A DNA stretch of 64,000 bases from a virus, in the IMG/VR virus record IMGVR_UViG_3300021519_000877, positions 10,426 to 74,425 of that record. One strand, 5' to 3'. Shown one piece after another: positions 1 to 64,000 of this stretch. A model generated the notes under the pieces. That model had not been told where the DNA came from. It did not search any database and saw only the letters and a list, made by a program, of their open reading frames with translations. Position numbers and translations under genes: made by a program. Within the stretch, counting starts at the first letter, position 1. Every line of letters begins with the position of its first letter.

Positions 1-1
1 A

Positions 2-1510
2 AAATCATTCAGCGAAATTACAGAACAGATTATTAATGTTACAACTGGATCAACTACATTTGACCTATTACAACCGCCTGGTAATTTAGGTCCATATCAT
101 AGTCAAGTTATTGTAACTAAAAATCAGTTACGTTTAAATCCGCCAGTAACTACATATTACAAAGTATCGGGTAATAATTTAATTTACAATATTAGCGAAT
201 CTATTATGTATCCGCCACGTGCGATTGATTTATTAAGCATTGAGGTTTATGTTAACGGAGTTTTATCACCACCAGTAAGGGGATGGAGATTAAATCAGCA
301 AGACGGACAAATCCATTTTTCTACAAGTGTAATAACTGACGGCGATGTTATCGCTGTTGTAGTGAAGGCCGGTAATGAATATCTGATTGAGAATAATCAA
401 CTAGTATTAACTACAGCCGCGACAATTGGCGATACACTACATGTAACTACCTTTACAAATCACGATCCTGATTTTATTCGTTCAGAACGATATAACGGTA
501 ACAGCTCTAATTATTATAAGATGCAAAGAGCAGTTGTTGATTCCTCATATGTATGGGTTACCTATAACGGCGTGCCATTGATTGCTAACTTAGATTTTAG
601 TGTAGGCACCGACGGATATATCATAAGAGTTCGCAACGGTTTATATCAAGGAACTACAGATAACATAGTAATAACCAGTTTTGCAAAAATTGATTCTCAA
701 TTAACTGCTTACAGAATTTTCAAAGATATGTTAGGACGCACTCATTATAAGAGATTAAGTTCTGAAAATTCTACAGTGGTGATTCAAGATTTCCTTATTT
801 CAGATGAAGTAATACTAGTGCAAGATGCTAGTATGCTAACTCCACCAAATATTTTAATTAATACTCCTGGTATTGTATTGATTAATGGTGAGAGAATTGA
901 ATTCTTTACAATTAACGGAAACGAATTAGGTCAGTTACGTAGAGGCACACTAGGTACTATGCCTCCAACTATACAGCCTGCGGGATCAACAGTGGTCGAT
1001 CAAGGAAGTTTGCAAACACTGCCTTTTGTTGAGTTTGTTCAAAATTATGTAACAGCTACAACAACTTCTACGCAACTTACTTTTGATCTTGCTGGCCATA
1101 TTACATTTAATACAAGCACATCATACACTGATCAGATTGAAGTTTATTATGGTGGAACACCGCTATTAAAACCCGGCAAAGCAACCACAGTTCTACATGA
1201 TTTTGATTCGTCATATGATAGTAGATCTGATGAGGCAGCAATGTCTCCTGGATTTACAATGACAGGAACAACGCTAGTTATTTCAACAACCAGCAACATT
1301 ACATTAACTGGTGGTGTAAAACTAGAAGTAATTTCTCGTAACTCAAAAGTATTTGGAGATAACAAATCTCCTGAAATGAAATTTTTATTAGATAAGACAG
1401 CATCATTACCGGTTGGTACCTTTGACTATGCCAATACTGAAGCACTAGTATACTTAGAATCAGGGTTAATATTAACCGACGAAGAAGACGGACCATTAGA
1501 AGGATTATAA
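2..1510 (+). CDS. Large virion/baseplate structural protein, C-terminal part (5'-truncated by window)
   Basis: Frame open from base 2 into ORF 206..1510; beta-rich phage structural repeats (GIVLINGERIEF, LRRGTLGT); lies among tail genes. Confidence 0.65.
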   Translation, partial: KSFSEITEQIINVTTGSTTFDLLQPPGNLGPYHSQVIVTKNQLRLNPPVTTYYKVSGNNLIYNISESIMYPPRAIDLLSIEVYVNGVLSPPVRGWRLNQQDGQIHFSTSVITDGDVIAVVVKAGNEYLIENNQLVLTTAATIGDTLHVTTFTNHDPDFIRSERYNGNSSNYYKMQRAVVDSSYVWVTYNGVPLIANLDFSVGTDGYIIRVRNGLYQGTTDNIVITSFAKIDSQLTAYRIFKDMLGRTHYKRLSSENSTVVIQDFLISDEVILVQDASMLTPPNILINTPGIVLINGERIEFFTINGNELGQLRRGTLGTMPPTIQPAGSTVVDQGSLQTLPFVEFVQNYVTATTTSTQLTFDLAGHITFNTSTSYTDQIEVYYGGTPLLKPGKATTVLHDFDSSYDSRSDEAAMSPGFTMTGTTLVISTTSNITLTGGVKLEVISRNSKVFGDNKSPEMKFLLDKTASLPVGTFDYANTEALVYLESGLILTDEEDGPLEGL

Positions 1511-1511
1511 C

Positions 1512-2684
1512 ATGACAAGAATTACACAACTACCACTTGCAACAACAATTTCAGAAACAGGAGTATTTGTTATTGTAGATGACGGAATAACAAAAAAACT
1601 TACCTGGCAAACATTACGATCCGGTGCGCTGAAAGGCGACACAGGCGCTAGCGGTCCGACAGGGTCAACGGGGCCAGCTGGCCCAACCGGTCCACGAGGC
1701 ACCACAGGAACAGCGGCATCGGTTGCTGTTGGAACAGTAAGTATTGTCTCTGGCAATCCTACAGTAACCAACGTTGGCGATATGTATACTGCTGTTTTAA
1801 ACTTTGGCTTACCACAAGGTCCTAAAGGCGATACAGGAACACAGGGAGTTGTTGGCCCAACAGGTCCACAGGGAAATACAGGAACACAGGGAGTAGCTGG
1901 TCCTACTGGTGCTCAAGGCGCCCAGGGATCGTCTTCTACTATCCGAGTTGGCACAGTAACTACTGGAAGTCTTGCAGTTACCAACACTGGTACAATTAAT
2001 AATCCAGTATTTAATTTTGTTATTCCAGCAGGCCCCACTGGCGCAACAGGAGCTACTGGGTCTACAGGAACACAGGGAGTAGCTGGCCCACAGGGAAATA
2101 CAGGAACACAGGGAGCAGCTGGCCCACAGGGAAATACAGGAACACAGGGAGCAGCTGGTCCTACTGGTCCTAAGGGCGATACAGGAACCTACATATTAGT
2201 TACTGCAACTACTACAGTTCTTGGCGGTGTTAAGATCGACGGAACATCCATTACTATTGACGGCAGCGGAGTTATTAGTTCTACTGGCGGTGGTGGCAGC
2301 GGATTAACAAGTAGAACTACAGCATCGATTACTACAGTTTCATTAACTGTTGGTGCTAGCACAACAACTAATATTGTTGGATACAAAGGATATGCATTAA
2401 TGAGTATTCAAACATCTGCCGGCGCTTGGGTTACAGTGTATTCAAGTGCAGCCGCAGCCACAGCAGATGCTGCCCGTTCTATTGCAACAGATCCTACAGC
2501 AGGTAGTGGCGTAATTGCTGAAACTATTACAACAGCTTCAGGAACAACATATTTTAGTCCAGGAGTATTTGGTTATAGTAGCGAAGCAATTCCTAGCACT
2601 AATATCCCTGTTAAAGTTTACAACAACAACGGAACAACAACACCTATTACTGTTACACTAACATTACTTAAACTAGAAGCATAA
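1512..2684 (+). CDS. Collagen-like (Gly-X-Y) virion fibre protein
   Basis: N-terminal ITQLPLAT..VIVDDGITKK anchor-type motif, three Gly-X-Y tracts, TATTTVLGGVKID motif, C-terminal beta domain. Confidence 0.85.
   Translation: MTRITQLPLATTISETGVFVIVDDGITKKLTWQTLRSGALKGDTGASGPTGSTGPAGPTGPRGTTGTAASVAVGTVSIVSGNPTVTNVGDMYTAVLNFGLPQGPKGDTGTQGVVGPTGPQGNTGTQGVAGPTGAQGAQGSSSTIRVGTVTTGSLAVTNTGTINNPVFNFVIPAGPTGATGATGSTGTQGVAGPQGNTGTQGAAGPQGNTGTQGAAGPTGPKGDTGTYILVTATTTVLGGVKIDGTSITIDGSGVISSTGGGGSGLTSRTTASITTVSLTVGASTTTNIVGYKGYALMSIQTSAGAWVTVYSSAAAATADAARSIATDPTAGSGVIAETITTASGTTYFSPGVFGYSSEAIPSTNIPVKVYNNNGTTTPITVTLTLLKLEA
2063..2160 (+). repeat. 36-bp tandem repeat (about 3 units) encoding GNTGTQGAAGPQ; related copies at ~1832 and ~1877
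   Basis: tacaggaacacagggag recurs at 2063, 2099, 2135 (36-nt period) and at 1832, 1877. Confidence 0.9.
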
Positions 2685-2685
2685 T

Positions 2686-4350
2686 ATGTCTATTACTCCG
2701 ACTATTTCAACAGAAGAACTTACAATAGGTGTGTATCTCAAACGAGATGCACACGAAAATGGTATGACCTTACAGGAATATACTAACGGAGTTATAGCCG
2801 GGACACAACCAACACTCGAGCATGATGCCTTTGTGTATCAGTTTGGAGCAACAGACGATGCAATTGATTTAGTTACAGAATGGGCCGTAACAAATAATTT
2901 AACAGTGTTAGAATCGCACCACGGTACAGCCGTAGTAAAATTATCAGGCACCGCAGGGCAGTTCAATAACTTATTTGGCATTGAATTACAAACAGTTACT
3001 GATTCTAATAGGACATACAGTTCTTATACCGGACACTTTATTGTTCCTTCTGAAATTAATGATGTTGTTGAAGCAATATTAGGAGTTGATGAGTCAGGCA
3101 CCCTTATGCATAATGCCACCATGGAGGCAAGTAATGCTGGTCCGTTTGATCCAAATGTTATAGTAGGCCCGACTCCTGTTGATCATGCTCTTGCATATAA
3201 ATTTCCAAGAACACCTGGCACTAATCAACAACAAGGATCAGGCGCATGTATAGGAATTATTGAACTTGGCGGCGGATGGACTACACAAAATTTAACCAGC
3301 TCATTCAGTAGAATTGGTTTATCAAATCCCGTAGTAGTAGATTATTCAGTCGATGGCGGAACAAACAATCCAGGGGTGTATGATGCATATGGAGCAAGTG
3401 CTGAAGTTATGCTCGACATTTATTGTGCAGGCGCAGTTTCTCCCGGTGCAAAACAGGTGATATATTTTGCACCAAATACCTACATGGGATTCGTTGATAC
3501 AATATTAGCGGCAGCAAATGATACTGTAAATAATCCTAGCGTTCTTAGTATTAGTTGGGGAACTACTGATACTAACTTTGGAACATTTTATCGAAATCTA
3601 TATGAATCTGCATTTCAAACAGCAGTTGCAAGAGGGATTACAGTTTTTGCATCCACCGGCGACTATGGAGTAAGAGCAGTTAGTGGCGGTGGCCTTTATA
3701 CCCTTGATTATCCAGCATCGAGTCCTTATGTAGTAGGTGCGGGCGGCACAGTTATATCAATCAATAACGATTACACTATTGCTAGTGAAGTGGCATGGGG
3801 AACAGCAGGCGGCTCTACTGCCGGCGGCGGTGGAGTTAGCACACTATTCAGTGTACCGAGCTGGCAAACAGGGCTTGTTTCCACTACCTACCCGGGTAGC
3901 ACTGCAACAACAATCACTGGTAGGTCGATTCCTGATGTATCTACAATGGCCGCGGGTTATTCTTTTTATTGGTATAATTATACAAATTCAAGTAGCGCAG
4001 TTACTAACTCTTTTGGTACGTTTTTAGGCACTAGTGCCGTAGCACCGCTATTAGCAGGAATGATGGCCAGATTAAATCAAGCATCGGGAAAAAGAATTGG
4101 GTTTGTTAATGCAGACTGGTATGCTAATAGCACCACTTGCTTTAACGACATAACATCGGGCGATAATCACGGTGGTAATACTGTTGGTTATAGGGCCAGC
4201 TCTGGTTGGGATGCAGCAACTGGGTTGGGGTCTCCTAAGGGAAATATGCTTTACAAGTTATATAATACTGGTTCAACATTTCCTAAACTTAACTACGGAT
4301 TTAGGCCAACCACTGGTAGCACATATCCTAGAAGACCAAGTATACGATAA
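2686..4350 (+). CDS. Sedolisin/kumamolisin-family (S53) serine-carboxyl protease with pro-domain
   Basis: IGIIELGGG, EVMLD (Glu-x3-Asp), SISWG, STGD oxyanion Asp, GTSAVAP nucleophile, GWDAATGLGSP Ca-site. Confidence 0.92.
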   Translation: MSITPTISTEELTIGVYLKRDAHENGMTLQEYTNGVIAGTQPTLEHDAFVYQFGATDDAIDLVTEWAVTNNLTVLESHHGTAVVKLSGTAGQFNNLFGIELQTVTDSNRTYSSYTGHFIVPSEINDVVEAILGVDESGTLMHNATMEASNAGPFDPNVIVGPTPVDHALAYKFPRTPGTNQQQGSGACIGIIELGGGWTTQNLTSSFSRIGLSNPVVVDYSVDGGTNNPGVYDAYGASAEVMLDIYCAGAVSPGAKQVIYFAPNTYMGFVDTILAAANDTVNNPSVLSISWGTTDTNFGTFYRNLYESAFQTAVARGITVFASTGDYGVRAVSGGGLYTLDYPASSPYVVGAGGTVISINNDYTIASEVAWGTAGGSTAGGGGVSTLFSVPSWQTGLVSTTYPGSTATTITGRSIPDVSTMAAGYSFYWYNYTNSSSAVTNSFGTFLGTSAVAPLLAGMMARLNQASGKRIGFVNADWYANSTTCFNDITSGDNHGGNTVGYRASSGWDAATGLGSPKGNMLYKLYNTGSTFPKLNYGFRPTTGSTYPRRPSIR

Positions 4351-4372
4351 TATGCTTACTTTTATTAGCGAA

Positions 4373-4378
4373 TAAATA
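4373..4378 (+). promoter_or_regulatory. Putative late promoter TAAATA
   Basis: TAAATA 5 nt before ATG 4384; motif recurs before many structural genes. Confidence 0.6.
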
Positions 4379-4383
4379 ACATT

Positions 4384-5046
4384 ATGGAAGATTCAAAAGA
4401 AAACAAAATGACTGAAAACCAACAACAAATTCCTCAACAATCAAAGCCAAATGAGCAGGCAGGTCTGCACATCCAAGGGCATATCAAGATTTTTGACCCA
4501 GAAACTAAAGAAGTATTCATTGATAAGCGTAACGCTATTCACTATGAAAACTTTAGTATTGGTCTAGCACAGGCTATGAGCAATCAAGGCCAGGGATTTA
4601 TCTCTGAAATGTGCTTTGGCAACGGCGGAAGTCGTATTGACCCTACTGGGATCATTACATATTTGACTCCAAATAGTGTTGGATTAAATGCTGATCTATA
4701 TAATAAAACATATACTAAGAATATCGATTCTAACAGCACACTAAATTTAGATCCATCTAGAAATTTTATGGAAGTGCGCCATATTACAGGCACTGCATAT
4801 ACTGATATTTTAGTAAGCTGTTTGTTAGACTTCGGCGAGCCAAGTGGTCAACAAGCATTTGACCAAAGTACCGGTAAGACAGATTATATATTTGATGAAT
4901 TAGGGTTACGAGCTTATAGCCCAGAGGGAGCAGGCGCAGGTATGTTACTAACTCACGTTATTTTTCACCCTGTTCAAAAGTCATTGAATAGATTGCTACA
5001 AATAGATTACACAGTTAGAATTCAAAGTCTAACTAACGGGGCATAA
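4384..5046 (+). CDS. Virion structural protein (baseplate/tail-associated)
   Basis: GHIKIFD..NAIHYEN, FDELGL..THVIFHPVQKS..IDYTVR motifs typical of tail-region proteins of large phages. Confidence 0.6.
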   Translation: MEDSKENKMTENQQQIPQQSKPNEQAGLHIQGHIKIFDPETKEVFIDKRNAIHYENFSIGLAQAMSNQGQGFISEMCFGNGGSRIDPTGIITYLTPNSVGLNADLYNKTYTKNIDSNSTLNLDPSRNFMEVRHITGTAYTDILVSCLLDFGEPSGQQAFDQSTGKTDYIFDELGLRAYSPEGAGAGMLLTHVIFHPVQKSLNRLLQIDYTVRIQSLTNGA

Positions 5047-5048
5047 TA

Positions 5049-6890
5049 ATGGGCGAATACAGAATACTCTACTCTGATCCGGCAAAAAATAGTAGTCCTA
5101 TTATAGTTGCTGATAATTCGCTGAATAAAAATTCTACAAGTTTAACACTTGTTGGCCGTAACTATCCGGGATACGGAGAAACAGTTGAAACTGATCTAGT
5201 TCATCTGTTAGAAAATTTTGCGGCATCTAGTCCTCCTAGTAATCCTATTGAAGGACAGTTATGGTTTGATACTAGCGACCCTAGCTCTAAAGTATTAAAA
5301 ATTAATGATGGCGGCATCAGCGGATCAAGATGGTCTCCTATTAATGGAGTATTTCAACAGCCTAATACACCTACTAATGTTAAGACTGGCGACATCTGGG
5401 TTGATACTGCTAATCAACAATTAAAGTTTTTTAATGGTACCGACTTTACCTTAGTTGGGCCAGACTTTTCGGGCGGATCAAGGACTGGAAGTTACCCTGC
5501 ATCATTAATTGATACAGTTGGACAAACACATAACGTAATTATAAACTATGTCAATGATGAAGCTATTGAAATCATTGCTGCCTCAAACTTTACACCAAAT
5601 CCTGTTATTAACGGGTTTGGATCTTTAAAGCCAGGCCTTAATATTTCATCTTCAAATGTAGGAACAATATCAACTCCTATATATCCACGAATTAATGGTA
5701 TTGCAGAATCATCGTATAACTTACAGATTTCTATTCCATCAAGTCAAAAAATTACAGCTGATGCATTTTTAAGAAATGATATTGATCAGCGTATGTCAGG
5801 ATCATTAAACATTGCTACTGACAACAACTCATTAAAGATTGGTGTAGATCCTACATTCTTGCTTTATAGATCTACTATTGGTAATAAGGCTGTCTTCTCA
5901 AACATTCAAAACAACGGCCAGTTTAATTTTATTATTAACGATTCTAATGGAACTCCAAATAATGTTTTAACAATGCTTGGCGAGAAAAAGTATGTCGGTA
6001 TTAATAATTCCGGACCACAGTTTGAATTAGATGTTGTTGGATCTATTAAAGCTACATCAAGTGCTACAGTTGATACACTATATGTAACAAATACTACAGG
6101 CACTATTAATACAGTTGCAGGCAATGCTGTTCAAGTTGCAGGCGGAGTAGGTATAAGCGGCACGTTGGTAGTTACTGGGGAACACATTCTTCAAGGACCA
6201 TTAACAGTTGGGCAAACTGTGCTTCCGGCAATTGTTCCGGATGATGTTCAATATTCGATAGTATTGCCTACAAGAGATGCTATCTATAATATGGGTGATA
6301 GCAAGTTAAGATGGAAAGCAGTATATGCTAATACATTCTTAGCAACTAACTCCGGAACTCAAGCACAGTTTGTTGGTAATGCAACTTCTGCAACAAAACT
6401 ATCAACACCAAAGAATTTTTATTTAACGGGAGATATTACTGCTCCGACAGTTAGTTTTGATGGTTCGTCATATACTAATATTTTTACTGCTACTGCGCAG
6501 ACAACATTGATTACAGGAAAAGCAAATACATCAACAACATTTGCTTCGGATTCAATATTAGTTTATAGCACAAGTACTACAAAGTTATATCAACACACTA
6601 AAAAAGATTTCCTTAAAGATATAAATTATTACGACATTGCTCCAGGAAATACTCCGTATAGCACTCCTTCTGGAAGTTTAGTTCCGGTCGGAACAATTCT
6701 ACCCTACGTAGGGGTAACTGCTCCAGTAGGTTGGTTATTGTGTAATGGGCAGACTATTTTAATTTCAAATTATCAATATCTATGTACTAACACATTAGCT
6801 GGATATCCGTTTGGCGGCACCGGCGCATCATACAACTTGCCGAACATTCCTGACTTAGCATCGGGCATTAAATATATTATAAAATACTAA
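5049..6890 (+). CDS. Tail fibre/baseplate protein, paralog 1, with C-terminal tail-collar domain
   Basis: SLTLVGRNYPGYGE..LLENFA..GQLWFD N-domain; VPVGTILPY..APVGWLLCNGQ..YNLPN collar motif. Confidence 0.8.
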   Translation: MGEYRILYSDPAKNSSPIIVADNSLNKNSTSLTLVGRNYPGYGETVETDLVHLLENFAASSPPSNPIEGQLWFDTSDPSSKVLKINDGGISGSRWSPINGVFQQPNTPTNVKTGDIWVDTANQQLKFFNGTDFTLVGPDFSGGSRTGSYPASLIDTVGQTHNVIINYVNDEAIEIIAASNFTPNPVINGFGSLKPGLNISSSNVGTISTPIYPRINGIAESSYNLQISIPSSQKITADAFLRNDIDQRMSGSLNIATDNNSLKIGVDPTFLLYRSTIGNKAVFSNIQNNGQFNFIINDSNGTPNNVLTMLGEKKYVGINNSGPQFELDVVGSIKATSSATVDTLYVTNTTGTINTVAGNAVQVAGGVGISGTLVVTGEHILQGPLTVGQTVLPAIVPDDVQYSIVLPTRDAIYNMGDSKLRWKAVYANTFLATNSGTQAQFVGNATSATKLSTPKNFYLTGDITAPTVSFDGSSYTNIFTATAQTTLITGKANTSTTFASDSILVYSTSTTKLYQHTKKDFLKDINYYDIAPGNTPYSTPSGSLVPVGTILPYVGVTAPVGWLLCNGQTILISNYQYLCTNTLAGYPFGGTGASYNLPNIPDLASGIKYIIKY

Positions 6891-6894
6891 AATT

Positions 6895-8775
6895 ATGAGT
6901 TATACATTAAAACTAACCAACGGTAAAATATTATTAACGTTACCTGATCAACAATCAGATGCTATTTCAACGAGTCTAACTTTAATAGGTAAGAACGTTA
7001 ATGCCTACGGTACTGATCTTAATGATAACTTTGTAAGATTGCTAGAAAACTTTGCAAATACTTCTGAACCAACAAGTCCGTTAATCGGGCAAATATGGTT
7101 TAATACTGTAGAGCAACGTATGTATGTTTACAATGCAGCAGATGAATTTAAGCCAGTTGGTGGTCCAATCGTTTCTGCAATACAGCCTGCTGGAATAAGC
7201 AGAGGCGACTTATGGATTGATACCACATCTCGACAATTAAAATTTCATGACGGTGTTAATATAGTTGCAGCCGGTCCTGATTATGATTACTCTAAAGGTA
7301 AATCAGGTTGGGTAGTTGAAACAGTTACAGATAATGTTAACGGTGATCATATAATTGTTGGTTTATACACTAACGGAACACTACAAGGTATTTTAAGTGA
7401 TGTAGCATTTATTCTTAGGTCAGATTTCCAAACAAGCACCGGAATGACCTCAGTTGGAGTTGGCTTTACTGCCAAGGCTCCGATGAAGTTTATTGGTACA
7501 GCAACAAATGCTGAAGCCATTAATGGTGTTAGTGGTGTTAATATTTTAGATCTATCTTCTACATTGCCACAGAATATGAATGCTCCGTTATGGATCTATA
7601 ATGACGAAGGACTAACAGTAGGCACCAACGGAGATATCCAGTTATTTGTAACAGGAACTAACCGCGTAACTACAATGGCATTAGCCGGTGTGCAGGACTT
7701 TGATTTTATCGCTGCTACAAGTACCGGCACATTAAATCATATATTTTATTATAATGCAACTAATCAATGTTTAGGGGTTTACAATACTGATCCACAATTT
7801 GGAGTTGATGTAGTAGGTGATGTTCGTATTCAAGGAAATTTAGAAGTTTACGGTTCGTCAACATATATAACATCCGCTGACTTGCGAGTTGAGAACAAGG
7901 TTATCGAGCTTGGGTATTCAGATACTCTTACAACTGATCTAATGGCCAACGGCGGTGGATTAGAATTGCATGGCTCAACAACTAAAACATTTAAATGGTA
8001 TAGTAGTGCTGATGCATGGACTTCAGGTGAAAATCTTGATTTAGCCTCTGGTAAAGTTTACAAAATTGGCGGTGTTGAAGTATTGAATGGTAATTCCTTG
8101 GGAGTTGCGGTAACTGCGGCCCCTGGATTAGAAACTGTTGGAATTTTAAATTCGCTAACAGTTGGTGTAATTCATATGGAAAATTATTCCATTGGAACCA
8201 CATCAGGTGCGCCACTATTGCTTGGTGTTGCTCCAACTTCTAGTTTAGATGTGCAAGGATTAAAAATATTCAACGTTGGCAATATAAACTACTTAGATCC
8301 AGGTGATGTTGCAACTAACAAATCTTATGTTGACTCAGCAGTAGGTGTTGCTCGTGCAGGTCAGTTTGCTCCAACTATCGATGTTACAGGACATGCTACT
8401 ACACCAGAAGATCCTAACTTAAACGTATTTGTTCTTGGTATGTTACAAATTATGTTACCACCAACAGACCCTAGTCCGTATGGTGTTCCAGAAAACGGTC
8501 GTGCTCGAGTATTAGTAACACGATATGCATCTGGTGCAGTTTCTGCAGTTAGTGACAACATCGGATTCAATAGTGAAAGTGTTTATAGAGCAGGAACTAG
8601 CACACCGGTAAACGTTGTGCAATATCAAACAACTTATGTTGCATCAATAACTGTACCAGCAAGAAATTTAGCAATCAACAGAGCAGTAAAACAATATATT
8701 GTTTCAGGCGGTGTATGGATTCAGTTACCATACGTTGGATCCTCAAACACTGTTTGGTCAGATGGTACATGGTAA
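6895..8775 (+). CDS. Tail fibre/baseplate protein, paralog 2
   Basis: Same N-domain (SLTLIGKN..LLENFA..GQIWFN); ATNKSYVD fibre motif. Confidence 0.75.
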   Translation: MSYTLKLTNGKILLTLPDQQSDAISTSLTLIGKNVNAYGTDLNDNFVRLLENFANTSEPTSPLIGQIWFNTVEQRMYVYNAADEFKPVGGPIVSAIQPAGISRGDLWIDTTSRQLKFHDGVNIVAAGPDYDYSKGKSGWVVETVTDNVNGDHIIVGLYTNGTLQGILSDVAFILRSDFQTSTGMTSVGVGFTAKAPMKFIGTATNAEAINGVSGVNILDLSSTLPQNMNAPLWIYNDEGLTVGTNGDIQLFVTGTNRVTTMALAGVQDFDFIAATSTGTLNHIFYYNATNQCLGVYNTDPQFGVDVVGDVRIQGNLEVYGSSTYITSADLRVENKVIELGYSDTLTTDLMANGGGLELHGSTTKTFKWYSSADAWTSGENLDLASGKVYKIGGVEVLNGNSLGVAVTAAPGLETVGILNSLTVGVIHMENYSIGTTSGAPLLLGVAPTSSLDVQGLKIFNVGNINYLDPGDVATNKSYVDSAVGVARAGQFAPTIDVTGHATTPEDPNLNVFVLGMLQIMLPPTDPSPYGVPENGRARVLVTRYASGAVSAVSDNIGFNSESVYRAGTSTPVNVVQYQTTYVASITVPARNLAINRAVKQYIVSGGVWIQLPYVGSSNTVWSDGTW

Positions 8776-8788
8776 GGAAAAGGATTAA

Positions 8789-10762
8789 ATGGCATACACT
8801 ATAAGTAAATCAAACGGCGGAACACTAATACTATTAAACGATGGTTTAGCAGATAATCAGGTAACCTCGTTAACCCTTGTTGGTAAGAATGTTAGTAATT
8901 TTGGCGATGCTCAAAATGAAAACTTTGTTCACATATTAGAAAACTTTGCTTCTGCGTTTGAGCCTCGCTCACCGATGCAAGGGCAGATATGGTTTGACTC
9001 TAGTTCTAATGTATTCCGTCCAGCAGTATTCGACGGAACTAACTGGAGACCGATTGCTACTTTACTTTACAGTAATACAACTACTGATACATTAGTTAAT
9101 GCAGGATTTAATAATTTTGCAGCATCAAATCCTGGTGATTTCTGGTTTAATAGTTCTAGCAAACAACTACATGTAATTACAAGCCTTGCAAACGATATGA
9201 CCTTAATTGGTCCCGAAGCAGTGTATGGCTTTGGTGTTACAAAAATGTCATCGGTTAGTATAAAAGATATAAGCAACGTTGCACATCCTGTTATTAAAAT
9301 GATAGTAGATGGCACAGTTATTGGAGTTGTAAGCACACTTACATTTGCCACTAACGAAGTTGACCCGTATAATATCTATAAAGGTATTACTCTTTCATCT
9401 AACTCTGCTCTAGCTGCAGGCACTATTTGGGCAACTACTCTTAACGGCAATTTGGTAGCTGGTCAGATTACCGCCGACAACGCTGATATTACTGCATTAC
9501 TTGGAGTAACGGCTGCGATCGAAACCGTTAACGTTGATACACTTAATGGAACTACTGGTAATTTTACTACTGTTTCTGGAGATGTTGTTAATGGATCTAC
9601 AGTAAATGCTTCTACAGTTAATGCTACAAATTTAACAGCGTCCGGCACAGGACTTATTACAGGTACTTGGAAGTTAAACACAAACAGTTATCTTACACCA
9701 AATACTGACGGCTCAAATGATTTAGGAACTAGTTCACTTAGATTTAACAATGTTTATTCTAAAGCACTGAGCACAGGTAACTCTGCAAGTGCTGGAGATA
9801 TTATAGGATACTGGAAATTAACTTCTGGGTCATCATTTACTCCTACAACGGACTTAGGTAACGACCTTGGAGCATCAAGCAAACGATTCGGTACAGTATA
9901 TACTTCAGGAATATCAGCAAGTAATGGTGGCAATGTAATCTCAGTAACAGGTTCCCCAAATATATCAGGCAATGTTACTCCCGCAATCGATAATCTGTAT
10001 AGTTTAGGATCTGGCGCTCAAATGTGGGCAGAGGTTTTTGCAGACAACATTCAAACAAATGCAGTAGATACTACTCAAATAAATTCTGTCAATGGTACAA
10101 TTAACACTTTATCTGTAATAAATGCAACAATTACCACGTTAACTGATGCATATTCTCATACTATTAGCCAGTTTGATACAGATGGATCTCTTGCCACAAA
10201 CTCAGATGCACGACTTGCAACACAGCGAGCAATTAAGACATATGTTGATTATGTTGCTCAAGGGTTAACTAATTTAATCAATGCAATTCCAACACCCGAT
10301 ACTGATGGGACATTAGCTGCTAACTCTAATTCAAGATTAGCAACACAGCGGGCTACAAAGACTTACGTTGACAATACTCGTTCGATATTGCAAACTGAAA
10401 TAGATAACATTCCTCGTGGTGGTTTTGGAACGGACCAAACGTATGAGAATGTAACAGTTGCTAGAAACTTTGGTACCTCATATGTTAATACTACAGGCAA
10501 GACCATGTGGGTTAATGCAACAGTTTCAACAGCTGATACTGACGGTGATGACCCATTCCAGTGGACCATTGCATTTGTAAATGGTATGGAAATTACTCGA
10601 CAAGTGTGGTTAAACAATTATACAGGTGCCCCGTGCCAGATGACATTACAGTTTTTTGTTCCACCAGGAGCTTCCTACTATGTTAATATCTATACTACAG
10701 ATGAACCACCAAATCAACTATCGTTTGGCCAGTCGATATTAAACTGGATCGAATTTAGATAA
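8789..10762 (+). CDS. Tail fibre protein, paralog 3
   Basis: Same N-domain; DLG..S.RF..VY repeats; duplicated LATQRAxKTYVD; C-terminal YVNTTGK..VPPGASY fibre-tip-like domain. Confidence 0.75.
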   Translation: MAYTISKSNGGTLILLNDGLADNQVTSLTLVGKNVSNFGDAQNENFVHILENFASAFEPRSPMQGQIWFDSSSNVFRPAVFDGTNWRPIATLLYSNTTTDTLVNAGFNNFAASNPGDFWFNSSSKQLHVITSLANDMTLIGPEAVYGFGVTKMSSVSIKDISNVAHPVIKMIVDGTVIGVVSTLTFATNEVDPYNIYKGITLSSNSALAAGTIWATTLNGNLVAGQITADNADITALLGVTAAIETVNVDTLNGTTGNFTTVSGDVVNGSTVNASTVNATNLTASGTGLITGTWKLNTNSYLTPNTDGSNDLGTSSLRFNNVYSKALSTGNSASAGDIIGYWKLTSGSSFTPTTDLGNDLGASSKRFGTVYTSGISASNGGNVISVTGSPNISGNVTPAIDNLYSLGSGAQMWAEVFADNIQTNAVDTTQINSVNGTINTLSVINATITTLTDAYSHTISQFDTDGSLATNSDARLATQRAIKTYVDYVAQGLTNLINAIPTPDTDGTLAANSNSRLATQRATKTYVDNTRSILQTEIDNIPRGGFGTDQTYENVTVARNFGTSYVNTTGKTMWVNATVSTADTDGDDPFQWTIAFVNGMEITRQVWLNNYTGAPCQMTLQFFVPPGASYYVNIYTTDEPPNQLSFGQSILNWIEFR

Positions 10763-10777
10763 TACTACGGATAAATT

Positions 10778-12337
10778 ATGCCATACACAATTAACAGAAC
10801 TAACGGATTAAAAGTAACAGTTGTTCAAGACGGAACAATAGATACAACCTCGCTTGATATTATCTTAGTTGGTAAGAACTATTCGGGTTACGGTGAGTCT
10901 TTTAATGAAAACTTTGTAAAATTATTAGAAAATTTTAGCAATACTACAGAACCTAAGAAACCTCTTAGTGGGCAATTATGGTTTGATGCAAAGAATAAAA
11001 AAATAAAAGTGTATGATGGTACAAAATTTAAATCGCTAGGAGTAGTTGATACTAGTGTGGTTAGACCAACAAGTATGAATCAAGGTGATTTGTGGTACAA
11101 TCCAACAGATCTAAAACTTTATGCATATAACGGTAATTCGTGGATACTAATCGGCCCATCTGCAGCGAGCGGATCTAACGGAGTAAGCACAACCTCTGTT
11201 ATTGATAATAATGGAAACAGTCATCCAATAAGCCAAACAGTGCTTGGCAATTCTTCCCCATCAGTAGTGGCTCCTCCAGGCCCAGATTGGCGCATTAGTG
11301 TAACACCGACTGACGGCTTATACAATACCTATCCAACATTGGTGCCTGGTATTAACTTGCCCGGCACACTCGGCAACGGAGTCAGTGCCTATAATACAAG
11401 TACCGGTTATATGTTTTGGGGAACTGCTGCTACAGCGTTAGGCTTAGTAGAAGGCACAACGGGCATGGTCCCTGTGTCAGAATTATTAAAAAGAAGCGAA
11501 CTAACTACTGGTGCAGATTTTCCAATAGTCACAAATTATGATGTTACTGTTGGTCTTGCACGAGTTGTAAGAATCCATGTAACTGATTCAACTGTAGGCA
11601 ATATAAGTAATATCCGCGATACTCGCTTACAGTTTAATGTCAGTACACCATATAGCGGAACATATACTAATATCCTTAACTTAGATGGTGCCGGCAGTCG
11701 TCAAGTGCTTCCAACAGCAGACGGTCCTGTAAATTTAGGAGCAACCAATAATCAGTTTAGCAACTTATATGTTAATAACATCAATCCTGGCGCAAGTACT
11801 GTAGGTGCGATAACTGGTAGTTGGACCGCGGATACATTAGCGGCAACAAATTTCTCGGCATCTACTGCTACAATATCAACATTATCTGCTGCTGTTGGCG
11901 GCGGAGTAGTAACAGGAATATGGACATTAGCAGATGGCGCAATGTTTGAATCAACGTATGCTGACTTAGCAGAACGCTATGCAGCCGACGCCGAATATGC
12001 TCCAGGCACTGTATTAGTAATCGGAGGCGATGCCGAAGTTACTACAACGGATCGTAGAGGAAATACAGCGGTAGCAGGTATAGTATCCACAGATCCTGCT
12101 TATACATTAAATGCTGACGCAGGAAATGATAGCACTCATCCATACATTGCACTTAAGGGTCGTGTGCCATGTAAAGTAGTCGGCCCTATCAGCAAGGGAG
12201 ACTTATTAGTTACTTCAAGTACAGCTGGTCACGCTGAACGAGCTCATGCAAATGATAATCCAAATGCTGTTCTCGGTCGTGCATTGCAGGACTTTGAAGA
12301 TTCAACTGCCGGCCTTATAGAGGTAATGGTTGCCTAA
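10778..12337 (+). CDS. Tail fibre protein, paralog 4, with C-terminal autocleaving intramolecular-chaperone-like domain
   Basis: Same N-domain; STYADLAERY..GTVLVIGG..GIVST.P..ALKGRVPCKV..GDLL. Confidence 0.75.
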   Translation: MPYTINRTNGLKVTVVQDGTIDTTSLDIILVGKNYSGYGESFNENFVKLLENFSNTTEPKKPLSGQLWFDAKNKKIKVYDGTKFKSLGVVDTSVVRPTSMNQGDLWYNPTDLKLYAYNGNSWILIGPSAASGSNGVSTTSVIDNNGNSHPISQTVLGNSSPSVVAPPGPDWRISVTPTDGLYNTYPTLVPGINLPGTLGNGVSAYNTSTGYMFWGTAATALGLVEGTTGMVPVSELLKRSELTTGADFPIVTNYDVTVGLARVVRIHVTDSTVGNISNIRDTRLQFNVSTPYSGTYTNILNLDGAGSRQVLPTADGPVNLGATNNQFSNLYVNNINPGASTVGAITGSWTADTLAATNFSASTATISTLSAAVGGGVVTGIWTLADGAMFESTYADLAERYAADAEYAPGTVLVIGGDAEVTTTDRRGNTAVAGIVSTDPAYTLNADAGNDSTHPYIALKGRVPCKVVGPISKGDLLVTSSTAGHAERAHANDNPNAVLGRALQDFEDSTAGLIEVMVA

Positions 12338-12350
12338 ATACGGGGGCAAC

Positions 12351-12380
12351 AAAAAAGGCACCCTAGGGTGCCTTTTATTT
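12351..12380. terminator. Bidirectional intrinsic terminator
   Basis: Perfect palindrome aaaaggcaccctagggtgcctttt (12353-12376) between convergent gene blocks. Confidence 0.85.
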
Positions 12381-12393
12381 TGGAGATAAAATC

Positions 12394-12978
12394 TTAAACA
12401 GTTTCTTTAGTAGCCTTCTTGCTTTTTGGAGGATCAATCTCATCTGCCTCCTTGCGCAGTTTGGCAGCTTCTTTATACAAAGCATCTGCCTTAGAACGCA
12501 TTTCAGCTGGACTTAATTCAACACTAGTTTCTTCAACCACATCAGTAGTAACAACTTCTGCTGCCTTTTCGTTAATAGTTGGGATTGTTGCATTAGATCC
12601 ATCTTTGATTGCCAATTGTTCTAATGTTACACCTTTTTGTTGAGCAATAATAGTATTCAACTCGTCGAGTGGAATATTAGTCTTATTGTCTGGTGTAACT
12701 AATACTAAACTAGTAGGAACCTTCTTTAGATATCCGTTGGCATGAACATACTGAAGCATATTCGATCCATCGGGGAATCGACGAACAGCCATTACATCTG
12801 CTAGTTCTTCAGCTTGTTGTCCAGTATCGGATTCAACTAAACTCATCAATCCATCGTGATATGAATCTTGAAGTACCTGTGTGCCTACGACTAATGCAGA
12901 GAGAGGATCTCCTGGAATAGTGCGATAAGCAATAACAATTTTTGCTCCGTTGTTCTTCATTTTACCAACGTGTTTCAT
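12394..12978 (-). CDS. Hypothetical phage protein
   Basis: 194-aa ORF with AGGAG SD. Confidence 0.7.
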   Translation of the reverse strand: MKHVGKMKNNGAKIVIAYRTIPGDPLSALVVGTQVLQDSYHDGLMSLVESDTGQQAEELADVMAVRRFPDGSNMLQYVHANGYLKKVPTSLVLVTPDNKTNIPLDELNTIIAQQKGVTLEQLAIKDGSNATIPTINEKAAEVVTTDVVEETSVELSPAEMRSKADALYKEAAKLRKEADEIDPPKSKKATKETV

Positions 12979-12990
12979 TTTAATCTCCTA

Positions 12991-13245
12991 TTAAGCTGCT
13001 GGGGTTTCAGCTGGCTGTTGTGGTGCTACTGCATTTAAGAATTCATTTAACTTGTTAAATGATGTTCCGACTGCTGCCATTTCGGCTGCACGGAATGCAC
13101 CACGTTGACTTGCAACATCAATAATTGCTCGTAAGTTACCTAAATCTTGAATTGTTAATTCTGGTGTTGCTGGTGCTTGTGGTGGAACTGCTCCGCCAAC
13201 AGCGTCAGTAGTTTCTACTGTACCTTGATCTAATTGTTCTGACAT
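12991..13245 (-). CDS. Hypothetical phage protein
   Basis: 84-aa ORF with AGGAG SD; IIDVASQRGAF motif. Confidence 0.7.
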   Translation of the reverse strand: MSEQLDQGTVETTDAVGGAVPPQAPATPELTIQDLGNLRAIIDVASQRGAFRAAEMAAVGTSFNKLNEFLNAVAPQQPAETPAA

Positions 13246-13254
13246 GTATATCTC

Positions 13255-13536
13255 CTATGTATTCTTGTCTAAGTACGGACATGATAGACTCAATATAGTT
13301 AGTTCTTTAGCATCCTCGACACCAAGTTCTTGGATTTCAACCATCTTATTAGTTGCATCTACTTTTAACCGTTTAGTGATAGCATACCTACTATCTAAGT
13401 TTTGGTAAATCCAACAATCTATACTATCTGCACTAAGGACATTGAGTGTCATTTTAGCAAAATGTTTTGGTATATAAGACAACTTTCGTGCGCCCAAAAC
13501 ATTAAGGGCATTTACTGATCCTTTTGCTAATGACAT
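13255..13536 (-). CDS. Hypothetical protein
   Basis: 93-aa ORF in operon. Confidence 0.6.
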   Translation of the reverse strand: MSLAKGSVNALNVLGARKLSYIPKHFAKMTLNVLSADSIDCWIYQNLDSRYAITKRLKVDATNKMVEIQELGVEDAKELTILSLSCPYLDKNT

Positions 13537-13548
13537 AATGTACCTACT

Positions 13549-14802
13549 TTATTTATAATAAGCAGTCTGGCCATATGGTGCAATTATGGATTCGTTACCG
13601 TGGATAATAAACAGCGTTTCACAGTATTCTTCTGGACCCCAGCTACCACAAGGATAACCGTCTGTAAACATGATAAAGCGTTTTGGTTCAATATCGTTTT
13701 CTTTCATAAACTCAAAATTAGCATCAAAGTCTGTGCCGCCACCACCCTTAACTTCATAAGTTAAAATGTCGCTAGCAGTATCTGATGTAAATTCAGCAAA
13801 GTTATAAACCGCTGTATCAAAACACCAAAGTTTAAGTTTAAAATCTACGTATTCGTCCATAATGCCTTTAACTTCACTAATAAAGTCTTTGGCCTGTTTG
13901 TCCGAAATACTACCACTCATATCAATTGCACAGCATACATCAACTGTTTCATCATTAATCATGCCTGGCAAAATTGCGCCCGACATTTGTGATTTACGAT
14001 TTGGACGAGTAAAGCTAAAGTTACTTTTTAGAATGCTTTGGATATTCATGCGTAACAATTCACGCCAATCCATTTTAGGTTCAGTAAAGTCTGAAATCAT
14101 TCTAGCAACACCTGCTGGAATTTTACCAGCGCCAGCAGCCTGTGCGGCACTTACCATTGCTTCTTTGATTTCATCGCGGATTTTTTTCTTATCTTCTGCA
14201 GATAAACGTGGACGACCTTTGCCGGTACCTTCTGGCCCATCGCCTTCTCCATCACCCTCTGGACCTTCTTCACCATCTAAGTGTTCATCAAGCAATTCGC
14301 CTAACGAGCCGATATCGATCTTTTCTGCTTTTTCATACAGATCGTCATAAACTTCTTCGTAGCTCTTACCGCGATATTTATTATCCTGAAAAATCTTAAT
14401 CCAATCAGGAACTTCGCCAATACGTTCATCTTTAAGGATTTGATTAACACAATAGTCAGCGGCAATATTACTTAATTGAGGATCACGACTTTGACGACGA
14501 CCCATATGGTCAAATACATTGTGTAGGACTTCGTGTGCAAATCCAAACTCTGCTTGTTTTGGAGTAAGACGATCTACAAAGCCTACATTGTAATAAAATG
14601 TGCGACCATCTGTAGCAAGTGTTGGGCACCAGTCTGATGCGTCAACTAATTTTAAACGGGTAGCTAAGTTACCAAAAAACGGATGACGCAACAAAAGACC
14701 AACACGAGCAGTAGTAAGTTTTTCAATAACCTTGTTCTTTTCTTCGCGAGTAAATTCACGAACTTTTTCTACTTTCTTACGCTCTTGTTTCATTACAGTC
14801 AT
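13549..14802 (-). CDS. Metallopeptidase-like (HExxH) plus VWA domain protein (DUF2201-like)
   Basis: TLATDG, AHEVLH, NIAADY..N; VWA MIDAS DMSGS, GGGGTDF, FTDG. Confidence 0.85.
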   Translation of the reverse strand: MTVMKQERKKVEKVREFTREEKNKVIEKLTTARVGLLLRHPFFGNLATRLKLVDASDWCPTLATDGRTFYYNVGFVDRLTPKQAEFGFAHEVLHNVFDHMGRRQSRDPQLSNIAADYCVNQILKDERIGEVPDWIKIFQDNKYRGKSYEEVYDDLYEKAEKIDIGSLGELLDEHLDGEEGPEGDGEGDGPEGTGKGRPRLSAEDKKKIRDEIKEAMVSAAQAAGAGKIPAGVARMISDFTEPKMDWRELLRMNIQSILKSNFSFTRPNRKSQMSGAILPGMINDETVDVCCAIDMSGSISDKQAKDFISEVKGIMDEYVDFKLKLWCFDTAVYNFAEFTSDTASDILTYEVKGGGGTDFDANFEFMKENDIEPKRFIMFTDGYPCGSWGPEEYCETLFIIHGNESIIAPYGQTAYYK

Positions 14803-14834
14803 TTTGGGTTCCTATTGTTTCAGTGTATGTATAT

Positions 14835-14863
14835 ATTATACAGCTATTCTTTGGTTTTGTCAA
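14835..14863 (-). promoter_or_regulatory. Sigma70-type promoter TTGACA-17-TATAAT
   Basis: Perfect consensus upstream of the VWA gene. Confidence 0.85.
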
Positions 14864-15035
14864 GTCCAAAATGTTCTTTAATTACTGTTGCTACAGCAGG
14901 AGCAAGCCCGGACTCTGCAATACTAGCACATTCTGCCGCAATAGATTGGGCAAATTGGGTTAGTTGTTCGTCAGTATAAGCGTAATCGGAAAGGTAACCT
15001 GCTTGTTCTGCTAGTTTAAGTAATTGTTCGTTCAT
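14844..15035 (-). CDS. Small hypothetical protein
   Basis: 63-aa ORF. Confidence 0.55.
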   Translation of the reverse strand: MNEQLLKLAEQAGYLSDYAYTDEQLTQFAQSIAAECASIAESGLAPAVATVIKEHFGLDKTKE

Positions 15036-15043
15036 TTTGTTCT

Positions 15044-15065
15044 AAAGAGCCCCGAAGGGCTCTTT
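15044..15065 (-). terminator. Hairpin/terminator with cUUCGg tetraloop
   Basis: aaagagccc-ttcg-gggctcttt immediately after the ATPase stop. Confidence 0.7.
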
Positions 15066-16148
15066 TTAGTTCTCCATTGCTGAAATAATATATTTGCCAT
15101 ATTTCTCATGAAACTCATCAAAGCTCTTGAGCTTGCTAGCATCGAATGGCAATGCATATTGTGTTAATGCAACCTTAGCACCCATAACTACTAACTCGGT
15201 TGGAAAGTTATCCATCATAAAGCGGAAGAAACAATCCGCCATGTCATTCCAGTTCTTAACTTTCTTTTCATGTGCTGTTTGTAATTCATAGCACATAGAA
15301 ATTGTCAAAGAATACATCGCTGAAATTTCTTTAATTTCTAATTTCTTAACTTCGCCATTTAAGATTGCTTCTGGCTTAGGCAACTGTTTGGCAATCTTAC
15401 GATGTGCCATAAATTTAACAGCCAGACCGTCCCCGATGGCACCTGCTACAAGATCAGTGAGAGTGTTCTCTGACAAGTCATCATCACCGAGGAGGTCTGA
15501 AACGAATGACCAAGAGCGTGGCGTAGCAAATGCACGGCTTGAGCTCTTTGGATCAAAATCATAAAGGTCTTGTTTTGCGAAACCACAGTAGCCTACAACT
15601 TGCTCGTGGATCTTATTCTTAACAGCCCATTCTTGCCAATCATCAAAGTTAGTTTTAAGTTCTAAATGTAGGAAACGATTGGCCAACGGAGCAGGCATAC
15701 GATAAGTAACACCTTTATCTGATTCTCTGTTACCAGCGGCAACAATACTAACACCTTTTGGCAAATGATATGTGCCAACACGACGATTTAAAATTAACTG
15801 ATAAGCCGCTGCCTGTGTAGCAGGAGCCGCTGAGTTAAGTTCGTCCAAAAACAACACAGCGGTTGAGTCTGGATCGCTAGGCAATTCTGCTGGCGCCGCC
15901 CATTGCATGGTGTGTGATTCTGGATTGAAGAATGGAATACCTTTAATGTCTGTAGGTTCCCAAAGTGATAAACGAACGTCTACTACTTCGCGATCGGTTT
16001 CTTCTGCGATTTGTTTAACGATATCGGATTTACCAATACCTGGAGCACCCCAAAGGAATACTGGACGACTTACTTTAAAGCATTTACGGATAGCCGCTTT
16101 AGCTTCATTTGGAGTTTGTGTGCGGTTTGAACTGATTGACTCTGCCAT
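15066..16148 (-). CDS. MoxR-like AAA+ ATPase
   Basis: Walker A GAPGIGKS, Walker B LFLDE, AAGN sensor, PLANRF. Confidence 0.88.
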   Translation of the reverse strand: MAESISSNRTQTPNEAKAAIRKCFKVSRPVFLWGAPGIGKSDIVKQIAEETDREVVDVRLSLWEPTDIKGIPFFNPESHTMQWAAPAELPSDPDSTAVLFLDELNSAAPATQAAAYQLILNRRVGTYHLPKGVSIVAAGNRESDKGVTYRMPAPLANRFLHLELKTNFDDWQEWAVKNKIHEQVVGYCGFAKQDLYDFDPKSSSRAFATPRSWSFVSDLLGDDDLSENTLTDLVAGAIGDGLAVKFMAHRKIAKQLPKPEAILNGEVKKLEIKEISAMYSLTISMCYELQTAHEKKVKNWNDMADCFFRFMMDNFPTELVVMGAKVALTQYALPFDASKLKSFDEFHEKYGKYIISAMEN

Positions 16149-16197
16149 TTTAGCCTCTATATAAAAAATTAATATGAACTACTCTCACTGTTTATAT

Positions 16198-16226
16198 AGT
16201 ATAACGCTAAATCGTTATTTTGTCAA
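16198..16226 (-). promoter_or_regulatory. Sigma70-type promoter TTGACA-17-TATACT
   Basis: Near-consensus upstream of the AAA ATPase. Confidence 0.8.
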
Positions 16227-16624
16227 GTTGGGGTTTCTTCGGTGTTGTTTTTAAGCGACATTGCTTTGGCCATACCAAACTTTTCAACATCCCCACTAAA
16301 AAGGACTAATTGGACAGCAGTCTTTTCTTTGAATACAATTATGGACTTTTTGGTTATGTAATATGGACCATCAATAAACCGATCTAGCCAAATTGTAGTT
16401 TGATTAGTAAGGGTAAACTCTTTTGGAAACTCTATATTGTAGCTTTTCATATCCATTTGTTCAGTGAATACTGTAAAGCCTTCTTCAGTAAGGCGCATAC
16501 CGCCTACTGCTTTTTTACGTGAGTTTTGCCAAATAATTGAATGATTTTTAGCCAGGCTTTTTGCATCATCTGGCCAACCTAACTGCTTACTTACAACTGT
16601 AGTTAAATGACTTTTTATGTCCAT
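16223..16624 (-). CDS. Hypothetical phage protein
   Basis: 133-aa ORF, coupled to upstream gene. Confidence 0.65.
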   Translation of the reverse strand: MDIKSHLTTVVSKQLGWPDDAKSLAKNHSIIWQNSRKKAVGGMRLTEEGFTVFTEQMDMKSYNIEFPKEFTLTNQTTIWLDRFIDGPYYITKKSIIVFKEKTAVQLVLFSGDVEKFGMAKAMSLKNNTEETPT

Positions 16625-16908
16625 TACTTGAGTAGTTCACCAGTGGTTAATTTATATACAGCAAACTCAGTGCAGTTAAACAGTTTATTCAACTTTTCTG
16701 CTAGATTGATAGCGTGACCGCTATTTGAAAAACTTACTTTTTTGTATTTTGGACCTAAATGATTTGCAATCATACTTGTGGTCTTTAAATTAACAGGTTT
16801 CCCTTTATAAAACACAGCCCAAATGGCTTCGGCTTCGAGAACTTGTTCTGTCTTGTAAGTTTTTTTACTGGTTATTTCTAATAGCACCTTTGGCTTCGGT
16901 CTCGACAT
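16624..16908 (-). CDS. Hypothetical phage protein (MSRPKP...)
   Basis: ORF preceded by TAAATA at 16937-16942. Confidence 0.65.
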   Translation of the reverse strand: MSRPKPKVLLEITSKKTYKTEQVLEAEAIWAVFYKGKPVNLKTTSMIANHLGPKYKKVSFSNSGHAINLAEKLNKLFNCTEFAVYKLTTGELLK

Positions 16909-16950
16909 CCTGCGTATCCCCATATATATACGCAGTTATTTATCCGGTTT

Positions 16951-17175
16951 TTACAAACTTCCGCCGTCCATTTTAATGGTAACATCGCCCGATGATTGAA
17001 CATTTAATGCAATTGCATCTAAATCACCAGCTAAACGAGTCATTACCACTGATAGGCTTTCTTCAAGTAATATTGCTTCATCTATAGGCAAATTTACGGT
17101 TTTTTGACCGCTTTTTCGTGCAATACGAGCCTTTTCTAGGAACATTTCGATGGGTAAGGTGTTTAATGCTTTCAT
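16951..17175 (-). CDS. Hypothetical protein
   Basis: 74-aa ORF overlapping upstream stop (ATGA). Confidence 0.6.
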   Translation of the reverse strand: MKALNTLPIEMFLEKARIARKSGQKTVNLPIDEAILLEESLSVVMTRLAGDLDAIALNVQSSGDVTIKMDGGSL

Positions 17176-17654
17176 GATTGATCCTTGCTAACTGTATTTA
17201 AAATAGTGCGCATTTCTAATTCTGTCTTAAATGGACCTTTATATGGGTAACGTTCTAGTGTAATTAGCTTAGGGCAGAAGCTTTTTACCCAACCCTTACG
17301 GAATTTAATCACGTAGTATCCAGCACAATACAAGCTCTTACTCTTTGAGCTTTTAGCATAGATAGGCAGTCGCTTTTGAACATTCCAAAGAGGCTCAAAT
17401 GCACGTCCATTCACTGGATAATCGTAAATGCTATTGTCAAGTTTCTTAGCCTGTTTTTCTTTTTTGATGGCTTCTTCAGTAATATTAATACCGAATCGTT
17501 CTTTAATTTCTTTAAGATCATTTACTTCAATCTTTTGTCCTTTGCAAAGTAAACTATAGCCTGTTTTATCTTTACTAAGTGTGGCAAATTTCTCACCATC
17601 GTTTTCTAGGATCCAAAATTTATTTGGAACCAATACTTTAGCTACTGTAGTCAT
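17172..17654 (-). CDS. Hypothetical phage protein
   Basis: ORF with GAGGAG SD; YCAGYY..SFCPKLITLERY motif. Confidence 0.65.
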   Translation of the reverse strand: MTTVAKVLVPNKFWILENDGEKFATLSKDKTGYSLLCKGQKIEVNDLKEIKERFGINITEEAIKKEKQAKKLDNSIYDYPVNGRAFEPLWNVQKRLPIYAKSSKSKSLYCAGYYVIKFRKGWVKSFCPKLITLERYPYKGPFKTELEMRTILNTVSKDQS

Positions 17655-17710
17655 ATGCATCTCCTCGCATGTGTGTATCTTGTGGTTGCAGGTATCGATA
17701 TATTGACATT

Positions 17711-18698
17711 TCATTTATGATACCTTGCATTTAATGGGTCTGAATAGCTTTGTGCTTGTTCACTAACTTTAACTAAGTCATAAGTGGCACAAAATTTCAT
17801 AAGTCTAATACCTACCTGTGCAACATTCTTCTTCTTATCAATTTCCGCTTGAATAGTATCAGCAATCATTAGTTGGATCTCTGCAGGGTGCGCAGTTAAA
17901 TCGCATAATGTAACATTGCGAGCATAGTCATCCAATACCCTATGTTCAACACCTTCATGATCTACCCAACGCTGTAACATTAAGTTGTTCCACGCCCACC
18001 CTTTTGAGTTGCGGTCTTCGAAGGCTTCTTGTAAACCAACTTTATTTTGTTCCTTTTGTTCGGACACCCGGGTATGCTGAGAAGACATTATCACTGGTAT
18101 CGCCACGCATGCATTTTTCAAAGAGGAGCCATTCAGGATTCGGTGCTGGCTTTTCTTCATTAGTTTTTTTGTCTTTAACTCGCTTGCCTTTTTCATCAAA
18201 ATATCCTTCATATGTAGTTGTAACACCGCTTACACCGTTGTATTGTTTTACATTGGGTGCAATTAGTTGTGCAAAGTCGCCGTCTGTTGAAATGATAACA
18301 TGATGATCATCTGGATGACTAGCTACCCAACCTGCAATTAAATCATCTGCTTCTAGATTAGGATGTTGTAGGACTGTGCAGTTTGTTTTTTCGTGAATGT
18401 ATTCTTTAAAATCGTCAAATGTTTCCCAAAAGATTTTATCTTCTTCTGCGTCAGTTGAACTCATTGCTTCGCGAACTTCTTGACGATTACGTTTATATGG
18501 AGCATAGATATCTTTGCGCCAGCTACGACCTTCTAAACAAAATATAACGTGAGTGCCGTTAAAATCTTTCCAGGCTTTACGCACAGAATTTAAAATGACA
18601 TGTAAACTCATCCCTACTTTCTCAGAGATATCACCTCGCACAACATGTCGAGCTCTAAAAAAAGTATTCGCAGTATCTACTAAAATATATGTTGTCAT
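17711..18698 (-). pseudogene. T4 RNase H-like 5'-3' exonuclease (FEN/PIN fold) split by a frameshift near 18042-18048
   Basis: ILVD..N, EGRSWRK..YK.NR, EADD, STDGDF.QL and GDTSDNV in 18042..18698; the C-terminal part (NKVGLQEAF..) continues in another frame to 17711. Confidence 0.75.
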
Positions 18699-19075
18699 TA
18701 ACTGATCTCTGATCTTCCGTTGGGTAATTTGTTAACATTAATGTAACCTGCACCTCTACGATCCATACCAGGTACATTCTCGTCACTGCCGATTTCTTTA
18801 CATAGATCACCAAACCACTGATCCATTATTTCTTCATCTGTAGTACCGGTATATCCGTTTTCTCTTAACATTGTAATAAAATATTCATTCCAGTCAAGTT
18901 CAAAAAATCCATTCTTTGGATTTGATGGATTAACATGCGTATCCAATACAGCTACCCACGGCTCTTTTAGATTAGTAGCAATAGTCTTTGGATCTACTGG
19001 TTCGCTAGGAACAACATACTTTTCTGCTTCTTTTGTTTTTTTTGATTTAAACAAATTTTTAATTTTTTCTAACAT
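18698..19075 (-). CDS. Hypothetical phage protein
   Basis: 125-aa ORF; GFFELDWNEYF motif. Confidence 0.65.
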   Translation of the reverse strand: MLEKIKNLFKSKKTKEAEKYVVPSEPVDPKTIATNLKEPWVAVLDTHVNPSNPKNGFFELDWNEYFITMLRENGYTGTTDEEIMDQWFGDLCKEIGSDENVPGMDRRGAGYINVNKLPNGRSEIS

Positions 19076-19341
19076 ATTTTACCTTTTAATATACCTACCA
19101 AAAATTCTTCTTTGGTTACCCAGCGATATAAGAATACCGGATCACCAGGCCCTGTAATCATTCGTGTACCTTTATAACCTAACTTCATCCAAATCCATTC
19201 ATCTGAATAGTAACATTTACGTGGCCGCAGAAAGAATTTTAATTCCCAAGTAGCCCTTCCGTGAAATACATCGTATTCTTCATCCATTCCGGGTATCGGC
19301 ATAGGGGTTACTCTAGCGTATCCAAACTTTATCTTCCCCAT
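19069..19341 (-). CDS. Hypothetical protein
   Basis: 90-aa ORF in operon. Confidence 0.55.
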   Translation of the reverse strand: MGKIKFGYARVTPMPIPGMDEEYDVFHGRATWELKFFLRPRKCYYSDEWIWMKLGYKGTRMITGPGDPVFLYRWVTKEEFLVGILKGKIC

Positions 19342-19502
19342 TTAATCTTTAACCAAATACGTTCATGTATATAATGTACCGCAGTTAAAATAATGTGAAT
19401 AATAACAGCGTTTCCTAATCCCGTCCACAAAGCCGTAATTAGCAATGCAATAATACGATATGTTAATGCACGAACTATGGTTCTTTTGTGGAGTTCAGTC
19501 AT
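19329..19502 (-). CDS. Small membrane protein (DUF2061-like)
   Basis: RTIVRALTYR..HERIW..I.WG pattern. Confidence 0.6.
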   Translation of the reverse strand: MTELHKRTIVRALTYRIIALLITALWTGLGNAVIIHIILTAVHYIHERIWLKIKWGR

Positions 19503-20356
19503 TAAGTTCCCCACTCGTTCTTAAACAAAGGTACTTGTAAGCGGTCACTATATCGTAAACCGTTTTTCATTGCTAACAATGCCACGGCCTTATTATTCAT
19601 AGCGTATACACTTTCAACGCCTCCGACCGGCATTAAGTAGACAGGACCTGTAAATCCAGCGGCACGATAAATGTCCACTGCTTCTAATGCTTCTTCAGCA
19701 TCTTCTTCGGTTGCAACAACAAACTTCAAATATGTATAACCCGCTTCTTCGTATTCACAAACAACTTCTGGCTTAATAGCCTCATCTGGATGCTCGCCTG
19801 AACAACTTAGTTTGGCACTAACTGAGAATGTAACTTCTCTAGCTAACTGATGATTAGTATTGCGCCATTTGATTAAAAACTCTTTAAATTCTGGAGTTAG
19901 CTTTTGAGTACCATTTGTTTCAAATGTGATCTCTTTTAACTCTTGCATCTTAGGATGATCCAACAAGTCGGGATAAGCACGTTGCCAACCTAATAACGGC
20001 TCGCCACCTGTAATAACAAGATGTGCGTCCTGCCATTTATTCTCAGGAAGAATTTCCATAGTGCGTTCTACAATGGCATCACTAGTAAGCATTGGCGACA
20101 AGTCCTTAAAACTAGGATGCCACGAAGCATAGCTGTCACAGCCTGTTGATACTAGAGGTAAGTCTTCATACTTTGTAAACATATGAGCAACTTCGGAAAT
20201 CTCTTCTGCCTCTGCACTTAGTTCACCTTTTGACATACCAAAGCCTGCACATTTAAAATTGCATCCAAATGTGCGTAAGAACACAGAAGGCACGCCCATA
20301 TAACGTCCTTCACCTTGTATACTGTAAAATAATTCTGCTATTTTAAGTTTGCTCAT
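19502..20356 (-). CDS. queE: 7-carboxy-7-deazaguanine synthase, radical SAM
   Basis: ELFYSIQGEG, VFLRTFGCNFKC..CDS, VITGGEPLL, ETNGT, RLQV. Confidence 0.85.
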   Translation of the reverse strand: MSKLKIAELFYSIQGEGRYMGVPSVFLRTFGCNFKCAGFGMSKGELSAEAEEISEVAHMFTKYEDLPLVSTGCDSYASWHPSFKDLSPMLTSDAIVERTMEILPENKWQDAHLVITGGEPLLGWQRAYPDLLDHPKMQELKEITFETNGTQKLTPEFKEFLIKWRNTNHQLAREVTFSVSAKLSCSGEHPDEAIKPEVVCEYEEAGYTYLKFVVATEEDAEEALEAVDIYRAAGFTGPVYLMPVGGVESVYAMNNKAVALLAMKNGLRYSDRLQVPLFKNEWGT

Positions 20357-20553
20357 TTATTTGCTCGGTTACTTGTGCAACTATCATTCCATGTTTCTGC
20401 AGCCTGCTTTTGGTATTGCTCTAAATCCCATTTATCTTTTGCCGCAATATATTGATCTTCAGTAAGTCCATGCCAGCCGCAACAATCACCTGTTGGACTA
20501 CGACCACACCCACATGTACCAATCTTACCAGATTCATTAGCTCTTACTTGCAT
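20353..20553 (-). CDS. CDGSH-like iron-sulfur (2Fe-2S) domain small protein
   Basis: CGCGRSPTGDCCGWH resembles C-x-C-x2-S-x-C-D-G-S-H. Confidence 0.6.
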   Translation of the reverse strand: MQVRANESGKIGTCGCGRSPTGDCCGWHGLTEDQYIAAKDKWDLEQYQKQAAETWNDSCTSNRANK

Positions 20554-21008
20554 TATTCAGTTCCTTTCAAACTATCCATAATTACTGTGCGTTCTTTATT
20601 ATACACTCGTTTTTGGAGAAACGCAATAAACTCCTTGTGCTCCATTGTCTCTGCTTTATTTAGAATATTTTGGCAAGCCCGCAAATAATATCTACGACGA
20701 GCAGCCTTGGTAACACCTTTCATATCTTCAACTTTAAATTGAAAAGTGCGGACTAACGCATCTGCCGCCTCGCTTGGTTTACCGTGCCATTCTACATCAC
20801 CATCATTGGTGATAACTAATACGGCCTTATCTTCTTTGTTATTAAATGAAATCATATGGTTAGTTGGCATTAAATTTCCAATTGTTAGTCCTGTTCCTGC
20901 CGAATATCCTGTGTTCCAATTTCCAACAGCAATATTATTATTTGCAATTGACGACCAGGTGTAATTGCTAACATTGCCAGTTAAAGTAAATTGGATAGGC
21001 TCAATCGT
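20553..21008 (-). CDS. Hypothetical protein (start uncertain)
   Basis: Fills the gap between HIT and CDGSH genes; no ATG at the expected overlap (ACG at 21006-21008). Confidence 0.5.
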   Translation of the reverse strand, partial: TIEPIQFTLTGNVSNYTWSSIANNNIAVGNWNTGYSAGTGLTIGNLMPTNHMISFNNKEDKAVLVITNDGDVEWHGKPSEAADALVRTFQFKVEDMKGVTKAARRRYYLRACQNILNKAETMEHKEFIAFLQKRVYNKERTVIMDSLKGTE

Positions 21009-21414
21009 TTCTATATTCCGGCGACTTATAATTGCCTTTGCCCGGGATTGTGTTGCGAACACCGCCAATTGGATCCTCAACGTCGCCCTGGCGACGAGGG
21101 ATAAGATGAACGTGAGGCCACATGACAGTTTGTCCTGCACTTTCGCCATAATTAAATCCAATATTGAAACCGTCCCATTCTCCGGCTTCCACTTTTGTTT
21201 TACCCCAATCCACAGCTTCTTCAAATGCATCTTTTAACACTCCTAACGAATTATATTTAGGCACAAATAATAAGTGCCCAGGGGTACACGGATATTTGTC
21301 GAGAAATATTGCAACATGAAAATCTTCACTGATACAATTATCCCAAGGTGCCCCGCTTTCTTCTAATGTTTCTGGACCATCAAAAATAGTATACTTGATC
21401 ATTTTGTCCACCAA
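21001..21414 (-). CDS. HIT-family nucleotide hydrolase
   Basis: DKYPCTPGHLLFVPK, AGQTV.WPHVHLIPR. Confidence 0.88.
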   Translation of the reverse strand: MVDKMIKYTIFDGPETLEESGAPWDNCISEDFHVAIFLDKYPCTPGHLLFVPKYNSLGVLKDAFEEAVDWGKTKVEAGEWDGFNIGFNYGESAGQTVMWPHVHLIPRRQGDVEDPIGGVRNTIPGKGNYKSPEYRND

Positions 21415-21941
21415 TCTTCGTATGGAAAATCAATCCACACATCATTTTCTGCTTTGTTGATTTCTACCCCGCAGTAGTCCATTTTAACTTTACATTTGCT
21501 AGCAAGATTATCTACAACTACAGCAAAGCGCACATTGTTATTCCACACATTATTCCAGCGATCATCTTTTGGTAAACAACCGCTTTGCCAATCCTCCATA
21601 ATCCAGTTTAGGGTAGCACCACTATCATTAATGTCATCTACAATAAGAATATTCTTTTTACCATCGCCAGAACACATTGGATCGTGGATGGCATATCCAA
21701 ATGCGTCATCGGCCATCCAAAGATTACTTTCTGGGCCAATAAAATCATTATGGTCTCTAAGACTAACACCTAATGTAAACATGGGCACATTAAAGTAATG
21801 ACTAATCATAACAGCAGGCAATAATCCACCGCGGGTTAGTCCTACAATATAATCAGGTTTCCAATTGCTAAGACTAATATCTCGGCATATTTTTCCCATA
21901 TTAAATTGAAACTCTTCCCACTTAATTTGCTTTTTGTTCAC
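21399..21941 (-). CDS. Type I purine phosphoribosyltransferase-like (xanthine/guanine PRT)
   Basis: IVGLTRGGLLPA, PRPP loop ILIVDDINDSGAT, WIDFPYE. Confidence 0.85.
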   Translation of the reverse strand: MNKKQIKWEEFQFNMGKICRDISLSNWKPDYIVGLTRGGLLPAVMISHYFNVPMFTLGVSLRDHNDFIGPESNLWMADDAFGYAIHDPMCSGDGKKNILIVDDINDSGATLNWIMEDWQSGCLPKDDRWNNVWNNNVRFAVVVDNLASKCKVKMDYCGVEINKAENDVWIDFPYEDWWTK

Positions 21942-22398
21942 GTCTATCCTTTAAGTATTGTTCGTTATGAATCCATTTATTATTAACTAAAAATCCCCAC
22001 TCACGCACTTTCTTCATTGGCATGAATAATGTCCAAGCAGTTACCCCAGGGTGAAGCTCAATGCGATGATAGCTGCTAGGGCGGCAGATGCGAAAATGAC
22101 CGGGGCCACGCCATTTGCGTATTTCGCACGTTTTAATGCCGTCTTTGTTGAAACCAGGGATCCACTCATAGTATCCACCTTTTAAAATTAGTGTAGCATA
22201 TGACCACGGATGATCATGAACATCATCTGGGTCACCCTTTAGAAACTTGTGTAGGAATAAATTGAAAGGAAAGTTGTCACGATCCTTTAAAAATAAGTAG
22301 TAACGTTCTAAATATGGCTCATCGCATAGTCGATCTAAAATAACACGTTTGCGGCCGAGACTGTCTAACCAATTAAGAAACTTGTTTATCAGTGTCAT
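21922..22398 (-). CDS. Cupin-fold protein
   Basis: HDHPW..ILKGGYYE and HRIEL metal-binding cupin motifs. Confidence 0.7.
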   Translation of the reverse strand: MTLINKFLNWLDSLGRKRVILDRLCDEPYLERYYLFLKDRDNFPFNLFLHKFLKGDPDDVHDHPWSYATLILKGGYYEWIPGFNKDGIKTCEIRKWRGPGHFRICRPSSYHRIELHPGVTAWTLFMPMKKVREWGFLVNNKWIHNEQYLKDRREQKAN

Positions 22399-22585
22399 CT
22401 TGACTCCTTGCTATATCATACATTAGTTTGAATTGTTCCCAACTGTATTGTAAGGCTGGATATTTTTCACACATACGTCCTAATTTAATAGGATCAATTT
22501 TATATTCAGTTAGCCAGGTAGTTTGTTGATCTAAATGCCCGTCCTCTTCATACATTTCATACAGAACATCTTTAATATGTTTCAC
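22373..22585 (-). CDS. Hypothetical protein
   Basis: 70-aa ORF. Confidence 0.55.
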   Translation of the reverse strand: MKHIKDVLYEMYEEDGHLDQQTTWLTEYKIDPIKLGRMCEKYPALQYSWEQFKLMYDIARSQDDTDKQVS

Positions 22586-22908
22586 AGCTTTAAAGTTTCC
22601 ATGGTAATAATCTTGCCAAGTGCTTTGCCGATATCTTCACCGTCGATAATAACATGTAGACTATTAATCTCACGATCTTTCTGGCGATCATAAAAGCTAG
22701 TCTCTACAATAGTACCACCGGCTGCTTTGAATACTTTGAACTGAATACCACGGTCGTTATGAAACGATACTCCTGCTGTTTGGCCAAGTGAGACTTCATA
22801 AAGTTCACTGTCCACTTCACCGCTATCGTTTAACCAATCACGTAACCATTGTTTAAAAGTTCTGCGTTTACTTCGCCGATTAATTGAGATGCCGTATTTC
22901 TGTCTCAT
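22582..22908 (-). CDS. Hypothetical protein
   Basis: 108-aa ORF coupled to folE. Confidence 0.6.
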   Translation of the reverse strand: MRQKYGISINRRSKRRTFKQWLRDWLNDSGEVDSELYEVSLGQTAGVSFHNDRGIQFKVFKAAGGTIVETSFYDRQKDREINSLHVIIDGEDIGKALGKIITMETLKL

Positions 22909-23720
22909 TTGCCTACGTAGCTCTGTTGTAGTTTAATATTGTCAAAGAACTCTTTCTTAGTATTCATGTCATCTTTAAATGCACCTGTTAATACTGTAGT
23001 TTGAGTTAAACTGCTACCTGCCATAATACCTCGATTTTCACAGCAACCGTGAATGGCTTGTATGTAAACTGCAATGTTCTTTGAACCAGTAGCATTAGAT
23101 ATCTCACGTGCTATATCATTGCAGAGCTCTTCTTGCAAAGTACCACGGCGAGCACACCACTGAGCAATTCGAGTATACTTAGACAAACCAATAAGCCTGT
23201 CGGCAGCAATAATTCCAATGTAGGCAACACCAGAAACAGGCTGATGGTGGTGACTACACATACTACGCAATTCACTCCGCACAACCAACATACCTTTGTA
23301 GCCATCATCCACCTCATTAGGAAAACTTGTTGCATCTGGCGCTTCTTCGTAGCGACCTGACATAATTTCATTAAAATACATTTTAGCAAGACGCTTTGCA
23401 GTACCTTGACTGTTAGGGTCATTCTCACGATCAATAAGCAATGTATCTAACACACTCTCAAATGCCTTAGTGGCTTCTTTGATTAAGATAGCTTTATCTT
23501 TTTCAGTGATGTATTCACTAATATTATCCCCAGCCCAAAAGCGTTTCTTATCACGCTTCATCTTAAAGCGAATAGCATCGGCTAAATTTGCTTCTTTGTA
23601 ACCTTTGTCGCTCATATTCATTGCGGCATCTTCGTATCCAGGATGATACGGTGCTTCCTTAACTAAGTCAGGATTATTATTCATTACTGCTTTTAAATCG
23701 TCTGATGTAAATGTTGTCAA
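22905..23720 (-). CDS. folE: GTP cyclohydrolase I
   Basis: SMCSHH, GLSKY.R, LQEEL, HGCCENRG; TTG start with GGAG SD. Confidence 0.93.
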   Translation of the reverse strand: MTTFTSDDLKAVMNNNPDLVKEAPYHPGYEDAAMNMSDKGYKEANLADAIRFKMKRDKKRFWAGDNISEYITEKDKAILIKEATKAFESVLDTLLIDRENDPNSQGTAKRLAKMYFNEIMSGRYEEAPDATSFPNEVDDGYKGMLVVRSELRSMCSHHHQPVSGVAYIGIIAADRLIGLSKYTRIAQWCARRGTLQEELCNDIAREISNATGSKNIAVYIQAIHGCCENRGIMAGSSLTQTTVLTGAFKDDMNTKKEFFDNIKLQQSYVGK

Positions 23721-23762
23721 TTCTATTTCTCCGAGTTTATGCCGTGGATGGCTTGTATACTA

Positions 23763-24866
23763 CTATTTTATATTCTTTAGCAGATTATTACAACTAAAAA
23801 AATGTTCAGTTAAATCTAATGCTTGTTTATTTAGGCTAGGTAAAAGTTTATTGTAATTTTCCATTTGCTGAATAATCTTAGCACATAGTTCTTTACGATG
23901 TATTATATATTTTTCAAATGATTCTGTCCACTCGCTTGGATATTTAAATCCTTCATAATACATTTCTGAATATGATAAACGATCTGGAACCATCGGAATA
24001 GCATCTACAAGTGCGCCTTCATAGCAACTAATACCTAGCGTTTCTTGTAGGTTGGCTGAAAATACTAGTTTAGCTTCACCTAACAAATTGTGATATTCGT
24101 TTTTACTAAGTTGTTGATCCTGGCAAACAACAAACTCATATTGTGGCAAGTGTTCTTTTAAGTCACGGAATATTTCAACTTGTTTCTCTGGTGCAATTCG
24201 ATGTGGAAATAAAATTAAATCACGTTTGGGCATATGTTTGTATGGAGTCAACAGCCCTTCCATATATTCCATAGGCCAACCAGTTTTAACTATCTTATCT
24301 GTAAGTGTACCTGCACGAAGTTCTGCAAGATCTTCATCAAACCAAGGATTTTCAGTTACTGGTCCATTTTGTAATAGATTAGTAAAAAACATTTCAATAT
24401 GGAACTGTGTGGCAAAATAGTTGTAATCAAATGCGTGATAAAAACTCTTTTCAGCATTTCTAACCCACGGCTTATCTCCAACAAGACGTCCTAAAAAGTC
24501 TTGAGGATCGTAACTGCCAGCATGCCACAAGCCGTGTATTGTTACAGGAATCTGTAACAATTCACTCATATACTTTAAGTTGATGACACCAGGGTGCCAA
24601 GCATCAGTAAAAATAAAGTGATCGCCAGGACTAACTGATCCGGCGCAAAATAAGCGGCCAATTTTTTCAACTTGACTAGACTTATATATATTGGTGCCAC
24701 CAAAATTAAGGAAAGCGCCAGGAGTAGTGGCTTGAGGAATATCCTCAGGGCCTGAGATAATTTGAACATTGTGTCCTTTCTTTCGTAATATAGCAGGTAC
24801 ATGAGTTTTCCACTCGCCGGTATAGCGAGTGGGTACACTTTCTAAATCGACTAAAAATATAGTCAT
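23763..24866 (-). CDS. GT-B (GT4-like) glycosyltransferase
   Basis: FPHRIAPEKQ and QETLGISCYEG (E-x7-E) motifs. Confidence 0.8.
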   Translation of the reverse strand: MTIFLVDLESVPTRYTGEWKTHVPAILRKKGHNVQIISGPEDIPQATTPGAFLNFGGTNIYKSSQVEKIGRLFCAGSVSPGDHFIFTDAWHPGVINLKYMSELLQIPVTIHGLWHAGSYDPQDFLGRLVGDKPWVRNAEKSFYHAFDYNYFATQFHIEMFFTNLLQNGPVTENPWFDEDLAELRAGTLTDKIVKTGWPMEYMEGLLTPYKHMPKRDLILFPHRIAPEKQVEIFRDLKEHLPQYEFVVCQDQQLSKNEYHNLLGEAKLVFSANLQETLGISCYEGALVDAIPMVPDRLSYSEMYYEGFKYPSEWTESFEKYIIHRKELCAKIIQQMENYNKLLPSLNKQALDLTEHFFSCNNLLKNIK

Positions 24867-25087
24867 TAAGCTTCTCTACGTTCCTTAGCTTCACGACGTG
24901 CTTTGCGCTGGAGATACTCTTGAGTGCGCTGCCAATCTTTATAAGCCTTAGATCTGTATAGATCAGCTTCGTTAAAATCGATCAATTCCAAACGGCAATG
25001 ATCGTGCCATGTTTCTAGATCACTAAAGATCTTTGCTACTTCGGGCTTCATAGTTAGATACTTCGCTAACCACTTTGGCTGTGCCAT
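24866..25087 (-). CDS. Hypothetical protein
   Basis: 73-aa ORF. Confidence 0.6.
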   Translation of the reverse strand: MAQPKWLAKYLTMKPEVAKIFSDLETWHDHCRLELIDFNEADLYRSKAYKDWQRTQEYLQRKARREAKERREA

Positions 25088-25098
25088 GTTGTGTTTCC

Positions 25099-25524
25099 TT
25101 AAATTACTATTGAGTTTGTTGGGCGAGTAAGATTATAAGAAATGACGCATCCGTTCTCGCCGTCTTCGGATACATCAATTACTACAGCTCGGTTTGGATA
25201 CCTTGCCGCAATTTGGTCATACAAATCATCTGCGATCATTTCGCACGATTTGAAATCTAATTGAATAATGTCTGTGTTGTATAAACTTTCTAACCAGCGT
25301 TTAAATTGAATAAATTCAATATCGCGATCATTATGGAATACGTCAATTGCCACACGGAAGTGAAAGATATGACGATGTGCGTTTGCTAGGAAACTTACAT
25401 CATATTCACCTGCGGTACATAATGCTGGATCTGTGCCAGCGGCTGGATAACGATGGATACCTTCTTTGCGGAACGATACCCAAATTTGTCTACCTGCGGC
25501 TTGTTTAATTGTTTCAATGCTCAT
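25099..25524 (-). CDS. QueD-like T-fold protein, DpdL-type (putative CDG decarboxylase)
   Basis: LANAHRHIF (LxxxHRHxF), SCEMIA, VSEDGE. Confidence 0.65.
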   Translation of the reverse strand: MSIETIKQAAGRQIWVSFRKEGIHRYPAAGTDPALCTAGEYDVSFLANAHRHIFHFRVAIDVFHNDRDIEFIQFKRWLESLYNTDIIQLDFKSCEMIADDLYDQIAARYPNRAVVIDVSEDGENGCVISYNLTRPTNSIVI

Positions 25525-26066
25525 TTTATGATCTCGTCTTTACCATATTCGTCCCAGCTTGTAAACTGTTCACGTCCTGTTAAACTGTGTAATGTATGAC
25601 ACCAAACACCTGGATTACTTGCCTTGAAGTCTTTGTCGTCTAGTTTAATTGTAGCATTATATCCTAACTGTGTCAAGTATGGAATCTTCACAGATAGTTG
25701 AGGAATAAACTGGCGATGCTCAACTAGCCCACTTTCTAACAACCCTTCAACTTGTGCAACATCCAAATCCAAGGTGCACCAAAAATCAGAATCCAACCAT
25801 TCTTCAATCATAGTTTCCCAAGGTTTCCAGCCTTCACCATCATTAACATCTAGTTTTGGAAAACTTTGATTAGCACCAAAATAGATATGAGTAATAGGAT
25901 ATCCGCCTAGCATATAGTGTGTTTCGAGAGCCTCTGCGATGGCCTCTCGTGATTGAACCCCAACAACAAATAAGGTAAGATGACCGAACGCTGGAGTTTT
26001 TTCAATTTCCTTGCCAACGAAGAATGTTACTGCTTCGCTGGTACCGGTTTCATAATCACGCTTCAT
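25521..26066 (-). CDS. Conserved hypothetical protein in the modification cluster
   Basis: 181-aa ORF (HIYFGANQSF, KLDDKDF..SNPGVWCH) overlapping the T-fold gene start. Confidence 0.65.
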   Translation of the reverse strand: MKRDYETGTSEAVTFFVGKEIEKTPAFGHLTLFVVGVQSREAIAEALETHYMLGGYPITHIYFGANQSFPKLDVNDGEGWKPWETMIEEWLDSDFWCTLDLDVAQVEGLLESGLVEHRQFIPQLSVKIPYLTQLGYNATIKLDDKDFKASNPGVWCHTLHSLTGREQFTSWDEYGKDEIIK

Positions 26067-26198
26067 TTAGGTAGATGCCCACCAGAGAACACCAATGACA
26101 ATTACCAATCCTACTAGGAAGATTCGTCCATGCCGTTTCTGTGTTGCAAATTCTTCTTCCTCGGACCCATACTCAAATCCAATTTTATCTTTTTTCAT
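26067..26198 (-). CDS. Small membrane protein, 43 aa (not in ORF track)
   Basis: MKKDKIGFEYGSEEEEFATQKRHGRIFLVGLVIVIGVLWWAST fills the gap exactly. Confidence 0.5.
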   Translation of the reverse strand: MKKDKIGFEYGSEEEEFATQKRHGRIFLVGLVIVIGVLWWAST

Positions 26199-26400
26199 TT
26201 ATTTTCTTTCTAAGTTCAGTATTTTCATCTACTAACTGTTTGGTTAGTTTTTTATAGTATAATAAATCTTCTTCTTGATGTGACCGCTCTATGGTACATT
26301 TTTCTAAATCTTTAGGAATATCATTGACCCGTTTATTTAGGCCTGCGAGGTAGCCAAAAAATATTCCTACTAACAACCAAATAATATCAGTGGTCATCAA
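26185..26400 (-). CDS. Small membrane-anchored coiled-coil protein
   Basis: N-terminal TM segment followed by a charged helix. Confidence 0.55.
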   Translation of the reverse strand: MMTTDIIWLLVGIFFGYLAGLNKRVNDIPKDLEKCTIERSHQEEDLLYYKKLTKQLVDENTELRKKINEKR

Positions 26401-28055
26401 CCAACCTCACCTATAAGTTCAGTTTCTAACGCTCTTAAATCGTCATCGTCTGGGTTTTCTAAATCAACTTCTTCAGCTTTGGTTACAGTTTCTAATTCAA
26501 ACAAGTTACCAAATGTATTTTGGGCGGGGCCACCCTGTAATCGAGCACCTTCCAAACTAGTTAAGAACGCTTTGGCTTTTGGCTCTTCTAACATAGCAAG
26601 TGCTTCTGCTAAATCTTTAGTTTCGAATAGTTCTGTAACAAAACGATCAAAGTATAAAATGTTGCGTGGAACCCAATCTGAGTATTGATCACTAGTGCTG
26701 TCTTTGGCATTCAACTTGTTCCAATGACGCCAATCTGGTTTGGCTTTAGCAATTTCAATATCCATAAGTTGATTAGCACGTTGAACAGCCTTGATATGAC
26801 ATTCAACATTATGGCCCATCATTAATGCGTAGGCAAAACTATCCCAACTTGTTTTATTAGGAATCTTACCTAACTTATTAAGACGAGGTACTTCGTGATA
26901 ATGATCTGAATTTAGGTGATCAAATTTAACAGGCTCGCCCTTTTTATCTACTCCTAATTCTGCATCTGTTTTACGAGTACCAATATTATAGTAAGCAATG
27001 TCTCCCATTACTAATCTACGACCAATTTCACTTTCAAAAGGAAACGGAATATCTGAACCCGCTAGTGATTTGTTGTCTGGGGCTTTGTCCATAATAACAC
27101 TCCAACGCTTTGGCGTGTGTTGTGCATTTGTGTAGACAAGTCCGTGCGCTGTTGCAATAAACGGTGAGGCGCAATCAAAAGAGATGGTAAATTCTTCATT
27201 AATATGTTTCCTAATTTGTCGTTGAATTGAAGTCAAATAGCAAGACCAGTCTAATTGGGCAGTGCCCAAGAAGTGCATCCAGTTCTTACCTTTTAACAAA
27301 TTATCTTCACGTAGAATCATTAAGCGACGTAATGTGATATCCATCTTACACATATTGGCGCCACCCATCGCCCAACCTTCTGCTTCACGTCCGGCATACT
27401 TGCCTGCAGGATCTGAAAACTCTTTTACACCTTGATACCACTTTTCTGCGGTATCCCAATCACCACCTTGTAATACGTTAAGCCATTTAGTTTGCCCCAA
27501 ACGATTCATCAAGAAGTAATCATTATTGAAACGTGTCTTTTCTAAACAGTCATCAAATGTTTTCAATCCAGTCTTTGGACTATGAATATGATCGCAAGCC
27601 CAAGTCGGCACGTCCAACATCATTGACCAATCTGCTGTGAGCTCAAGCCACTCTAAAATACTTTGGCGTGTCTTATTAGCCGCAGGACCATCGAAGTTCA
27701 ACCAATCAAATTTAAGAACACCCTTACCGATCTGGTATCCACCAGAGTCACCTAAGATCATTGTATTGTTACGATCTCGTTGCTGGATCATCGATTCTTG
27801 TGTCACTGACTTGACTAAGTCCAACTGTGCGTGACCTGCTGAATACAAACCATACTTGTAGGTAAAGTAACCTTCTTCTGGATTTAAAAAGTTCATGCCT
27901 TCGATGCCGCGATCAAACCCCGCAGGCATACGATCATCTGCGATAAACTTTTCTAATCTCTGTTTAGCAATATATGTTGAATAGAAGCTACTAATAGCTG
28001 GCAAATAGACAGCATAGTCTTTTTGTAAAGGAGTTAAATTGACTGGTGGGTTCAT
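26397..28055 (-). CDS. TGT-fold guanine transglycosylase (DpdA-like)
   Basis: DSGGYQ, MLDVP, VLQG, AMGG, HFLG, SFD motifs in TGT order; next to folE/queE. Confidence 0.75.
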   Translation of the reverse strand: MNPPVNLTPLQKDYAVYLPAISSFYSTYIAKQRLEKFIADDRMPAGFDRGIEGMNFLNPEEGYFTYKYGLYSAGHAQLDLVKSVTQESMIQQRDRNNTMILGDSGGYQIGKGVLKFDWLNFDGPAANKTRQSILEWLELTADWSMMLDVPTWACDHIHSPKTGLKTFDDCLEKTRFNNDYFLMNRLGQTKWLNVLQGGDWDTAEKWYQGVKEFSDPAGKYAGREAEGWAMGGANMCKMDITLRRLMILREDNLLKGKNWMHFLGTAQLDWSCYLTSIQRQIRKHINEEFTISFDCASPFIATAHGLVYTNAQHTPKRWSVIMDKAPDNKSLAGSDIPFPFESEIGRRLVMGDIAYYNIGTRKTDAELGVDKKGEPVKFDHLNSDHYHEVPRLNKLGKIPNKTSWDSFAYALMMGHNVECHIKAVQRANQLMDIEIAKAKPDWRHWNKLNAKDSTSDQYSDWVPRNILYFDRFVTELFETKDLAEALAMLEEPKAKAFLTSLEGARLQGGPAQNTFGNLFELETVTKAEEVDLENPDDDDLRALETELIGEVG

Positions 28056-28058
28056 TAA

Positions 28059-28796
28059 TTAAGCCTGTGCTGGAATGATATATTTGTAAGTAGCAATGCC
28101 ACTGTCTAATTCAATCTGCATAGCACCTTGATCATTTGAGATACTAAGTTTTGTATTGTTAGCATCGGCGATCTTCAAAATGCTTAATACTTGGCTAACA
28201 GGCCATGTCCAAGATTTTGTTAAGTTACCTGTAACATTGGCTGCAAATACAAACTCACCACCATGCGTTGATTGGTCACCAAAGATAAATTTAAGATTAC
28301 CATTCTCAGTTTTAGTTAGGAATGTTGTATGCTCGCTATTAGCGGCAGCTTGAAAGTTAAAACGTTGAATAGCAGTTACGCTTGGCTCAACTTCTAAGTC
28401 CCATTTTGCGCCGCGGAACTTAACAGTTTTAAGTTTCTCGTTAATAACTTCAGTGTTCATAAAACGATAATCGTTCTTGAAATCACCTTCTTTATTTTCA
28501 AAGTGAATGCTAACTGGCAATTCTTCACCATTACGTTCTGCATTTACAATTTCAATTTTTGCATCTTCTTTGTAAACAGGGCAATCCAAATGAATTTTTA
28601 ACTTGTTAAGTTGCGGCATACCAAACACACCCTTCATTTCCGGAACCGCTTTGTTTACTTCACCATACATAATAACACTACGGTCTTCAGCCATAGAGTC
28701 AAGTTTAGTATCGGCGTCGCTACCTGTGATTTTTACAATATCTAAAAATCCCAAGCTATGTGTATGTCCTACGATGTCTTTCAATAGATCCAGCAT
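28059..28796 (-). CDS. Sliding clamp (gp45-like)
   Basis: 245-aa clamp-like size and pattern, directly downstream of DNA polymerase. Confidence 0.55.
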   Translation of the reverse strand: MLDLLKDIVGHTHSLGFLDIVKITGSDADTKLDSMAEDRSVIMYGEVNKAVPEMKGVFGMPQLNKLKIHLDCPVYKEDAKIEIVNAERNGEELPVSIHFENKEGDFKNDYRFMNTEVINEKLKTVKFRGAKWDLEVEPSVTAIQRFNFQAAANSEHTTFLTKTENGNLKFIFGDQSTHGGEFVFAANVTGNLTKSWTWPVSQVLSILKIADANNTKLSISNDQGAMQIELDSGIATYKYIIPAQA

Positions 28797-28814
28797 ATAA
28801 ATCTCCTTTGTTAT

Positions 28815-28843
28815 ATTATATTTAGGTTTTTGGTTAAAGTCAA
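28815..28843 (-). promoter_or_regulatory. Sigma70-type promoter TTGACT-17-TATAAT overlapping a TAAATA
   Basis: Upstream of the clamp gene; could drive the whole modification cluster. Confidence 0.75.
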
Positions 28844-28850
28844 TAACATT

Positions 28851-31520
28851 TTATTCAAAATCAAATAAACTACCAAAATTGTTATCTTGTGTTGTGCTAC
28901 TTAAATCCCATTCAAGAACTCCAATAAGATTATCTAACTTATTGTTAATAATAGCAGTTTCCATTTCTGAATGATTAAACGGTAAATCCTTAAACCATTG
29001 TGGCAAGCGCATTTCATCTACTGGATACGCAATACTGGTATATCCTAACGGATTATCTTTCATCTTACAAACAATAACTTTCATACCGTCTACAATCTGT
29101 TGACTATACTTGTCACCATTCATTGTTTTTAAAGTATTCCAATTAATACTTGCTCGCACATGACCAGGCATGTTTGTTTTACCAGCTTTCTTTTCTTTGG
29201 CTTGGTAGTCAGTAATATTGTTAGCACGTTTTGGACTACCTTTCTCCCAACCAGGTCTAGCCTTAAACTCAGTGCGGAATTCACTAATACGATCCAGGAT
29301 TTCAGTTTCTTGAGCACCATCTAAAACTTTATTTAGAAGTTCGCTTAAAAAGTTCTGCATAAATTCTGGAGTATCTGAACGCTTCAAGTCTAAGCCCATA
29401 GCCTTCATCTTGCCAACACCGTTATCGTCATCTTGTCTCTTGCCATCTTTGTCATAATAACGAACAGCGTACCGCTTTTTAGTAATAAACAATCCACGGT
29501 CTGCTACAAGTTCACGACCTGCTTTAATAACCTCACCGCGATTTTTTGGACAGTGAAAGTCATCTAACATGAACTGTGGGAATGTTGCATTTACTTCTTC
29601 TGCGATTTGATCGTAGAGTTGCACCACTGTATCTTTGTTCCAAGGAATAATACCTTTATTAATGTCGTTCTTTAAAATGGGCCAAGCACTAAAATACACA
29701 GAGTCGGTATCGCCGTAGATAATGCTCTTGCCAATATAATTGTATTCACCGGCTACAAACTCATTTACTTTAGCAGCCATGTGACGGGCAATTCTACGCC
29801 CAGTGAGCGTTGTTGATTGACCAATGCGCTTATCGAAGAAACGGCAACCAGGATTAAGAATAGCCCCATAGAGACTGTTAAGCAAAATCTTTTTAACCAG
29901 TTGACGCTTGTCCCAATATTCTTCTTCAATTTCATTTTCTGCCTTTATTGCATCTCTAAGTTTTGCCTGCATGTCTTTACGTTCAGCATACCAGCGTTTT
30001 AATAATCCAGGAATAATTCCTTCTTTTGCATAGGTAAAGATTGTGCCGTTAGCACTTAAGATCCAGGGTTGGTTATTTTCATAAACCATATCATAGATTT
30101 GAGCACCACTTAACACATCGGTTGACCCATCTTCCCAGTCGAGGATAATATCATTGGCCTTGTCTTTGTTCATAACAAATTCAAATTCATTTGAGCCAAA
30201 CTTGCCTTCCCATGCTGCCGCAAAACTACTACCCTTGGCCATCTTAGCTTCAATTTCTTCTTTGGTATAATCCTGACGCAACTGCCCAACAATAGTTTCT
30301 GGGCCCATGTTAAGTGCTCTAATTGCACTAGGATATAGTGAGTTAATATCCATTGAACCGATCCACTCATGCAATCCTTTCTTTGGATACGCTACATACG
30401 CACCAGCCGCTTGATTATCACCGCGGTCATCTTGTCTTGGACGACTTGGCACAATAAGACCTTTTGCGTGTGCTTCAATAATAATAGCCTGTTCTGTTAC
30501 AGCTACAGCACCCATGGTTGTTGCCAATAGAACTGTGTTTTCGTGTGCAATGGTATTGGCAAGATCAATAAACTTCAGCTTCTTATCTAGTTTATCTAAC
30601 AACGCAGTATCTTGTCTGTTGTATATGATAAAAGTTCTAAAGTCATTATTATATAATTGATCTAATGTTCCTTCGTAAACGGTTTTGGATTCTCCAACTT
30701 CCATTTCTCCAATAGCATCAAGTCTGTAAGTATGTCTTTCTTCGTATGTATACTTTCTATATAGTTCGAGTGAGTCAAGGTGAACCCTGCCCACGAGGTC
30801 ATAAGTGACCGCAGTTTTTCCGTATTTTTCATATTCTCTTTTCTTTGGAAATTGATCCCATAAGCATAATCTACGAGTATCTTCTTTTGAGAGAACTTTG
30901 ATAATACGATTAACAGTATAAGGCATATCAAAGCCCTCACTGTTCCAACCACTTAAAATATCTGCATCTTCGATTAAGTTTAGGAATGTATCTAACATTT
31001 CGTGTTCTGTTTCAAACAAGATAGTGTTAGGAATGTCTTTAATTTGCTCTTGCGCCTGCGCCATTGTTAGAGTCTTTGGCGGTACTGCTAAACATACTAG
31101 GGTATCTAACCACTGTAGGTGAACTGAAATTGCAGTAATTGGCATAAATGCGTCATCTGGTGCCGCATAGCCACGCTCTGGATCGAAGTCCACTTCGATA
31201 TCCCAAAATGCTACATTTAGTTTTGGTGCGTCGATGTTTAGATAGTTTTCTTCTAATACACGAAACACTGGATTAATGTCTGACTCAAATAGTCTGTGAC
31301 TACTGTGAATCTTTTGTTCTTTAATGTGTTCTTTCCAGCTCTTGCTAGTAACTTTGCTTAGTGCGTCCCCATACAAACTTGTGTGTTTGCCCTTTTGATC
31401 AGGATAGTAAAAAACGTATCTTGCGGGGAACTGCTGAAATATACGGCCTTTCTTTGGATCTCTTTCGACAACAGATACGATATCTGTGTCACGATCCCAT
31501 CGTGCATCTACATACGACAT
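28851..31520 (-). CDS. Family B DNA polymerase (gp43-like)
   Basis: Exo DIEVD, GWNSEGFD, YNRQD; Pol DINSLYPS, KILLNSLYG, YGDTDS, KKRY. Confidence 0.95.
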   Translation of the reverse strand: MSYVDARWDRDTDIVSVVERDPKKGRIFQQFPARYVFYYPDQKGKHTSLYGDALSKVTSKSWKEHIKEQKIHSSHRLFESDINPVFRVLEENYLNIDAPKLNVAFWDIEVDFDPERGYAAPDDAFMPITAISVHLQWLDTLVCLAVPPKTLTMAQAQEQIKDIPNTILFETEHEMLDTFLNLIEDADILSGWNSEGFDMPYTVNRIIKVLSKEDTRRLCLWDQFPKKREYEKYGKTAVTYDLVGRVHLDSLELYRKYTYEERHTYRLDAIGEMEVGESKTVYEGTLDQLYNNDFRTFIIYNRQDTALLDKLDKKLKFIDLANTIAHENTVLLATTMGAVAVTEQAIIIEAHAKGLIVPSRPRQDDRGDNQAAGAYVAYPKKGLHEWIGSMDINSLYPSAIRALNMGPETIVGQLRQDYTKEEIEAKMAKGSSFAAAWEGKFGSNEFEFVMNKDKANDIILDWEDGSTDVLSGAQIYDMVYENNQPWILSANGTIFTYAKEGIIPGLLKRWYAERKDMQAKLRDAIKAENEIEEEYWDKRQLVKKILLNSLYGAILNPGCRFFDKRIGQSTTLTGRRIARHMAAKVNEFVAGEYNYIGKSIIYGDTDSVYFSAWPILKNDINKGIIPWNKDTVVQLYDQIAEEVNATFPQFMLDDFHCPKNRGEVIKAGRELVADRGLFITKKRYAVRYYDKDGKRQDDDNGVGKMKAMGLDLKRSDTPEFMQNFLSELLNKVLDGAQETEILDRISEFRTEFKARPGWEKGSPKRANNITDYQAKEKKAGKTNMPGHVRASINWNTLKTMNGDKYSQQIVDGMKVIVCKMKDNPLGYTSIAYPVDEMRLPQWFKDLPFNHSEMETAIINNKLDNLIGVLEWDLSSTTQDNNFGSLFDFE

Positions 31521-31529
31521 ATTCTTCTC

Positions 31530-31583
31530 CTACCGCTTATGGCCGGCAACCTTCACTTAGCGATTTATGGCTCGCAGGACCTT
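31530..31583 (-). promoter_or_regulatory. Tandem hairpins with GCCAUAAR loops in the polymerase leader (putative translational operator)
   Basis: gcga-gccataaa-tcgc and gccg-gccataag-cggt, each preceded by AAGGT, abutting the AGGAG SD. Confidence 0.55.
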
Positions 31584-31591
31584 TCTCATTA

Positions 31592-31891
31592 TTATTTAGT
31601 TAGCATATTAATTAGACCGATAAAATCGATGCTAACAAGCAACAGATAATTAGCCACCATACCAAAACTACCCCTAGTCCAAGCAGCCCAACCATACATA
31701 GCACAGCCAGCGATCCAAATAGGATAAAGCATGAGCAGAGGAGGAGTAGGGACTGTAAGGGCCATAGTAATACTACAACCAATAGAGATAGCCCAAGCAA
31801 GTATTTCAATATAGAATCTTAACGGCCATTCTTGATAATCTCGTTTGGCCCATTTGAATATATCTACAAATCCGTTTGTAATTTGGTCCAT
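31592..31891 (-). CDS. Small multi-pass membrane protein
   Basis: Three hydrophobic segments. Confidence 0.65.
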   Translation of the reverse strand: MDQITNGFVDIFKWAKRDYQEWPLRFYIEILAWAISIGCSITMALTVPTPPLLMLYPIWIAGCAMYGWAAWTRGSFGMVANYLLLVSIDFIGLINMLTK

Positions 31892-32187
31892 TAGTCGTCA
31901 TCACGATTGGGATTTACATTATCGCTTTCGCGGGTAGCATGTCCACTAATATCAACAATAGTTTCTAAATCATCGAACTCGTTGAATACACGATCCCAAT
32001 CACCTTTTTGTGCAATCTTAATTGCTTTTTTAATAGTGCTTGGCTTTACTTCTAATTCTTCTGCTACCGCTTTAATTGTGTCATTAAGTCCTTCGTTCAA
32101 GTCTTGAACTTCTTGTAGAACTGTAACACCTTCAGAAATTAACTGACGGATTTTTGCTTTTTCTGGATCGCCGAATACTTTGCTCAT
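31891..32187 (-). CDS. dsDNA-binding protein (T4 DsbA/GapR-like)
   Basis: LQEVQDLNEGLNDTIKAVAEELEVKPSTIKKAIK pattern. Confidence 0.55.
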   Translation of the reverse strand: MSKVFGDPEKAKIRQLISEGVTVLQEVQDLNEGLNDTIKAVAEELEVKPSTIKKAIKIAQKGDWDRVFNEFDDLETIVDISGHATRESDNVNPNRDDD

Positions 32188-32206
32188 AATGTTCTCCTAT
32201 CTGTTT

Positions 32207-32235
32207 ATTATATAGTAATAGTGGGTTATTGTCAA
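32207..32235 (-). promoter_or_regulatory. Sigma70-type promoter TTGACA-17-TATAAT
   Basis: Perfect consensus heading the replication operon. Confidence 0.85.
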
Positions 32236-32260
32236 GCAGTGAGACATAATAATTATGAAT

Positions 32261-32368
32261 GTACGGTTGTTAAATTGGCATCACAGAGATCGAGAACCAA
32301 AGGATTTTCCAATTTTCCCCTTTGGGCATCACCGAATTGGCAGTCGAGCCCGCAACCTGTGGCCGTAT
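32261..32368. ncRNA. Candidate structured RNA/DNA element, family unknown
   Basis: Nested inverted repeats tacgg/ccgta, cacag/ctgtg, ccaaagg/cctttgg in a GC-richer intergenic gap. Confidence 0.35.
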
Positions 32369-32369
32369 T

Positions 32370-33524
32370 TTATTTCTTTAGTTGTCTAGCAAGTTTGCCA
32401 GCTAGTTGTTCTTCGTAAGTGCGTTCGTGTTCAAACAGCTCATCAGCTAGACTATCGTGTGTCCATCCTTCGCCTTTTACCTGCTTCTCTAAACGATCAA
32501 TAGCAGATTTCATACCTGATCCTGCCGGAGCCGCTTTACGCTTGGCTTCAATGTCGCTGTGTTTCTTTTCGCGCTCTGCAGAACCTTTACGGAATTTAGC
32601 AAGAGCTGTGTCTTCTTTCATTCCGCCTACGCTAGCAAGTTTTAATAGTGCGGCTCTGATAAATTCTGTAAGTTCTTTGGCAGCACCGTCACCCCACTCT
32701 ACACTTTTAACGATAGCATGTGCGCCTTCTGAATCAATTTGATCAGCAATATGTTTTGCTAATTCTGGAGTTAAATGCTCTAACCCTTCTGTATCGCCTT
32801 CGCCTTCAGTTGGCCGTGTATCCATCATTCCTGGACCAGTAATGCCGTTCATTGCTTCCGGTGTCTTGCTAATTCTACGTGGTTGAACAGCACTACGGCT
32901 ACTACCGTAATCTTTACGCATATCTTGGTTGCTATGGGTATCTCTATAACCTTGAATATATTCGTCCCATTCTGGACTACCTTTTTGGAATCCGTATTCT
33001 GCTGTTATATCATGTTGGCGACCATAGTAAGCATCTGCACCGCCTAGGTCAAACGGAGATTTTTGATTCACTCCGCCTCTATTAATAAACTGGTCGTATT
33101 CCGGAGTACCATCTGCAGGTATCTCTCCTTCACCTTCCGCCACACTTTTCTCTTTACGATTGATCTTTTTTTGTGCTGTATTCATATTAATCCCACGGAC
33201 TGCCTGATCGATCCAGTCCTTATCACCAGTGCGTGGATTAGGTGTTGCAGCCTTTGCGGCATCTTGTTGTACCTGGCGCTTTGCTTTATAGCTTTTTAAG
33301 GAATCAATACTCAATTCGTTAAGCTGTCGTGTAAGACGATCTTCGTAGCTTTCAGCAACTTCTTTTTTCTTATGCTTTACTTCGCCTTTCTTTTCGGCTT
33401 TCTTTTTGTCCTTCATTGGACCAGCAGCCCCTCCGCCGATTGCTTTGTTAGCATTCTTGGCTACAGGATTCTTTGCTTTGATTGTGCGAATAGGATCGCG
33501 ACGGTCTTTTTTGCCTTCGTTCAT
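32370..33524 (-). CDS. Low-complexity modular protein, probable internal head protein
   Basis: Charged modules delimited by xxE sites (VAE, LNE, MKE). Confidence 0.55.
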   Translation of the reverse strand: MNEGKKDRRDPIRTIKAKNPVAKNANKAIGGGAAGPMKDKKKAEKKGEVKHKKKEVAESYEDRLTRQLNELSIDSLKSYKAKRQVQQDAAKAATPNPRTGDKDWIDQAVRGINMNTAQKKINRKEKSVAEGEGEIPADGTPEYDQFINRGGVNQKSPFDLGGADAYYGRQHDITAEYGFQKGSPEWDEYIQGYRDTHSNQDMRKDYGSSRSAVQPRRISKTPEAMNGITGPGMMDTRPTEGEGDTEGLEHLTPELAKHIADQIDSEGAHAIVKSVEWGDGAAKELTEFIRAALLKLASVGGMKEDTALAKFRKGSAEREKKHSDIEAKRKAAPAGSGMKSAIDRLEKQVKGEGWTHDSLADELFEHERTYEEQLAGKLARQLKK

Positions 33525-34606
33525 AATGTTCTCTTTATAACTTTAGATTTTTTCTTTTTGGCACCCTTTGGCGCTCCTACAGTACCACCGAATAACCACC
33601 CGCCACCTGCGGCAGGAGCACTAGCAATACTTCCAGATCCTGTCGCACCAGCACTAGCTGATTCGCCAATTTCAATGCCACCTTCTTCATCTGGTTCTGC
33701 AATTTTGTTTAAGAAGTCGCCTACGAACCAAAACCAATTTTTAAAGTGGCCAGGATTAGTATCGTATTCTTGATGAGCATAGCCTTGAGCACTACTAATT
33801 AAACTGTTGAATGTGGATGACTCTTGATTCTTTGCGGCTACTTTTTCCATCTCATTATATAACTGATCGGCCCCGGCTTCGTCTTGGTATTTTTCAATGC
33901 TGGGGGCTAAAGAGTTATACACTGATAGTATACGTCTTGCCACTGTAGGTTGCATATCTCCCCATCTAGCGGCTTCGGTTACGTCCGTAGACGAATTAGG
34001 ATGCTCGTCGCTGTCGCCACTCTTGGCAATAAGGTTACCAGAGCTACGATCTAAGCTCTTTAACTCTTGAGGTTTATGTTCTTCTTCACCTTTAAGAATC
34101 TTGCGAGCACGACTAAATCCGTCCACAAGCACACTTAAACTATCTTCGTCTGCTTGATACTTAATACCGATACCACCAGCAGCTTCCCAAGCAGAGATAT
34201 TACTACCTCGGTCATCAACTAATATGTTAGGAGTGCCGTCTTTTTGTTTTGCGTATTTGGCTTTGTTGGGTGTAATAATAAGATCGTCGGGCTGCGGATT
34301 TAAATTATTTTTAATCCATACACGTTTCCATTTTTCACTATTTTCAAAGTCGTTGCGTAACGGGCTTGAACAAATATGATAGTGTCCGTATAGCTTTACA
34401 ACCATAGCAACAATTTGATCAGCGGGTTGAGTTTTAGGTAGGCGATTAAAAAAATCTGTGCCTATCATTTTTTGTAATGTTGGATCTGTTTTTGCAGGCG
34501 GTATATCTCTATAGTTGCCGCTTTCAATACCGGCAAGTTTAGCATACTCTGTAAAAAAGTCTGCTAATACTCCATCGAGGTCTAGATATACTTCTGGCTT
34601 GTTCAT
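33521..34606 (-). CDS. HAD-family 5'(3')-nucleotidase fused to additional modules
   Basis: YLDLDGVLADF, CSSP, K, ILVDDR..N..WEAAGG. Confidence 0.8.
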   Translation of the reverse strand: MNKPEVYLDLDGVLADFFTEYAKLAGIESGNYRDIPPAKTDPTLQKMIGTDFFNRLPKTQPADQIVAMVVKLYGHYHICSSPLRNDFENSEKWKRVWIKNNLNPQPDDLIITPNKAKYAKQKDGTPNILVDDRGSNISAWEAAGGIGIKYQADEDSLSVLVDGFSRARKILKGEEEHKPQELKSLDRSSGNLIAKSGDSDEHPNSSTDVTEAARWGDMQPTVARRILSVYNSLAPSIEKYQDEAGADQLYNEMEKVAAKNQESSTFNSLISSAQGYAHQEYDTNPGHFKNWFWFVGDFLNKIAEPDEEGGIEIGESASAGATGSGSIASAPAAGGGWLFGGTVGAPKGAKKKKSKVIKRTL

Positions 34607-34950
34607 TTCTTCATCCAATTTGCTACAGGACTTACGGTGCCTGTTTTATCTGTTTCTTTACTACCTTTAGTAGTTAATTTCTTTGCGGTAATGCCAACAC
34701 GCTTTCGTGCAACATTCATCATCTCTTCTTCAGCAGGGGTATAGTGAACGGACACCATTAGTCCTGCTGACGGTCCATTTGCATCAAATTCGTGCTCGCA
34801 GTCTGGAGCTCCGGCGGCTGCAATAGCTAATCGATATTTTGTATATGGTACGGTTTCAGCTGATGGATAGGTGTAGGATCCAACAGAGGCAGCCTTGTAA
34901 TTTTTATTTACAGGTTCTGTTTTTGCTTCTAGTAGATCTCTTATTCTCAT
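34603..34950 (-). CDS. Probable internal head protein
   Basis: N-terminus MRIRDLLE. Confidence 0.55.
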   Translation of the reverse strand: MRIRDLLEAKTEPVNKNYKAASVGSYTYPSAETVPYTKYRLAIAAAGAPDCEHEFDANGPSAGLMVSVHYTPAEEEMMNVARKRVGITAKKLTTKGSKETDKTGTVSPVANWMKK

Positions 34951-35258
34951 TTCTTATCCACAGGCTTTTCGCCGGTTAGATATGGTTTACTAAACCATAA
35001 CTTTATATATTCAGCACTTCCGGGTTTAATATTATTATCTTTCATCAACTTGACTTTTTCAGCGGCTGTTGTTGAAATATTACTACCCTTATTTATTTCT
35101 GCATTATGCGCACGATATTCTTGTAATCGTGCTTCGCTACCCAATCCAGCTAGATACTGTATAACTTTTAACTCGTTTAGGGGATCGTTAGGCGCTATAT
35201 AAGCGTCTTCATCGCTGTCCTGCGGAATATTATCGGTAGTTATATAATATTGTTTCAT
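34947..35258 (-). CDS. Hypothetical protein
   Basis: 103-aa ORF; IKPGSAEYIKLWF. Confidence 0.6.
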   Translation of the reverse strand: MKQYYITTDNIPQDSDEDAYIAPNDPLNELKVIQYLAGLGSEARLQEYRAHNAEINKGSNISTTAAEKVKLMKDNNIKPGSAEYIKLWFSKPYLTGEKPVDKK

Positions 35259-37048
35259 TTCTTTTCTAAAAGTTTAATTAGGTTGGCAATACGAATTTCG
35301 TATTCCTCTCCTATTTTAACACAATTATTGACTCGTGTCTTGCCTTTCATCTTGGTTCCGGACTTTTTATATCCTTTCCGACATTTTGGATCCAGCCTTT
35401 GGTCTTCTTTGCTCATAGTTGCACCAGTGCCAATTTGATCAAAGTTTTCACCAACTAGATCACCTGCACGAGCCGGGCGTTTTGTTTTGCCCTTTAGTTG
35501 TCCTGCTGTGCCTAATTTATTTTTAGCTGCGCCAGCAAATGCGCTTGTTGGTAACATTGTTTCTACCGGCGCCATCTTCTTAACTTTTTTAACAGGAGTT
35601 AACCCAGTTTGTACCGCTAACATTAATGCTTGTGCATCTTTGTCATTTAACGTTTTTGGTAACCCTTGACGGAATGCTTCAAAATTACTTTCAATTGCGG
35701 CAGCTCGCATCTTTGTTGCACTCATTCCTGAAGCGTTGTCTGAGTCTGGATCTCGATCACCTGCTGATGCTACACTGATAGTATTGTAGTTGTATTCTTG
35801 CCCGTTGTATTGTTGTAATAGTTTATCGAAACTTGCCGCACGGTCTGATCCGGCAACCATAACAAGGTCTGAGTATTTGCTGTTAAGATGCTTTGCAGCT
35901 TCAATTGGGGTGCGGACTTGTTCATTGCATGCTACAAAGTTAGTTCCAGGAAACATTAATTTTAAATAATGCATCTTTTGTTCTATACTTAATGGATTGG
36001 CTTTATGATCCTGTGTCTTTGAAACATAGATTACATAATCTGCGTGTTGTTGAGCAGCCGCATTTTTTACAGCATTAATTAAAACTTCGTGTCCGATAGT
36101 AGGTGGATTAAAACGACCAAATGCAAATACTATCTTGCGTAGTGCGGGTTTAACTAATTCGTTAAGTAATCGACTTCTACTTTCACCAAATGTTTGTGCA
36201 ACTTTAGCACGAGCGGCTTCTTTGCCTGCCCCTTTAGCTGTGCCAACTTCTCCGCTCTTAACGCTGATCATACTGCTGAATACTCCTTGCATACGATTAT
36301 TGCTACGTGGATTTTTAATTGTTTGTTTGCTTTGTGCAAGTAGAGTATCAAAATCATTGGTCAAGTCATATTGATATAACAATGTTTGTAGGTCACTCCA
36401 CTTTTGACTATGCCAAAGTATTTCTCTATCTGTTTGTTTAAATGTGCCTGGTTCGTAAGTAACCTTACGCAACTGTAGCTCAGTGCTTGATAGGTTAAAC
36501 TCGAATTCTTGATTTGGTTGAACATTGTTTGGAACATGAACATTTAATTTTTTAAACAGTAATTTTGGATCAGTTTCGATTGCGGCAATTTTAACAAGTC
36601 CTAATACAAGACCTTGCTTCTCAGCGGGCATGTCTAGAAACTCTTGTTTAAATCCTGCTTCGATATGATCCAATGCAATGATGTTATCGATCTGTGCCGA
36701 ATACCCTAGGGCATGATCATGATAGCGAACAGTTACAATCTCACCAGAGTTATAACTACGACGGCCAGCATGCTTCTCAGAAGTAAATGCTGTGATAACA
36801 GTGTCTGGCATTTTTTCAAAGAAATGCACAAGATCTTGTTTAACTTCTTTTTTATTCTTGCTAGACTTGATATGCGTAATAAGATCGATGTCACCAAAAT
36901 CATTCTTTTCTAAATTTGAATTGTAGCTGCCAGATGGCTGTATGCTAACAAAGCCTGGAAACTTTGAAATGATATTTTTATAAGATGCTAGGAAACTTTG
37001 ATAGTCCTGGCGACTCTTTACTCGATCAGCACCTGCTACTCCGCTCAT
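35255..37048 (-). CDS. Pol-beta-superfamily nucleotidyltransferase fused to a HIGH-type (NMNAT/cytidylyltransferase-like) domain
   Basis: SGSY..GDID..QID; FGRFNPPTIGH, AGSDR, MSATKMR. Confidence 0.75.
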   Translation of the reverse strand: MSGVAGADRVKSRQDYQSFLASYKNIISKFPGFVSIQPSGSYNSNLEKNDFGDIDLITHIKSSKNKKEVKQDLVHFFEKMPDTVITAFTSEKHAGRRSYNSGEIVTVRYHDHALGYSAQIDNIIALDHIEAGFKQEFLDMPAEKQGLVLGLVKIAAIETDPKLLFKKLNVHVPNNVQPNQEFEFNLSSTELQLRKVTYEPGTFKQTDREILWHSQKWSDLQTLLYQYDLTNDFDTLLAQSKQTIKNPRSNNRMQGVFSSMISVKSGEVGTAKGAGKEAARAKVAQTFGESRSRLLNELVKPALRKIVFAFGRFNPPTIGHEVLINAVKNAAAQQHADYVIYVSKTQDHKANPLSIEQKMHYLKLMFPGTNFVACNEQVRTPIEAAKHLNSKYSDLVMVAGSDRAASFDKLLQQYNGQEYNYNTISVASAGDRDPDSDNASGMSATKMRAAAIESNFEAFRQGLPKTLNDKDAQALMLAVQTGLTPVKKVKKMAPVETMLPTSAFAGAAKNKLGTAGQLKGKTKRPARAGDLVGENFDQIGTGATMSKEDQRLDPKCRKGYKKSGTKMKGKTRVNNCVKIGEEYEIRIANLIKLLEKK

Positions 37049-38382
37049 TCTCTTGTCCTTAGTGCCGAAGTATCTGGTAGGAACTTACCTGTAAGCCCCA
37101 AACTGTCCTTACGTTTGCGCCACTCGTCTTGCATGTCATCTGGAATGTCTGCACGAGTTGAGTCTAATATTTTAAAGTAAATGTTTAGCAGAGTAATATA
37201 ATCTGCTGGCTGCATTTTTGCTTTTAGTAATGCGTGTAGTTTGTAATAATCTTCAGCATCGGATGGTTTAATATTAAAACCCAAACGCTTGCTTAAAACT
37301 GCTAATGCTTGCGCAGGATCGCGGGCAATAACTTCGCCAGAGTCTTTATCTTTAACACCACCGATATGACTAAACGATAAGCCAGCTACTTGGAATGCTG
37401 ATAGCATTAGCTGTGTGCGATGCAGACCTTTAACATTTGAATGTTCTGGGTAAGCGGCTGAGTGATAGCTAAACTTTAACCAGTTTAGATCTCCAACCAT
37501 CCAATCAATTTGCACACCACTACCTACTGGATTGCCTTGCTCGTCTAACTGTGAAAACAATCCAAAGATGTTACCATCTGTTACTTTCTTTTCATCACAG
37601 AATAGTGTAGGTGCATGTGCGTTGATATAACGTGTAAGCAATTTTAAAAATGCTTTCATGCGTAGTTGTTCTGGACTGCTTGTTCTTGCTCTTGCTTTAA
37701 GTGCTTCAAACTCTTGTGCCACTGCGGCAGGATCTAATCCCCAGGCGGCAATACTTTGGTCACTCATTTCTTTATCTAATAAGTCAGTAGCACTAACTCC
37801 TAAGTCGATGTCGCCGCTTACTGCTTTCTTACCTACTGAACCTAATGGTACAAAATTCTTTTCACTGAAGATTGCCGCCTTCTTAGGAAATACACTTTTC
37901 AATTCTGAAAAGTATGCGGCTAGGGTTGGTTGAATGTGTTCTCTTTTAATAGAGGTCGTTTTACCTGCAAATACGTTTCCGCCTTCACTCACTGGTTTTG
38001 CCTTTAAAAATTCTGGATACAGTTTATTAAATTCACGCATGATAATACCTGCGTGGACGTTTGCTTCATTTTCTTCTGGGCTACCTGTTGCACTATCAAT
38101 ATCAACATGGTTGCGATCTTGTTTGGCATGAACTAGCTCGTGTGCTAGGGTGCGTAATGTATCAACTGGTTGACGATTAGCAATAGCAAGTTCTAATGAA
38201 TATGTTTCATTATTGAAACGTCCCATGGTAGGCTGATCGCCATGCGATAGAGTTTTCTTTAAAATAATAGTTGGCATTTTATCCAACTTAAGAATCTTTT
38301 TAGCAACCGGCAAGAATACTTTTAGGATTTCTTTAAAATCAGGCTCTGCTTCTTGAGGTTTAAAAAGTTCTGACAATAACAT
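37045..38382 (-). CDS. Zincin (HExxH) domain fused to a Pol-beta-superfamily nucleotidyltransferase
   Basis: TLAHELVH..ENEAN; LGSVGKK..SGDIDL..VQIDWM. Confidence 0.72.
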   Translation of the reverse strand: MLLSELFKPQEAEPDFKEILKVFLPVAKKILKLDKMPTIILKKTLSHGDQPTMGRFNNETYSLELAIANRQPVDTLRTLAHELVHAKQDRNHVDIDSATGSPEENEANVHAGIIMREFNKLYPEFLKAKPVSEGGNVFAGKTTSIKREHIQPTLAAYFSELKSVFPKKAAIFSEKNFVPLGSVGKKAVSGDIDLGVSATDLLDKEMSDQSIAAWGLDPAAVAQEFEALKARARTSSPEQLRMKAFLKLLTRYINAHAPTLFCDEKKVTDGNIFGLFSQLDEQGNPVGSGVQIDWMVGDLNWLKFSYHSAAYPEHSNVKGLHRTQLMLSAFQVAGLSFSHIGGVKDKDSGEVIARDPAQALAVLSKRLGFNIKPSDAEDYYKLHALLKAKMQPADYITLLNIYFKILDSTRADIPDDMQDEWRKRKDSLGLTGKFLPDTSALRTRE

Positions 38383-38383
38383 C

Positions 38384-38779
38384 TTAGTGTCCTAACTTGT
38401 ATTCGTCTTTGATAATGTCTTTATGATGATGATCTGCTAATCGTTTGCATAGGTCGATGCGGAATTCTTTGTGGAATGTATCTGCAGGATGTCTGTCAAC
38501 TTCGTGTTCTTTGAAAAACTCCATACAGCCTTCTTTAACCATAGGCATCCACATTTTCCAGTCATGTGTATCTTCATCACTATTTTCTTTATGGGATTTT
38601 TTGATCTCTTTGGCTAACGGCATAAAGTATTTTTTATGTAGATCGTTATGATCTAAAATATACCAAAATACTTGATCTGCAAGTTCTTGTTCTTGTTCTT
38701 TTCCAAGAGATTCTGGATCTCTTTCATTAGCCTCGTTAGGGTTATGATTAATGTTGCCAAAAAATTCGTATAGTTTCAT
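38384..38779 (-). CDS. Probable internal head protein
   Basis: N-terminus MKLYEFF; TAAATA at 38811-38816. Confidence 0.55.
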   Translation of the reverse strand: MKLYEFFGNINHNPNEANERDPESLGKEQEQELADQVFWYILDHNDLHKKYFMPLAKEIKKSHKENSDEDTHDWKMWMPMVKEGCMEFFKEHEVDRHPADTFHKEFRIDLCKRLADHHHKDIIKDEYKLGH

Positions 38780-38840
38780 GAGTCTACTTGTCCAAAGTAA
38801 TATTACCCTATATTTAGTGTATTTTGATATAGGCTAATGA

Positions 38841-39308
38841 TTAAAAATTATACTTAATTGCTTGTAAAGTGCCTCTGCAGATGTCTAAACGCACCCGAAC
38901 CCACGCATAATCACCAGTAAACTCTTTTAAATCTGTTTGTATTGGTTTACTAACAGAACCACTAAACCCACCGCTAATGCCCGCTCCGCCAGTTGTTTCC
39001 AACCCAGTGTATGTTTGTTTAGTAAGTTGAAGATCCATCCAGTCGCCTTCTCCAGGATTTGGAGTTTGACTCACTTGCACCGTGCATGTACCTATAAAAG
39101 ACCCCTCAATAGTGTATGCTACAGCGTGTGTTCTGTATCCTAACCCGTAATACCCAGCACCTTCTACTCGATTACTGACTAATGTAAGAGATGGGTCTGG
39201 CTTCCGCCCGTTCACCATTTGCGGCATTGTAATGCTGGGTTGGGTAGTATGCGTATTCGCAGTGCTCCACGGATTGTAAAATTCAAAGGTCTTACTTAAG
39301 AATGGCAT
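38841..39308 (-). CDS. Hypothetical late (virion) beta-sandwich protein
   Basis: TAAATA at 39328-39333; FTGDYAWVRV. Confidence 0.55.
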   Translation of the reverse strand: MPFLSKTFEFYNPWSTANTHTTQPSITMPQMVNGRKPDPSLTLVSNRVEGAGYYGLGYRTHAVAYTIEGSFIGTCTVQVSQTPNPGEGDWMDLQLTKQTYTGLETTGGAGISGGFSGSVSKPIQTDLKEFTGDYAWVRVRLDICRGTLQAIKYNF

Positions 39309-39330
39309 AATTTGTTCCTAGATGCTGTAT

Positions 39331-39987
39331 TTAAGCATCTTGCAGGACAAATTCTTGTACCTTTTTTAGATTATTACCTAAAAACATACCCACCATAGTT
39401 AATTGCTTTGGATTATCAACATAAACAAATGGATCTTGTAGGTAAGAGTAATCTCCACGCATCCACTTAATTGTACCTTTAGATGGTTTAATTGTATCTT
39501 TGTAATTTTTTAACCAATCCATAAACTTTAATCGTTGATGTGCTGGCATATTATATCGCAAAAATACCTTATGTGTGTATCGGTTATACGGCAATTGTTT
39601 ACACAAGTGCTGTGCCGGTTTAGAACTTAGTTTAACCAAATCTTCAGCGGTAGCTGGCTCTGTTACACTATGAATCCATTTTTTAAACTGCTTTTTTACG
39701 ACCTTATATGTTTCTAAATCAGCACAATACAAATTCATTGTTCCCCATTCTGCTCTAGTTTTAACTCCTAATGCCTTACATTCTTTAAGAACTTCGGCAA
39801 ATTTGTATAGATTTATTTTTTCAGTATCGGTAAATTTTTCCCAATGATTAATAATAAGCTCGTTGCGACACCAGGCCATAGTTTTATCGACGCCCCAGAA
39901 GTTCATTCTAGAGGCGCCGCTAATTATAGTTTCTACACGGTAGGGATACTTACCGTAAAACAGTTTATTAGTCTGATGAACTTTCAT
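39331..39987 (-). CDS. Hypothetical phage protein
   Basis: KLFYGKYPYRV motif; start MKVHQT. Confidence 0.6.
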   Translation of the reverse strand: MKVHQTNKLFYGKYPYRVETIISGASRMNFWGVDKTMAWCRNELIINHWEKFTDTEKINLYKFAEVLKECKALGVKTRAEWGTMNLYCADLETYKVVKKQFKKWIHSVTEPATAEDLVKLSSKPAQHLCKQLPYNRYTHKVFLRYNMPAHQRLKFMDWLKNYKDTIKPSKGTIKWMRGDYSYLQDPFVYVDNPKQLTMVGMFLGNNLKKVQEFVLQDA

Positions 39988-42250
39988 CGTTTTCGATTTC
40001 TTCGACCTTTGCTTTGCTTGTGGATAATACTTCAATAAAGTTAAAGGTGAAAGTATCGTTTTCTGCGTCAATCTCAACTATGCCTCCGTTGACTAATTTT
40101 CCAAATAGGATTTCACGGCTTAATGGTTTCTTGATATGTTCATCAATAGCACGACTTAATGGACGAGCTCCCATCTTCTTATTAAACCCTTTCTTAATTA
40201 ACAACTCAACTGCTTCTGCTGTAGGTTTAACATGAACATTCTTTTCTTTGATCTGTGCATTAAGTTCGTCAATAAACTTCTTAACAATCTTGATCATAGT
40301 AGTTTGTTCTAACTTACCAAACTGGATAATGCCATCTAATCGATTGCGGAACTCTGGGTTGAAGTATGTGTTGATAGCACCTGTTGCATCTCCATCACGC
40401 TCTAAACTACCAAAGCCCACACCGTTCTTTTCATTATCGGCCGCACCTAAGTTACTGGTCATGATCAATATACAGTTGCGACCGTCTGCTTTCTTACCAT
40501 TGCTTCCGGTAACAACACCGTTATCCATTAAGCCTAGCAATACATTGCTTACGCTTGGATGGGCTTTTTCAATCTCATCTAACAATAAGATGCAGTTTGG
40601 ATGTTCTTGTAGTTTAGTAACAAGTTGTCCAGCATTATCTTCAAAGCCTACATATCCCGGAGGCGCACCAATAAACTTAGCTACAGAATGTGCTTCTTGA
40701 AACTCACTCATATCAAAACGCACTAGTTGAACACCCATAGACTCAGCTAAGACCTTTGCGGTCTCTGTCTTACCACATCCGGTCGGTCCAGTAAACAAGA
40801 AGTTACCTACAGGCTTGTTTAATGATTTCAATCCGGCCTGCGAGATATAAATCTTATCTAATAGAATATCGATTGCTTTATCTTGTCCAAATACCTTACC
40901 ATGCATATTCTTGTCAAGATTCTTAAGATTACTATTTTCTTTGGCCGCAACTTGTTCTACTGGCAAGTTTGCTTGTTTAGCAACTTCAAACATAATCTCG
41001 TCGTGATCTACAGTGCCACCTACTTCGTCACGAACTTTAAATCTAGCACATGCACAGTCGATAATATCAATTGCTTTATCTGGCAAGTGCTTGTCAGTAA
41101 GATACTTAACTGAGTATTTGACAGAATCAATAATGGCTTGATTAGTAATCTTAACACCGTGGTGTTTTTCGTAATACTTCTTCAAACCTTTAATGATCTT
41201 AACCGCCATTGCTTCTGTTGGTTCGTCAATAACCACACGTTGGAAACGGCGCATTAACGCACGATCCTTTTCAAAGTGCTTACGATATTCTTCCCAAGTA
41301 GTTGAAGCAATAACTTTCAACGTACCTTTGGTAAGAGCAGGTTTAAGCATATTGCTCATATCGTTTGAACTGCCACCTACAGCACCAGCACCACTCATCA
41401 TGTGTGCTTCGTCAATAAAGATAATGCTGTTCTTTTTCTTCTCTAAAGCGTTTAACACCATCTTTAAACGTTCTTCAAAATCTCCACGATACTTGCTTCC
41501 TGCAATCATAGCAGAGATATCTAAGTTATAAATTGTGTGATCTTTAAGATACTTAGGAACATTACCTTCTACAATCTTACGGGCAAGGCCTTCTGCAATC
41601 GCAGTCTTACCTACACCTGGTTCGCCTACCATCATTACATTAGACTTTGTGCGACGAGCCAAAACTAATAGAATATCATCAATCTCTTTTTCACGACCGA
41701 TAACTGGGTCAATTTTCTTTTGTTTAACTTTATTGTTTAGATTGGTACAGAACTGCACAATTACTTTTTCAAGCTGTGCAGAACCCGCATCTTCAGTAAC
41801 ATTCTCTGCATCAACAATCGAATGTTGATTTGCAAAGTCTAAGAATGCATCTTTGTCAATTTTAGCTTGACGCATAAAATGTGCGGCATGACTTTTCTTT
41901 TCTGAAAACAAACTAATAAAACAATCCCTAGGTTCAATAGTTGATCGCCCAGCAAACAATACTTGTGTAAACGCACGGTTAAGCATACGTTCCATGCTTT
42001 GTGTTTTACGTGGACGAGCATCTAACTCATCAACCACAATGTCTTGTAAATCGTCTGCAATAAACTGCTCAAGATTTTCTTTAAGTGATTTTAAATCGGC
42101 ACCGAAATCTCCTAGCACCTGTTCAAATTTTGTATCAATGATCAGACTATATAAAAAATGCTCGAGTGTAATATACTCGTGCTTATTTTTAATAGCAAGT
42201 TTGACCGCTCTTTCAAATATTGCTTCTAGATCTGAATTTGGTTCTAACAT
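39968..42250 (-). CDS. clpA: ATP-dependent Clp protease ATPase subunit
   Basis: Clp N-domain, two AAA modules ([16 protein letters not shown]), [11 protein letters not shown] loop, no ClpB middle domain. Confidence 0.92.
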
Positions 42251-42251
42251 C

Positions 42252-42740
42252 TTATTTCCTTTTAGATTTTTTAACACCCATAGCCCATTTTATTGAGCTA
42301 ACTCTGTCTTGAAAAACAACTCCTTCCAAATGATCCAATTCATGCAAAAAACACTTGCACTCATAACCACGGAATTCGCCCTCCATTGCTTCACCTTTTG
42401 AATTCTGCCAACGAGCTTTAATTGCTGTTGGACGCTTTATATTAACATAAATTCCGGGAAAACTCAAGCACCCTTCTTCTAAGTCTTCAATAACATCTGT
42501 ATTAGATACTACTTCTGGATTAAAAAATGCCATTCCGTGTTCTGGACGATCTCTGTGTCCCATAGTAAACACACGAGCTTGAATACCGACCTGATTGGCG
42601 GCTAGCCCAATACCGTCATAACGATACATAGTTTCTAGCATGTCTTTTTCTAATTGGACAGGATCTATACTTGGATTCTGGAAATCAAATTCTGGAATCT
42701 TTTCACGGAGGATTGTGTTGGGAAATTTTATAATGTTCAT
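42252..42740 (-). CDS. def: Peptide deformylase
   Basis: GIGLAANQ, EGCLS, HELDH. Confidence 0.95.
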   Translation of the reverse strand: MNIIKFPNTILREKIPEFDFQNPSIDPVQLEKDMLETMYRYDGIGLAANQVGIQARVFTMGHRDRPEHGMAFFNPEVVSNTDVIEDLEEGCLSFPGIYVNIKRPTAIKARWQNSKGEAMEGEFRGYECKCFLHELDHLEGVVFQDRVSSIKWAMGVKKSKRK

Positions 42741-43558
42741 GTTATATTTAATTTACGTAAATTATCTTTCTGCTCATCTGAGAGCGTAGGAGTTACTATT
42801 TTAACTTTAACAATTAATCGCCCTCTGCGACTAGGGTCATTAAAATTAGGCATGCCATACCCACTAAGGCCGATCATAGATTCGTTTTGAATGCCGCCTG
42901 GAATATTAGTTTCCAATTGTTTGTCGTCAATACTAGTAAGTGTAACTGTGGTGCCTAACATTGCATCAATGCTACTAATAGTAACTTCTTGAAATAAGTC
43001 ATCACCTTGACGCACAAATTTAGGATGATCCATAATATGTACATTTAACAGTATATCCCCTCGAGGTAATTCTTTAACGGAATCATCACCCATTCCGGAT
43101 AAACGTAGTGTTGTTCCTTCGTGTATTCCACGAGGAATTTTAATGTTAACAGTCTGTTCTTTACCGCTGGGTAAATTTATATTAGCAATAAGCTCTTTGC
43201 CCCAAAACGCATCTTCTAAACTTACACTAGTTTGTAGTTGAACATTGCGATTGGTTGCTTGTCTGCGTTGTTGACGGAATCCAAATATATCACCAAATGG
43301 ATGACCTTGCCCGAACATTTGTTCAAAGCCGCCAGGCCCATTAAAATCAAAATGGAAGCCTTGTGGCTGTGGGTTATCGTATTGGGCACGTTTTTCTGGA
43401 TCGCTTAGAATAGCGTAGGCTGCCTGAAGCTCTTGAAACTTATTTTTATCGCCACCCTTGTCTGGATGATGTTGGCTGGCCAGTTTGCGATATGCTCGTT
43501 TGATATCGTCATCTGTTGCAGATTTTGGGACACCTAAGGTATTGTAATAGTCGCTCAT
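42737..43558 (-). CDS. dnaJ: DnaJ-class co-chaperone without zinc finger (CbpA/type II-like)
   Basis: J domain with HPD, G/F region, C-terminal domain. Confidence 0.9.
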   Translation of the reverse strand: MSDYYNTLGVPKSATDDDIKRAYRKLASQHHPDKGGDKNKFQELQAAYAILSDPEKRAQYDNPQPQGFHFDFNGPGGFEQMFGQGHPFGDIFGFRQQRRQATNRNVQLQTSVSLEDAFWGKELIANINLPSGKEQTVNIKIPRGIHEGTTLRLSGMGDDSVKELPRGDILLNVHIMDHPKFVRQGDDLFQEVTISSIDAMLGTTVTLTSIDDKQLETNIPGGIQNESMIGLSGYGMPNFNDPSRRGRLIVKVKIVTPTLSDEQKDNLRKLNIT

Positions 43559-43570
43559 AGTAATATATTA

Positions 43571-43599
43571 ATTATACTACCTTTGTTAAATTATGTCAA
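43571..43599 (-). promoter_or_regulatory. Sigma70-type promoter TTGACA-17-TATAAT
   Basis: Perfect consensus upstream of dnaJ-def-clpA. Confidence 0.85.
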
Positions 43600-43902
43600 C
43601 TATTTGGGAGAGTCGATGCCTTGATTCATAGCAGTGATCTTTTCTTGTCCACGGCTCCAAGCCGCAACACCTAATACTGCGCCCATAGCCGCATGGAACA
43701 GTCCACCACCTTTAAGAGTTAGTGGTTCCCACTCTACACCGATAACTCCTTGGTGATCGTATGCTTGAATAGCGGTCCATAGGATCGGAAAAATAATAAA
43801 ATCAAAAATACATACAGCCATATACATCCACCCCATCATTGGGCGCCACCTTGCTGACAACCAGTCGTTACTTGGTGCTGATGTCGAAGATTCTATTGCC
43901 AT
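43600..43902 (-). CDS. Putative holin (GTA 3TM-holin-like)
   Basis: WRPMMGW..TM..GAVLGVAAWSRGQEK; adjacent to spanins. Confidence 0.6.
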   Translation of the reverse strand: MAIESSTSAPSNDWLSARWRPMMGWMYMAVCIFDFIIFPILWTAIQAYDHQGVIGVEWEPLTLKGGGLFHAAMGAVLGVAAWSRGQEKITAMNQGIDSPK

Positions 43903-44165
43903 TATTTCGCTCCGTCAAATATTTTCTTTTGGTCTACATACCATTGTTGCCAACCTTTTAACTGCGTAGCAACTTCATTGTATGTTCCATAATTTTCTAC
44001 TACTGTGTCGAATATTACACTTGCGCTAGCACCTGCGGGAATTTCTTTAAGTGCAGGCGGTGGTGTTTGTAGTGTGTCGCTAGCCTTTGGAAAGTTTTGG
44101 GTAACTGGAACAGTCATACATCCAACTAGCCCAAATACGCAAAGAGCAATTAATAAACGTTTCAT
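43902..44165 (-). CDS. o-spanin (outer-membrane lipoprotein)
   Basis: Lipobox LVGC, Pro-rich, WQQWY. Confidence 0.7.
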   Translation of the reverse strand: MKRLLIALCVFGLVGCMTVPVTQNFPKASDTLQTPPPALKEIPAGASASVIFDTVVENYGTYNEVATQLKGWQQWYVDQKKIFDGAK

Positions 44166-44608
44166 TTTTTAATTTCCTTACGATTCTTGGCAGCATCATT
44201 TAATATATCAATAACTCCTTGATTAACAGTGCATTGTTTGTCTAGTTGACCAGCAAGTTCTTGTAGTCGCTTTTTATTAGTTTCGGTAATATCTTTAATG
44301 CGAGCTTGTTCTTTAAGAATCTGCTCTGCTAATTTTGTATTAGCTTCTGCTGCCGCTGTTTCTGAACGGCTAATCTTTAACTGCATTTCAGCAATGCGAA
44401 CCTTGTATTCAGCATCTTTAGCAATGCCGCCTTCATACCATACAGCAACAACAGTTAGAATAATACCAGCAACTTGGATAGGAAGTTTATATTGTGAAAC
44501 AAATGGAATAAATGATAATACAAAACTAGCGCCAATCGCAATAACACCCACCAATAACATTAGATGGAAAACGAAATCAGGAAGCCAATTTAATAACCAC
44601 ATTACCAA
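44162..44608 (-). CDS. i-spanin
   Basis: N-terminal TMs, coiled coil, C-terminal C....ILNDAA. Confidence 0.65.
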   Translation of the reverse strand: MVMWLLNWLPDFVFHLMLLVGVIAIGASFVLSFIPFVSQYKLPIQVAGIILTVVAVWYEGGIAKDAEYKVRIAEMQLKISRSETAAAEANTKLAEQILKEQARIKDITETNKKRLQELAGQLDKQCTVNQGVIDILNDAAKNRKEIKK

Positions 44609-45378
44609 ATACTCTTTTGTAGAATAACAGCCTTGTCACCATTACGGATTAAGAAATGACCTTCTATTTTATTAATATCGTAATTGCCCAAATACTTGTT
44701 TAAAAATAATACCTGGCCTCTGCTAGATTCGTCAAGCTGAAGTGCGCCTCTGAGTGCGTTCTTTAATGTATTGTATTCGCCTATGGCGATGAATTTTGCA
44801 GTTAGTGGGCCAGCATAAGATTTAGTAAAAGTAATATTTTTACTTTCGTCCATTTCCACTGAATCGATAGCACCTTGATCAAAGAAGTCTGTAACTTCAC
44901 CTGCGTCGGCCCCTTCAATACTATTGCGATATTCTTCTGGACTTAGCGGAACACATTCTTCAATATTTTCTGTAGTGAAGTCATATCCTTTGATATCTTT
45001 GTACCAACGGAATCTCCAATCAGTTCGATCACATAATTGGCTAAGTCCGTTTAATAAATCTTTAATTTGTTCCGGTGCCTTGGTAGTTCTTTCAAGTTCG
45101 ACAAATATACTATATTGTCCATCTCTTTCTTCACCTGAGCTAACATCAGCATCTAGAACATAGTTGTAACCACGCTCAATAAATTCCATCAAATCAATTG
45201 CTGGTTCTTTGTCTACCGCACGGAATCGTAGAGTAATAATATCTTCATCATTGCCCATTTTACTTTGGAACTGATCAATGGTGAACAGATTGTCAATACA
45301 ATCTTTTAAGTCTGCATGATGCAGACCTTCCGTTAGATTATTGTCCTTGGATGGGTGCTTGGTCTGGAACTGGTTCAT
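44602..45378 (-). CDS. Conserved hypothetical phage protein
   Basis: FIERGY..VLDADVSSGE motif. Confidence 0.6.
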   Translation of the reverse strand: MNQFQTKHPSKDNNLTEGLHHADLKDCIDNLFTIDQFQSKMGNDEDIITLRFRAVDKEPAIDLMEFIERGYNYVLDADVSSGEERDGQYSIFVELERTTKAPEQIKDLLNGLSQLCDRTDWRFRWYKDIKGYDFTTENIEECVPLSPEEYRNSIEGADAGEVTDFFDQGAIDSVEMDESKNITFTKSYAGPLTAKFIAIGEYNTLKNALRGALQLDESSRGQVLFLNKYLGNYDINKIEGHFLIRNGDKAVILQKSIW

Positions 45379-45883
45379 TAGGCATTGCCTCCTGGGCTGC
45401 GGCATCAGGCGTCATGGCCTGGTTAGGGTTCATTTCAATATGATCACGGACATACTCGCTCTGTTGGCGTTTCTGACCTTGATAGATATCTTGCATTAAT
45501 TTTTTAGGCATAGTGATTGATACAACCCAAATAGGATGTGCATCTACTTTACCTTTCTTTGTGCCAGGACGGAAGTCACTTGGCTTATAAACTTTACGAG
45601 GAACCATTAGGTCTTCTTTCTGATAGGTTACTTTACAACCGTAATCTAACAAACGACTTGCCCCAACTGGGTCAGGCATGTCTTCAAATGGCCACATGAA
45701 CTTGCAAGTAACTGCATGTCTATGCACTTCCGGTCCATCAACTAACTCGCCGTCTTGCCAATTCTTAAACACATACAAATCTAGGTCGTCAATTACACGC
45801 TCAAAATCCTTAAGGATTTTAAACGCACTATCGTTAGTTGTTAGCGTTTCTATGGTTTTGATTACGTCTACAATATCATGCAT
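45338..45883 (-). CDS. Conserved hypothetical phage protein
   Basis: DFERVIDDLDLYVFKNW..GE, MPDP.G; TAAATA at 45904-45909. Confidence 0.6.
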   Translation of the reverse strand: MHDIVDVIKTIETLTTNDSAFKILKDFERVIDDLDLYVFKNWQDGELVDGPEVHRHAVTCKFMWPFEDMPDPVGASRLLDYGCKVTYQKEDLMVPRKVYKPSDFRPGTKKGKVDAHPIWVVSITMPKKLMQDIYQGQKRQQSEYVRDHIEMNPNQAMTPDAAAQEAMPNEPVPDQAPIQGQ

Positions 45884-45997
45884 AAAGGTTCTCTTTGATA
45901 CAATATTTATGCGATTCAAAATAACGGCATTTGAAATGGTTTTTTGAAATACCTGATAACTATATTATGCAGGTCTCCCAACTAATGGAGGTTCGAT

Positions 45998-46747
45998 TTG
46001 TCAAGAAATAGCACAAAAAGACGTAGTCCGCCGCAAGGATCGCGTCAAAACGACAATCAAAACTTAATTGAAATAAACACTTATTTCAAGAAACAATCGC
46101 AAGTCCACATAGTTCCACGCAATACATCGCAGGAACGCTACCTAGAACTACTAAAAAACCCTAAAAAGTTCATCGTTTTCGCCATCGGCCCAGCCGGAAC
46201 AGGCAAGACTATGCTTGGAGTTCAAATGGCCATCAAACAGTTAAAAGAGGGGGTGGTTGATAAGATCGTAGTAACCCGGCCAGCAGTAAGCGTGGATGAA
46301 GAGCATGGCTTTTTGCCAGGTACATTGAATCAAAAAATGGAACCCTGGACTAAGCCAATTATGGATGTATTCCAAGAATACTACCATACGAAACAAATAG
46401 CAGAAATGCTAGAAGAAGGTATTATTGAGATTTCCCCGCTGGCATATATGCGCGGTCGTACGTTCAAGAACGCTTTTATCGTTGCTGATGAAATGCAGAA
46501 CGCAACACCTAGCCAGATGAAGATGCTGCTCACACGCTTAGGCGAAGGTAGCAGAATGGTAGTTACTGGGGATTTAAATCAAGCAGATCGTCCGAAAGAA
46601 AACGGATTGCTAGAATTTTGCAGTTTATACGGCCAAGGAGGTGACTATCGTATGATTGCTATGGCGAGGTTTGAAACAAAGGACATCGAGCGACATCCAG
46701 TGGTAAAAGAAGTTCTATCCATCTACAAGGAAACCGATAGCGAATAA
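45998..46747 (+). CDS. phoH: PhoH-family ATPase
   Basis: GPAGTGKT, GFLPG, YMRGRTF, DEMQN, TGDLNQ.D, RHP. Confidence 0.93.
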   Translation: MSRNSTKRRSPPQGSRQNDNQNLIEINTYFKKQSQVHIVPRNTSQERYLELLKNPKKFIVFAIGPAGTGKTMLGVQMAIKQLKEGVVDKIVVTRPAVSVDEEHGFLPGTLNQKMEPWTKPIMDVFQEYYHTKQIAEMLEEGIIEISPLAYMRGRTFKNAFIVADEMQNATPSQMKMLLTRLGEGSRMVVTGDLNQADRPKENGLLEFCSLYGQGGDYRMIAMARFETKDIERHPVVKEVLSIYKETDSE

Positions 46748-46767
46748 AACACTAACAAAATTCAACA

Positions 46768-46813
46768 GAAACCGCATACATACGACCTGCAAAATCGTGT
46801 ATGCGGTTTTTTA
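46768..46813. terminator. Bidirectional terminator between phoH and the clamp loader
   Basis: aaaccgcataca...tgtatgcggttt followed by a T run. Confidence 0.75.
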
Positions 46814-47734
46814 TTACTGAAGTCTAGAAAGCTTCACAAGAACAGCCGCTAGGTTAATTTCACCGTCAGCAATCAATCCATGATCCACAAGACCCTGTTT
46901 AATAATCAATAACGCTGAATCCATAGTTTCGTCATCTTTACCAAACAAATTTAAGTTGTCATACATCCAACGATAGATATCACCCATCTCTTCAGGGCGA
47001 GCAGCGCCGCACAATAACTTGCGAGCTTGCTGAATCTTGCCTTGCTTGAATAGTTCGACCATTTGGATCTTATAATCAGCTACTCCGGCATCACTTTCGT
47101 TAGCACCTAGCAACTGACCATCTTGTGTGTTTTGTTGAACAAAGTTAATACATTTTCGTAAATCTGGATAAGTCACTTTAACATAGGTATCTAATGTATC
47201 TAAGTCAAACTCAATATTTTCTGTAACAAGAATAGTTGCAACACGAGCAGTAAACTCAGTTTGATCAATACTGCTAAAATGCATCTGTTGACAACGACTA
47301 TGAATAGCATCCATAATTCGTTGCGGTTGATTGCAAGTTAGAATGAATCGAGCAGTCTTGCTGTATTCTTCCATAACACCACGAAGTGCTGCCTGGGCAT
47401 TTGGACTTAGATAGTCTGCCTCATCAAGTAGCACACACTTAAAAGGACCAAATGGCATCATCTGCACAAAGTTGGTAATCTTATCGCGAACATCGTCTAC
47501 TGAGTTAGTGCGTGATGCATTGATCTCTAGGATGTCATATTCTTCTACGCCAATTTCGTGTAGCAACAATTTAGCAAGAGTAGTTTTGCCAATACCTGGA
47601 CTGCCGCTTAACATTAGATGCGGAATGCTTTTATCTTTGATCCAAGTTATAATTTGTTTCTTTTGATTTGCATCACGAAATACATATCCATCTACTGTAT
47701 TAGGACGATATTGTTCTACCCATAATTCGTTCAT
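46814..47734 (-). CDS. Clamp loader ATPase subunit (gp44/RFC-like)
   Basis: WVEQYRP, GSPGIGKTT, INAS, LLDEAD, SRC. Confidence 0.92.
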   Translation of the reverse strand: MNELWVEQYRPNTVDGYVFRDANQKKQIITWIKDKSIPHLMLSGSPGIGKTTLAKLLLHEIGVEEYDILEINASRTNSVDDVRDKITNFVQMMPFGPFKCVLLDEADYLSPNAQAALRGVMEEYSKTARFILTCNQPQRIMDAIHSRCQQMHFSSIDQTEFTARVATILVTENIEFDLDTLDTYVKVTYPDLRKCINFVQQNTQDGQLLGANESDAGVADYKIQMVELFKQGKIQQARKLLCGAARPEEMGDIYRWMYDNLNLFGKDDETMDSALLIIKQGLVDHGLIADGEINLAAVLVKLSRLQ

Positions 47735-47964
47735 TTGTTATCTTCTTTTTTAGGTTCGGTTGCTTGTAATGTTTCATCTGCTACCAGCTTTGAAATTTCA
47801 TTGATTGCTTTTTCTTCATTATATGCATCTAATGCTTCCTCACCGGTACCTATCATTTTCCGCATGTATAGTGGAACATATTTTCCAAAGATAGCTTCAT
47901 AATTAGCATCCACTACTTCTTTTGGAACTTTGGTCGGACGTCGACGATCACCTTTACCTGCCAT
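47731..47964 (-). CDS. Hypothetical protein
   Basis: MAGKGDRRRP..NYEAIFGK. Confidence 0.55.
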   Translation of the reverse strand: MAGKGDRRRPTKVPKEVVDANYEAIFGKYVPLYMRKMIGTGEEALDAYNEEKAINEISKLVADETLQATEPKKEDNK

Positions 47965-48146
47965 TATACTAATTCCTCTGCAATGCCTAAAATTTCCGCG
48001 GCAATTAATAATCCGCCTGCAATAGCAATAGCACTCGGTGCACTATGGATAATTAATGCAACACCTGCGGCAATTCGTAATAAACTTTTGACAAAGCTAA
48101 TGTTACGATGTAATAATGGATCTGGAATTTTTGATAAGTCTTTCAT
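47964..48146 (-). CDS. Small membrane protein
   Basis: ISFVKSLLRI..AEILGIAEE. Confidence 0.55.
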   Translation of the reverse strand: MKDLSKIPDPLLHRNISFVKSLLRIAAGVALIIHSAPSAIAIAGGLLIAAEILGIAEELV

Positions 48147-48148
48147 TG

Positions 48149-48622
48149 TTATTCACCTTTTAATATTTTATTTTGTTCTGCTTGAACTACACGCTTGCGT
48201 AAACTGCTTGAGCTAAACGAATGATCTCTACCGTTGAATATTAGTTCAATATTTCTAGCATAACATTCATGCCGTCCTGTAAACTCTTTATCTTCATACT
48301 CTACACCTAATATCCTAACATCAATTGGAAGGATTAGCAATAGGTCAACTAGGTCCTGCTCAGTGTTGTAAACTACAATCTCGTCAACATACCGTGTAGC
48401 GGCTAATTGAATTTGTCGTTCTACAATACTTTGAATAGGTTCATTCTTTTCAGGACGATCCCATTGAGCATTATTCTGTAGGCCAGCAATTAAGTAATCG
48501 CAATGATTCTTTGCTTCGGACAACATAGCAATATGCCCTGCGTGAAGCATATCGAATTGACTGAATGTAATGCCGATCTTAAGACCTTTAGCTTTGAGTT
48601 CTTTAATGTGATTGAATATCAT
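48149..48622 (-). CDS. TagD-like glycerol-3-phosphate cytidylyltransferase family protein
   Basis: FDMLHAGH, ER..QL....YVDEI, R.HSFSSSSLR. Confidence 0.8.
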   Translation of the reverse strand: MIFNHIKELKAKGLKIGITFSQFDMLHAGHIAMLSEAKNHCDYLIAGLQNNAQWDRPEKNEPIQSIVERQIQLAATRYVDEIVVYNTEQDLVDLLLILPIDVRILGVEYEDKEFTGRHECYARNIELIFNGRDHSFSSSSLRKRVVQAEQNKILKGE

Positions 48623-48628
48623 ACACTG

Positions 48629-48658
48629 ATTATACAGGGAAGGACAGGGCCGTGTCAA
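48629..48658 (-). promoter_or_regulatory. Sigma70-type promoter TTGACA-18-TATAAT, leaderless; -35 in a hairpin loop
   Basis: ATG 6 nt after the -10; acagggc-ttgacacg-gccctgt. Confidence 0.65.
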
Positions 48659-48672
48659 GCCCTGTTTTTAAA

Positions 48673-49035
48673 TTATTGAATAAACGGCTTTAAATCTGGA
48701 GCAGTCCAACCTGTTGGTTTTAAAACTTTACCATCTTCACGCTTACGAACTTTACCTGTGTCTTTATCAATCTTGGCAAAGTTGGTACGCATAACTTCTT
48801 TCCACGCACCTTCTGCATCAAACCCGCCACTATGAATAGCACCGATAGTAACAACCAGAATATCAACAAGTGCATCCAACTGTTCTACACGATCTTCTTC
48901 ACGTAACGCTGCTGATAATTCTTTGCTTTCTTCATCAATAAGGCCAATATACATTGCATATTGATCTCTGTTACGATCGCCTGTTGTTTGATCACAAGCC
49001 TTCATAAATGTTTCTTGGTCACGAAATGGGTTCAT
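48673..49035 (-). CDS. MazG-like all-alpha NTP pyrophosphohydrolase
   Basis: LIDEESKEL..EQLDALVD..EV.RTN.AK..DGKVLKP. Confidence 0.8.
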   Translation of the reverse strand: MNPFRDQETFMKACDQTTGDRNRDQYAMYIGLIDEESKELSAALREEDRVEQLDALVDILVVTIGAIHSGGFDAEGAWKEVMRTNFAKIDKDTGKVRKREDGKVLKPTGWTAPDLKPFIQ

Positions 49036-49036
49036 A

Positions 49037-49417
49037 TTATCCTGGAATGTTAAAATTGAAATTACTACCACCAGTTGCGGCAACTCCACGCTGAATAGAA
49101 TTTTTAGGTTTTTCATCAGCTAACAATAACATAGCGTTAAGATCAGCCATATAGATTTTGGCAATAGTGCCATCATCGTTTTCATATTCCATTTCGCGTG
49201 TCCAACGAGCATGTTCCATTAGGATCCACTCGCCAATTTTAACATCTTGTTGGTTTGGCCCAATTGCCCAAACACGACCCCAGCGAGGTTTAATACCTTC
49301 ACCTCTACCGTTGTCGCTTTTTAGGATAAGCCCTGCGGCAGTTACTTCATCGCCGAATTCTATGTCTGTGACAAAAACTTTATCACGCAACGGTTCTAAC
49401 TTGCCTTTAATTATCAT
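49037..49417 (-). CDS. groES: Co-chaperonin GroES-like
   Basis: LEPLRDKV, TAAGLIL, G.V.AIGP, VKIGE. Confidence 0.75.
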   Translation of the reverse strand: MIIKGKLEPLRDKVFVTDIEFGDEVTAAGLILKSDNGRGEGIKPRWGRVWAIGPNQQDVKIGEWILMEHARWTREMEYENDDGTIAKIYMADLNAMLLLADEKPKNSIQRGVAATGGSNFNFNIPG

Positions 49418-49419
49418 TC

Positions 49420-49626
49420 TTAATCTTTCTTAGGATTTTGTTGATTGTAATGATCGTTTACAATATCTTCACGTTTACGAACTACTACACCACCTGGGCC
49501 TAGTTCGTCGCCACGGGCGTTCATACGAACATTACCAACTGCTGGCATTGTTTCATTACGTGCGGCAAGTGATTCCATATCAACTGCTTTACCTTGCATA
49601 CTGCGATATATTTTTCTTTCGGACAT
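49420..49626 (-). CDS. Hypothetical phage protein
   Basis: AVGNVRMNARGDELGPGG. Confidence 0.6.
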   Translation of the reverse strand: MSERKIYRSMQGKAVDMESLAARNETMPAVGNVRMNARGDELGPGGVVVRKREDIVNDHYNQQNPKKD

Positions 49627-49636
49627 TTATGTCTCC

Positions 49637-50158
49637 TTATTTTAAAAACTCATGTATGTCTAAATCATACTTTATGCTATCTACTTTATGGATTCCAATT
49701 AAGTACAATACATAACTTGCTACACTTGAACCACGTCCTACACCCCATACAATGTTATTTTCACGCATGGTGTCTACTAAGTATTTAATGTACTTCAGCA
49801 GTGGGATCATGTTATGTTGGGCAAATAACTTTAATTCTTCAGTTACTCGCTCTTTTTCTGTTACTGTACGGCATTCACAGTATAACCAATCTACAATATC
49901 ATATAACCTATACTTTTCAGGCATAAACCACTGTGCTTGATTAGCTTTATCAAACTCTTGTTTGCTGGCTACGGGCTCTGCACAAATTTGTACAAAACCA
50001 GTGTTATCGTAATTTTTCTTTACACTTTCATTGAAAATCGTACAAATTGCTGGATTGTCTAAGAAAATTGTTCCAAGGTCTGTGATTTTACCAGAATACA
50101 GAGCATCAAATACTTCTTGAGCATTTAATATAACTTGTCCGTATTCCGTGATTTTCAT
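49637..50158 (-). CDS. Stand-alone fragment of DNA polymerase III alpha (DnaE) catalytic region
   Basis: RVTEEL..LVD.MR..GVGRGSSVASYVLYLIGIHKVD. Confidence 0.75.
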   Translation of the reverse strand: MKITEYGQVILNAQEVFDALYSGKITDLGTIFLDNPAICTIFNESVKKNYDNTGFVQICAEPVASKQEFDKANQAQWFMPEKYRLYDIVDWLYCECRTVTEKERVTEELKLFAQHNMIPLLKYIKYLVDTMRENNIVWGVGRGSSVASYVLYLIGIHKVDSIKYDLDIHEFLK

Positions 50159-50164
50159 ACCCTT

Positions 50165-50193
50165 ATTATAACAGGTATTGTGAGTAAGATCAA
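50165..50193 (-). promoter_or_regulatory. Sigma70-type promoter TTGATC-17-TATAAT, leaderless
   Basis: ATG 50158 is 6 nt after the -10. Confidence 0.65.
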
Positions 50194-50432
50194 CCTACGT
50201 TGATGAGTCCGTCTAGACCTTTGTCTTGGCGTTGCATTAGCTTTTTGGTTGCTTCAGACTGTCTGCGTAGAACTTCTTCTCTTAATGAATTCAGAATCAT
50301 CACAATTTGATTAGCTAATGCGCCATTGCCTGATCTAAGAGCAATACTATATTTTTTATTAAGGTCACCAATTTTTGCATCTAACTCAGTATCCTTTAGA
50401 TGAGAAAAATCGTCTAGTAGTGGATTAAACAT
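50190..50432 (-). CDS. Hypothetical protein
   Basis: 80-aa ORF MFNPL.. Confidence 0.6.
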   Translation of the reverse strand: MFNPLLDDFSHLKDTELDAKIGDLNKKYSIALRSGNGALANQIVMILNSLREEVLRRQSEATKKLMQRQDKGLDGLINVG

Positions 50433-50433
50433 T

Positions 50434-50766
50434 TTACCAGCTTCCGCTTACTGTAGCAACTTTTGCCCAAATATTTGTAGTGGTGTTTACATAATTTGCA
50501 TAACAAACATATACAGTTGAACTCGTGGCATAAATCTGCCCATCTAAGTCACCTTCTTTACCAACAGAGCTGGCTGGCTCCGATAGCGCATGGGTAACTA
50601 ATGCTGTTTGGATAACTTGCACATCAGAGATCTCAGCAGCCGCAGTTTCTAAGCTATTTTTAATAGCAATAAAGTTATCGCGGAATCCTTGTGTATCGTT
50701 ATCCTGTCCAGGAACTGGAAAAGTTGTATCAATATTTGTGCTGTAGTTTGTTAAAGTTGAGGCCAT
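50434..50766 (-). CDS. Virion structural protein
   Basis: IDTTFPVPGQDNDTQGFRDNF N-motif; TAAATA at 50790-50795. Confidence 0.65.
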   Translation of the reverse strand: MASTLTNYSTNIDTTFPVPGQDNDTQGFRDNFIAIKNSLETAAAEISDVQVIQTALVTHALSEPASSVGKEGDLDGQIYATSSTVYVCYANYVNTTTNIWAKVATVSGSW

Positions 50767-50805
50767 ATGTGTTTACCGTTGTAGTTGTATATTTATGTGC
50801 TAATA

Positions 50806-51714
50806 TTATAGGGCTGCAATAGCTGATTGGAAAGCACCCCAACTGCCGGCCGCAGCAACTATGGATTTTAATGTTGTTAACGATATTACATCAAGATCAA
50901 GCACAACACCACCTAACGTTGATGTAGTAGCTGGTAGTAAATCCCACCAAATTGATGGAGGTGTTATTCCATCATTGGGCCAACTTTCTGCATATTGTGT
51001 TCCAGTACCATTTAAGAAGTTAATGTTGGTACTAATAGTTCCATCTGCTTGAACAGCAATAGAGCCGCCTGCATAAACTTTAACTCCGCCCTTAACTAAA
51101 GTGCTTGCTGTAGGTAGAGTATATGCTTGAACAGATATAGTTCCAGTAGCTGATACTAAAATACCACTACCAATTCTAACAATACCGTTGGTTGTTGTAG
51201 ATGCTACCGGCAATGATGAAGCAGTAGTTACATTAAGTGTTCCGTCGATGGCAACAAATACTCCCTGTCCTACTTTAATTCCGCCCAAAGTTGATGTAGT
51301 TGCTGGAACTAATACAGTTGCGGTGCTTCCGCTAATAACTCCGTTTATGTCAACGCTTAATCCTGTCCCGATAATAATTCCACCGAGTGTTGTAGTAGTT
51401 GCAGGTTCTAACAGGGCAATGCTTATTGTTCCAGATTGATCAACTAATATACCTTCGCCAATAATAACACCGCCTATTGTTGCGGATGTTGCCGGCACTA
51501 GAGTAGTTGCTCCGGTAGTTGTGTTTATGGCCAACCCATCGCCTAATGTTATTAGCGATTGGCTCGGATCAGTCTGTAACGCAGTAATTTCAGTTTTTGC
51601 ATTATCGAGCGCAACTTTAATAGCACTAAAATTTTCTCTAAATCCAGCACTAGGGTTATCTTGCCCTTGTTTGGGGAATGTTGCATCTATATTAACTGTA
51701 TCAATTTGGCTCAT
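50806..51714 (-). CDS. Fibre-like structural protein with PATxxTLGG repeats
   Basis: Same N-motif (IDATFP.QGQDNPSAGFRENF); about six PAT..LGG.I.G repeats; TAAATA at 51741-51746. Confidence 0.7.
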   Translation of the reverse strand: MSQIDTVNIDATFPKQGQDNPSAGFRENFSAIKVALDNAKTEITALQTDPSQSLITLGDGLAINTTTGATTLVPATSATIGGVIIGEGILVDQSGTISIALLEPATTTTLGGIIIGTGLSVDINGVISGSTATVLVPATTSTLGGIKVGQGVFVAIDGTLNVTTASSLPVASTTTNGIVRIGSGILVSATGTISVQAYTLPTASTLVKGGVKVYAGGSIAVQADGTISTNINFLNGTGTQYAESWPNDGITPPSIWWDLLPATTSTLGGVVLDLDVISLTTLKSIVAAAGSWGAFQSAIAAL

Positions 51715-51749
51715 AATTTGTATCTACCTTTGGATTTACATATTTATTG

Positions 51750-54170
51750 TTAGGGTGTTGGGTAATATAACCAACCATTTTGATCTGATTCTTTTGGTGT
51801 TTCGACAATAATTCTATCTGTATCAAAATCGAACTGTTTAAAATCAAATCCACTATCTCTAATTCTAGATAATACTTTGGCTGTATTACCGGGTAACACA
51901 TAACAAATAGGAACTGCTTTAATAAATCCTAGTGGCACTCCTGTATCTGATTGTAATGTGGTCATATATCTTGGTTGCAATCTATCATCAACTGCTATTG
52001 TTGCAGAATCGATCTGTATAGCTTCTAACTGAGTCTGCATATTAGCCAATGAAACTGCATTTGCTGGACTGTAACTATTGGACATTTGATTATCAATGAT
52101 GTCTACATAAATTAATTCATAAACAATATTTCCATTAGAATCTTCTGCCGCTACACTCTTTATATCTCCAAAGTAGAATCGTTTTCTATGGAAATATTGT
52201 TGCATTGCACCTACGTAAGAATTAATGTCAATCTTTTCAAGGCCTGTTTCAATAACCATTTTGATTTGTGGCTGAACTCCGAACTCTGGATCGTTTGGTC
52301 TGTATAGTAATGTAGAATCGAATGTTACTGAGTTACTCATAAAATCTCGATATGCAACTCTGCTTGCTGGAGCCAAAAATGGTTTAACATATACTCGTGT
52401 ATATTCAGTAAGTGATGTTTCTTTGATAGTAATGTAGCATTCTTGATCAACTGCACTTAATTTGTAAACATCGCTTGCACGAACAGTAAAGTACCAATTC
52501 TCATCGATAGTAGTTGACCCGCCGTCAATAGTAAATGCATGAAATACATTTGTGGCAGTAAAGTCAAAATAAGTTTGACTCCTATAATCGACTCTGCCTT
52601 CAATCGTTCCGTCAGTGTTGAGTGTTAATCCTTTTGGTAAGACACCGCCTACAAGTTCATACTGTATATTATAATCAGCATATACATTCTGTGCCAATAC
52701 TGATAGCTCACTAAACTGTCCTGGAATTACAGTTCCTAACGAACCGGTAGTTATAAACTGAATGTAACTATCAATATCACCTTTAATTGTTAGAATAAAA
52801 ATTTGAGGAGATACAACGGTACTTTGACTTTGCTGATCTGTTTTAATTATATTGATTGTAAATCTATAACTTTTACTATATGCAGGTTGATATGAAAGGC
52901 GTCCGCATAGCTGTCCAGTTTCACTGTCTAGGCTCATGCCGGGTGGGTGCTGGCTAGCAGTACCAAGATAAACAACTTGTGAATCTGGCAACTCTTGAAC
53001 TAATGGGCGATCTAAATTAAGAATGCCACTAGTTGTACCTGTTGGAATAACTCCGAGGATTGTATATGTTGTTGAATCAAAATCTGGAATGTATTCGTCT
53101 AACCGTAGCTTCATACCTGCTACTGGAAATACTTTAGCATTTTTAAAATAAATTACAGAATCGCCTGCTAAATTTTTTGTTGGAAAACTGGCGGCATCGT
53201 ATTGGCTATCAATAGCAATGCTTATTTCTGGATTGACTGTGGTTGACCAATCCCAAGTTAATGGACCTACAAATGGATACGGATCGTATTCATATAAAGA
53301 AATAATCTGATCGCGTCCGGATCTAATTGTTCCAAGATTGGCTGTTCGGGCCAGTAGTTGACCAAAATTGTTTTGCCATAACGGAGCAACAAGATAGCTT
53401 GCACTATCGTCGAGTAAGGTAGTATCTACGTGAACAGTAATATTGTCAGTTCGCAAACTATTAGGATCAACAATTGTCATGTTAAACAATTGGCGTGAGC
53501 TTGAGATACCGTCAGTGACTGTTATGTAAAATTGATAAGTTTTATTAATTGACTCTGGCTTAACCAGTTCAACAACGTTGACATTCATAATAGCATGATC
53601 ATACGGATAGCGATCATACGATTCTTCATCATATCCGCCAGTAATGCTAACTGATGAATCTAATTTTAATTCATCGTTTACATACCCATTGATCCTACCA
53701 CTTAACGATAAAGTTAGGCCAGGCGGCAGTTGTCCGTCACGATCGGCAATATAATATTTTAATGTATTACCTGATGCTAAAATATCAGTATCGGCACGGA
53801 CGGTATAGTCAACATATTCTTTGTTAATAACATAATACGCACCATTTAACCCTGCTGGTAAAACTCCACCGGGGGTGGCCCAAGTAGGATTAGTTGGACC
53901 CGTAACATTTAAACTAAATGTTTGATCACTAACTCCGTCTGTATTCTTTGCTCTAATGACAAAATTCGATGTTACTGTAGTTGGCACAGAATACGGAGTT
54001 CCGGATATCAGCCCAGTTGACGTGCTTAGAAAAAGTCCCGACGGTAACACTCCTGTAATTAAGGAGTAACCAACATTAGTTCCTGTGGCCTGCACAGTTA
54101 CGGATGTTGATATTCTTTCAGTTAGGGTTCCTAAGAACCCTGCTGATGTGATCCAGACTGGCGCAGTCAT
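51750..54170 (-). CDS. Baseplate/virion protein with putative Ig (He_PIG-like) domains
   Basis: Repeated LPxGLxL...G.I.G motifs. Confidence 0.65.
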   Translation of the reverse strand: MTAPVWITSAGFLGTLTERISTSVTVQATGTNVGYSLITGVLPSGLFLSTSTGLISGTPYSVPTTVTSNFVIRAKNTDGVSDQTFSLNVTGPTNPTWATPGGVLPAGLNGAYYVINKEYVDYTVRADTDILASGNTLKYYIADRDGQLPPGLTLSLSGRINGYVNDELKLDSSVSITGGYDEESYDRYPYDHAIMNVNVVELVKPESINKTYQFYITVTDGISSSRQLFNMTIVDPNSLRTDNITVHVDTTLLDDSASYLVAPLWQNNFGQLLARTANLGTIRSGRDQIISLYEYDPYPFVGPLTWDWSTTVNPEISIAIDSQYDAASFPTKNLAGDSVIYFKNAKVFPVAGMKLRLDEYIPDFDSTTYTILGVIPTGTTSGILNLDRPLVQELPDSQVVYLGTASQHPPGMSLDSETGQLCGRLSYQPAYSKSYRFTINIIKTDQQSQSTVVSPQIFILTIKGDIDSYIQFITTGSLGTVIPGQFSELSVLAQNVYADYNIQYELVGGVLPKGLTLNTDGTIEGRVDYRSQTYFDFTATNVFHAFTIDGGSTTIDENWYFTVRASDVYKLSAVDQECYITIKETSLTEYTRVYVKPFLAPASRVAYRDFMSNSVTFDSTLLYRPNDPEFGVQPQIKMVIETGLEKIDINSYVGAMQQYFHRKRFYFGDIKSVAAEDSNGNIVYELIYVDIIDNQMSNSYSPANAVSLANMQTQLEAIQIDSATIAVDDRLQPRYMTTLQSDTGVPLGFIKAVPICYVLPGNTAKVLSRIRDSGFDFKQFDFDTDRIIVETPKESDQNGWLYYPTP

Positions 54171-57100
54171 TAATTTCTTCCTATAGCTACTTCAATTACA
54201 CCCCGAGTCAATGTATTCTTATTCTCGAGTGCCTTACCTATAATAGTTCCAACTTGTGGATTAGTAGCCTTACATGCATATCCAGGAGTAGAAGAAGTTG
54301 TTAATAAATCTCCTTTTGCTACAACACCAATAACTTTAACTGGAACCCGACCTTGCAATGCTATACATGCTCTAGTTCCTTCTTGACTTGCATTTAATGT
54401 GTATGATGGATTAGTTGTAACTGCTCCAGCAACCCTGCTATCGTTAACTTCATTAGTTGTAGTAACTTCAGCATTGCCACCGAATACTAAAACTGTACCT
54501 GGATCATACTCTGCATCAGCGGAATAAAACTCGGCTAAGTCAGCATATGTTGATTCAAAACTTGAACCATCAGCAAGTGACCAAACACCATGAACAGTTG
54601 CAGTGCTACCAGCACCACCAGCAAATAAATCTTGCACAGTAATACCAGCAAATGTTGGCGTTGTTGTTGTTCCAACATCTTGTCCAATACTTAATGTTGT
54701 ATTCTGACCAGCAGTTACTCCTACCCCTGTACCAGCAGTAATGCTTAATATACCGGTACTAGCAATAGTAACTCCGGCAGTGCCGTTGTATGTTGATCCA
54801 CTCAACCCAGTACCGATAGTTAAACCATATAAATTATTTCCAAGTTGAACACCTGATATAGTGCTTGTTGATAATTTGTTTACATTAATACCGGCGTTGT
54901 CATTGATGTGATAATCAGTAATAGGATTATTAACACCCTTGCCGCCTACAAGTTTATATGTTGCACTTGTGGTAGATCGAGTAATTGTAAAATCACTACC
55001 ACCGCTATTTGCTAACTTGGTATTTGTAATTGTAGTTGTGTTATTAGCATCAACATAATTTCTAGTAGCCGCAGTTAGTGGATTATCAGTAGCAATTGGA
55101 TCTCTAGATAGTTGTAGCAATCCAGTCATGATACCAAAGTCTGGTCTTGGTGTAGTACCATCAGTATCAAGTGCTGAGATACCGCGTCTTTCAATACGCT
55201 GATCTACGTAACCTTTATTGGCACCATCACCAGCGTGACCAGTTTGAGGATCTGCTAAGTTGATAATATGATGGCTAGCTAAATTCAAATCGGCCTTCAT
55301 TGCCATCTTACCATTAACTGCTACAAATCCGCCACCACTCAATAAAGCACCTGCATATAGGTTACCATCGCGGTTTAAACCTAAGCGACGATTGATATAG
55401 TTAGCAGTAGCTTGTTCAGTAGGAACTTTGTAATCTGCTTCAGTCACCATGGTGTTATCAGTGGAAAACTCGCTTACAGGAGGTCCAAGGTCTTTCTTAA
55501 GTGATACTGAACTTAAATTACTCAAGTCGATCGGTGCGTTAATAGTTACAGAACCCTGTGCTTGATTAACTGTAAATGCTGTACCTACACGGAAGTTACC
55601 GTCTTGGTCAGTAGTTGCATAATAAACACGAGCTGCTCCCTTCTCATTAACTTCACGAATTTGTTGAGGTTTGTTTACAGGTGGTCCATACAGGTCATTT
55701 GGAATTCTAGTTGTAGCATATCCACCAGTACCAATATCAACAAAGTCATGACCGGTAACACGTAGTAATGATAATCTAGTAGTAACCTTACCTGAACTGT
55801 TGCCAGCAACACCGGCATACAAAGTTGTACCTTCGGTAATTGCGCGAGTTAGGGCTTGATCGAGATCAATCTCTGCCCAAGTCTGGCCAGTAACACTTAT
55901 GGATCGATATGCAACAATATTAAGCAGCTGACCGTTAACCCCAAATTGATAATACTTAGGGGGAGATTGCGCAAGCCCTGCATCAATTCTCGATTGTGTA
56001 GGAAGTGATAGCGGAGTAACTTTAATAGTGCGAGATCCAACAACACCTGCAAGATTAATCGGAGTAGTAACTGCGGCACTAGCACCGTCTCCAGTAATAG
56101 TAATACCAGTTGATGTGCCAGTCCACCCTGTTCCTGGGTTATCAATAACAATACTTGTTACAGTACCGCTAGTAATAACAGCATGAGCAGTTGGAACAGT
56201 TCCGGTAAATGTTAAAACAGTGCCACTAGTAATCATTCCGGTAGTTGGAATGCTTAGGCCAATTTGAACAGTTGCACTATTAATATAGGTTAATGTAGTT
56301 CCTGTAGTTATAGCATTTCCGCTAACAGTCATTCCTACGGATAGATAAGAGATATTATCAATTTCAATAGTTTGCACACCAGCAAGTGCTGATCCCTGAT
56401 CTCCAAATACATTATGAGTTTCGGATAATAGTATAGATGCACTAGATATTGATACAGTTGCGGTAGTATAACCAGTACCACCGTTAGTTAACTTAGGATA
56501 GGTTACGCCTTGTGCTATTGATTGGAAAGCAACATAGTTATAATCTTCTAAGGTATAAACAAACACAGCATTATCTGATTGAACGGTGCTGTAATTTGTA
56601 ACGTGATAAATCTTTGTAGGATCATCATCCATTGTAAGAACGGTACTTGGTCTGCTTAATGTATCAGGATTGATACCATAAAACTTATGCAGTCCTTCTG
56701 CTCTACATGTAACTGCTGCTCCGTTTGCTACGGCCTCTAATAACCCCACTTGTGATGATGTTGACAAATTACCAGAGTTAAATGATAGCTGATACACATT
56801 AGGTATAACATTATTTTCTGCATCTAATGCTTGTACCGCTGCGCCGATGCTGTAAGTTCTAATAATACCATTGTGGTTGATTTCAATCTGACTGCTACCT
56901 AATGCGGGGAAGCCACCGTTTGATGGGTCAACTTCTACATAGATACTAGTTTGTCCTGCGATAGCAGGGAACAACGGATACGCTACATATGCTGTGGCAA
57001 TCTGTGTTAATGGATACGATAGATTAACATTAATAGGAACTTCGTTAGGATCTGAACCTTCCGCAGTTAAACCGTATTCACCGTAACAACTTGAACCAGT

Positions 57101-60100
57101 AGTTGAACGAACTTGTGAGCCGTTTAACGCATAGTAACTTCTGTAACAGTAATATGTAAACATACTTACGTTTTCAGCAAAGCCACCGTTGGTTACAAAA
57201 ATACCATAACCTAAGTCGTTAACCTGTGTAAAGTCGTTAGCCAACATAGAACGGTTACCAGCAGTGACTAACTCAAATCTATTTGGAACAATATCTACAA
57301 ATCCTGCAATTGGAGTCGGGACATTAATTGTCGCATCACCAAAATACACTTTATAATTTGTGCCAGCAGTCCAGTTGTCGCCAGCATACACCATGCTGAT
57401 TCCTGTAATCTTACCATTGCTATCTACAGAACTAACAGTAGCAGTTGCAGTAGTAATGCCAGTCGTGCCTTGTGGTTCAATGCTAATAGCACAACCTACA
57501 GCATATCCTGCTCCACCATACGCAATAGTAGCGGCAATAATATTACCGCTGCTAAGTTGTAGATTATTAATAACAGCGCCGCCAATAGCAATTGTAGGAG
57601 TGGCAATATAACCAGTTCCTGGAAAGTCAATTATAACATTTGTAATTCGTCCTAGACCATTTGATACCGCATGGCCTGTAGCAGTAATACCACCGACCCC
57701 ATTAGGAGCATCTACTGTGATAGGAATATTTGTTTGGTTGGGTTTAAAGCCACCAACAGTATCAGTTACTGTTACAATATTACTTCCAGTAACAGCTAAC
57801 CCACCCGGAGTTAACGGATTTAAGTTTAGTGTGGCTGCATAAGTTTGTGTACCATTTGGTAACACAGCATCTGGTACAAAATTACTTAAGAAGTCAACTT
57901 CGTATCGAATACCATTATGAACAAAGAATGACGGAACTTCTGGTCTACGAACTAGTCCATCAACTGGAATACGAAGTGGGCTTGCAAATGTATTAGTAGT
58001 TGGATAAATTTCTAAATTGCCGGTAAATCCGTCTACAAACATACCGCCACGGAATGCCTGTTTGGCAACGCTTTGACTAAATGATGAACAAGTTTGTGTG
58101 TATGGTGATTTGTTTTTAATTTGTCCGGCAGGATCTAATACCTTCATGAAGCCGCCGTGTCCCTGACAGCTGATATAACGAAGGATAGTTGCATCGTTCA
58201 TTAAGAACATATCCATCTCTGTATTCAGTTTTGGAGGATTAAAATCTGCATCGAGATTAATAATTCGAGCCGCTGCTTGGATTAAGTCTGCTAAGATTAC
58301 ATCAGCACCCGGTTCGATCCCGGCGATAATTGCTTGGCCTAAAGTATTAATGTGTCTAATGCCATCTGCACACTGTCCAGTAGTTAGACTAGGAAATGTA
58401 GCAACACCTGCGGCTAGTCTCATAGTATTTCCGCTACCACCCATAGTTATATCAGTTATTAAACTGTCAACCATTGTGCCTGCATCGCGGAAGCATAAAG
58501 CAACATCAAAGGAATATAACGGGTATGTATCCTGAATGTATGTTACGACACCATTTTGAATATCTACTTTATTTTCAGCTAATGCTTTTGCAGTCTTTAT
58601 AAATCCACCGGCATTAGTTTGCGTTGTTAAGACATTAATAATCTTACTAGGATCACGAAGATAGTGATATCCAAAATTAACTGGTTTGTAAATCTGCCAA
58701 TCACCTGTAGCAATAGGATCGGTATTTGCCATGCCATTGTGGTCAACAGTAACAGTAAAGCTAGATCCATTACACGCAGTAATAACCCCCTGGCCGCCGT
58801 TACCAACAAACATATAATTTTTATAGCTCGAACTAATAGTGCCTGTGCTTAACGTAACAGAAATATCGCCGCTAGATCCATTTGGACTTGCAGTGGCTGT
58901 TGCAATAGTACCAGTAGTTGCATAGTTAAAACTAGTATCAAGTGGAGCAATTTGTAATCCGTCAATCTGTGTATCCCTACGGAAGTGGGTAGTTGCCCAT
59001 GGACTGGTACTTACTCCGGTATCTGGACGAATAATTACACGGCGGAATTCGTCACCACGTATAGAAGTGTTAGCTGAAAGTTTAATCGGCAACTGTTCAT
59101 AATACTCACCTGACTCAACAATAAATGAGATCTGCATTGAGCTAACATCAGTATTGTATTCAACAGTTTCGCCCGGAATAAAGTCACCGCTATATACATG
59201 CCATGTTCTGTTTGTAAAGACCAGTCCTTCTAACGCAGAATAATCTGAACCAAAGTCTACTAAGAATGCATCGGTATATATACCGAGTTCGTTAGCAACT
59301 GACTGGGTGGCAATAATTGTGCCGTCTGGGACAACAATAGTATCAGGAACGCTTGCAGTGTCAACATAAAATTTATATCCAACCCAAAAATCAGGAATCG
59401 GTACTATTTTAGGATTGCTAAATGTGAATAATACTTGATTAAGATTTCCATAATCAGGTATAGATGCAGTAACATCAGTAGCAAAGTGAACTGCATAGTC
59501 GACGTATTCTATTGTATATACTTCTTCACCAGCACCACCAGTGGCGATGCCTTCGATCAATCCAATAGCTTTACTGCTAATACCTTGAATATACTGTCCA
59601 GGATAGATTGTAAACTTACCTGTTTCAACTGACCCAAATTGATCAGACCCCAAAATACCGGCCTCTAACACTAATCGTGATAATCCGCTGCTGGCGTAGT
59701 TGTCAGTAACACTATTAACGGTACACGGAGTTCCGTTATCGTATGTAATCAACCTTGCGTAATCACCAACTTCGATCTTACTAGCATTAATTAATTCTTC
59801 GGCATACTGTGCTGCCTTATTAAGACTTGCAAATGCATACTGATAGAATCGGCCACGTTTGTATGCGGGAATTTCTGGCTGATAATCTCTGCCCTTGGAT
59901 GTAACATATAGATTATTGGCGCTGTAATAGCCGTTGTTATCTACATAATGTTTGGTTGCAGCAATCAAACCGCCGTCTGAATCTAATGGATCTCTAGATA
60001 GATATAGTGGTCCAGTCATTTGACCAAAGCCTGGATTAATCTCGCCAGTTGCTGGATCAATTGTTTCTGTACCTTGTAAACTGATCTTGCTGTCTACATA

Positions 60101-60760
60101 ATCCTTACGAGTTAGATGAGAAGGAATGCTTGCTTGTAATGATAAATCGATGGTACTGCTAGAACCTGTGGCAGTATATATTGAAATAGTTTTGCCATCG
60201 TTAAAGCTAAAATTAGTGCCAGTTGCTGGAATCAGTTGAACATTATGGCGGAGTGTGCTTCCTTCAATCGCTGTATTAACTACTGGAGGTTGACCACTTT
60301 CGGTAACATAGTTACCATCGCGATTTAAGAAATTATCGTATAACCAGCGACGTGTTACTAGATCTTGATCATGTGTAGGATTGGCAAAATTAATAGCACG
60401 ATAGGTATTAACACCGCTTAAATCTCCACCTAAATATGGGTTAGAGTCAGTGTGCAATGCACTTGCGCTATTGCTAATAACCAACTGGGCATTTGGGTAA
60501 TCGTAAGTAATACTAATACCAGTTCCAGTTGCTAAAGTAAGTTGAGTTAAAGTTAGACCAGTTGCATCAGTAGTAATAATTTTTCTACCACTAAGATGTC
60601 TAGGAGCATCAGCTAGATTAGTAAAGCGTAACCCATTGCCTAAACCGGCTACAGCATATAATTCTGTAAAGTTATCATTAGTTTTACTAAATGCATCGCG
60701 AATACTGTCACCAGTTCCGTCGTTTGATTGGTTTCCGATATTAATGGGTTTTCTACTCAT
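54170..60760 (-). CDS. Giant tail fibre/spike protein (~2196 aa) with C-terminal autocleaving chaperone-like domain
   Basis: NDGTGDSIRDAF N-motif, xTKxYVD repeats, GxGY repeats, STYADLAEFY C-domain; SD GGAG before ATG 60760; TAAATA at 60790-60795. Confidence 0.8.
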   Translation of the reverse strand: MSRKPINIGNQSNDGTGDSIRDAFSKTNDNFTELYAVAGLGNGLRFTNLADAPRHLSGRKIITTDATGLTLTQLTLATGTGISITYDYPNAQLVISNSASALHTDSNPYLGGDLSGVNTYRAINFANPTHDQDLVTRRWLYDNFLNRDGNYVTESGQPPVVNTAIEGSTLRHNVQLIPATGTNFSFNDGKTISIYTATGSSSTIDLSLQASIPSHLTRKDYVDSKISLQGTETIDPATGEINPGFGQMTGPLYLSRDPLDSDGGLIAATKHYVDNNGYYSANNLYVTSKGRDYQPEIPAYKRGRFYQYAFASLNKAAQYAEELINASKIEVGDYARLITYDNGTPCTVNSVTDNYASSGLSRLVLEAGILGSDQFGSVETGKFTIYPGQYIQGISSKAIGLIEGIATGGAGEEVYTIEYVDYAVHFATDVTASIPDYGNLNQVLFTFSNPKIVPIPDFWVGYKFYVDTASVPDTIVVPDGTIIATQSVANELGIYTDAFLVDFGSDYSALEGLVFTNRTWHVYSGDFIPGETVEYNTDVSSMQISFIVESGEYYEQLPIKLSANTSIRGDEFRRVIIRPDTGVSTSPWATTHFRRDTQIDGLQIAPLDTSFNYATTGTIATATASPNGSSGDISVTLSTGTISSSYKNYMFVGNGGQGVITACNGSSFTVTVDHNGMANTDPIATGDWQIYKPVNFGYHYLRDPSKIINVLTTQTNAGGFIKTAKALAENKVDIQNGVVTYIQDTYPLYSFDVALCFRDAGTMVDSLITDITMGGSGNTMRLAAGVATFPSLTTGQCADGIRHINTLGQAIIAGIEPGADVILADLIQAAARIINLDADFNPPKLNTEMDMFLMNDATILRYISCQGHGGFMKVLDPAGQIKNKSPYTQTCSSFSQSVAKQAFRGGMFVDGFTGNLEIYPTTNTFASPLRIPVDGLVRRPEVPSFFVHNGIRYEVDFLSNFVPDAVLPNGTQTYAATLNLNPLTPGGLAVTGSNIVTVTDTVGGFKPNQTNIPITVDAPNGVGGITATGHAVSNGLGRITNVIIDFPGTGYIATPTIAIGGAVINNLQLSSGNIIAATIAYGGAGYAVGCAISIEPQGTTGITTATATVSSVDSNGKITGISMVYAGDNWTAGTNYKVYFGDATINVPTPIAGFVDIVPNRFELVTAGNRSMLANDFTQVNDLGYGIFVTNGGFAENVSMFTYYCYRSYYALNGSQVRSTTGSSCYGEYGLTAEGSDPNEVPINVNLSYPLTQIATAYVAYPLFPAIAGQTSIYVEVDPSNGGFPALGSSQIEINHNGIIRTYSIGAAVQALDAENNVIPNVYQLSFNSGNLSTSSQVGLLEAVANGAAVTCRAEGLHKFYGINPDTLSRPSTVLTMDDDPTKIYHVTNYSTVQSDNAVFVYTLEDYNYVAFQSIAQGVTYPKLTNGGTGYTTATVSISSASILLSETHNVFGDQGSALAGVQTIEIDNISYLSVGMTVSGNAITTGTTLTYINSATVQIGLSIPTTGMITSGTVLTFTGTVPTAHAVITSGTVTSIVIDNPGTGWTGTSTGITITGDGASAAVTTPINLAGVVGSRTIKVTPLSLPTQSRIDAGLAQSPPKYYQFGVNGQLLNIVAYRSISVTGQTWAEIDLDQALTRAITEGTTLYAGVAGNSSGKVTTRLSLLRVTGHDFVDIGTGGYATTRIPNDLYGPPVNKPQQIREVNEKGAARVYYATTDQDGNFRVGTAFTVNQAQGSVTINAPIDLSNLSSVSLKKDLGPPVSEFSTDNTMVTEADYKVPTEQATANYINRRLGLNRDGNLYAGALLSGGGFVAVNGKMAMKADLNLASHHIINLADPQTGHAGDGANKGYVDQRIERRGISALDTDGTTPRPDFGIMTGLLQLSRDPIATDNPLTAATRNYVDANNTTTITNTKLANSGGSDFTITRSTTSATYKLVGGKGVNNPITDYHINDNAGINVNKLSTSTISGVQLGNNLYGLTIGTGLSGSTYNGTAGVTIASTGILSITAGTGVGVTAGQNTTLSIGQDVGTTTTPTFAGITVQDLFAGGAGSTATVHGVWSLADGSSFESTYADLAEFYSADAEYDPGTVLVFGGNAEVTTTNEVNDSRVAGAVTTNPSYTLNASQEGTRACIALQGRVPVKVIGVVAKGDLLTTSSTPGYACKATNPQVGTIIGKALENKNTLTRGVIEVAIGRN

Positions 60761-60829
60761 GGCTTCTCCTGCGCAGTATTGCGTCGATGTATTTACCAAG
60801 ATTTTTTATAACCCTAATGTAAATACAAT

Positions 60830-61117
60830 ATGTTCATTAAAACAGAAAAAGAATTGGTCATTCACACCAGACTAAGCAAGAAAGGCAAGTCACACGATTA
60901 CAAAAGATATCGAACCGTTGCTTGTTTACGCTGTGATAACTGTGGGAAGTTGTTTACTAGACCCAAGGATAAAATTAGTCCTAAGCGGTTAAGTAATCAA
61001 TATTTTCATGTATGTGATGAATGTGACATTAAGCGATTTGCTCAAAGAAAGGGTGCAGAACGCCGCACCATTTGGGAACGCCCAATAAACAGCTCAGATG
61101 ATATTAGCAAAATCTAA
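60830..61117 (+). CDS. Small zinc-ribbon protein
   Basis: CDNC...CDEC; TAAATA at 60820-60825. Confidence 0.65.
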   Translation: MFIKTEKELVIHTRLSKKGKSHDYKRYRTVACLRCDNCGKLFTRPKDKISPKRLSNQYFHVCDECDIKRFAQRKGAERRTIWERPINSSDDISKI

Positions 61118-61938
61118 CCAATTAGTATCTGGTCTATTTCGTCTTTGATTTCGTTATTCTGAATAATACCTAACACTTGATTTCTGTGTGTAGTTATTAA
61201 GAATGCTTCTGCAGCCGCTTGAGTTATACCGCGAGTTTGTAGATAATACACACGGTCACGATCTAAGACATCAGTGCTAACACCACTGTTTACTCTCGAC
61301 GAGTCGGTGTGGTTATATATTTCGGGGATACTATGGCATCGACCGCCCTTGCCAGTAATGAGATTAATATTTTCCACACCCACCTGTGAATACTCAGCAT
61401 CTTTTCCAATGTTGACCATTGCTTGATATACCGTTTGGCTGTTGGTTCCTGCTTCTGTTGTAAAGAATTGATTACTAACGCTGTAGGGGCCAGCATGTTC
61501 AATCTTGATAATAATTTCACAATCACCACCTACAGTATTAATTGCATGGCCGTATGTGTTAAAATTGGCAGCATCATCTAGTGACAGCTGAATAATGTGC
61601 TTGTTTAACTTGCCGCCTTTAACAAACAATCCCATATTGAGATGAGCACCTTCTCGGACACGAATATCATAGATAACTACTTGCTCCAGCTTATCTCCAG
61701 CTTCATTAATGATAGCAAGATCTAACGTGGCATTTTCTCGAATATCAATGCGTATATGTTTTGCCACCATTTCACGCTCAGTAGGAGTTTGCCGCAGAAC
61801 AATAGTATCTGTTTTTCCTTGGCCGAGCTCGATTAGGTTTGCATCAATAATTTTGAATTCTTTATCAAAATATTGTTCTGGCGTGAATGCCCAATCTGGA
61901 TCACCTTTGGTTGCTTTAAGAAAACTCTGAATACCCAT
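61114..61938 (-). CDS. SufB/SufD-like beta-helix protein (degenerate)
   Basis: IPEIY...YYLQTRGI...A..FLI C-terminal SufBD signature. Confidence 0.75.
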   Translation of the reverse strand: MGIQSFLKATKGDPDWAFTPEQYFDKEFKIIDANLIELGQGKTDTIVLRQTPTEREMVAKHIRIDIRENATLDLAIINEAGDKLEQVVIYDIRVREGAHLNMGLFVKGGKLNKHIIQLSLDDAANFNTYGHAINTVGGDCEIIIKIEHAGPYSVSNQFFTTEAGTNSQTVYQAMVNIGKDAEYSQVGVENINLITGKGGRCHSIPEIYNHTDSSRVNSGVSTDVLDRDRVYYLQTRGITQAAAEAFLITTHRNQVLGIIQNNEIKDEIDQILIG

Positions 61939-62632
61939 CTTCAATGATCCTTGTGTAAAGTTCTGTACCGCCTGATATTTTAATTTCGCCGCCAACCATA
62001 ACATGAACATGCGTTGGATTTAAAATCTTTAATAATGTTTGATTGTGTGTAATAACTAAACAACTTTTTTTTGCGTGATCTAAAAAGTCTTTTAATATAA
62101 TTCCGACTAATACTATTTCTCTTTCTGTTAGCCCCTCGTCGATTTCATCAAGGACTACTAATTCAGGATTTTTTAAAAGCATTAGCACTAGTTCGTTACG
62201 TTTTGACTGACTTAATGTTACCCCTCCAATGCTTGAAAATTGATCACCATGCGCCGCACTTAGATCTAATAATTCACAGCATGTGGTGTATTTAAGTTGC
62301 AAATCAGAAACTTCAATACCACTAAACATTTCTTTAGTTAATTCCCAATTGGTGATATTGTCAAACTCAGGTGGAACTTGAAACCCAACAAATATGTTAA
62401 GTTTGGCTATTTGGTCAGTGTCTAGGGATTTTAAATTCTTTCGCTTCCATATAATATCACCTTCTACCTGTTGGATGCTTGGGTGGTTGGAAATAGCGTG
62501 TGCAAGGGCTGATTTGCCGCTGAACTTTGGTCCCATAACGGCATGGATTTCTCCGGATTTAATTTGTAAATTAATGTCTCTGAGTAGCTCTTTTGATTCT
62601 GATACTGCCGTTAGATTTTTTATTTTAAGCAT
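61916..62632 (-). CDS. sufC: SufC-like ABC ATPase (degenerate signature)
   Basis: GEIHAVMGPKFSGKS, FQ.P, KRNE, LDEIDEGL, ITH, HVMVGG.I..SGG.EL..I.E.GY. Confidence 0.8.
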   Translation of the reverse strand: MLKIKNLTAVSESKELLRDINLQIKSGEIHAVMGPKFSGKSALAHAISNHPSIQQVEGDIIWKRKNLKSLDTDQIAKLNIFVGFQVPPEFDNITNWELTKEMFSGIEVSDLQLKYTTCCELLDLSAAHGDQFSSIGGVTLSQSKRNELVLMLLKNPELVVLDEIDEGLTEREIVLVGIILKDFLDHAKKSCLVITHNQTLLKILNPTHVHVMVGGEIKISGGTELYTRIIEDGYSEFS

Positions 62633-62638
62633 TTGATT

Positions 62639-62667
62639 AGTATACTATCTTTAGTGGGGTACTTCAA
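62639..62667 (-). promoter_or_regulatory. Sigma70-type promoter TTGAAG-17-TATACT, leaderless
   Basis: ATG 62632 is 6 nt after the -10. Confidence 0.6.
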
Positions 62668-62759
62668 CGGTTTATTGCTACTTTTTCTAATCTCCTTAAT
62701 TGTGCAGTATAGGTATTTATCGGATTAAATACACAGTTACTTTTTAAAGGATTATTATC

Positions 62760-62954
62760 ATGGAATTTATTATTTTTGCCGCAGTTATTGCTGTAGTTGC
62801 TTACTACGCATTTTTTCGTAAGAAAGCAGAAGTTGAAGTTGTAGCACCGTATAAAGTTGAAGCTAAGGAAGAAGTTGTCGAAGTTAAGGCAGTTGTTAAA
62901 AAACCCAAAGCTACAGTTAAGAAAGCTACTACTCGTAAGCCTAAAGCAAAGTAA
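62760..62954 (+). CDS. Small membrane-anchored Lys-rich protein
   Basis: N-terminal TM and basic tail; TAAATA at 62726-62731, SD AAGGA. Confidence 0.6.
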   Translation: MEFIIFAAVIAVVAYYAFFRKKAEVEVVAPYKVEAKEEVVEVKAVVKKPKATVKKATTRKPKAK

Positions 62955-63978
62955 GTTGTTTTGCTTGTTCGGCTAGTGCAAAACTAGCTAAGTTTTTTGC
63001 CTTACTCTCACACATAATATCGTGAGTTTCTAAAAAGCTCAAAGCCCATTCATTAACTGGTTTGTTCCAGTAGAAGTTAGAATGCGCTCTGAGCTTTTGC
63101 TTTTTATAACCATTCGAAAGGAGTAACTGATAGTCGGGCGCTGTAAGTGGGTCGTGATCTACAAGAATATCTTCGCGACTTACGGAGTAATGACAAGTAG
63201 GGCGAGCGCCGCGCCAACTATCGCACACACGGCTAACACGACTATCTCCTGGTTGGATATATTCTCCCTCCCGGATCCAATGGTGGTGAATGTCAAGTAC
63301 AATAGGTACAAGGTCACTAATAGTAAGGCAATCATCTAATCCCCAAGAGTTTTCTTCGTTTTCAATTGTAATACAGTTGCGGGCTTCGGGTGAGAGTTTG
63401 CTGTAGGCACGTCGAATACCTTCTGGACCTTGCCTACCCGAGATGTGGACGTTAATCTTATAATCTTGGAACCTACGACCGAAACCCATCCACCTTGCCA
63501 TATCTGCATGATACTCAAACTCCTCTATTGAACGTTCTACTATACCTGGGTTATCACTCGCCAGCACAGTAAACTGGCCAGGATGAAAAGACAGTCGAAC
63601 ATTGTTAGCACGAGCAATATCGCCCACTCTTTGGAAGTGGGTTTCGCAGTATGAAACAATATCAGGTTGCCGCCAATAATAAGCATAGTCGTGGTGAGTG
63701 TAAACAGGAAGAATGTCGCTCCCAAGGCGTACCATCCGAAGAGCAGGGTCCAATTCACTTACTTTCTCCACGAGCTTTCTAACCGCTTCTATGTTACCTA
63801 CCATTAGGTCCCAAAGTTTTTGTTCGGCTACATCTCTAGTTTGTCTATTTAACCAGGCAACAGTAGTGCTGCCGGTATTATATTGTTTGCAATTGTCTTT
63901 CTGGTCAATGCCGTTTATTTGGCTAGGACCGTCGATCCATTTGCAAGCAAAACCAATTCTTTTTAGTGTCTGTGTCAT
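62941..63978 (-). CDS. uvsE: UV-damage endonuclease
   Basis: RIGFAC, RLGSD, SFHPGQF, NVH, IENEE, LDIHHH, HYS, AHS, MCESKAK. Confidence 0.9.
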   Translation of the reverse strand: MTQTLKRIGFACKWIDGPSQINGIDQKDNCKQYNTGSTTVAWLNRQTRDVAEQKLWDLMVGNIEAVRKLVEKVSELDPALRMVRLGSDILPVYTHHDYAYYWRQPDIVSYCETHFQRVGDIARANNVRLSFHPGQFTVLASDNPGIVERSIEEFEYHADMARWMGFGRRFQDYKINVHISGRQGPEGIRRAYSKLSPEARNCITIENEENSWGLDDCLTISDLVPIVLDIHHHWIREGEYIQPGDSRVSRVCDSWRGARPTCHYSVSREDILVDHDPLTAPDYQLLLSNGYKKQKLRAHSNFYWNKPVNEWALSFLETHDIMCESKAKNLASFALAEQAKQLTLL

Positions 63979-64000
63979 ACATATATTATAACATATTATT

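Follow-up and report, generated by a model that had tools for sequence, protein, structure and literature searches.

The 64,000-nucleotide window of viral DNA analysed here, a fragment of a giant phage, raises the question of why a glycosyltransferase gene lies among phage 7-deazaguanine genes, and on what its enzyme would put a sugar. The gene (23763-24866; P0001, 367 aa; GT below) belongs to a minus-strand block which also encodes FolE, a DpdL-type T-fold protein, a DpdA-like protein with the TGT fold, QueE, a phosphoribosyltransferase (PRTase) and a cupin-like protein, and the module is flanked by polB, clamp and 5'-3' exonuclease genes. The original prediction had recognised a retaining-type GT-B enzyme inside the deazaguanine gene set, in agreement with the AF2 fold, the motif E275-x7-E283 and the neighbouring FolE, DpdL, DpdA and QueE. 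The gene had also been placed between folE and a DpdL-like gene. folE does adjoin it, but the DpdL gene, a 141-aa ORF, lies inside the interval originally described (23763-26066), and the gene bordering that interval (26397-28055) is TGT/DpdA-like, not DpdL-like.

All features of the block are on the minus strand. GTP cyclohydrolase I (FolE; 22905-23720) is recognised by PF01227 (E 1.8e-39) and phrog_2197. The QueE-like radical SAM protein, or putative 7-carboxy-7-deazaguanine (CDG) synthase (19502-20356), is matched by PF04055 and by NCBIfam QueE models with E of 7e-14 to 1e-9, every one under cut-off, and is the sole radical SAM protein of the 74-kb record. The 180-aa purine-type PRTase (21399-21941; PF00156, E 1.2e-13; weak NCBIfam matches to XPRT/HGPRT) is found in DpdL loci with and without GT alike, and the 158-aa cupin-like protein (21922-22398; phrog_4786, E 6.7e-35; HDHPW...YH motif) is a clade-specific accessory, present in 67 of 80 close loci versus 0 of 80 diverse loci. 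The ORFs scanned near the cluster include no QueD, the record making up about 20% of the genome; in PA5oct, the 6-pyruvoyl tetrahydropterin synthase is encoded at gp230, away from QueE at gp162 (PMC12191111). Megablast of 10 kb against phage records gave no match.

The 141-aa protein (25099-25524; P0003) is a QueD paralogue of DpdL type. Its motif LANAHRHIF fits LxxxHRHxF, the DpdL signature of QueD paralogues (Hutinet et al. 2023, PMC10516641), which replaces the CxxxHGH of QueD; it matches phrog_17812 (E 1.6e-33) and is 34% identical to the phiST homologue. The 552-aa protein (26397-28055) appears to be a homologue of DNA/tRNA-guanine transglycosylases. The core of its AF2 model (about residues 90-300) has pLDDT mostly of 70-94, all of the best 50 Foldseek matches are TGT (E 2e-6), and the motifs LGDSGGYQ and FDCASP are present. 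The single sequence matched neither PF01702 nor PF23859, and hhalign aligned it to phiST DpdA3 with E 1e-4 and a probability of 57%.

Two small ORFs accompany these genes. The 73-aa ORF (24866-25087) is translationally coupled to GT, its TAA stop overlapping the GT start as TAATG; it is confined to the close clade (78 of 80 loci), with no family match in Pfam, PHROGs or NCBIfam. The 181-aa protein (25521-26066; P0004), which had been counted in the core of the deazaguanine genes, is indeed present here, but it turned out to be a lineage-restricted accessory, seen only in loci with GT (10 of 29, versus 0 of 12 DpdL-anchored loci without GT). Its profile matches a 132-aa gene upstream of dpdA in ACP17 (E 1e-37), and Pfam, PHROG, NCBIfam and the Atlas gave no assignment.

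To which family does GT belong? Its AF2 model (pLDDT 94, pTM 0.91) was compared with solved structures, and the VIA alignments to retaining GT4 enzymes span residues 1-367, with Z of 26.2 to 6kih, 25.2 to 6n1x and 3mbo, and 24.4 to 3c4q. The best structural relatives are sucrose-phosphate synthase (SPS), BshA and MshA, and Foldseek matches the model to GT4 enzymes at E of 3.6e-11 and weaker (probability 1.00). T4 DNA glucosyltransferases AGT and BGT are not among the matches listed (best 50 each from Foldseek and VIA-align). Across 56 relatives, the C-terminal E-x7-E motif shows hardly any variation at E275 and none at E283; E301 is also invariant, and R223 and K228 nearly so, in relatives down to 28% identity. 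The family profile matches solved GT4 enzymes with EX7E aligned, e.g. to 8xsg, and PF00534 is matched by 45 of 56 diverse relatives (E up to 0.1, best 1.3e-8). The single sequence matched no GT family in Pfam at the gathering threshold (PF00534 and PF13439 included) and nothing in PHROGs, NCBIfam or the PDB sequences. Because GT is a divergent branch whose single sequence falls below the Pfam threshold, it is labelled GT4-like and not a curated family member; at the level of family and fold, the predicted GT4-like GT-B glycosyltransferase holds. The N-terminal domain, on the acceptor side, shows unusual conservation, many of its invariant residues being aromatic or acidic, and its motif (E9, R14, Y15, W19) departs from the usual Gly-rich GT4 loop.

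To summarize the gene neighbourhood of GT, we retrieved IMG/VR loci with sub-alignments of the GT family and single proteins as queries. DpdL was on the same strand in 78 of 80 diverse loci retrieved via GT (within 3 kb in 75), and the two loci without it end at a contig edge. After dereplication at 70% identity, DpdL accompanied 63 of 66 GT clusters, and the linkage persists despite wide variation in gene order and phage backbone. The 185,579 species genomes yielded 5 GT matches, all on MAG contigs and all with DpdL directly upstream (5 of 5). DpdL itself is rare, occurring in 29 of 50,697 phage records. A DpdA-type gene was present in 202 of 226 loci with full-length GT, and it adjoins or overlaps GT in the isolates PAC2 (PA5oct-like), ACP17, X1 and BCSR5; the GT tree shows 10 changes of DpdA type, compared with a mean of 38 after shuffling. 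For the diverse clade, the downstream family was assigned to DpdA solely via the ESM Atlas and a weak hhalign match (E 1.3e-3), and phmmer and blastp with known DpdA seeds found nothing among the neighbours of GT. Phylogenetic profiling had been proposed as a check on whether GT occurs independently of deazaguanine genes, and it does not: it is almost always beside DpdL and a DpdA-type gene. The association of GT with deazaguanine genes is beyond local chance.

Looking from the side of DpdL, GT is present in 29 of 41 well-flanked DpdL-anchored loci (about 70%), and the GT family comprises more than 1,000 clusters at 50% identity. A GT search which included a positive control found DpdL without GT in phiST, RHph_I1_18, Ahp1, Bakedbeans and D479. 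The DpdL loci lacking GT still carry FolE and QueE, and they differ in their other genes: short DpdA3 occurs in 9 of 12 loci without GT versus 0 of 29 with GT, and the same counts apply to a dCTP-deaminase (DCD)/dUTPase-like gene. This suggests two mechanistic classes of DpdL systems, one with GT and long DpdA, the other with short DpdA3 and nucleotide-pool enzymes. In the Cellulophaga phage phiST, 2'-deoxy-7-deazaguanosine (dDG) replaces all dG (PMC10516641). Since DpdL occurs without GT, and phiST DNA carries plain dDG, GT looks like an add-on acting after DpdL. These distributions are best explained if the DpdL/DpdA 7-deazaguanine DNA-modification module has a variant to which GT is dedicated. 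A requirement for GT in making dDG was also considered and rejected, as phiST makes dDG without GT.

Which reaction might GT then carry out? By homology, FolE, QueD (encoded outside the fragment) and QueE would produce CDG. No QueC reached the cut-off in any of the five complete GT-containing genomes, so the pathway would end at CDG and DpdL. DpdL would turn CDG into 7-deazaguanine; this decarboxylase activity is a published proposal, as yet unproven. The long DpdA-like transglycosylase, judging from its fold and catalytic motifs, would swap guanine in phage DNA for 7-deazaguanine. GT, predicted to be an active, retaining, NDP-sugar-dependent GT4-like glycosyltransferase with UDP-GlcNAc or a UDP-hexose as the likely donor, would add a sugar to the DpdL product, either as the free base before insertion or as the base in DNA. 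The glycosylated 7-deazaguanine would provide bulk against nucleases and would make an otherwise reversible base exchange irreversible.

We see about an even chance that the acceptor of the GT sugar is the DpdL product, whether still a free base or already in DNA. The narrower proposal, that 7-deazaguanine itself receives the sugar within phage DNA, perhaps C-linked to the nucleophilic pyrrole carbon which DpdL unmasks, is plausible but less likely than not. Candidate acceptor atoms are the pyrrole C7/C8, N2 or O6. We know of no precedent for C-glycosylation by a retaining GT4 enzyme, and a sugar at N2 would occupy the minor groove and might hinder polymerases. The CDG carboxylate, one of the acceptors originally suggested, is disfavoured, because GT tracks DpdL specifically and not the CDG pathway in general, and this acceptor would leave the strict DpdL dependence unexplained. 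Several points count against sugar addition to the DpdL product: 7-deazaguanine offers no hydroxyl group of the ordinary kind as acceptor, an enzyme that would make a handle is not obvious in the ACP17 cluster, the GT family has an acidic character (median pI 5.7), and the solved structures nearest to it in fold are GT4 enzymes acting on small molecules.

The last two points also fit the idea that the GT substrate is a small pathway molecule which never enters DNA, and that glycosylation serves to sequester or tune this metabolite. It might be a pterin intermediate, as in cyanobacterial tetrahydrobiopterin glucosides, or CDG, or the guanine set free by base exchange. FolE and T-fold enzymes also act on pterins, a pteridine glucosyltransferase (9v0l) aligns to the model at Z 21.2 besides the nearest folds BshA, MshA and SPS, and the highly conserved N-terminal domain, with its aromatic and acidic invariant residues, would suit a small defined ligand. 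Yet we consider this unlikely, for GT follows DpdL/DpdA and not FolE/QueD generally, FolE and QueE being kept where DpdL lacks GT. Besides, translational coupling with dpdA in PAC2 and ACP17 ill suits a side product, and no benefit to the phage is evident.

It is improbable that GT serves an unrelated acceptor (hmC/hmU DNA, a protein or an envelope glycan) and owes its position to a syntenic accident of the replication block, given the GT-DpdL link in 63 of 66 dereplicated clusters with varied gene orders and backbones. A distant GT branch (about 25% identity; PhiXhv-12, Ep026 and Ep032), absent from the DpdL matches, does lie beside GlmS and a BshB-like deacetylase, which indicates that the GT fold can serve other acceptors. 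As for hydroxymethylated pyrimidines, no hydroxymethylase had been visible in the window, and this was borne out more widely: neither the 74-kb record nor the complete GT-containing genomes ACP17, X1 and BCSR5 encode a ThyA-type hydroxymethylase (PF00303). ThyA homologues are encoded in two of the five complete GT-containing genomes, Phosso and PAC2, but their scores (418 and 258 bits) are those of ordinary thymidylate synthases. With the ThyA-type gene absent from three complete genomes, hmC/hmU was rejected as the acceptor.

In fold, the 552-aa protein resembles tRNA-guanine transglycosylases, and vertebrate queuosine mannosylation is performed by a GT4-family enzyme (QTMAN/GTDC1), so by analogy with glycosylated queuosine of animals, the DpdA-like enzyme and GT might act on tRNA, where deazaguanine would be installed and then glycosylated. 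We regard this as very improbable, since the homologous DpdL system of phiST replaces all G in DNA and the module is located amid polB, clamp and 5'-3' exonuclease genes. Also, the DNA of PA5oct, which carries GT, resists several restriction enzymes, read by the authors as modified G (PMC12191111).

Least probable of all is a non-catalytic or scaffolding role, in which GT would hold DNA or the base for long DpdA without sugar transfer: GT occurs strictly with long DpdA and never with the short phiST-type DpdA3, and the GT and dpdA genes overlap in two isolates, PAC2 and ACP17, but the invariance or near-invariance of R223, K228, E275, E283 and E301 argues for retained catalysis, and a search for fused GT-DpdA proteins of 644 aa or more found none (weak evidence).

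Returning to glycosylation of the DpdL product, it may account for a published observation. When dpdL and dpdA of ACP17 alone were put in E. coli, no dDG was made, and the authors suspected missing enzymes (PMC10516641); GT, which lies between dpdL and the candidate dpdA in ACP17, would explain this result. The restriction resistance of PA5oct DNA, and the existence of HuiG (see below), likewise speak in favour of this reading. A full-text literature search did not find glycosylated deazaguanine in DNA. If the prediction is true, this would be the first natural genome known to contain a sugar-bearing purine analogue. The modification would also be common, as GT is present in about 70% of environmental DpdL clusters and forms more than 1,000 clusters. 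Whether restriction, CRISPR and glycosylase defences succeed depends on phage DNA hypermodifications, which also provide biotechnology with tools. Hydroxymethyl-pyrimidines are known to carry sugars, and 7-deazaguanines are known as bare bases or bases with small substituents; a glycosylated deazaguanine would unite both kinds of modification and amount to a new chemistry of nucleic acids. The cultured phages ACP17, PA5oct and relatives, X1, BUDD, BCSR5 and Phosso make the prediction directly testable.

Comparison with known systems places GT among partial likenesses. BshA and MshA, two retaining GT4 enzymes, transfer GlcNAc from UDP-GlcNAc to L-malate and inositol phosphate on the way to bacillithiol and mycothiol. 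Like GT they carry EX7E, and they match it from end to end (Z 24-25, rmsd about 2.6-3.4 A over about 300 residues), but the sequence identity is just 10-14% and the genomic context is entirely different. The alpha- and beta-glucosyltransferases of T4 are phage GT-B enzymes that transfer the sugar of a UDP-sugar onto the replaced base in phage DNA after replication. They need a hydroxymethyl handle, which a ThyA-like dCMP hydroxymethylase provides; no such enzyme is found in ACP17, X1, BCSR5 or the 74-kb record.

HuiG, from the huimycin cluster of Kutzneria albida, is a GT4-type enzyme (PF13439) encoded near FolE, QueD and QueE homologues (PMC7439116; bioRxiv 10.64898/2026.04.15.718813). It resembles GT, by published description and gene context, as a GT4-type enzyme beside deazaguanine genes. 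It is assigned to add GlcNAc at the 2-amino group (N2) of a free 7-deazaguanine-derived base, so the original expectation of new chemistry for each acceptor option goes too far for N2, where the novelty would be confined to DNA (PMC7439116). HuiG acts on O-methylated preQ0, as a free base, within a bacterial pathway to an antibiotic; this pathway includes QueC and has no DpdL, DpdA or DNA product. In gene content, the GT locus resembles that of phiST: both loci encode FolE, QueE, a DpdL with LxxxHRHxF and a TGT-family transglycosylase beside the DNA polymerase, and both systems are without QueC. phiST has no GT, its DpdA3 is short (259 aa), and the neighbours are a kinase-like ATPase and MazG, whereas the DpdA of the GT locus is long (552 aa), merely remote kin of DpdA3, and accompanied by GT.

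Our analysis strongly supports the glycosyltransferase (GT) as a member of a deazaguanine module. The surrounding cluster lies entirely on the minus strand. In transcription order, it begins with a family-B DNA polymerase (28851-31520), followed by a clamp-like 245-aa protein (phrog_12062; 40% identity to a PAC2 gene annotated as PCNA), a 552-aa DpdA-like protein (26397-28055), a 71-aa ORF, a 181-aa unknown (25521-26066), a 141-aa DpdL-like T-fold protein (25099-25524), a 73-aa unknown (24866-25087), the 367-aa GT (P0001; 23763-24866), FolE (22905-23720), a 108-aa ORF, a cupin-like 158-aa protein with an HDHPW...YH motif (21922-22398), a purine-type phosphoribosyltransferase (PRTase; 21399-21941), a 225-aa ORF and QueE (19502-20356). 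The 73-aa ORF ends in a stop codon that overlaps the GT start (TAATG). The original prediction placed the GT between folE and the DpdL-like gene; the gene set stands, but the DpdL-like gene is not the border, since it falls within the interval 23763-26066. The IMG/VR virus record that contains the window has 74,425 bases and is about 20% complete by CheckV, and many relatives lie on 200-375 kb contigs, so it is very likely a jumbo-phage fragment, in which gene absences carry little weight.

PA5oct-like phages also have the PRTase and the HDHPW...YH cupin inside this cluster. The PRTase, which is present in DpdL loci without the GT as well and thus in both locus kinds described below, recalls the CDG (7-carboxy-7-deazaguanine) phosphoribosyltransferase step listed for tubercidin clusters, and it could form deazaguanine nucleotides or salvage released guanine. 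About 9 kb from the GT, a 597-aa protein (35255-37048) contains a cytidylyltransferase-like (HIGH-type nucleotidyltransferase) domain (PF01467, E 1e-5), and could take part in sugar activation or in NAD salvage.

Searched as a single sequence, P0001 hits none of the GT families of Pfam, and PHROGs, NCBIfam and PDB sequences give no match at all. Searching the 50%-identity representatives exhaustively yielded 1,096 relatives (E up to 1e-3). When 56 full-length relatives (28-54% identity to P0001) are aligned, Q65, D88, E139, P198, E283 and E301 are invariant and R223, K228 and E275 nearly so, and 45 of the 56 weakly match PF00534. The E-x7-E motif noticed beforehand (E275 to E283) is therefore real and conserved, and in the family profile this segment aligns to solved GT4 enzymes. 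AlphaFold2 gave a high-confidence model (pLDDT 94, pTM 0.91) that aligns along its entire length with retaining GT4 structures, which together with the motif and the profile confirms a retaining GT-B fold. The matches include sucrose-phosphate synthase (Z 26.2), BshA (Z 25.2), MshA (Z 24.4), GlgM (Z 24.3) and a pteridine glucosyltransferase (9v0l; Z 21.2); T4 AGT and BGT are absent among the 50 entries listed in the structure searches. Besides, some contigs carry two paralogous GT copies in a single 20-kb locus (L091, 394 and 364 aa; L151, 322 and 332 aa), an arrangement compatible with a di-saccharide or with two different sugars.

The 141-aa protein bears LANAHRHIF, an instance of the LxxxHRHxF signature that defines DpdL, the proposed CDG decarboxylase (Hutinet, Cui et al., PMC10516641). 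The TGT motifs LGDSGGYQ and FDCASP occur in the 552-aa protein, and with the confident core of its AF2 model (about residues 90-300) the top 50 Foldseek matches are all tRNA-guanine transglycosylases (E ~2e-6), which identifies it as a predicted DpdA-like enzyme. Its likeness to phiST DpdA3 is only remote (hhalign E 1e-4, probability 57%). Many loci (among L010-L089) have a GT 76-89% identical to that of the window, yet a DpdA-like protein only about 35-42% identical to the 552-aa protein. This points either to a much higher rate of evolution in the transglycosylase than in the GT or to an exchange of the transglycosylase between lineages. In Vibrio phage Bakedbeans, DpdL matches the C-terminal part of the annotated 383-aa gp176 (L174:5212-6363), suggesting a fusion to an upstream domain, possibly a short DpdA3.

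The GT was found by tblastn in 22 isolated-phage records. It is located among folE, queE and dpdL in Phosso, PAC2 (one of 11 PA5oct-like records), ACP17, X1 and BCSR5, and adjoins or overlaps a DSGG-motif DpdA gene in the latter four; in Phosso, DpdA lies elsewhere in the genome. BUDD carries DpdL, as does X1. Among 80 diverse IMG/VR loci retrieved with a GT sub-alignment (36-51% identity to its first sequence, itself about 31% identical to P0001), 78 contain DpdL, always on the same strand and within 3 kb in 75, and in the other two the GT is at a contig edge. After dereplication, DpdL accompanies 63 of the 66 GT clusters formed at 70% identity and 23 of the 25 formed at 50%. By comparison, 29 of 50,697 phage records contain DpdL. 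A pattern-based prokaryote scan (one genome per species, 185,579 species) gave five GT matches, all on MAG contigs that look viral, with DpdL immediately upstream in all and a 552-aa-type DpdA in four; cellular copies of greater divergence may have escaped this single scan. A recognisable DpdA-type gene exists in 202 of the 226 loci holding a full-length GT, and DpdA type changes 10 times on a FastTree tree of 122 dereplicated GTs vs a shuffle mean of 38, a low count that shows co-inheritance but is not proof of co-evolution. Occurrence of the GT independently of deazaguanine genes, which would have refuted the original proposal, is thus not seen. The sole exception is a distant branch (~25% identity; PhiXhv-12, Ep026, Ep032), in which the GT lies beside GlmS and a BshB-like deacetylase. 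In Xanthomonas phage PhiXhv-12 (L005:6819-10053), which is not among the DpdL matches, it directly follows GlmS and a BshB-like GlcNAc deacetylase; these genes look like a BshA/BshB-style pair, hinting at UDP-GlcNAc as donor in this branch, possibly in another DNA or glycan modification.

For the reverse direction, we retrieved 80 further IMG/VR loci anchored on DpdL (L176-L255), of which 52 hold the GT. Where at least 4 kb is available on both sides (41 loci), 29 have it and 12 do not (26 vs 12 clusters after dereplication). Profile searches with a positive control did not find it in the complete genomes of phiST, RHph_I1_18, Ahp1, Bakedbeans and D479, and phiST DNA contains plain dDG (2'-deoxy-7-deazaguanosine) in place of all dG (PMC10516641). 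DpdL thus does not need the GT, whereas the GT seems to need DpdL. It turned out that DpdL clusters are of two nearly exclusive kinds, one with the GT and a long DpdA, the other with a short phiST-type DpdA3 (~283 aa; 9 of 12 GT-lacking vs 0 of 29 GT-containing loci) and a dCTP-deaminase/dUTPase-like gene (PF22769; likewise 9 of 12 vs 0 of 29). Long DpdA types are confined to GT-containing loci, as is the 181-aa family (10 of 29). L182:7765-8607 and L182:9080-9586 provide an example. The isolates phiST and D479, of the second kind, additionally have a dNMP-kinase-like gene. Since the short-DpdA3 set looks like nucleotide-pool enzymes, these phages may place the base in dNTPs instead of relying on post-replicative exchange.

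In one large GT-containing clade, the gene order is QueE, FolE, DpdL, a radical SAM enzyme (~450 aa, or ~295 aa with a SPASM domain), GT and a 300-415-aa protein that ESM Atlas groups with DpdA (feature score 0.94; TM 0.85 by the matched row). The radical SAM gene occurs in 58 of 77 loci with this DpdA type ('down1') vs 2 of 40 with the 552-aa type, and lies between dpdL and GT in L097:8573-9934, L103:6779-8143, L107:673-1560 and about 58 further loci. Its role may be to create the handle or to alter the sugar. The window's record, about 20% complete, has no radical SAM enzyme other than QueE.

As for the acceptor, no QueC lies above the cut-off in the five complete GT-containing genomes, so the pathway goes no further than CDG and DpdL. 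The DpdL product, taken to be 7-deazaguanine, is the likeliest acceptor because the GT tracks DpdL and not the CDG pathway as such, which makes the CDG carboxylate proposed earlier less likely. HmC or hmU is ruled out as a general acceptor, since ThyA-type hydroxymethylases are missing in ACP17, X1, BCSR5 and the window's record, where none had been visible beforehand. Conservation is strong in the acceptor-side domain, where several of the invariant residues are aromatic or acidic, a pattern that fits one defined ligand common to the family. The ligand may be either the free base or the base in DNA: the acidic family (median pI 5.7) and the small-molecule nearest folds weigh against DNA, while tight dpdA coupling and the position among replication genes weigh for it. 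GT4-type glycosylation of such a base has a precedent in HuiG, which transfers GlcNAc onto the 2-amino group in huimycin biosynthesis (PMC7439116; bioRxiv 10.64898/2026.04.15.718813). Candidate linkage sites are N2, C7 and C8. An N2 sugar would lie in the minor groove of duplex DNA. The electron-rich pyrrole ring could conceivably accept a C-glycoside at C7 or C8, but we know of no retaining GT4 enzyme that forms one.

The ACP17 GT is located precisely between dpdL and dpdA. These two genes gave no dDG in E. coli, where the authors suspected that further enzymes were missing (PMC10516641); the main text of that paper does not mention a glycosyltransferase. The PA5oct authors inferred a modified G from restriction resistance and the QueE and PTPS genes (PMC12191111). 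Our literature searches found no paper on glycosylated deazaguanine in DNA, nor one describing the association of the GT with deazaguanine genes, which is widespread and testable at once on cultured phages. In conclusion, we rate the module as a putative combination of two known kinds of system, phage DNA glycosylation and deazaguanine replacement.
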